24,000 nucleotides of DNA from Candidatus Omnitrophota bacterium (GTDB lineage Bacteria; Omnitrophota; Gorgyraeia; B26-G9), in NCBI GenBank assembly GCA_018817585.1, contig JAHITE010000036.1:15347-39346 (forward strand). Direction: 5' to 3'. The notes under the pieces were generated by a model. That model worked only from the letters and a program-made list of their open reading frames with translations, searched no databases and was not told the origin of the DNA. The stretch's first letter is position 1. Each line of letters begins with the position of its first letter. Of the stretch, positions 1 through 24,000 are shown piece by piece. The position numbers were made by a program, and so were the translations under genes.

Positions 1-3000
1 ACTGTCAATCAAGCGGGTTGATGCCTGCTCAATCGGAATAATATCACTGGCCAGAATTTTCGGAGTATCTTCCTTTAAATCCAGCTTGCCCTTAACAATA
101 ACCACTTCATCTACCACCAGACTCATCTGCGTTTTTTTATATGTTTCCGGAAACACTAAAACTTCGACAAAACTTTCCGTATCTTCCAAACGCGCGATTG
201 CCATTTTCTCAGCTTTTCTTTTGGTCACCGTAATCTTGATCTTTTCCAAAATGCCGATAACCGAAACATCACAACCATTTGTATCCATTTTATGCAAATC
301 ACTGGTGTTTGACAACCCATATCTTTTAATTAGTTTTTTATACTGGTCCAAAGGATGGGCAGTAATATAAAAACCCAGCATCAATTTTTCATAAGCCAGC
401 AATTTTGAAATTGGCCATTCTTCAATATCCGCCAGGTCAGTGTTATCATTTTGATTATTATTTGGCTGTTCAAATAATAACAACTGTCCGCTTTGCTTAT
501 CTTTATTTATTGAACAAGCGAGATTAATAATTTTCTCCACTCCATCCATCAGCTGGGAGCGTTTAGCGCCCAGGCGGTCAAACGCTCCGCACTTAATCAA
601 ACTTTCCAAAACTTTTTTATTCGCCGCTTTGGAATCAACTCTTTTACAGCAGTTAACCAAAGAAGTGAAATCCCCTTCTTTTTTTCGGGCATTGATGATC
701 AAGTCTACTGCTCCGGAACCCACGTTTTTAACCGCGGATAGACCAAAGCGGATGGCATTGTCATCAACTACTGTAAACTGGGAAAAGCTTTCATTGATGT
801 CTGGAGGTAAAATTTTAATTTTCATTCGTTTGCATTCATTAATATAACGGGCGATTTTATCCATATTATCTTTTTCGCAAGTCAGCAATGCCGCCATAAA
901 CTCAACTGGATAATTGGCTTTTAAATAAGCGGTTTGATAGGAAATTAAAGCATAAGCCGTGGAATGGCTTTTATTAAAACCATATCCGGCAAAATATTCA
1001 ATCAGACCAAAAACTCTTTCCGCGATAGCTTTGCCTACATGATTTTTTATTGCTCCGTCAACGAATGTTTTTTTTAGATCCTCAATAACTTCCGGAATTT
1101 TTTTACCCATTGCCCGGCGCAGTAAATCCGCTTGGGCCAGCGAGAATCCAGCCAGGACATTACTAATGCGCATTACCTGTTCCTGATAAAGAATAACTCC
1201 ATAAGTTTCTTTAAGCACCGGTTCAAGCAAATCATGATCATACTTTACGTTTTCCCCTGAGCGTTTTCTTTTAATAAAATCATCAACCATGCCGCTGCCC
1301 AAAGGACCCGGACGATATAAAGCGAGCAAAGCAATGATATCTTCAAACTTATCAGGTTTGAGTTTTTTAAGAATATCCTGCATCCCGGTACTTTCCAGCT
1401 GAAACACTCCCTGGGTTTTCGCTTTTTTAAACAGATCAAAAGTCTTCTCATCTTCCAGATCAATCGTGCTGATATTCAGATCAATCCCTTTGGTCCGTTT
1501 TATAATTTTAACTGCCTGGGAAATAATTGTCAGAGTTTTTAAACCCAGAAAATCCATTTTTAATAAACCGATCTTATCCAGGGACTTCATCGTATAGCCG
1601 GTTGTGGTCTGGCCTTCCTGGGAGCGGTACAAAGGAATATGTTCATGCAGCGGTTTATCACTGATCACAACCCCGGCAGCATGCGTTGAGGCATGACGGT
1701 TAATCCCTTCAAGATTTAAAGCCGTATCAATCAATTCCTTAATATTCGCGTTAGATTTGTATAAATTTTTTAATTCCGGCTCAACATTAAGCGCTTTGGT
1801 TAAAGTAATATTCAGCTCATTGGGCACTAATTTCGCGATTTTATCAACCTCAGCATAAGGCATACCCAAAGCTCTGCCTACATCGCGAATCGCGCCTTTA
1901 GCAGCCATGGTTCCAAAAGTTATGATCTGAGCAACATTATCTTTGCCGTATTTATCAATTACATATTGAATTACTTCATCGCGGCGTTCAAAGCAAAAAT
2001 CAATATCAATATCCGGAAAGCTGACGCGGGCTGGATTTAAAAACCGTTCAAACAGCAGGTCATATTTTAAAGGATCAATTTCCGTGATCCCCGTTAAATA
2101 AGCGACAATACTTCCGGCAGCAGAACCGCGGCCAGGCCCAACCGGAATTTTTTTATCCTTGGCAAACTGGACAAAATCAGCGGTAATTAAAAAATAGCTG
2201 GCAAATCCGGAATGATTGATTACTCCCAGTTCCATCTCTAAGCGTTCTTTGGCTTGGGCTTCTCTGCCGGAAAATAAAGTTGGAATTTTTTCCAAGCACA
2301 TGTTTTTTAAAACATCAATTGCTTTTAGCCCGTCGGGAAGATTGTATTTGGGTAAATGGGTTTTGCTGAAATCAAGTTCCAGATTACACATCTCCGTGAT
2401 TTTAAGTGTATTGCTGATCGCGTCCGGAACTTCCGCGAACAGTTTTTTCATTTCCTCCGGAGATTTGAAATAAAATTCATTAGTGCTCATGCGCATTCTG
2501 TTGACATCGGCCAGCGTAGTCTGGGTCTGCAGACAAAGCAGCACTTCATGAGCTGTAGACATATCTTTTTTTAAATAATGCACATCATTGGTGGCGACTA
2601 AAGGAATATCCAGATTACGCGCCAGCTGAATCAGCAGTTTATTCGCTTTTTTCTGCTCAATTAATCCATGATCCATTAATTCAATATAAAAACAATCCGG
2701 TCCAAATAAATTCCTCATGAACCGCGCGGATTCAATCGCTTGTTTTTCCTGTCCAGCCAGAAGCAAGCTGGCAATTTCTCCTTTTAAACAGCCGCTCAGA
2801 CAAACTAATCCTTGGCAATACTCAGCCAGAACTTGTTTATCAATTCGCGGTTTATAATAAAATCCTTCGCGATTGGCAATTGATACCAGGCGAATCAGGT
2901 TTTTGTATCCTTGCTCGTCTTTAACCAATAAAGTAAGATGATTCTGTCCCTTGTGTCCGTCTTCGCCTCGGGCTAGGCGGCTGCCCTTAGCCACATACAA

Positions 3001-3207
3001 TTCACAGCCAATAATTGGTTTTAAACCTTTTTTCATTGCCTGGGAATAAAACTCAATCGCACCGAACATATTGCCATGATCAGTAATTGTCAAAGCCGGC
3101 ATCCGCATTTCATGAGCTAAATCAATTAATTTCGGCAGCATGCAAGCACCGTCAAGCAGACTATATTGACTATGTACATGTAAATGTACGAAATCACTGT
3201 GTTTCAT
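1..3207 (-). CDS. dnaE: DNA polymerase III alpha subunit DnaE, first 1069 codons (3' end beyond window edge)
   Basis: Minus-strand frame is open from ATG at 3205-3207 to base 1; no stop, so it is absent from the ORF track. My translation starts MKHSDFVHLHVHSQYSLLDG (PHP-domain His cluster). It contains AKTQGVFQLESTGM at 1381-1422 in the same frame, a hallmark DnaE motif. Confidence 0.95.
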   Translation of the reverse strand, partial: MKHSDFVHLHVHSQYSLLDGACMLPKLIDLAHEMRMPALTITDHGNMFGAIEFYSQAMKKGLKPIIGCELYVAKGSRLARGEDGHKGQNHLTLLVKDEQGYKNLIRLVSIANREGFYYKPRIDKQVLAEYCQGLVCLSGCLKGEIASLLLAGQEKQAIESARFMRNLFGPDCFYIELMDHGLIEQKKANKLLIQLARNLDIPLVATNDVHYLKKDMSTAHEVLLCLQTQTTLADVNRMRMSTNEFYFKSPEEMKKLFAEVPDAISNTLKITEMCNLELDFSKTHLPKYNLPDGLKAIDVLKNMCLEKIPTLFSGREAQAKERLEMELGVINHSGFASYFLITADFVQFAKDKKIPVGPGRGSAAGSIVAYLTGITEIDPLKYDLLFERFLNPARVSFPDIDIDFCFERRDEVIQYVIDKYGKDNVAQIITFGTMAAKGAIRDVGRALGMPYAEVDKIAKLVPNELNITLTKALNVEPELKNLYKSNANIKELIDTALNLEGINRHASTHAAGVVISDKPLHEHIPLYRSQEGQTTTGYTMKSLDKIGLLKMDFLGLKTLTIISQAVKIIKRTKGIDLNISTIDLEDEKTFDLFKKAKTQGVFQLESTGMQDILKKLKPDKFEDIIALLALYRPGPLGSGMVDDFIKRKRSGENVKYDHDLLEPVLKETYGVILYQEQVMRISNVLAGFSLAQADLLRRAMGKKIPEVIEDLKKTFVDGAIKNHVGKAIAERVFGLIEYFAGYGFNKSHSTAYALISYQTAYLKANYPVEFMAALLTCEKDNMDKIARYINECKRMKIKILPPDINESFSQFTVVDDNAIRFGLSAVKNVGSGAVDLIINARKKEGDFTSLVNCCKRVDSKAANKKVLESLIKCGAFDRLGAKRSQLMDGVEKIINLACSINKDKQSGQLLLFEQPNNNQNDNTDLADIEEWPISKLLAYEKLMLGFYITAHPLDQYKKLIKRYGLSNTSDLHKMDTNGCDVSVIGILEKIKITVTKRKAEKMAIARLEDTESFVEVLVFPETYKKTQMSLVVDEVVIVKGKLDLKEDTPKILASDIIPIEQASTRLIDS

Positions 3208-3250
3208 TTTATCTCTTAATTTCCGGAATCAACAGCATAATCCCTGATTA

Positions 3251-3282
3251 GTCACAAAGTCACCAGGACACAAGGTCACAAG
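3251..3282. repeat. Four head-to-tail octamers GTCACAAA GTCACCAG GACACAAG GTCACAAG
   Basis: Read directly from the sequence; lies 45-75 nt upstream of the dnaE start codon. Confidence 0.8.
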
Positions 3283-3346
3283 GATAAAAACAAACTTCTA
3301 ATTCCAATGGTCAATAGCCGATCCGCCAGGCAAAAATTCTCTTTGA

Positions 3347-3400
3347 GCGGCGCGTTCTCGCTATTTTGGCATGGATGCCAAAATAGCGAGAACGCGCCGC
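3347..3400. repeat. Perfect palindrome with 26-nt arms and a 2-nt centre (REP-like or terminator-like hairpin)
   Basis: GCGGCGCGTTCTCGCTATTTTGGCAT-GG-ATGCCAAAATAGCGAGAACGCGCCGC; the arms are exact reverse complements. A second 7-bp hairpin GCCTGCA-cga-TGCAGGC follows at 3404-3420. Located between the guaA stop and the dnaE start. Confidence 0.85.
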
Positions 3401-3554
3401 TGGGCCTGCACGATGCAGGCTCAGGCTTAGCGAAAAGATGTGTTTTTGCCTGTCAAATAACTATTGCGCATTTGCGAATTCTGCTTTTCCTAACAGTAAA
3501 AGTTTATCCTTAGCGAAGTTCAATGGCTAATCGTTATCCGCTGCTTTTTTCTGT

Positions 3555-5093
3555 CTATTCCCACTCAATAGTTGCCGGAGGCTTACTACTGATATCATAG
3601 ACTACCCTGTTAACTCCTTTAACTTCGTTTATGATTTTATTGGAAACTCGGCCTAACATGTCCATGGGTAGTTTTGCCCAGTCAGCAGTCATCCCATCCA
3701 CGCTGGTAACTGCCCGCAGGGCAATCGTATTTTCATAAGTTCTCTCATCGCCCATTACGCCCACACTTCTGACCGGTAACAGTACTGATAAAGCCTGCCA
3801 AACATCATGGTATAAGCCGGCGGCTTTAATCTCTTCAATAAACCGTTTATCTGCCTGCCTGAGAATATCCAGTCTTTCCTTACTCACCGCGCCTAAAATC
3901 CGGATAGCCAGTCCTGGTCCGGGAAAAGGATGTCGGTCAACTAATTCCGCGGGTATTTTCAGTTCTTTGCCCAGCAGTCTAACTTCATCTTTAAATAAAA
4001 ATTTAAGCGGCTCAACTAATTTTAATTTCATTTTCTTCGGTAATCCGCCGACATTATGATGACTTTTGATCATTGAACTCGGCCCGCCAAACACGCTTTG
4101 ACTTTCAATTACATCAGGATAAAGCGTGCCTTGAGCTAAAAATTTTATGCCTTTGAGTTTTTTAGCATAAGCATCAAACACTTCAATAAATAATCTGCCG
4201 ATGATTTTTCTTTTCTTTTCCGGATCAGTCACGTTTTTTAGTTTATCGAGAAAAAGCTTTTCCGCCTCAGCATAGTGAAAATTCATTTTGTAATGTTTTT
4301 GGAAAGTATCGCGCACCTGATCAGCTTCGCCATCCCTAAGTAACCCATTATTTACAAAAATACAATGCAGTTTTGGGCCCAGGGCTTTGTGCAGCAATAC
4401 CGCGGCAACCGATGAGTCCACACCGCCGCTTAAGCCTAAAACAATGGATTCATTGCCTACCTGCTGCTGGATCTGTCTGATCGAGTCATGAATAAATGAC
4501 TGCATGGTCCACAGCCCTTTGCATTTGCAGACAGTAAACAAAAAATTCTTAAGAATAATATTGCCTTTAGGCGTGTGCACAACCTCCGGATGAAACTGCA
4601 CACCGAATATTTTTAATTTGCGATTACAAAAACTGGCAATACTGGAATTAGCGGTATGCGCTGACCCGATAAAATCCTTGGGCAGTTTCTTTACTTTATC
4701 TTCATGCGACATCCAGGTAATCATGGTTTTACCCAGACTCTTAAATAAATCACTAGAATCATCAATAAAAAGTTCTGTGTGTCCGTATTCCCGGGCTGAT
4801 GATTTACCGACCTTACCCTTAAAATGATGGGCAATCAGCTGCATGCCGTAACAAATCCCGAGTACCGGTATGCCTAATTCAAATATTTGCTCATCACATT
4901 TCGGCGCGTTTTCCTGAGTAAGACTCTTCGGTCCTCCGGAAAAAATAATTCCCTGAGGATTAAGTTCTTTAATTTTATCCGCGCTAATCTGAGGAGGATG
5001 AACCTCGCAGTAAACATTATATTCGCGTACCCTTCGGGCAATCAGCTGACTATACTGTGAACCAAAATCAATTATTACAATTAACTCTTTCAT
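3555..5093 (-). CDS. guaA: GMP synthase (glutamine-hydrolysing)
   Basis: 512 aa. N-terminal glutamine amidotransferase ([16 protein letters not shown]), SGGVDSS ATP-pyrophosphatase P-loop, C-terminus PPATIEWE typical of GuaA. Confidence 0.97.
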
Positions 5094-5557
5094 TATGTTA
5101 AAATCCTATAAAGTTCATCCAAAGACTGGGAAATTACTTTGGAATCAGTTAAGACAGGCATAAAATTGGTGTCTGAATCCCAGCGCGGAACTATATGCAT
5201 ATGCAAATGCTGGTCAATTCCAGCTCCCGCTACCTTTCCGACATTAAATCCAATATTAAATCCTTGCGCCTGAAGTTTTAATTTTAATAGTTTAGTTGTG
5301 TCTTTAACGAATTCAAACATTTCCGACCACTCCTGCGGCGTCAGTTTGTCAATATCCGCGATATGGCGATAAGGCGAGATCATAATATGCCCATTATTAT
5401 AGGGAAATATATTTAAAATTGAAAATACATATTTCCCTCGTCTGATAATATAGTTAATCTTGTCTTTTTTTTGCTTGGGTTTTAGACAAAATATACAGCC
5501 TTTGGTTTTTTTCGCTTGAATGTACTTTATCCGCCAGGGAGCCCATAATTTATCCAT
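5093..5557 (-). CDS. HIT (histidine triad) family protein, Ap4A-phosphorylase/GalT-like branch
   Basis: [10 protein letters not shown] histidine-triad motif; N-terminal LWAPWR. Its stop overlaps the guaA ATG (TAATG), implying translational coupling. Confidence 0.85.
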
Positions 5558-5590
5558 ATTGCCTCTTTTCCGCGAAAATTAATTTATAAT

Positions 5591-5599
5591 ATTATAGCA
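5591..5599 (-). promoter_or_regulatory. Possible extended -10 promoter element (TGcTATAAT) for the HIT-guaA unit
   Basis: Minus strand reads aTGcTATAAT about 35 nt upstream of the HIT ATG, followed by an AGAGG Shine-Dalgarno. No good -35 hexamer. Confidence 0.3.
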
Positions 5600-5622
5600 T
5601 GTTTTTCTACGCGATGATTTAT

Positions 5623-6102
5623 TTATATTTCGATGATCCGGCTGTTTATCTTGCCGTTTAATTCAATGATTCCGATTGACCGCTGATTAGCAAGCATATC
5701 CGTCGCGCTGCCGGGATTAAAAAATAAAATTCCGTTATTTTTTTCATTCAGCGCTTTGTGAGTATGTCCAAAGATAATAATATCAACTTGTTTAAATTCT
5801 TTAGCAAGCCGCTCAGTTATATTCAGCGGCGGTCCCCAGCCATGAGTCAGGCCAATCGTATATTTTCCGGCTTTGATAATTTTCTTTTGCGGCAGCCTCC
5901 CTTGAAGCTGAGGACTATCCATATTGCCGCATACAGCCTGCACATCAGCGCAGTATTGATACAGCTGATCAATTACGCACTGATTAACAATATCTCCGGC
6001 ATGGATAATCATATCCGCGCCTTTAAAATGTTTTTTTAATACCGCTGGTAAATCATCACAAACATCCGGAATATGCGTGTCAGAAATTACGCCAATCTTC
6101 AT
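5623..6102 (-). CDS. Metallophosphoesterase, YfcE/MJ0936 family
   Basis: 159 aa with the ordered motifs ISDTHIP, HAGDIV, GNMD and GHTH. Its ATG overlaps the stop of the upstream ATPase gene (ATGA at 6099-6102). Confidence 0.88.
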   Translation of the reverse strand: MKIGVISDTHIPDVCDDLPAVLKKHFKGADMIIHAGDIVNQCVIDQLYQYCADVQAVCGNMDSPQLQGRLPQKKIIKAGKYTIGLTHGWGPPLNITERLAKEFKQVDIIIFGHTHKALNEKNNGILFFNPGSATDMLANQRSIGIIELNGKINSRIIEI

Positions 6103-7712
6103 TTTAGCAGCCTTGGTTTTTCAAATAAGGTTAAAAGTTCATTTAAAATATTTTGATCCCATATCCAGACTTTGGCATCTAAAGCTTTTAATTTAGCATT
6201 CGCGTCAATGCCGTCTAAAGTAATCAGTATTTTCTTGATCATATCCTTACGCTTGGCTTTTTCCAGAAAATATCCGATTTTCACTTCATCAACAAAATCA
6301 TTTTCAATACAGCATATCCAGGTTTTTTTCAGTCTGCGGGCATTAACTAAACAGGCTCCGTTATTATCCTGAACATCAATTTGATCAAAATGCGTAAGCA
6401 TAAACCGTTTGCGGTCTAACTCCACAATATCGTTTTCAAATAACCCAAACAATTCTTTTACTCTTTGCTGAACTTTCTTAGCGGATTCATCGGCAAATGT
6501 CCTTATCAGATTTCTGATTTCAGTTTCAAATTTCAGTTCTGATTCATCCTGGTCAGCGCTGAACCAGTTTTCCTGCTTAGCCATGACAAATCTCAGCCAA
6601 TAAATAAACAGCGGATCATTTATCTCATTAAACACTCCCCGCTTAGATATAATATCTTTCTGCGCCAAGGCAGTTAAATGCCGGTTTAGTTCCGGAGCTT
6701 TTTTATTCAGCAGCCTGCCGATTAGCGAGGTTTTTTTAGTTCCATTGGCTATAGCCAGCAAAATCCGCGGATAGAGATTTTTATGATTAATATTTAAAAT
6801 AGCATGGTATTTATGATTAAAATATTGATTAATCACTCCGTGATCATTATTCATCAGCTCTGTTAAACTGTGAAGTAATTCTTTTTCCGTAACACAATTC
6901 GTCGCGTTTTCCAGACAGACACATTTTATTTGCTCGCAAATTACGCTCAGATAAAACGGATATCCTCCGCTGAAATTAATGATAAAATTCTTAAGTAAAC
7001 AATCAATTTTAATTTTATCCAGTTTGTTTTCAATGAACTGCCCGGCGATATTATTGTCAAAAGGCTGGAGATTAATCATTTCGAAATTACCGAACAATAA
7101 GCTTAGTTTTTTTGCCAGAATATTTAAGGAATTATGGATTGTAGAACTAACCACAATATACATTGTGTTTTTCTGCACCATGATTTTATTGCTCAGTTCG
7201 AGAAACGGATTGCTGAGTTTAAAATCCTCCAGATTCTGAAATTCATCAAAGATCAATAAAATTGGTTTTTTTGTTTCATCATACAAAACTTGAGGCAGAT
7301 CCAAGAGCAGTGAATAAATCTCATCATAATCCGCTTCATCTTTTAATAATTTATTTATCTGGCTGATTGCTTTAGCTGTTTTTGGCGCGGTTTCTTTACA
7401 CTTGGCCAAAAGCAATTCAAAACCATCAGGAATTTCTCCTTTTTCCAGCTGCAAATACTGATAAAACAAAACCCCGATAAAATGCTTGGCGAATAATTCA
7501 AACGATTTTGTTTTCACATTCAGATATATCGCAATTATTGTGCCGTCTTTGATTGTCTTAAGTAAATCAAAAATCAAAGATGTTTTGCCTAAAGCCTGAT
7601 GCCCGATGATCGCGATATTCTGGCGATATTTATTTTTAAAAGCACTAACCCGCTTTTGCAGGAGTTCTAAAATATCAGAACGTACATGGCCTTTATTTTG
7701 CAAAGAAAGCAT
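6099..7712 (-). CDS. ATP-binding protein, ATPase_2 (archaeal-type ATPase)/DUF234-like architecture
   Basis: 537 aa. Walker A GHQALGKTS and Walker B LLIFDEFQN. The long helical middle and C-terminal region resemble the PF01637+DUF234 family. Family assignment is from pattern memory, not a search. Confidence 0.6.
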   Translation of the reverse strand: MLSLQNKGHVRSDILELLQKRVSAFKNKYRQNIAIIGHQALGKTSLIFDLLKTIKDGTIIAIYLNVKTKSFELFAKHFIGVLFYQYLQLEKGEIPDGFELLLAKCKETAPKTAKAISQINKLLKDEADYDEIYSLLLDLPQVLYDETKKPILLIFDEFQNLEDFKLSNPFLELSNKIMVQKNTMYIVVSSTIHNSLNILAKKLSLLFGNFEMINLQPFDNNIAGQFIENKLDKIKIDCLLKNFIINFSGGYPFYLSVICEQIKCVCLENATNCVTEKELLHSLTELMNNDHGVINQYFNHKYHAILNINHKNLYPRILLAIANGTKKTSLIGRLLNKKAPELNRHLTALAQKDIISKRGVFNEINDPLFIYWLRFVMAKQENWFSADQDESELKFETEIRNLIRTFADESAKKVQQRVKELFGLFENDIVELDRKRFMLTHFDQIDVQDNNGACLVNARRLKKTWICCIENDFVDEVKIGYFLEKAKRKDMIKKILITLDGIDANAKLKALDAKVWIWDQNILNELLTLFEKPRLLK

Positions 7713-7732
7713 AATTCCATCATTTCTCCCGA

Positions 7733-8407
7733 TTAAGGCAAATACAATATCGGATTTTGTGGTTTATTCTTCTTCCTTAACTCAAAATGTACCAAACAGC
7801 TGGATGCACGGCCTGTGCTTCCAGCTTTGGCAATGACCTGTCCTTGTCTTACAAAATCTCCTGTTTTAACCAAATTCTCGTTATTATTACTATACACAGT
7901 TACAAAATCATTATTATGCGCGATAATAATTGTTTTACCATAGCCGCGCAGATTCTGCGATGTAAACACAATATTGCCGGCTGCCGCGGCACTGATCGCG
8001 TTTCCCTGTTTAGCCAGGATATCGATGCCTTGATTGAGCACATCCTGTTTTTGCTCATTAAACCCAAGAACAATCTCCCCTTTATACGGCCAATCAAACA
8101 GACTCCCGGGTTTACATTGGGAATTTTCGCTGTTCATCCGCATTTCATCCGGAATAAAGATTTTCTGGCCAACTTCAATGCTTTTGGCATTATCGATTCT
8201 GTTAAAATTCGCCAGCTGGTCTAAGTTAACGGCATAACACTTGGCTATGCTCCAGAGAGTTTCCCCGCGTTTGACAATATAATATTCCCCTTTTGTTTCC
8301 GGAGATATAACAACCAAAGGCAGCAGATTATTGGGTTTTTGCCGAGTTGAACATCCTGATGCCAGAATAAGTATTACAATTAGTATGGTTTTTATTCCTG
8401 CTTTCAT
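7733..8407 (-). CDS. LysM domain / degenerate M23 (LytM) lipoprotein, NlpD-like
   Basis: Signal peptide with lipobox LASGC. LysM: YIVKRGETLWSIAKCYAVNLDQLANFN...GQKIFIP. M23 core: GIDILAKQG...GYGKTIIIAHNNDFVTVYSN...GSTGRASSCLVHFELR. GAGGGAAG Shine-Dalgarno. Confidence 0.88.
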   Translation of the reverse strand: MKAGIKTILIVILILASGCSTRQKPNNLLPLVVISPETKGEYYIVKRGETLWSIAKCYAVNLDQLANFNRIDNAKSIEVGQKIFIPDEMRMNSENSQCKPGSLFDWPYKGEIVLGFNEQKQDVLNQGIDILAKQGNAISAAAAGNIVFTSQNLRGYGKTIIIAHNNDFVTVYSNNNENLVKTGDFVRQGQVIAKAGSTGRASSCLVHFELRKKNKPQNPILYLP

Positions 8408-8466
8408 CTTCCCTCAAAACTGTTTTAATCAAAGTAATAAACCTTTAGCTCGAATCTCCATACTTT

Positions 8467-8540
8467 TGGAGCGGGCGAAGGGAATCGAACCCTCATATTC
8501 AGCTTGGGAAGCTGATGTTCTACCACTGAACTACGCCCGC
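8467..8540 (-). tRNA. tRNA-Gly (anticodon CCC) with encoded CCA
   Basis: The reverse complement GCGGGCGTAGTTCAGTGGTAGAACATCAGCTTCCCAAGCTGAATATGAGGGTTCGATTCCCTTCGCCCGCTCCA folds as a cloverleaf. Acceptor GCGGGCG/CGCCCGC, D-stem GTTC/GAAC, anticodon stem TCAGC/GCTGA with loop TTCCCAA, T-loop TTCGATT. 74 nt. Confidence 0.93.
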
Positions 8541-8583
8541 TTTACTTGTAGTATAAAAAATACTTCTCTATTATCCGTGCTGT

Positions 8584-9858
8584 TTAACCGTCCATTAGTT
8601 TCATTGAGCAAAATTCACCGCACATAGTGCAGGCATCACTAACTTTTGGCTGGGAAGCTTTTCTGCTGGCGCGGATTAATTCCGGATCCATCGCCATACT
8701 GATTTGGGTTTCCCAATCTCTTTTTTTACGCGCTAAACTCATTAAACGGTCTTTTTCCCAAGCCTGTTTATTTCCGCGGGCCAAATCCCCGCTGTGCGCC
8801 GCGATCCGGCTGGCAATAACCCCTTGCTTTATATCTTCAATATTCGGCAGTTTAATATGTTCCGCCGGAGTAACAAAACAAATAAAATCAGCACCGCTGG
8901 CCGCGGCAATACCTGAGCCGATTGCCGCGGTAATATGATCATATCCCATGCCGATATCTGTTACCAATGGGCCTAAAACATAAAACGGCGCGCCGTCGCA
9001 ATATTTTTTCTGCAAAGCAATGTTTCGAGGAATTTGATCAATCGGAATATGTCCAGGACCTTCAATCATTACCTGAACTCCCTTGGCTTGAGCTTGTTTA
9101 GCTAATTTGCCCAAAAGTTTTAACTCCGCGATCTGGGGCTTATCCGTGGCATCGATAATCGTACCAGGTCTTAAACCATCACCTAAGCTAAGCGTCACAT
9201 CGTATTTTTTACAAATTTCAATCACATCATCAAAATATTCATAAAACGGATTTTCTTTGTTTGTCTGCTTAATCCAATCAGCAGTAATCGCGCCTCCCCG
9301 GCTGACAATTCCCATAAACCGCGGATGCTGTTCCAAAGTTTTTAAAGTTTTCTTGGTGATCCCGGAATGAATCGTAAAAAAATCAACTCCGGTTTTAGCT
9401 TGTTCAGTCAAAACATCAAGAAAATCATTTTTCGTTAAATTATAAATACTGCCTCTGAGTTTCTTTGCCGACAAAGCGATTTCATACAGCGGTACTGTTC
9501 CTAAGGGAACACTGCAGTGATCAATCAGCAGCTTTTGATTTTTCCGGATATTACCGGCAATACTCAGATCCATTACTGTATCCGCGCCGAACTGAATCGC
9601 GGTTTTTAGTTTTTTTAATTCATTCTTCGCGTCAGATTCATCCGGAGATGTGCCGAGATTAGCATTGATTTTAACACTCATCAGCCGGCCAATACCGCAA
9701 GGTTTCTCCAGTTTGCGGGTATTATTGGCGGGAATAACCAGTTTTCCCTGAGCGATTTTTTCTAAGATCAATTTTGGTGCAATGTATTCTTTTTTTGCTA
9801 TTTGTTCTACAAGCAAAGTGGACTTACCGGATATAGCGGATTCAATTAAAGTTTTCAT
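8584..9858 (-). CDS. thiC: Phosphomethylpyrimidine synthase ThiC (short form)
   Basis: 424 aa; LGPLVTDIGMGYDHITAAIG and C-terminal CTMCGEFCSMK (CX2CX4C cluster motif of ThiC). Confidence 0.95.
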   Translation of the reverse strand: MKTLIESAISGKSTLLVEQIAKKEYIAPKLILEKIAQGKLVIPANNTRKLEKPCGIGRLMSVKINANLGTSPDESDAKNELKKLKTAIQFGADTVMDLSIAGNIRKNQKLLIDHCSVPLGTVPLYEIALSAKKLRGSIYNLTKNDFLDVLTEQAKTGVDFFTIHSGITKKTLKTLEQHPRFMGIVSRGGAITADWIKQTNKENPFYEYFDDVIEICKKYDVTLSLGDGLRPGTIIDATDKPQIAELKLLGKLAKQAQAKGVQVMIEGPGHIPIDQIPRNIALQKKYCDGAPFYVLGPLVTDIGMGYDHITAAIGSGIAAASGADFICFVTPAEHIKLPNIEDIKQGVIASRIAAHSGDLARGNKQAWEKDRLMSLARKKRDWETQISMAMDPELIRASRKASQPKVSDACTMCGEFCSMKLMDG

Positions 9859-10121
9859 TGTATTTATTCTTTGGTTTTGGATTTAAAAGCTGCGCGAGGA
9901 TTGCTTGGCAATCAGTGAATAATCACCTGTAAGAGGAATTAAAAACAGGATTACTCCATACTTTAATTAATAATTAAATTGGAATTAAACCGCAGTTTAA
10001 AATATTCTTACTCTATATTTAAACGCAAACTATAAAAGCCGTGTTAATGCTTTAATTAAATTTAAAATACTATTACCCTACAATTAAATTAAATTAAATC
10101 AATTCAATTCAATGCTTTAAT

Positions 10122-10589
10122 TTAAGCGTATTTATTATTACATATTTTAGCTATTTTTTCAATAGCGCGTTTTTCCAGATGATAAATACTATAGCGCATT
10201 GTTTTAAAGCTTTGCGCTGCCTGAGGATCAAATAATTTGGCGCATTCTTCCAGTACTCTTATCGACTCCTTAACTCTTTGGCAATTAGCCAGAAAAATAT
10301 CCAGGATATTGCTTCTTTTAGCCTCAGAGACTATGGTTTTCTTACCCACATCAGTCTGAATTTGGCGGTTATTGATGATCTCGGCCGGAGTTGTCGCTTT
10401 ATTGCTTTGTAAACAAGCAGTTACCGCGTGACGGATTTTTTTAAACTCAGCGCTTAAACGCGCGTCATCAATAATAAAGCGCATAATATCTTCAATTACG
10501 CGCAGTCCTTCTTTGAGCCGGTTAGCATTAGCATCAATTAATCTGTATAGCTTAAGGTTTTCAGAGTTTTGTTTTAGCAATTTTTTCAA
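10122..10589 (-). CDS. Stand-alone ThiE-N-terminal-like (ThiD2-like) domain protein, function unknown
   Basis: LYRLIDANANRLKEGLRVIEDIMRF matches, from memory, the conserved extension fused to thiamine-phosphate synthase in many bacteria. No ThiE barrel is present. Lies upstream of thiC. Confidence 0.45.
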   Translation of the reverse strand: MKKLLKQNSENLKLYRLIDANANRLKEGLRVIEDIMRFIIDDARLSAEFKKIRHAVTACLQSNKATTPAEIINNRQIQTDVGKKTIVSEAKRSNILDIFLANCQRVKESIRVLEECAKLFDPQAAQSFKTMRYSIYHLEKRAIEKIAKICNNKYA

Positions 10590-11043
10590 TCAGTTTTGTA
10601 GTTGAATATCCGTTGAGAAATTTTTCCCGGGCAATTTTTCCGCCATATTGTTTTAAAACATCAGCGCCGACAATATCGCTGGTTTTCCAGTCAGCACCTT
10701 TGACCAGAATATCAGGTTTGATTGTTTTTATTAGCTCAAGCGGCGTCTCCTGGGTAAAAATTGTTACATAATCAACGCTGGCTAAAGCGGCAATAACCTC
10801 GGATCTGTCAAGCTGGCAGTTAATTGGCCGGAATTTACCCTTGATTTTTCTAATTGAGGCATCACTGTTTAATCCGACAACTAAAATATCACCTTTTTTC
10901 TTGGCGGTTTGCAGATAATTCACATGCCCGCGGTGCATAATGTCAAAACAGCCATTGGTAAACACGATTTTCTGTTTAGCTTTTTTATGTTTAGCGATAA
11001 TTTTTGCCAAACTCGATAATGTTTTTATTTTTGCTTTTATCAT
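10561..11043 (-). CDS. hldC: D-glycero-beta-D-manno-heptose 1-phosphate adenylyltransferase (RfaE domain II type)
   Basis: FTNGCFDIMHRGHVNYL (HxGH nucleotidyltransferase motif) and VVGLNSDASIRKIKG. I prefer the ATG at 11043 (ATGA overlap with the gmhA stop) over the track start at 11073. Confidence 0.85.
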   Translation of the reverse strand: MIKAKIKTLSSLAKIIAKHKKAKQKIVFTNGCFDIMHRGHVNYLQTAKKKGDILVVGLNSDASIRKIKGKFRPINCQLDRSEVIAALASVDYVTIFTQETPLELIKTIKPDILVKGADWKTSDIVGADVLKQYGGKIAREKFLNGYSTTKLIEKIAKTKL

Positions 11044-11609
11044 TTTGAAAGCGCGTCTTCTACTAGTTTGCAAATAATATGAATAATCGTGATGTGCGAC
11101 TCTTGAATCCGGGCAGTGTCATCTGAAGGAACCATTAGACAAATATCCGTGATTTTCTTTAGATTAATGCCCCTCTCTCCGGTTAAGCCAATGGTAAACG
11201 CGCCCTTTGCTTTAGCTTTTTTAAGCCCGCTAATCACGTTTTTTGCCTGGCCGCTGGTCGAAATCCCAATAACAATATCACCTTTAGCGGCAAAGGCATC
11301 GATCTGACGTTCAAACACATATTCATAACTGTAATCATTAGCCAAAGCTGTAAGCGTGGATGTATTGGTAGTCAGAGCAATCGCGGGATAAGCCTTGCGT
11401 TCTTTTTTAAATCTGCCGACAAGTTCCGCGGCCATGTGCTGCGCGTCAGAGGCGCTGCCGCCATTGCCAAAAATTAATACTTTTTTATCGTTTTTATAAG
11501 CTTCGATAATCGCTTTGCTGATTGCCACGATCTGCTTAGTGTTTTTTTCCGCTATCGCGTGAATAGTCTGAGCGGAATTAATTAATAATTCCTGAACAAT
11601 TAACTTCAT
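11040..11609 (-). CDS. gmhA: D-sedoheptulose 7-phosphate isomerase (SIS domain)
   Basis: 189 aa; FGNGGSASDAQHMAAELVGRF and GISTSG motifs; AAGGA Shine-Dalgarno 5 nt upstream. Confidence 0.92.
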   Translation of the reverse strand: MKLIVQELLINSAQTIHAIAEKNTKQIVAISKAIIEAYKNDKKVLIFGNGGSASDAQHMAAELVGRFKKERKAYPAIALTTNTSTLTALANDYSYEYVFERQIDAFAAKGDIVIGISTSGQAKNVISGLKKAKAKGAFTIGLTGERGINLKKITDICLMVPSDDTARIQESHITIIHIICKLVEDALSK

Positions 11610-11617
11610 ATGATCCT

Positions 11618-12202
11618 TTAGCGCAGAAAAGGAATTTCCTGCTGTTTAATTTTTTTAGTTTTATCATTATCTTTAGGAGCAATCTTAACCACATGCATAT
11701 TAACCATTATCGGTTTTTCAATGCCGGCTAATAAGGTTTGTACCTGTACCTGGATTGCGGACTGGATTCTTTCTGTGATCTCCGGAATATTGGAAGTTGA
11801 CCAGAGCACTACCCTGGTTTCGATTTCAATCCTTTTTCTGGTAACAAATACTTCAGAACGCAATTCTTTAACCTCAGGTAATTGATGTGTCAGCTTGCGG
11901 ATAAAATCCTCAATCGCGCCTAGAGAAATAATTATTTGACCGCCATTAGTTGAATAGCCAATGGTTTTTTCCGCCTGAAATTTCTTAAATGAAATATTGG
12001 CCAAAGACAAACTAACCAGAACCAACAAAACTCCGGTTAAACCAACCAGGATATGCAGATTCGGAAAATTAACAAAATAATCAATCAAAATACTTAGATC
12101 ATATTTGCCGGCTAAATGAAAAGCGAAAAATACTAAGCCAGTGCCGATAAAAATGAAAATAAGCGAATAGAAAAAAACAATGATCTTGTTAAAAATACGC
12201 AT
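11618..12202 (-). CDS. AmaP-like alkaline-shock membrane anchor protein
   Basis: Two N-terminal hydrophobic helices followed by a soluble domain. Sits directly downstream of an Asp23-family gene, as in amaP/asp23 operons. AAGGGGG Shine-Dalgarno. Assignment is by context and pattern. Confidence 0.55.
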   Translation of the reverse strand: MRIFNKIIVFFYSLIFIFIGTGLVFFAFHLAGKYDLSILIDYFVNFPNLHILVGLTGVLLVLVSLSLANISFKKFQAEKTIGYSTNGGQIIISLGAIEDFIRKLTHQLPEVKELRSEVFVTRKRIEIETRVVLWSTSNIPEITERIQSAIQVQVQTLLAGIEKPIMVNMHVVKIAPKDNDKTKKIKQQEIPFLR

Positions 12203-12214
12203 AAATGCCCCCTT

Positions 12215-12580
12215 TTAGTTTTCTGATTCTTCAGCGTGAATATCGGCGATATTGACATTAACTTCCGAAACAGATAATCCGGTCATTTCTTCAATAGCCG
12301 TGCGGATATTTTCCTGAACCAATGCCGAAACATCCGGTATTGTAACTCCATAGCGCACAACAATTGTTACCCCGATTTTAACTTCACTTTCGCTAATATC
12401 CAGACTGATTCCCTTATTATGATATCCTTTGCTGAATAAGTCAAAAACCAGGGAAAGTATACCGCGTTTTACGCTTTCAACTCCGTCAACCTGCAATGCC
12501 GCGTTTCGGGCAATTGAAGCAATCACTTCATTGTTTATTTTTAATACTCCCAGATCATTTTTCTTTTCTTTCTCAGACAC
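12215..12580 (-). CDS. Asp23/Gls24 family envelope-stress protein
   Basis: 121 aa; LKINNEVIASIARNAALQVDGV and an acidic C-terminus typical of Asp23. GTG start preceded by AAGGGGG. Confidence 0.85.
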   Translation of the reverse strand: MSEKEKKNDLGVLKINNEVIASIARNAALQVDGVESVKRGILSLVFDLFSKGYHNKGISLDISESEVKIGVTIVVRYGVTIPDVSALVQENIRTAIEEMTGLSVSEVNVNIADIHAEESEN

Positions 12581-12592
12581 AACAGCCCCCTT

Positions 12593-13942
12593 TTAAACCT
12601 TATTTTCTAAAAATTTCTCAACAAAATTTGTATAAAACTCCCCTTTAACAAACTGCGGATTAGTAAACACTGCTTTATGAAACGGAATAGTTGTTTTTAT
12701 CGGACCGATCACAAATTCGTCCAAAGCTCTTTGCATGATTTTAATTGCTTCTTTTCTATTTGCTCCGTGAACAATTAATTTAGCAATCATTGAATCATAA
12801 TAAGGCGATATTTTATATCCGCTATAAACATGAGAATCAATTCTTACCCCTCTGCCTCCAGGCATATGCAAAGTCTCGATTGTTCCCGGACACGGCATGA
12901 AATTATTTGCCGGGTCTTCGGCGTTTATCCGGCATTCAATTGCCCAGCCGTTAATTTTTATATCTTCCTGCGTGAGTTTTAATTTTTCTCCGGCGGCGAT
13001 TTTAATTTGTTCCTTGATTAAATCAACGCCCGTGACCATTTCCGTAACCGTGTGTTCAACCTGAATCCGGGTATTCATTTCCATGAAATAGAATTTACCG
13101 TCAGTATCGAGCATAAACTCAATTGTCCCGGCGCTGGTATAATTTACAGCTTTAGCCGCCCGCACAGCTGTATCATGCAGTTTTTTACGGGTTTTCGCGT
13201 CCATTGCCGGAGAAGGACTTTCCTCAATTAATTTCTGATGACGGCGCTGTACAGTACAGTCTCTTTCCCCTAAATGAATAACATGTCCGTATTTATCCGC
13301 CAGAATCTGGACTTCAATATGCCGCGGTCTTTCAAAATATTTCTCCAAATACACCGAACCACTGCCGAAATTCGCTTCAGCTTCGGTTTGCGCGGTAATA
13401 ATCGAGCTGACCAGGCGAACATCATTATGGGCAACACGCATCCCTTTTCCGCCGCCGCCGCTGGCTGCTTTGATAATCACAGGGTATTTGATTTTATTGG
13501 CGATTTTAATTGCTTCATCTTTATTATCAATCAATCCCGCGGAACCGGGAATAATCGGTACTCCGGCTTTGCGCATTGAATCCTTGGCAACCATTTTATC
13601 ACCCAAAGAACGGATATTATCCGGAGTAGGTCCGATAAAGTTAATATGACAGGATTCGCAGATCTCGGCGAAATGCGCGTTTTCCGAAAGAAAACCATAA
13701 CCCGGATGAATTGCTTCAACATCCGTGATTTCCGCGGCGCTCATGATTGCCGCGATATTTAAATAACTCGCTGTTCCCTGCGCCGGGCCAACGCATACAG
13801 ATTCATCAGCAAACTGCACATGCATTGAACTGGCATCAGCTTCAGAATAAACCGCTACAGTCCGAATCCCCATTTCTTTGCAGGCACGAATAATTCGCAA
13901 AGCGATTTCGCCTCTATTGGCTATAAGAATTTTTGAAAACAT
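12593..13942 (-). CDS. accC: Acetyl-CoA carboxylase biotin carboxylase subunit
   Basis: 449 aa; [45 protein letters not shown] (ATP-grasp). Confidence 0.97.
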
Positions 13943-13955
13943 AATTTTTCCCTAA

Positions 13956-14420
13956 TCAGTTTTGTTCAATAACAAAAAGTACCTGACCAAATTCAATCGG
14001 GTCAGCATTTTCCACATTAATCGCTTTTATTTTACCTCTAACTTCAGATTTGATCTCATTCATTAATTTCATGGCTTCAATAATACAGATAACCTGTCCG
14101 ATTTCAACAGTGCCGCCAACTTCCACAAACGGAGCGGCATCAGGTGACGGCGCGCGGTAAAAAGTTCCGACCATTGGCGCTTTAATTTCCAATCCCCCAC
14201 TTATCGGAGTAACCAGGGCTTGAGTAACCGGCTGATTCATATCCTGCTGCTGCGGGATATATCCCATATTTAGCTGTTGAGGCATTCTTTCATATACCAC
14301 ATTGGAAGCTCCGCCGCCGCGGTTTAAACGGATTTTCAAGCCTTCTTTTTCCAGCTCCAGCTCGGTCAGATCGTTTTCCTTCATCAATGCTATCATTTCC
14401 TTGATTTCTTTTAAATTCAT
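13956..14420 (-). CDS. accB: Biotin carboxyl carrier protein
   Basis: EAMKLMNEI biotinyl-lysine motif. I prefer the ATG at 14420 (MNLKEIKEM, AGGAG Shine-Dalgarno 6 nt upstream) over the TTG at 14426 used in the track. Confidence 0.95.
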   Translation of the reverse strand: MNLKEIKEMIALMKENDLTELELEKEGLKIRLNRGGGASNVVYERMPQQLNMGYIPQQQDMNQPVTQALVTPISGGLEIKAPMVGTFYRAPSPDAAPFVEVGGTVEIGQVICIIEAMKLMNEIKSEVRGKIKAINVENADPIEFGQVLFVIEQN

Positions 14421-14508
14421 AAGCAACTCCTAACCTTAAAAGTCCAAACCACCTGATTATTATTCATTCCGCTTAATTTCTATATTATACATTAAACTAG
14501 CTAAAAAG

Positions 14509-15066
14509 TTAAACCCTTTCCACATACGCGCCGGTTCGGGTATCGATTTTGATCTTATCTCCCTGATTAATAAACAAAGGCACGGAAATAGTCGCTCCGG
14601 TTTCAATCGTAGCTGGTTTTAAAGAACCCCCTGTAGTATCACCTTTAAATCCCGGCTCAGTATGAGTTATTTCCAGCTCCACAAACATCGGCAGATTTAC
14701 TTCCAGCAGTTCATTTTTAAAACTAATGATCGAAACATCCATATTTTCTTTTAAATATCCGACAATATCTTTTAAAACTTCTTTATCCATGGTTGCTTCT
14801 TCAAATGTTTCCTGATCCATGAAATGATAAGTATTGCCCGCGGCATACAGAAACTGCATTTTCTTTTCTTCAATAAACGCGACTTCTAATTTTTCTTCAA
14901 CTCTAAACGTTCTTTCTAATATTTTCTTAGTTCTTAAATTGCGCATTTTTGTCCGGGTAAAAGCAGCGCCTTTTCCGGGTTTTACCGGCTGAAAATCAAC
15001 TATCACATAGATTCCGCCGTCATACTCTAAAGTCATTCCGGTTTTAAACTGATTTGCTGTTATCAT
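14509..15066 (-). CDS. efp: Elongation factor P
   Basis: 185 aa; VKPGKGAAFTRTKMRNL loop and three-domain length. Confidence 0.96.
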   Translation of the reverse strand: MITANQFKTGMTLEYDGGIYVIVDFQPVKPGKGAAFTRTKMRNLRTKKILERTFRVEEKLEVAFIEEKKMQFLYAAGNTYHFMDQETFEEATMDKEVLKDIVGYLKENMDVSIISFKNELLEVNLPMFVELEITHTEPGFKGDTTGGSLKPATIETGATISVPLFINQGDKIKIDTRTGAYVERV

Positions 15067-15068
15067 AA

Positions 15069-16112
15069 TTATAAAATCTCACATCCTTTGTTAGTAACTA
15101 AGACCATATCCTCTATTCTGATTCCCCCGGAATCGGGAATATAAATTCCAGGCTCAACTGTAAATACCATTGATTTCTTTAAACGCATTGAATTTTTATT
15201 GGAAATATTGGGAGCCTCATGAACTTCCAAACCAACTCCATGGCCCAACGAATGACCAAAATACTTATCCAGATCAGCTGCTTTCAGCACTTCTCTTGCC
15301 GCAAAGTCGATTTTCTCAATCTTAACCTGCGGCCGGATTAAGCTAATCGCTCTATCTTGAGCAGTAGCAACGAGTTTATAATATTCAATATATTGGCTAA
15401 TTTTACCTGAAAAGAAAGTCCTTGTCAAGTCAGATTTATAGCCCTGGACAGTTGCGCCCACATCGATAATAATCGGCTCATTATTCTTGATTTTGCGTTC
15501 TGTGGTAACCGCGTGCGGCATGGCCGCGTTTGGCCCTGAGGCGACAATAGTATCAAAAGCCGGCTGAGTTGAGCCATTGTCAATCAGCAGCAGCTCCAGT
15601 TTTGTTTTAAGCGCTCTTTCACTAATCCCTGGCTTTATCAGCGGTTTTAACTGGTTTAATGATTTTTTAACAATTTTCACAGCTTGGCGGATCAAAGCGA
15701 TTTCTTCCGGGCTTTTAATCATCCGCAGCTGTTCCACAAAGTTTTGAGCAGTAATAATCCGCGTTTCAGGCAATAAAGCAACTTTGATCCGGCTGTACTG
15801 ATTATAAGTAATATGGTCTGGTTCAAAACAAATCAATTTGATTTTTAATTTTTTACACAACTCAGCCAGTAAAGCATAAACTGAAGTCGTGACCATCTCG
15901 ATCTGATAACTTTTGTCTATTTCCTGCTGCGCCTGCAATTTATAGCGAAAATCACTGATAAACACATTTTGCTTAGCACTGATCAACAGCCATGATTCAG
16001 CAGAGGTAAAGCCGGACAAATAACGCACATTTGCCGGACAGGCAATCATCATAGCATCAATATTTGATTTTTTAAGATAAGCTCTTAATTTATTAACTCT
16101 GAGATTACTCAT
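15069..16112 (-). CDS. pepP: Xaa-Pro aminopeptidase/dipeptidase (M24B)
   Basis: 347 aa; HSLGHGVGLEVHE and VEPGIY...GIRIED metal-ligand pattern. Conserved position between aroQ and efp. Confidence 0.88.
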   Translation of the reverse strand: MSNLRVNKLRAYLKKSNIDAMMIACPANVRYLSGFTSAESWLLISAKQNVFISDFRYKLQAQQEIDKSYQIEMVTTSVYALLAELCKKLKIKLICFEPDHITYNQYSRIKVALLPETRIITAQNFVEQLRMIKSPEEIALIRQAVKIVKKSLNQLKPLIKPGISERALKTKLELLLIDNGSTQPAFDTIVASGPNAAMPHAVTTERKIKNNEPIIIDVGATVQGYKSDLTRTFFSGKISQYIEYYKLVATAQDRAISLIRPQVKIEKIDFAAREVLKAADLDKYFGHSLGHGVGLEVHEAPNISNKNSMRLKKSMVFTVEPGIYIPDSGGIRIEDMVLVTNKGCEIL

Positions 16113-16127
16113 ACTTTTCCTTTAATA

Positions 16128-16176
16128 GGGACAGCGACTATTTTTCATCTTACTATCCATTGAAAAATAATGTCCC
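16128..16176 (-). other. Two-helix hairpin in the aroQ-pepP spacer
   Basis: GGGACA/TGTCCC (6 bp) and TATTTTTCA/TGAAAAATA (9 bp), separated by an asymmetric internal loop (gcgac versus a), with a 13-nt apical loop. No T-run follows on the minus strand, so it is not a canonical terminator. Confidence 0.5.
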
Positions 16177-16182
16177 AGCAAG

Positions 16183-16623
16183 CTAACTTTTATTTATAAT
16201 CGTTAATATTGCTTCTAATCCCAGAATATAACTATGCTGGCCAAAGCCCGAAACCTGACCTGAACTCACCGGAGCAATTAACGAAGTATGCCGGAATTCT
16301 TCCCGGGCATAGATATTCGATAAATGCACTTCCACAGTAGGAATGCCCACAGCGCTGATCGCGTCGCGAATCGCCACGCTAGTATGAGTATAAGCCGCGG
16401 GATTAATCAGTAAAGCAGCATAAGTCGAATTAGCTTTGCCGATTATATCCACAATTTCACCTTCATGATTTGATTGGGTAATGTCCACTTTCATATTATT
16501 TTTTTTCGCCCAGATTAAAATATTATTATTAATAGTCTCAAGAGTCACCTTCCCGTAAATATCCGGCTCTCTTTCACCCAGAAGATTTAAATTCGGTCCA
16601 TGAATCACCAGGATATTTTTCAT
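16183..16623 (-). CDS. aroQ: Type II 3-dehydroquinate dehydratase
   Basis: 146 aa; HGPNLNLLGEREP, AYTHTS, HLSNIYAREEFRH. Confidence 0.95.
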   Translation of the reverse strand: MKNILVIHGPNLNLLGEREPDIYGKVTLETINNNILIWAKKNNMKVDITQSNHEGEIVDIIGKANSTYAALLINPAAYTHTSVAIRDAISAVGIPTVEVHLSNIYAREEFRHTSLIAPVSSGQVSGFGQHSYILGLEAILTIINKS

Positions 16624-16770
16624 ATCATTCTCCTTATATATTATATTATTAATTTCTCTAAGATTATTGATATCTTACCATTGTATGGGGGGATTGTCTA
16701 CTAAAACACATTGAAATGTGTGTGTATTACACAATGGATAATGGTTTTTGCAGTTTTTAGTTTTTTAACC

Positions 16771-16798
16771 ATGAGCTATGAGCCATCAGCTATTAGCT
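16771..16798. repeat. Four tandem heptamers ATGAGCT ATGAGCC ATCAGCT ATTAGCT
   Basis: Read directly. The stop codon of the transposase remnant (16786-16788) lies inside the array. Confidence 0.8.
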
Positions 16799-17046
16799 AT
16801 GTTATAAATATCCTGTTTCCATTTTTCGGGATTATCACGAATATATTTCTGAATTTGGCATAATGATTCATCATTGCGAATAATGTGGTCATAAAACGAT
16901 CGTTGCCATAAACGTTTATTAAATGGTGGCCAATTATTTTTTTTGACATTTTGAATGTATTGATTTGTTGTTATTGATTTAAACCATTTGATCATATCGA
17001 TATTGTAGGGGCGGCTGGCTGGCCGCCCGTATTGATCATCATCCAA
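16786..17046 (-). pseudogene. C-terminal remnant of an IS200/REP-associated (RAYT-like) Y1 transposase
   Basis: WQRSFYDHIIRNDESL...IRDNPEKW is the C-terminal Tyr-helix region of Y1 transposases. The N-terminal HUH half is missing. The only start is a TTG four codons after an in-frame TGA. GC-rich hairpin GGGCGGC-tggctg-GCCGCCC at 17010-17029. Confidence 0.7.
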
Positions 17047-17101
17047 TTTTTTATTTCATATCGCACATTCTTCTTCATTTCTTTGCAGGGAATGTTTTTC
17101 T

Positions 17102-17129
17102 ATTCGCTAAGCCCTAAACGCTAATCGCT
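17102..17129. repeat. Four tandem heptamers ATTCGCT AAGCCCT AAACGCT AATCGCT
   Basis: Read directly. The stop codon of the peptidase gene (17114-17116) lies inside the array. Confidence 0.8.
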
Positions 17130-17731
17130 ACTTTAAAATGGTCAAAGAAAAGAAATTGTTTTTCTTTCTCATGCTCTATTGACCAATCCGCTTTATAATC
17201 TGACAATTCAGGCAACCAACCATATTTATGTGTTGCCTCAAGTAAATAACAACGACCATTCACATATATATGAACCCAAGCGTGTCCGCATGATTCTGAT
17301 GTGCCAATAACTAATCTTGCCTTAAAACCCATGTCATGTAATTGGCGCCAAGCCCAAATTGAATGATCTTCACAATCTCCTTTGCGCCTTTTTTCAAATA
17401 TATCAGGAGGTTCCCAAAAATCTTTTTGACTTCTAGTTTCTCGGTCAGAAACATATTTACATTTTCTAAGAAAATTTTCAATATCCCTTAAGTTTTTTGG
17501 TCTGGTAGAAAGAGGTTTATTAAAATATCTATTCCAAGGATGTGTATTACCCAAATAAGCCTTGCGATGTTTTTTGCCTTGCCATTCTTTTTCTCCCCCA
17601 GGTAATTCTCTTATCATAAATACTGGAGCACAATTAAAATCCTGTTTAAAATCAGGGAGATATTTTTTATATAAAACTAGAAATATAGGATTAAGGATAT
17701 GAAAAAGCATACGTTTTATTAAATTTTTCAT
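17114..17731 (-). CDS. Transglutaminase-like cysteine peptidase (BTLCP/peptidase C93-like) with an N-terminal hydrophobic anchor
   Basis: FWEPPDIFEKRRKGDCEDHSIWAWRQL...GHAWVHIYVNGRCYLLEAT gives a Cys-His-acid core in the order and spacing of the transglutaminase-like fold. Hydrophobic N-terminus HILNPIFLVLY. Confidence 0.6.
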   Translation of the reverse strand: MKNLIKRMLFHILNPIFLVLYKKYLPDFKQDFNCAPVFMIRELPGGEKEWQGKKHRKAYLGNTHPWNRYFNKPLSTRPKNLRDIENFLRKCKYVSDRETRSQKDFWEPPDIFEKRRKGDCEDHSIWAWRQLHDMGFKARLVIGTSESCGHAWVHIYVNGRCYLLEATHKYGWLPELSDYKADWSIEHEKEKQFLFFDHFKVAISV

Positions 17732-17819
17732 TATTTAGTTTTCCAATATAACATGCTTACCTTCATTTCGTTCTATTCAGTAAAAGAATTTATTTTAAGC
17801 TATTACTAGTCAGTTCCTC

Positions 17820-18104
17820 CTAAATAGCGCAGTTTTTTTCTTTTGTAATTTCATATGAGACTGAATGGCTCGGATATAAAGTCGAAACAAAAGTAACTTT
17901 CCACGTATAATGAGAATAATATTTATTTTTGAAATGACTTGTATATGCAACCTCACTAAGGATGTATTCTCCATGTGAAAGTTCTTCTTTAAAAAATTCA
18001 TTTTCTGCAATTTTTACTGCTTCTTGAATTGAAATCTCAGGAATTGGTAAGAAGCAACACCAGGAAGCAACACCAGAGCAACACCAGGGTCTGCAACACC
18101 AGGG
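17820..18104 (-). pseudogene. Start-less open frame (94 codons), possible gene remnant
   Basis: My translation: PWCCRPWCCSGVASWCCFLPIPEISIQEAVKIAENEFFKEELSHGEYILSEVAYTSHFKNKYYSHYTWKVTFVSTLYPSHSVSYEITKEKNCAI*. No in-frame ATG, GTG or TTG, so it is absent from the track. The first 18 codons are encoded by the tandem repeat. Confidence 0.4.
18054..18102. repeat. Four copies of the 10-mer core GCAACACCAG, spaced 13, 11 and 15 nt apart
   Basis: Cores at 18054, 18067, 18078 and 18093. Followed by the inverted pair GGTCTG (18088-18093) / CAGACC (18106-18111). Confidence 0.8.
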
Positions 18105-18141
18105 TCAGACCTCCACTTTAGAAGTTATCATTTTTACACAC

Positions 18142-18174
18142 AAAAAAAGCAATTCCCTTTGTTTAGAGATTGCT
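18142..18174 (-). terminator. Rho-independent terminator T1 (end of the four-gene operon)
   Basis: Minus strand AGCAATCTCTAAACAAAGGGAATTGCTTTTTTT: 6-bp stem plus 3 further pairs across a bulge, then a U7 tract. The 5' arm overlaps the last codons and stop of the 18163-18849 gene. Confidence 0.75.
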
Positions 18175-18849
18175 GGATTGTTTAATTTTGTTGTTTAACT
18201 GCGTAATTAAGATTAATTCTCCTTTTGCCAAAGCCAATAAATACCCGGAGATACTAGCTCGTACATCATCCAGTTTAATATCATATTGAGATAATCTCAT
18301 CCTATCGCATGTAATTAAAAGCTGTTTAGACATAATCTCAGGAGTTAGCTCTGTTATTTTCTTTTCGGTCATACCTGATAGCGGTACTAACAGAGGCTTC
18401 CCTAATATATGAAATTCATCTTTTCTGAAAGCGCTATAATTACTTGATGCGATATAAATTTTTTGTTCTTGTTCTTTTTCTGCAGAATTTTGAAAATATT
18501 CTTTAGTATCTGAAATATGGGGCAGATCATTGATTAAATGTTCTAATTGACTATACATGTCGGAACTATTATTTGTTTTTAAAAATATTCTAAAATACGC
18601 AGAGTGGATCTGATATTTAATTGATTCAATATTTTTATTTTTCGCAAGATATTTAGCAAAAGGAATAACCAACGTAATTTCAACTGTTTCAGGGTCATAT
18701 CCGCCTAATAGATAATCAGAAGTAAGTCCTATAATATTTCCTTCTAGCAAAAAGATTGAATCTTCCTTTTTCTGATTACACGATATCCCTATAAATACAC
18801 TGATAATAATCAGCCCTATCAATAAATATTTGCTAATATTTTTCTGCAT
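18163..18849 (-). CDS. Predicted lipoprotein, unknown function (operon gene 4)
   Basis: 228 aa. Signal peptide MQKNISKYLLIGLIIISVFIGISC with Cys after the h-region. AAGGAAAAA Shine-Dalgarno. No motif I recognise. Confidence 0.75.
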   Translation of the reverse strand: MQKNISKYLLIGLIIISVFIGISCNQKKEDSIFLLEGNIIGLTSDYLLGGYDPETVEITLVIPFAKYLAKNKNIESIKYQIHSAYFRIFLKTNNSSDMYSQLEHLINDLPHISDTKEYFQNSAEKEQEQKIYIASSNYSAFRKDEFHILGKPLLVPLSGMTEKKITELTPEIMSKQLLITCDRMRLSQYDIKLDDVRASISGYLLALAKGELILITQLNNKIKQSSNL

Positions 18850-18910
18850 TTTTTCCTTTTAGAATATTATTTGAACTCTTACCGCATCAAAATTTACCTA
18901 GTTATGCGTT

Positions 18911-19420
18911 TTATTGCTCAGTTAAGGGTAATAATGATGTTTCAATCCACCCTGTTCCATTATATGTATACGAGTGAGTATTGGTATCTACTCTAATACC
19001 TGGAAGTAATTCTGTGGAAAATCTAAACAAACCTTTGCCAACCTCTTGAAGCACCATCCGGCCTTTAATAACTTTAATCTTTCCTTCTCCCAACGGATTT
19101 GTGAAATTATAATTTCTCAAAAATAAACCGTCTTTTTCATCGGCATTAACTGCATCCTGGCCAAGATAGATGTTAAATCCAGCCTCTCCGATGCTTACTT
19201 GCCCGCCAACTTTCTTTTCTTTAGCCACCCAATGATCCTCACCAATACTTCTAAGCATCTGATCGACTACGCCTATGAGATTAGAATTATAAACAGTTTT
19301 AATGGAGTTATTTTCCTTAGGCGCAGCGGTTGATTCATCTTCCGCCAGCACGGTTGAAAAAGAGATAGTGAGAAACAATAAATTGACTATGACCAAAATC
19401 TTAAATAAAATTTTATGCAT
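18911..19420 (-). CDS. Predicted secreted protein, unknown function (operon gene 3)
   Basis: 169 aa. Type I signal peptide ...FSTVLA/EDE. AGGAGA Shine-Dalgarno. The sequence looks beta-rich, with no recognisable motif. Confidence 0.75.
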   Translation of the reverse strand: MHKILFKILVIVNLLFLTISFSTVLAEDESTAAPKENNSIKTVYNSNLIGVVDQMLRSIGEDHWVAKEKKVGGQVSIGEAGFNIYLGQDAVNADEKDGLFLRNYNFTNPLGEGKIKVIKGRMVLQEVGKGLFRFSTELLPGIRVDTNTHSYTYNGTGWIETSLLPLTEQ

Positions 19421-19459
19421 TCTATCTCCTTTTTCTTAATCCTTTTATATTTATCAGTA

Positions 19460-20218
19460 CTATTTTTCTGCTAATATCTCTTTTTCTGATTCCAGACGCA
19501 TTATCTCTTCATCAATTATATTTACCGCAATATCAGACAACATCGTCTCAGTTGGACCTACAGCACCAATAATCCCCCAAAGCGAAAAACCGGTCAAACG
19601 ATAATCAAGCTTCTTTTTGATATTACTCAATAGTTTATTAGTTTTTCCATCAGAAATATTTATATCATATGTCCAAGTATAAGACCCCATAACCGGAACA
19701 GGTAAAACTAATGACGGAACAGCCATAATCACATCCCAAATAATTTTAGGGATCATATTAGGACCCAAACTAGGAGGGTAAGTCCCATTAACAGTATATT
19801 CAGGCTCAATATCATCATATCTATACGGCCTTCCATGTTTACCTTCAACTTGATACTCAGAAGCAACATCAACTGACTCGTAGCCAATTTTTTTCATAGC
19901 AGCAGCCAAAGCCTTAGATTCTTTCCATGTTGACTCATATGAGAACTCTCCGCCTGAACCGCCGGATGCAATTGCTGCTTGAAGGCTATGATATTCTGTG
20001 CCATGATATCCTGTTTGAATCCGATATTCAGGTCCCCATTTTGTTATCTTTATTTTTACATTTTTCCTAGTATCTGATTTTAATTTATTTACCTTAATGT
20101 TTTTAATTAAATTTTCTCGTGAACCTCTAAGCACTAAAGTTCTTGTGGAACATCCAGTTGACGAACTCATTAAAATCAAACATATAAAAATAAAAAAACA
20201 TTTCTGCTTATTGCCCAT
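19460..20218 (-). CDS. Predicted lipoprotein with internal hydrophobic segments, unknown function (operon gene 2)
   Basis: 252 aa. MGNKQKCFFIFICLILMSSSTGC lipobox-like. Hydrophobic stretches IIWDVIMAVPSLVLPVPVMG and LTGFSLWGIIGAVG. AAGGAGAG Shine-Dalgarno. Confidence 0.75.
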   Translation of the reverse strand: MGNKQKCFFIFICLILMSSSTGCSTRTLVLRGSRENLIKNIKVNKLKSDTRKNVKIKITKWGPEYRIQTGYHGTEYHSLQAAIASGGSGGEFSYESTWKESKALAAAMKKIGYESVDVASEYQVEGKHGRPYRYDDIEPEYTVNGTYPPSLGPNMIPKIIWDVIMAVPSLVLPVPVMGSYTWTYDINISDGKTNKLLSNIKKKLDYRLTGFSLWGIIGAVGPTETMLSDIAVNIIDEEIMRLESEKEILAEK

Positions 20219-20233
20219 TATACTCTCCTTATA

Positions 20234-20827
20234 CTATTTTATTTTAGGACACAACCATAATAAAGCCGCAATCGCTCTATCTCTTTCTTCTTGGGTGAAA
20301 ACTGAGAATCCGAATCCGTTCTTATTTTTTTCATCCTGTGAATCCCATGGAACGCTAAGCGAAAAGTCCCAACAATCTCCATATAATACATATTTGGTAT
20401 TATTAATTCCAATACTCTCAACATTTTCCCACTTAAAGCTGGCATTAGTATCCGCCTCAGAAGTAGTCCAAGTTCGATAGACAACCTTTTTTAAATCAGA
20501 ATAAACTAGTTCCCGATGATTAGTACCATGCTTAAAAACACCTGCAACCCCAGTTTCACTTATCGAAAACTTTGGTTTATAATCAGAATTATTACAAGAA
20601 CTATTAGAAAAGTCTACCCTTTTTGCAAAAACTTCTTGAAAAACTTTTAAAGCCTGTTCTTTGTCCATTTGAGCAAATTGAGCTTGCGCGTCAGGATAAA
20701 GCTTATGATAAGAATTTTTTTTAATTGGCCTTACAGTAGAACAGCCACTAATTAATAATACGAAAATTATAATAATATATGATGAAATTATTCGATTAAT
20801 AGTCATTATTAGGAATTTTCCTTTCAT
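20234..20827 (-). CDS. Predicted lipoprotein, unknown function (operon gene 1)
   Basis: Lipobox LLISGC. Start is uncertain: TTG at 20851 (track), ATG at 20827 (MKGKFLIMTINR...), or ATG at 20806 (MTINR..., AAGGA about 12 nt upstream). Confidence 0.72.
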   Translation of the reverse strand: MKGKFLIMTINRIISSYIIIIFVLLISGCSTVRPIKKNSYHKLYPDAQAQFAQMDKEQALKVFQEVFAKRVDFSNSSCNNSDYKPKFSISETGVAGVFKHGTNHRELVYSDLKKVVYRTWTTSEADTNASFKWENVESIGINNTKYVLYGDCWDFSLSVPWDSQDEKNKNGFGFSVFTQEERDRAIAALLWLCPKIK

Positions 20828-20875
20828 TAATTTTAACGATAAAGTGTGCAAGTTGCGTAATCACGTCATTACAAC

Positions 20876-20905
20876 AAAAAAGCAATCCCCTATTTAGAGA
20901 TTGCT
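20876..20905 (-). terminator. Rho-independent terminator T2
   Basis: Minus strand AGCAATCTC-TAAATAG-GGGATTGCT-TTTTT: 9-bp stem including one G-U pair, 7-nt loop, then a U tract (6 T in total after the GC of the 3' arm). Lies between the small ORF/TA unit and the four-gene operon. Confidence 0.8.
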
Positions 20906-21017
20906 GGATTATTTAATCTATGTTTCATGCCCATTTCGACTTCTCTTTGTTGAGTTGACGTTTAGACTTGTATTTTTATATATAAATAATACTATTTTAC
21001 TCCACTTGCGTCAATAA

Positions 21018-21161
21018 TTAATACGTCTCTTGTACAATTGGTTTGAATTCTCTAGTATTTGTCAGCATATATCCTAAGCAGATTAAACCTAATATGCACA
21101 GGAGAATAATCGCGCATATAACTTTAATCTGTTTTCTTAGAAATACTCCAAATTGATTCAT
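21018..21161 (-). CDS. Unannotated 47-codon ORF, predicted single-pass membrane peptide
   Basis: My translation: MNQFGVFLRKQIKVICAIILLCILGLICLGYMLTNTREFKPIVQETY*. AAGGAA Shine-Dalgarno 9 nt upstream of the ATG. Below the 60-aa cutoff of the ORF track. Followed by terminator T2. Confidence 0.4.
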   Translation of the reverse strand: MNQFGVFLRKQIKVICAIILLCILGLICLGYMLTNTREFKPIVQETY

Positions 21162-21292
21162 TAATCTGTTCCTTGGTTTCAAGGGAAAATTAAAGCCAGC
21201 TATTTGTTTATTTTTTCTTCTAATTTATTAGATTAATAGGGGAAGCGACTATTTTTTTATGCTACCCAGTAAAACAAAACAATCAATCATTT

Positions 21293-21562
21293 TTATTCAT
21301 ATCTGGGTTTATCATAAACTTCTCTGCGATGTCCTATTTTTAATACTTCAATATTATTTTTTTCGATTTTATAAATAATGCGGTAATTTCCAACACGTAG
21401 TTTTCGGTATCCTTGAAGGCTTCGGCGGAGAGGCTCCCCATATTTAATCGGGTCAGCTAACAATTTGTTTTCAATCGCTTTTTTTATTCTATCTTTGATA
21501 TTTTTTGGGATACCCAAAATATCGTTTTTTACTTCAGGATGATAGATAATAGAATAATCCAT
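21293..21562 (-). CDS. Type II toxin, RelE/ParE family
   Basis: YRKLRVGNYRIIYKIEKNNIEVLKIGHRREVY is the typical RelE/ParE C-terminal pattern. I prefer the ATG at 21562 (TAATG overlap with the antitoxin stop) over the TTG at 21571. Confidence 0.88.
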   Translation of the reverse strand: MDYSIIYHPEVKNDILGIPKNIKDRIKKAIENKLLADPIKYGEPLRRSLQGYRKLRVGNYRIIYKIEKNNIEVLKIGHRREVYDKPRYE

Positions 21563-21789
21563 TATTTCCAAATATCCTTATGGGACAAAGCTTTTTTAGG
21601 GGAGAGTGTTTTATTCCTTTTTTCAGCTGCTTCCTGCCAATATATATCTTCACGAATTTCCAAAGCTTCCTTTATAAGGTCTCGGGAAAATAGAGAAAGT
21701 GAAATTCCTTGGCTTTGAGCTAATTTATTAAGAGTATTATATATTTCAGGATCAAGAACTACATTTATTCTAGGATTTTTAGTTGGCAT
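21562..21789 (-). CDS. Type II antitoxin, ribbon-helix-helix (CopG/RelB-like)
   Basis: 75 aa. PRINVVLDPEIYNTLNKLAQSQGISLSLFSRDLIKEAL fits a beta-alpha-alpha RHH. GGAGG Shine-Dalgarno 7 nt upstream. Coupled to the downstream toxin gene. Confidence 0.82.
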   Translation of the reverse strand: MPTKNPRINVVLDPEIYNTLNKLAQSQGISLSLFSRDLIKEALEIREDIYWQEAAEKRNKTLSPKKALSHKDIWK

Positions 21790-21807
21790 ATTTTTACCTC
21801 CACAATA

Positions 21808-21836
21808 AGTGTATCATATGTGATGAACCTTGTCAA
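21808..21836 (-). promoter_or_regulatory. Sigma-70-type promoter of the TA operon with an embedded imperfect palindrome
   Basis: Minus strand TTGACA-17 nt-TACACT, then GGAGG and ATG. The spacer contains ATCACATATGAT (5 of 6 palindromic pairs, plus-strand coordinates 21813-21824), a plausible RHH operator. Confidence 0.6.
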
Positions 21837-21884
21837 AGAAATTAAACGTCAACCGCTGCAAGTCTGTAATTACCTCATGAAAAC

Positions 21885-21917
21885 AAAAAAAGCAATCTCC
21901 TGTTGTTTAGATATTGC
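21885..21917 (-). terminator. Rho-independent terminator T3 (same family as T1 and T2)
   Basis: Minus strand GCAATATCTAAACAACAGGAGATTGCTTTTTTT: 5 bp, a mismatch, then 3 bp, followed by a U7 tract. About 230 nt downstream of the htpG stop. Confidence 0.65.
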
Positions 21918-21933
21918 ATCATTCGCCGCCAAA

Positions 21934-22092
21934 TCAGCCATCCTGCCTCAGTGGCGTACCGTCCTTCATCTCCGTTCCTAAACCAAAGAAAATTCTTGTC
22001 CATCTACGCTTTGTAGTGGAAAATCGCTTGGTTTCAAGGAGGAAAAAAGCCATTCTTGGCCAATTGTTAATAGTCGATAGTTTTACTATGAT
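21934..22092 (-). pseudogene. Possible second, frameshifted remnant of a RAYT-like transposase C-terminus
   Basis: One frame reads IIVKLSTINNWPRMAFFLLETKRFSTTKRRWTRIFF; the +1 frame continues WFRNGDEGRY. Compare KSITTN..NNWPPFNKRLWQRSFYDHIIRNDES in the 16786-17046 remnant. Weak similarity judged by eye only. Confidence 0.3.
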
Positions 22093-22149
22093 CTAGGAAT
22101 CCCTAAACACATAGAAAAATAAGGATTATCAGGAACAGTGAGGCTTTAT

Positions 22150-24000
22150 CTATTTTGTGGCCTCTTCCATTATTTCCATCATCCGCTTAACATATTCTGT
22201 CCTGGAGGAAAGCTCTCCATCGACAAGCTGGGCGCTTTCATAAAGCTGCACAATACATTTTTTCAGGAAATAATCCGAAGGACCGGCTAAATATTTGCGT
22301 GATAAATTTTTTATCACCGAATGGCCAATATTTACCTCCAATACCCTCTTTGCTGACGGCATATCCTGGCCCATCATCTTCATCATCCGCTCCAGCTGAG
22401 GATCAGCGGCATTCTTACCGCTGACAAGTGTAACCGCCGAATCAACCAAGCGTTTAGAAATTTTCACATCCTCAACCTTATCCTTTAAGGTCTCCCTAAA
22501 CAAACCTATTAGTGATTCAGAGAGCTTATCTTCTTTCTGTCCAGCATTATCAGCAGTATCGTTTATTTCAATATCTCCCTTATCAATGCTTTTGATCGGT
22601 TTTTTATCATACTCCGGGATGGACGGCATTATAAACACGTCAACCGGATCGAGCAAAAACAGCACCTCCACATTATTTTTCTTGAAATATTCCAGATTGG
22701 GATTGCGTTCGGCAAACTCCCGGTTATCCCCGGACAGATAATATATCTCTTTTTGGTTTTCCGGCATACGTTTGGTATAATCTTTTAAGGAGGACATTTC
22801 CCCTTCTTTTTGAGTAGAGGTTTCAAACCTGAGCAATTCGATCAGCTTCTCACGATTAGCAAAATCACTGTTTAGGCCCATTTTAAATAACGGCCCAAAT
22901 GACTTATAGAATTTTAAATATTTTTCAGTCTCTTTATCAGCCAGTTCCTGCAGCCACTTAATAATCCTGTTCGTAAGCACATCTTTGATCTTGCCCAGAA
23001 CCTGTGAAGATTGAATCATTTCCCGGGACACATTTAAAGGCAAATCGCTTGTGTCTACAACCCCGCGGATAAATTGCAGATATTCCGGCAGTAAATCCTT
23101 GCAATTGTCCATGATCATAATTTTATTGGAATACAGCTGGATAGTCTTATGCTGGTGCAGGCGCATTAAATCAAACTGCGCCTTTGACGGAATAAACAAC
23201 AGCGCCCGAAATTCAGCTCCAGCGCCTTCTATAGACAGATGCAGATATGACTGAGGATCCTCGTAATCATTGGTAATAAATTTATAAAATTCATTACGCT
23301 CCTGCGCTTTTACATCTTTTTCCCTCCTGCGCCACAAAGCCTCAACAGTATTGATCTTGTCCTTGCCCAGAAAAATAGAAAAGTCAGAAAAATTGGAGTA
23401 TTTCTTGATTATCTCCTTAACCCGAAATTCTTCCGCGAATTCATGGGCAGTTTCTTTTAACGTAAAACTTATTTTTGTCCCGCGCTCCTTTCTGTCAATT
23501 TCTTCAATACTATAACTAGCCTCTCCGGAAGAGACCCATCTGTATCCCTTAGAATCCTTATCCGCGTGACGGGTCTCAATCACAACCTGATCCGTAACCA
23601 TAAACACCGAATAAAACCCCACCCCAAACTTGCCAATAAGATCACCTGTCTGTTTCTTCTCTTCTTTCATCTTTTGCAGAAATTCCAGGGTTCCGGAACG
23701 CGCCACGATCCCAATATTTTCCGTTAAATCTTCTTTGTTCATGCCAATGCCGTTATCTTCGATAGAAAATGTTTTTTTCTTGGAATCAACCGTTATTTTA
23801 ACCGCCAGTTCCGTATCCTTATCCAGAATATTTTGATCTGTTAACATCCGGTATTTGACTTTATTTAACGCGTCGGACGCGTTAGACACTAATTCTCTTA
23901 GAAATATCTCCGGATGCGTATACAAAGAATGGATGATCAGATGAAGCAGCTGCTTCATTTCCGCCTTATATTCGAAAGTCTGAACATTATTTTTAACCAT
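22150..24000 (-). CDS. htpG: Molecular chaperone HtpG (Hsp90)
   Basis: 616 aa. KQLLHLIIHSLYTHPEIFLRELVSNASDAL (GHKL ATPase N-box), IGKFGVGFYS, LNVSREMIQ. The ATG is the last three bases of the window. Confidence 0.97.
   Translation of the reverse strand: MVKNNVQTFEYKAEMKQLLHLIIHSLYTHPEIFLRELVSNASDALNKVKYRMLTDQNILDKDTELAVKITVDSKKKTFSIEDNGIGMNKEDLTENIGIVARSGTLEFLQKMKEEKKQTGDLIGKFGVGFYSVFMVTDQVVIETRHADKDSKGYRWVSSGEASYSIEEIDRKERGTKISFTLKETAHEFAEEFRVKEIIKKYSNFSDFSIFLGKDKINTVEALWRRREKDVKAQERNEFYKFITNDYEDPQSYLHLSIEGAGAEFRALLFIPSKAQFDLMRLHQHKTIQLYSNKIMIMDNCKDLLPEYLQFIRGVVDTSDLPLNVSREMIQSSQVLGKIKDVLTNRIIKWLQELADKETEKYLKFYKSFGPLFKMGLNSDFANREKLIELLRFETSTQKEGEMSSLKDYTKRMPENQKEIYYLSGDNREFAERNPNLEYFKKNNVEVLFLLDPVDVFIMPSIPEYDKKPIKSIDKGDIEINDTADNAGQKEDKLSESLIGLFRETLKDKVEDVKISKRLVDSAVTLVSGKNAADPQLERMMKMMGQDMPSAKRVLEVNIGHSVIKNLSRKYLAGPSDYFLKKCIVQLYESAQLVDGELSSRTEYVKRMMEIMEEATK

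Follow-up and report, generated by a model that had tools for sequence, protein, structure and literature searches.

A cluster of four genes for exported proteins in a Candidatus Omnitrophota island, on balance a mosaic assembled around a rare lipoprotein pair

When four closely spaced genes on one strand all encode exported proteins, it has to be asked whether their products are the parts of one machine. An island flanked by aroQ and htpG in an uncultured Candidatus Omnitrophota MAG raises this question. A reading of its 24,000-nucleotide surroundings (the whole stretch analysed, here called the window) had singled out four genes, g1 to g4, as an orphan operon for three lipoproteins and one secreted protein, and as a candidate for an undescribed envelope-associated system. 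The features on which the argument turns are as follows.

16786 to 17046, minus strand: C-terminal fragment of an IS200-like (Y1) transposase (Pfam Y1_Tnp, E 2e-4, sub-threshold)
17114 to 17731, minus strand: transglutaminase-like cysteine protease gene (Pfam Transglut_core, 1.2e-8), downstream of the unit
18138 to 18186, minus strand: repeat copy A, a hairpin and T-run that ends g4, terminator of the unit
18163 to 18849, minus strand: g4, lipoprotein ORF, 228 aa
18911 to 19420, minus strand: g3, ORF with a type I signal peptide, 169 aa
19460 to 20218, minus strand: g2, lipoprotein ORF, 252 aa
20234 to 20806, minus strand: g1, ATG start at 20806, 190 aa, as in the NCBI call
20872 to 21014, minus strand: repeat copy B, a promoter-like TTGACG-17-TATTAT, about 95 nt, a hairpin and a T-run
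21293 to 21571, minus strand: ParE toxin (Pfam ParE_toxin, 5.6e-15)
21562 to 21789, minus strand: RHH antitoxin (Pfam RHH_5, 5.2e-6)
21866 to 21917, minus strand: repeat copy C, flanked by htpG and the TA module

The four open reading frames lie where the original prediction placed them, co-directional on the minus strand and separated by gaps of 15, 39 and 61 nt. At its longest the g1 frame spans 20234-20851 with a TTG start, 20827 and 20851 being the alternatives to the ATG at 20806, which has AAAGGA 13 nt on its 5' side; the Shine-Dalgarno sequences described for g2 (AAGGAGAG), g3 (AGGAGA) and g4 (AAGGAAAAA) are present as well. Four frames of at least 169 aa are beyond chance, since 1000 shuffles of the region never gave one of that length (longest 167 aa, mean longest 67 aa). 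No terminator occurs within g1-g4, which are probably co-transcribed, and an identical arrangement (100%) was assembled independently from two more runs, SRR6514274 (L001) and SRR35106290 (L015). A PROSITE PS51257-type rule, in which a positive n-region and a hydrophobic h-region are followed by a lipobox ending in Cys within approximately the first 35 residues, was matched by g1 (IIIFVLLISGC, Cys22), g2 (CLILMSSSTGC, Cys23) and g4 (IIISVFIGISC, Cys24); in the alignments of g1 and g4 the lipobox Cys never varies, and in that of g2 (10 sequences) its conservation is at least 90%. The lipobox pattern was not matched by g3, in which an n/h/c signal peptide ending VLA/ED can be read. The three lipoboxes and the type I signal peptide that had been proposed therefore hold, so that g1, g2 and g4 are predicted lipoproteins and g3 a predicted secreted protein. 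The four are real genes for exported proteins.

The distribution of the genes in other loci divides the cluster. The g1 protein is MBU1086508.1 (exact match), annotated as hypothetical in Ca. Omnitrophota, and gave no match to Pfam, NCBIfam or PDB. In three other distinct loci (L002/L008, L003/L004 and L006) a homologue of g1 (38-49% identity) immediately precedes a g2 homologue, with protein identity across the pair of 38-54% and gaps of 21, 97 and 21 nt; in the g1 alignment G21-C22 is invariant and the C-terminus, FSVFTxEERDRAIAALLWLCP, is conserved. Neither g3 nor g4 is present in any of these loci. Behind the pair in L002 comes a gene for a small secreted protein (144 aa) that takes the position of g3 but has no similarity to it, and a DUF4410 lipoprotein is encoded 2.3 kb upstream of the pair. 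Members of the g2 family also occur in other company: DUF2846-like lipoproteins, 59% identical to each other, are found upstream of short members in two loci (L005 and L019), one member immediately precedes an LpoB-domain lipoprotein cluster (L010), and several have no partner lipoprotein beside them (L009/L012, L016, L018). The g1-g2 lipoprotein pair is best read as the conserved functional core of the locus. The expectation that all four genes would recur as a unit is borne out for g1 and g2, but g3 and g4 never accompany the pair elsewhere.

The history of g4 is different again. Its two orthologues, P0015 (84% identity) and P0016 (67%), are both 263 aa long, 35 aa longer than the window copy. 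In the one orthologous locus for which DNA is available (L007) the gene follows an LRR gene with none of g1-g3 nearby, and nucleotide homology to the g4 region is confined to window positions 18859-18193. A codon-by-codon comparison shows that the window gene departs from its orthologue at codon 220, its last eight codons and stop coming from the repeat element; the same end is present, 100% identical, in the assembly from SRR35106290. The window g4 is a copy from this 263-aa lipoprotein family, its 3' end cut off by a repeated terminator element; dN/dS for the family is 0.14 over 218 codons. A relationship to RND transporters was also considered. Residues 49-246 of P0015 align collinearly with positions 50-262 of Pfam ACR_tran, in the periplasmic N-terminal region, with a sub-threshold score (E 0.002, 16.4 bits against a cut-off of 28), and share a ...G..V.L.DVA..E motif that the window copy lacks because of its truncation; the sole PDB profile match of g4 is also an RND pump (E 0.88). 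However, RND proteins score above the gathering threshold and have 12 transmembrane helices in about 1000 aa, whereas the g4 family has a lipobox, 263 aa and a single N-terminal hydrophobic segment, with none of the 12 helices, and hhalign gave a probability of 2%. The likeness is confined to the periplasmic part, and membership of the RND family is not supported.

For g3 no relative was found in the fetched loci, a JGI metagenome pattern scan, IMG/VR, phages, plasmids, PDB or the profile libraries, and its cluster at 90% identity has a size of one. Its GC3 (0.335) differs from that of g1, g2 and g4 (0.24-0.26). From its sequence g3 would appear to be a lineage-specific secreted ORFan.

The surroundings of the four genes are those of an accessory region. 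Its AT-rich look, previously judged by eye, was borne out by measurement: GC is 0.30-0.37 over about 16.5-21.5 kb against 0.38-0.44 in the flanks, and the GC3 of g1, g2 and g4 compares with 0.34-0.46 in core genes. The TA module and transposase remnant that had been noted are present as the ParE/RHH pair and the sub-threshold Y1 fragment, which covers profile positions 67-121 of 121; a start-less ORF remnant lies at 17812-18060. The transglutaminase-like gene is another portable island gene, with a 94% nucleotide orthologue in a different context, beside restriction-modification genes (L013). Copies of the repeat stand at the borders of the modules. Copy B, with hairpin arms AGCAATCTCT/GGGGATTGCT, adjoins g1 on its upstream side and has the look of a short transcription unit standing on its own; a homologous unit occurs twice in L007. 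The unit had been credited with a terminator of its own; a hairpin and T-run do follow g4, but they belong to a copy of the repeated element (copy A) whose hairpin is weaker than that of the upstream copy, the only one flagged by a terminator scan.

It is against this background that explanations for the cluster as a whole must be set. The view originally taken was that the operon is the unit of a single, undescribed envelope system to which all four proteins are dedicated, and the short gaps on one strand uninterrupted by a terminator, the export of every product, the identical arrangement in three assemblies and the small secreted protein trailing the pair in L002 all speak for it. However, g3 and g4 are never beside the pair in the other three distinct loci, the L002 protein does not resemble g3, g4 has a longer orthologue that stands alone and is itself truncated here by the repeat, and the GC3 of g3 is unlike that of its neighbours. 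What survives of the envelope-associated system of four is that its genes are real and their products exported, but they are not conserved as a unit, and we regard the four-part system as improbable. No greater probability attaches to the suggestion that the region is decaying accessory DNA, its frames being leftovers of mobile cargo with no present function. The transposase fragment, the start-less remnant, the truncated g4 and the low GC3 are in keeping with decay, as is the fact that every family member looked up was a singleton cluster from a metagenome. Against it are the intact frames of g1 and g2, with an invariant lipobox Cys and long invariant motifs among homologues of 38-54% identity, the low dN/dS of the g4 family and the good ribosome-binding sites of all four genes.

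A cassette array of the integron type, with the hairpins as attC-type sites, would explain why an imperfect inverted repeat occurs at module borders in three related copies, one of which has become the new 3' end of a gene; TA modules, too, are a typical feature of such arrays in chromosomes. However, no integrase was present in the ORF lists and Pfam scans of the examined part of the window, no clear R''/R' GTTRRRY core could be discerned by eye in the repeats, and the hairpin, a stem of 9-10 bp followed by a T-run, has the form of an intrinsic terminator. In addition, the longest copy has its own promoter-like site and the modules hold up to four genes. An integron origin is accordingly very hard to credit. 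The explanation that on balance we favour is that the locus is a mosaic of genes around the rare g1-g2 pair, in which g2 would form a ring with g1 as its partner; it is read as a patchwork and not a new four-part machine because only g1 and g2 travel together elsewhere. The genes g3 and g4 would have been placed beside the pair by island rearrangements involving the repeated terminator element. Even so, g3 and g4 may share a function specific to this lineage, since the four genes are intact and identical in three assemblies.

The nature of the pair rests largely on g2, which belongs to a very rare family: an exhaustive profile search yielded 26 clusters at E<=1e-3 among 1.84 billion (1.84e9) representatives. 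They share a C-terminal module of about 110 aa, and most of those in which the N-terminus is present begin with a signal peptide that ends in Cys. A hydrophobic, Pro-rich insertion at approximately residues 155-175, lying between strands of the predicted core and with the motif WDxxMAxPSxVLPVP, is strongly conserved in the family; P173 and P175 are invariant in the alignment and P168, L172 and D190 at least 90% conserved, and there is also a GFSLWG motif. Kyte-Doolittle analysis (19-residue windows >=1.6) places the start of the internal hydrophobic stretch at about residues 156-160, and the charged C-terminal helix that had been described is present. In the AlphaFold (AF2) model (pLDDT 85.4, pTM 0.80) a core strand (141-146) is followed by the hydrophobic segment (155-175), a beta-hairpin (176-210) and the charged C-terminal helix (224-251).

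Pfam, NCBIfam, PADLOC and PHROGs returned nothing significant for g1-g4, the few weak matches falling on signal peptides. For g2 none of the Pfam families TraT, CsgG, LptE, PelC and DUF4410 matched at E<=1, TraT (PF05818) matched none of the 28 family members at that level, and hhalign of g2 with a DUF4410 protein aligned only the signal peptide. When the g2 model was searched with Foldseek against the PDB, the matches included PelC (E 4.3e-5) and CsgG (3.4e-4), with prob 0.97-1.00 for these two, and TraT (6.5e-4, prob 0.97, TMq 0.33), with HpaA, LptE, GNA1162, FlgT, a DUF330 protein and a Caulobacter lipoprotein as further matches; in BFVD there were viral CsgG-like and LptE-like proteins, including a CsgG-annotated phage protein (E 3.8e-4). 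Because TM-scores were low, 0.25-0.36 relative to the query and at most 0.57 relative to the target, the match is to be read at the level of fold only. The core of g2 is thus predicted, from its model, to have the two-helix/beta-sheet fold of LptE, PelC, CsgG and TraT. The description of the four proteins as having no recognisable domains is correct for sequence-profile libraries but not for the g2 model, and the possibility that they would fall into known families with known roles was realised in part, g2 acquiring a fold class but no family of known role.

Amongst proteins of this fold the closest parallel in layout is with TraT of IncF surface exclusion (PDB 9fs5/9fsm), which is described as a decamer with an LptE-like core that extends into a long beta-hairpin and a pair of transmembrane helices (PMC12658005, PMC11733297). 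Like g2, TraT has a lipoprotein signal, a two-helix/beta-sheet core and, by our reading of both, a hydrophobic insertion before a long beta-hairpin and a C-terminal helix; both measure about 225-250 aa and are accessory genes of patchy distribution. The order of elements in the g2 model presumably matches that in TraT, and the insertion of g2 seems to take the place of the membrane helices of TraT. However, there is no sequence similarity, the two Gly/Ala-rich transmembrane helices of TraT contrast with one Pro-rich segment and the short GFSLWG segment in g2, and g2 is paired with a second lipoprotein and lies neither on a plasmid nor beside tra genes, the window offering no conjugation context. 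PelC and CsgG, the best structural matches, are also lipoproteins that form rings at the outer membrane (in Pel and curli export), and segments extending from the CsgG core cross that membrane. They differ from g2 in giving no sequence-profile match and TM-scores of about 0.3-0.45; a CsgG-type beta-hairpin would also need an insertion longer and less rich in proline than that of g2, and none of the neighbours in five distinct contexts is a curli or Pel gene. LptE, LpoB, DUF4410 and DUF330 (PqiC-type) proteins share the fold class, LptE and the DUF330 protein being among the matches, although DUF4410 shows no relation to g2 in sequence and, to our knowledge, none of these families has its conserved hydrophobic insertion.

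Not all proteins of the fold form rings; LpoB is monomeric, and monomeric proteins such as LptE and LpoB are equally compatible with the g2 match. It may be, then, that g1 and g2 are monomeric lipoproteins facing the periplasm, acting as scaffolds or regulators in the manner of LpoB, or binding LPS or anionic glycans as LptE-like proteins, with no membrane-inserted ring. The presence of LptE, GNA1162 and the Caulobacter lipoprotein among the matches and the g2-family gene upstream of the LpoB-domain cluster are in favour of such a role, and the core fold has been reported in proteins that bind anionic oligosaccharides (PMC12658005). The strong conservation of the insertion could likewise stem from its being a binding site and not a membrane anchor. 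We consider the monomeric alternative rather unlikely, although less so than the explanations weighed above: PelC, CsgG and TraT, which score best among the matches, all form rings, an invariant and strongly hydrophobic insertion of 20 residues (Kyte-Doolittle >=1.6) is hard to fit to a soluble monomer, and the pair is not linked to LptD, a PBP or any gene of glycan synthesis.

On the favoured reading of g2 as a ring with g1 as its partner, g2 would be exported by Sec, lipidated and sorted to the outer membrane, where it would oligomerise, its hydrophobic insertions dipping into the membrane. The g1 protein, also lipid-anchored, would dock on the ring as a subfamily-specific partner, and in the short-form subfamily a DUF2846-like lipoprotein takes its upstream position. 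We infer the outer-membrane location, the ring, the membrane insertion, the g1-g2 contact and the biological role from these comparisons. As to role, a surface barrier or exclusion-type accessory resembling TraT is favoured over a secretion channel, because no ATPase, inner-membrane component or substrate gene is linked to g1-g2 and because the genes lie in accessory islands.

An apparent orphan operon in a MAG can thus be a patchwork of portable modules of one or two genes, joined through a terminator element that recurs, and if the locus is such a mosaic, a shared strand and close spacing taken by themselves can suggest a multi-component system too strongly. In practice the gain is modest, g1-g2 being a defined two-gene target for multimer modelling and heterologous expression. 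A bolder proposal, which we advance only tentatively, is that the g2 family is an undescribed class of outer-membrane lipoprotein ring, engaging the membrane through a Pro-rich hydrophobic loop where TraT has a helical barrel and CsgG a beta-barrel, and using interchangeable partners (g1 or DUF2846-like). It would give ultra-small Omnitrophota, which may live attached to hosts, and a few other phyla a barrier or a means of exclusion at the surface. If the ring reading is right, it would add to the LptE/PelC/CsgG/TraT superfamily of outer-membrane lipoproteins a very rare branch, unrecognisable by sequence, whose insertion engages the membrane in a new way and whose lipoprotein partners can be swapped, and it would do so in the Omnitrophota, a phylum with no cultured members, for whose cell surface attachment, predation or parasitism come into consideration.

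The four minus-strand genes that the original prediction had read as an orphan operon and a candidate for an undescribed envelope-associated system (g1, 20234-20806; g2, 19460-20218; g3, 18911-19420; g4, 18163-18849) are present as described, spaced by 15, 39 and 61 nt and preceded by the Shine-Dalgarno sites that had been claimed. Their products correspond exactly to the proteins MBU1086508.1 through MBU1086505.1 (locus tags KKD05_03220 to KKD05_03205), each labelled "hypothetical", on one 42.4-kb contig of a Candidatus Omnitrophota MAG. Four ORFs of at least 169 aa occur in the real sequence, whereas 1000 shuffles of the region yielded none. The lipobox sequences of g1, g2 and g4 satisfy the PROSITE-type rule and their Cys is invariant or nearly so in the family alignments, and the type I signal peptide of g3, which ends VLA/ED, is a classical one. 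The AT-richness noted by eye was borne out, with a GC content of 0.30-0.37 in the region compared to 0.38-0.44 in the flanks, and a codon-usage check gave GC3 values of 0.24-0.26 for g1, g2 and g4 as against 0.34-0.46 for core genes; g3, at 0.335, stands apart from its neighbours. Housekeeping genes flank the region (guaA, thiC, accC, accB, efp, pepP and aroQ on one side, htpG on the other), and the island does contain the expected toxin-antitoxin module, a ParE/RHH pair, and transposase remnant, an IS200-like fragment, together with a small membrane ORF and a transglutaminase-like cysteine protease gene. The region was also recovered in two independent Logan assemblies of other sequencing runs, at 100% identity across 3.1 kb in one and 1.6 kb in the other, and the arrangement is therefore not a mis-assembly.

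What did not survive is the proposal that the four genes form a dedicated system, as only g1 and g2 recur together. Three distinct loci (L002/L008, L003/L004 and L006) have a g1 homologue directly upstream of a g2 homologue, with gaps of 21, 97 and 21 nt and protein identities of 38-54%, and a search of these loci for g3- or g4-like sequence found none. When 5.8 billion clusters were searched with g2, only four relatives came back, and scans of metagenome and genome collections, the latter run for the g2 family with a 10-sequence alignment, gained only duplicates of known loci. No relative of g3 was found in the fetched loci, a JGI metagenome pattern scan, IMG/VR, phages, plasmids or the PDB. 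The evidence does not support a four-gene "system" as such, and the original four-component reading must be considered very improbable. In L002, genes for small, unrelated secreted and membrane proteins come after the pair; the secreted ones were considered as positional analogues of g3 and rejected, having no similarity to it. Pfam, NCBIfam, PADLOC and PHROGs gave nothing except signal-peptide noise for any of the four proteins, PDB profile or single-sequence searches nothing significant, and IMG/VR scans no match to any of the four families. There is no sign in sequence searches of a phage origin for any of g1-g4 (IMG/VR scans, with phage tblastn for g3), nor, from plasmid tblastn, of a plasmid origin for g3.

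The history of g4 is one of truncation. Its relatives P0015 (84% identity) and P0016 (67%) are both 263 aa long, compared to 228 aa in the window. In L007, the locus of a g4 orthologue, the gene comes after genes for a leucine-rich-repeat protein and a Na/Ca exchanger, g1-g3 are not nearby, and nucleotide homology to the window is limited to 18859-18193. Codon-by-codon comparison places the divergence at codon 220, after which the window copy continues for 8 codons and a stop supplied by a repeated hairpin element. In this 3' end of g4 (18163-18190) TTAAAC is present on both sides of the junction, which may represent the microhomology used in the rearrangement. The family dN/dS of 0.14 (dN 0.073, dS 0.53) indicates purifying selection; the family is therefore a genuine one, the window copy being a truncated member. 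Residues 49-246 of P0015 align collinearly with positions 50-262 of Pfam ACR_tran, the score of 16.4 bits (E 0.002) being sub-threshold (cut-off 28), and P0016 also gives a weak match. The single PDB match of the family profile was an RND efflux pump (E 0.88), and hhalign against an AcrB N-terminal sequence aligned only a "...G..V.L.DVA..E" motif (E 0.021, probability 2%). These matches suggest, as an unproven lead, that the full-length orthologue is a lipoprotein which arose from the N-terminal periplasmic portion of an RND transporter or is similar to it. At 3435-3504 of L007, where the contig ends, an ORF after the g4 orthologue starts MAKFKPYRAEQLMLFPN, which we take to resemble the N-terminus of IS1182/IS5-type transposases.

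The hairpin and T-run (AGCAATCTCT ... GGGGATTGCT TTTTTT) occur three times in the window (18138-18186, 20872-20917 and 21866-21917), where about 0.01 copies would be expected by chance. In general layout the unit opens with a promoter-like TTGAC-17-TATTAT, continues for about 95-190 nt and closes with the hairpin AGCAATCTCT/GGGGATTGCT followed by a T-run. The copies and the neighbouring island genes are as follows.

Window 20872-21014, minus strand: full small unit, with promoter-like TTGACG-17-TATTAT, a transcript of ~95 nt, then hairpin and T-run.
Window 18138-18186 and 21866-21917, minus strand: partial copies of the hairpin unit.
L007 1-215, 1340-1575, 2385-2405 and 3318-3345: two longer and two hairpin-only copies of the unit within 3.5 kb.
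Window 17114-17731, minus strand: transglutaminase-like cysteine protease gene (Pfam Transglut_core, 1.2e-8), without signal peptide.
Window 21018-21182, minus strand: 54-aa ORF, lying between the toxin-antitoxin module and the repeat unit, with a single strongly hydrophobic segment.

An Rfam search found only a tRNA and no family matching the repeated unit, which may be an sRNA gene or a gene for a tiny peptide (window, MGMKHRLNNPAISK; L007, MSIKQPPNNQAAISKKQRIAIRV). The hairpin copies mark the borders of island modules, one forms the new 3' end of g4, and the transglutaminase-like gene has a 94% nucleotide orthologue in another neighbourhood, beside restriction-modification genes. For these reasons the island looks like a patchwork of portable genes, apparently joined by rearrangements at a recurrent terminator-type repeat. 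Integron cassettes were also considered and rejected because ORF lists and Pfam scans of the part of the window examined show no integrase and the hairpins are of terminator form.

Several further features of the region can be recorded. The transglutaminase-like orthologue (L013 3135-3692) follows three small unknown genes and adjoins a methyltransferase-like gene and an EcoO109I-like endonuclease gene. The 54-aa ORF is 98% conserved in L001, a 100% identical assembly, and has only weak LrgA and KwaA matches. A 16-nt motif, AGTCGCTGTCCCTATT, occurs on the minus strand at 16124-16139 and 21235-21250 (two matches where chance predicts none), just upstream of pepP and of the 54-aa ORF, and a close variant can be seen by eye at about 2446-2468 of L007, upstream of the g4 orthologue; the motif may be a shared promoter or operator element. 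A start-less ORF at 17812-18060 on the minus strand (IPEISIQEAVKIAENEFF...YEITKEKNCAI), to which Pfam gives no match, is preceded by 13/15-nt tandem repeats (GAAGCAACACCAG) at 18051-18106 and probably represents what remains of the 3' portion of a destroyed gene.

The g2 protein belongs to a rare family. When 1.84 billion representative proteins were searched exhaustively with an HMMER profile, only 26 reached E<=1e-3, and all ten matches looked up were singleton metagenomic clusters. Most share only the C-terminal ~110 residues, comprising a helix "L..AL...G", a "(D/N)PxYxIEG" strand, a hydrophobic WDxxMAxPSxVLPVP segment, a long beta-hairpin, GFSLWG and a C-terminal helix; P173 and P175 never vary in the alignment, and conservation is at least 90% at P168, L172 and D190. 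Most members having an N-terminus begin with a lipoprotein signal. The earlier statement that g2 has no recognisable domain stands for sequence profiles, Pfam giving no meaningful match to family members and the family profile none to PDB sequences, but not for structure. An AlphaFold2 model from a 28-sequence alignment reached a mean pLDDT of 85.4 and a pTM of 0.80 (an earlier model from 5 sequences was poor, pLDDT 58.9), and Foldseek matched it in the PDB to PelC (4e-5), CsgG (3e-4) and TraT (6.5e-4), and further to HpaA, LptE, GNA1162, FlgT and a DUF330 lipoprotein; in a viral structure library CsgG-like and LptE-like proteins were matched. All are envelope lipoproteins with a common core of two helices on an antiparallel sheet, and several form outer-membrane rings. 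TM-scores are low, about 0.3-0.45, and the claim is therefore one of fold class and topology, not family membership. The model runs from a core strand through a hydrophobic insertion (155-175) and a hairpin (176-210) to a terminal helix, an order presumably the same in TraT, judging from its sequence. The original description of two internal hydrophobic segments and a charged C-terminal helix holds, and these features are compatible with a TraT-type architecture. Although TraT, PelC and CsgG are nearest to g2 in predicted working, g2 fell outside those families in every sequence-membership test, and its insertion is of a different nature.

The partner of g2 varies. Long-form members, on Omnitrophota-like contigs, are paired with g1, and the short-form members P0013 and P0021 (185-188 aa) are each preceded by a DUF2846-like lipoprotein of ~186 aa:

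L005 1956-3093 and L019 231-1524: pairs of short-form g2 and DUF2846-like lipoprotein.

The two DUF2846-like partners share 59% identity and show no relation to g1, only the signal peptides aligning in hhalign; they define a second conserved type of pair, with another protein in the place of g1. Signal peptides alone also aligned between g1 and the g2 family, and between the g2 family and a DUF4410 protein. In a Desulfobacteraceae MAG (L010 5968-10328, identical to L011) a g2-family gene lies upstream of genes for an LpoB-domain lipoprotein (376 aa), a lipoprotein (161 aa), a TPR protein (477 aa) and a lipoprotein (178 aa), which may constitute a larger envelope lipoprotein cluster. Some other members stand alone, and none was found in viral contigs. 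No linked ATPase, inner-membrane component or obvious substrate gene was seen in any g2-family context examined.

The mechanism we would propose starts from the export signals, g1-g2 synteny, fold class and conserved hydrophobic motif, which are shown. Both proteins would be exported by Sec, lipidated and sorted by Lol to the outer membrane, neither having the Asp at position +2 on which the E. coli sorting rule turns. There g2 would oligomerise into a ring, its proline-rich segments engaging the membrane, with g1 docking as a subfamily-specific partner. TraT is described as having an LptE-like core that sends out two transmembrane helices and a long beta-hairpin, its transmembrane segments forming a decameric helical barrel (PMC12658005; PMC11733297). 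Secretins of the outer membrane are encoded by Omnitrophota (PMC10066038). A role as a surface barrier or in exclusion, like that of TraT, would be preferred over a secretion channel, because g1-g2 is accessory, patchy and unlinked to transport machinery. The main rival, a monomeric periplasmic scaffold like LptE or LpoB, is judged unlikely. The mosaic and the g2 fold, taken together, are conclusions held with good confidence; the ring and its role, jointly, are a tentative and rather doubtful proposal, and the whole explanation from mosaic to role has slightly better than even chances. What emerges is a rare and tidy lipoprotein family from an uncultured phylum, together with an instructive mosaic, and current understanding is left uncontradicted.
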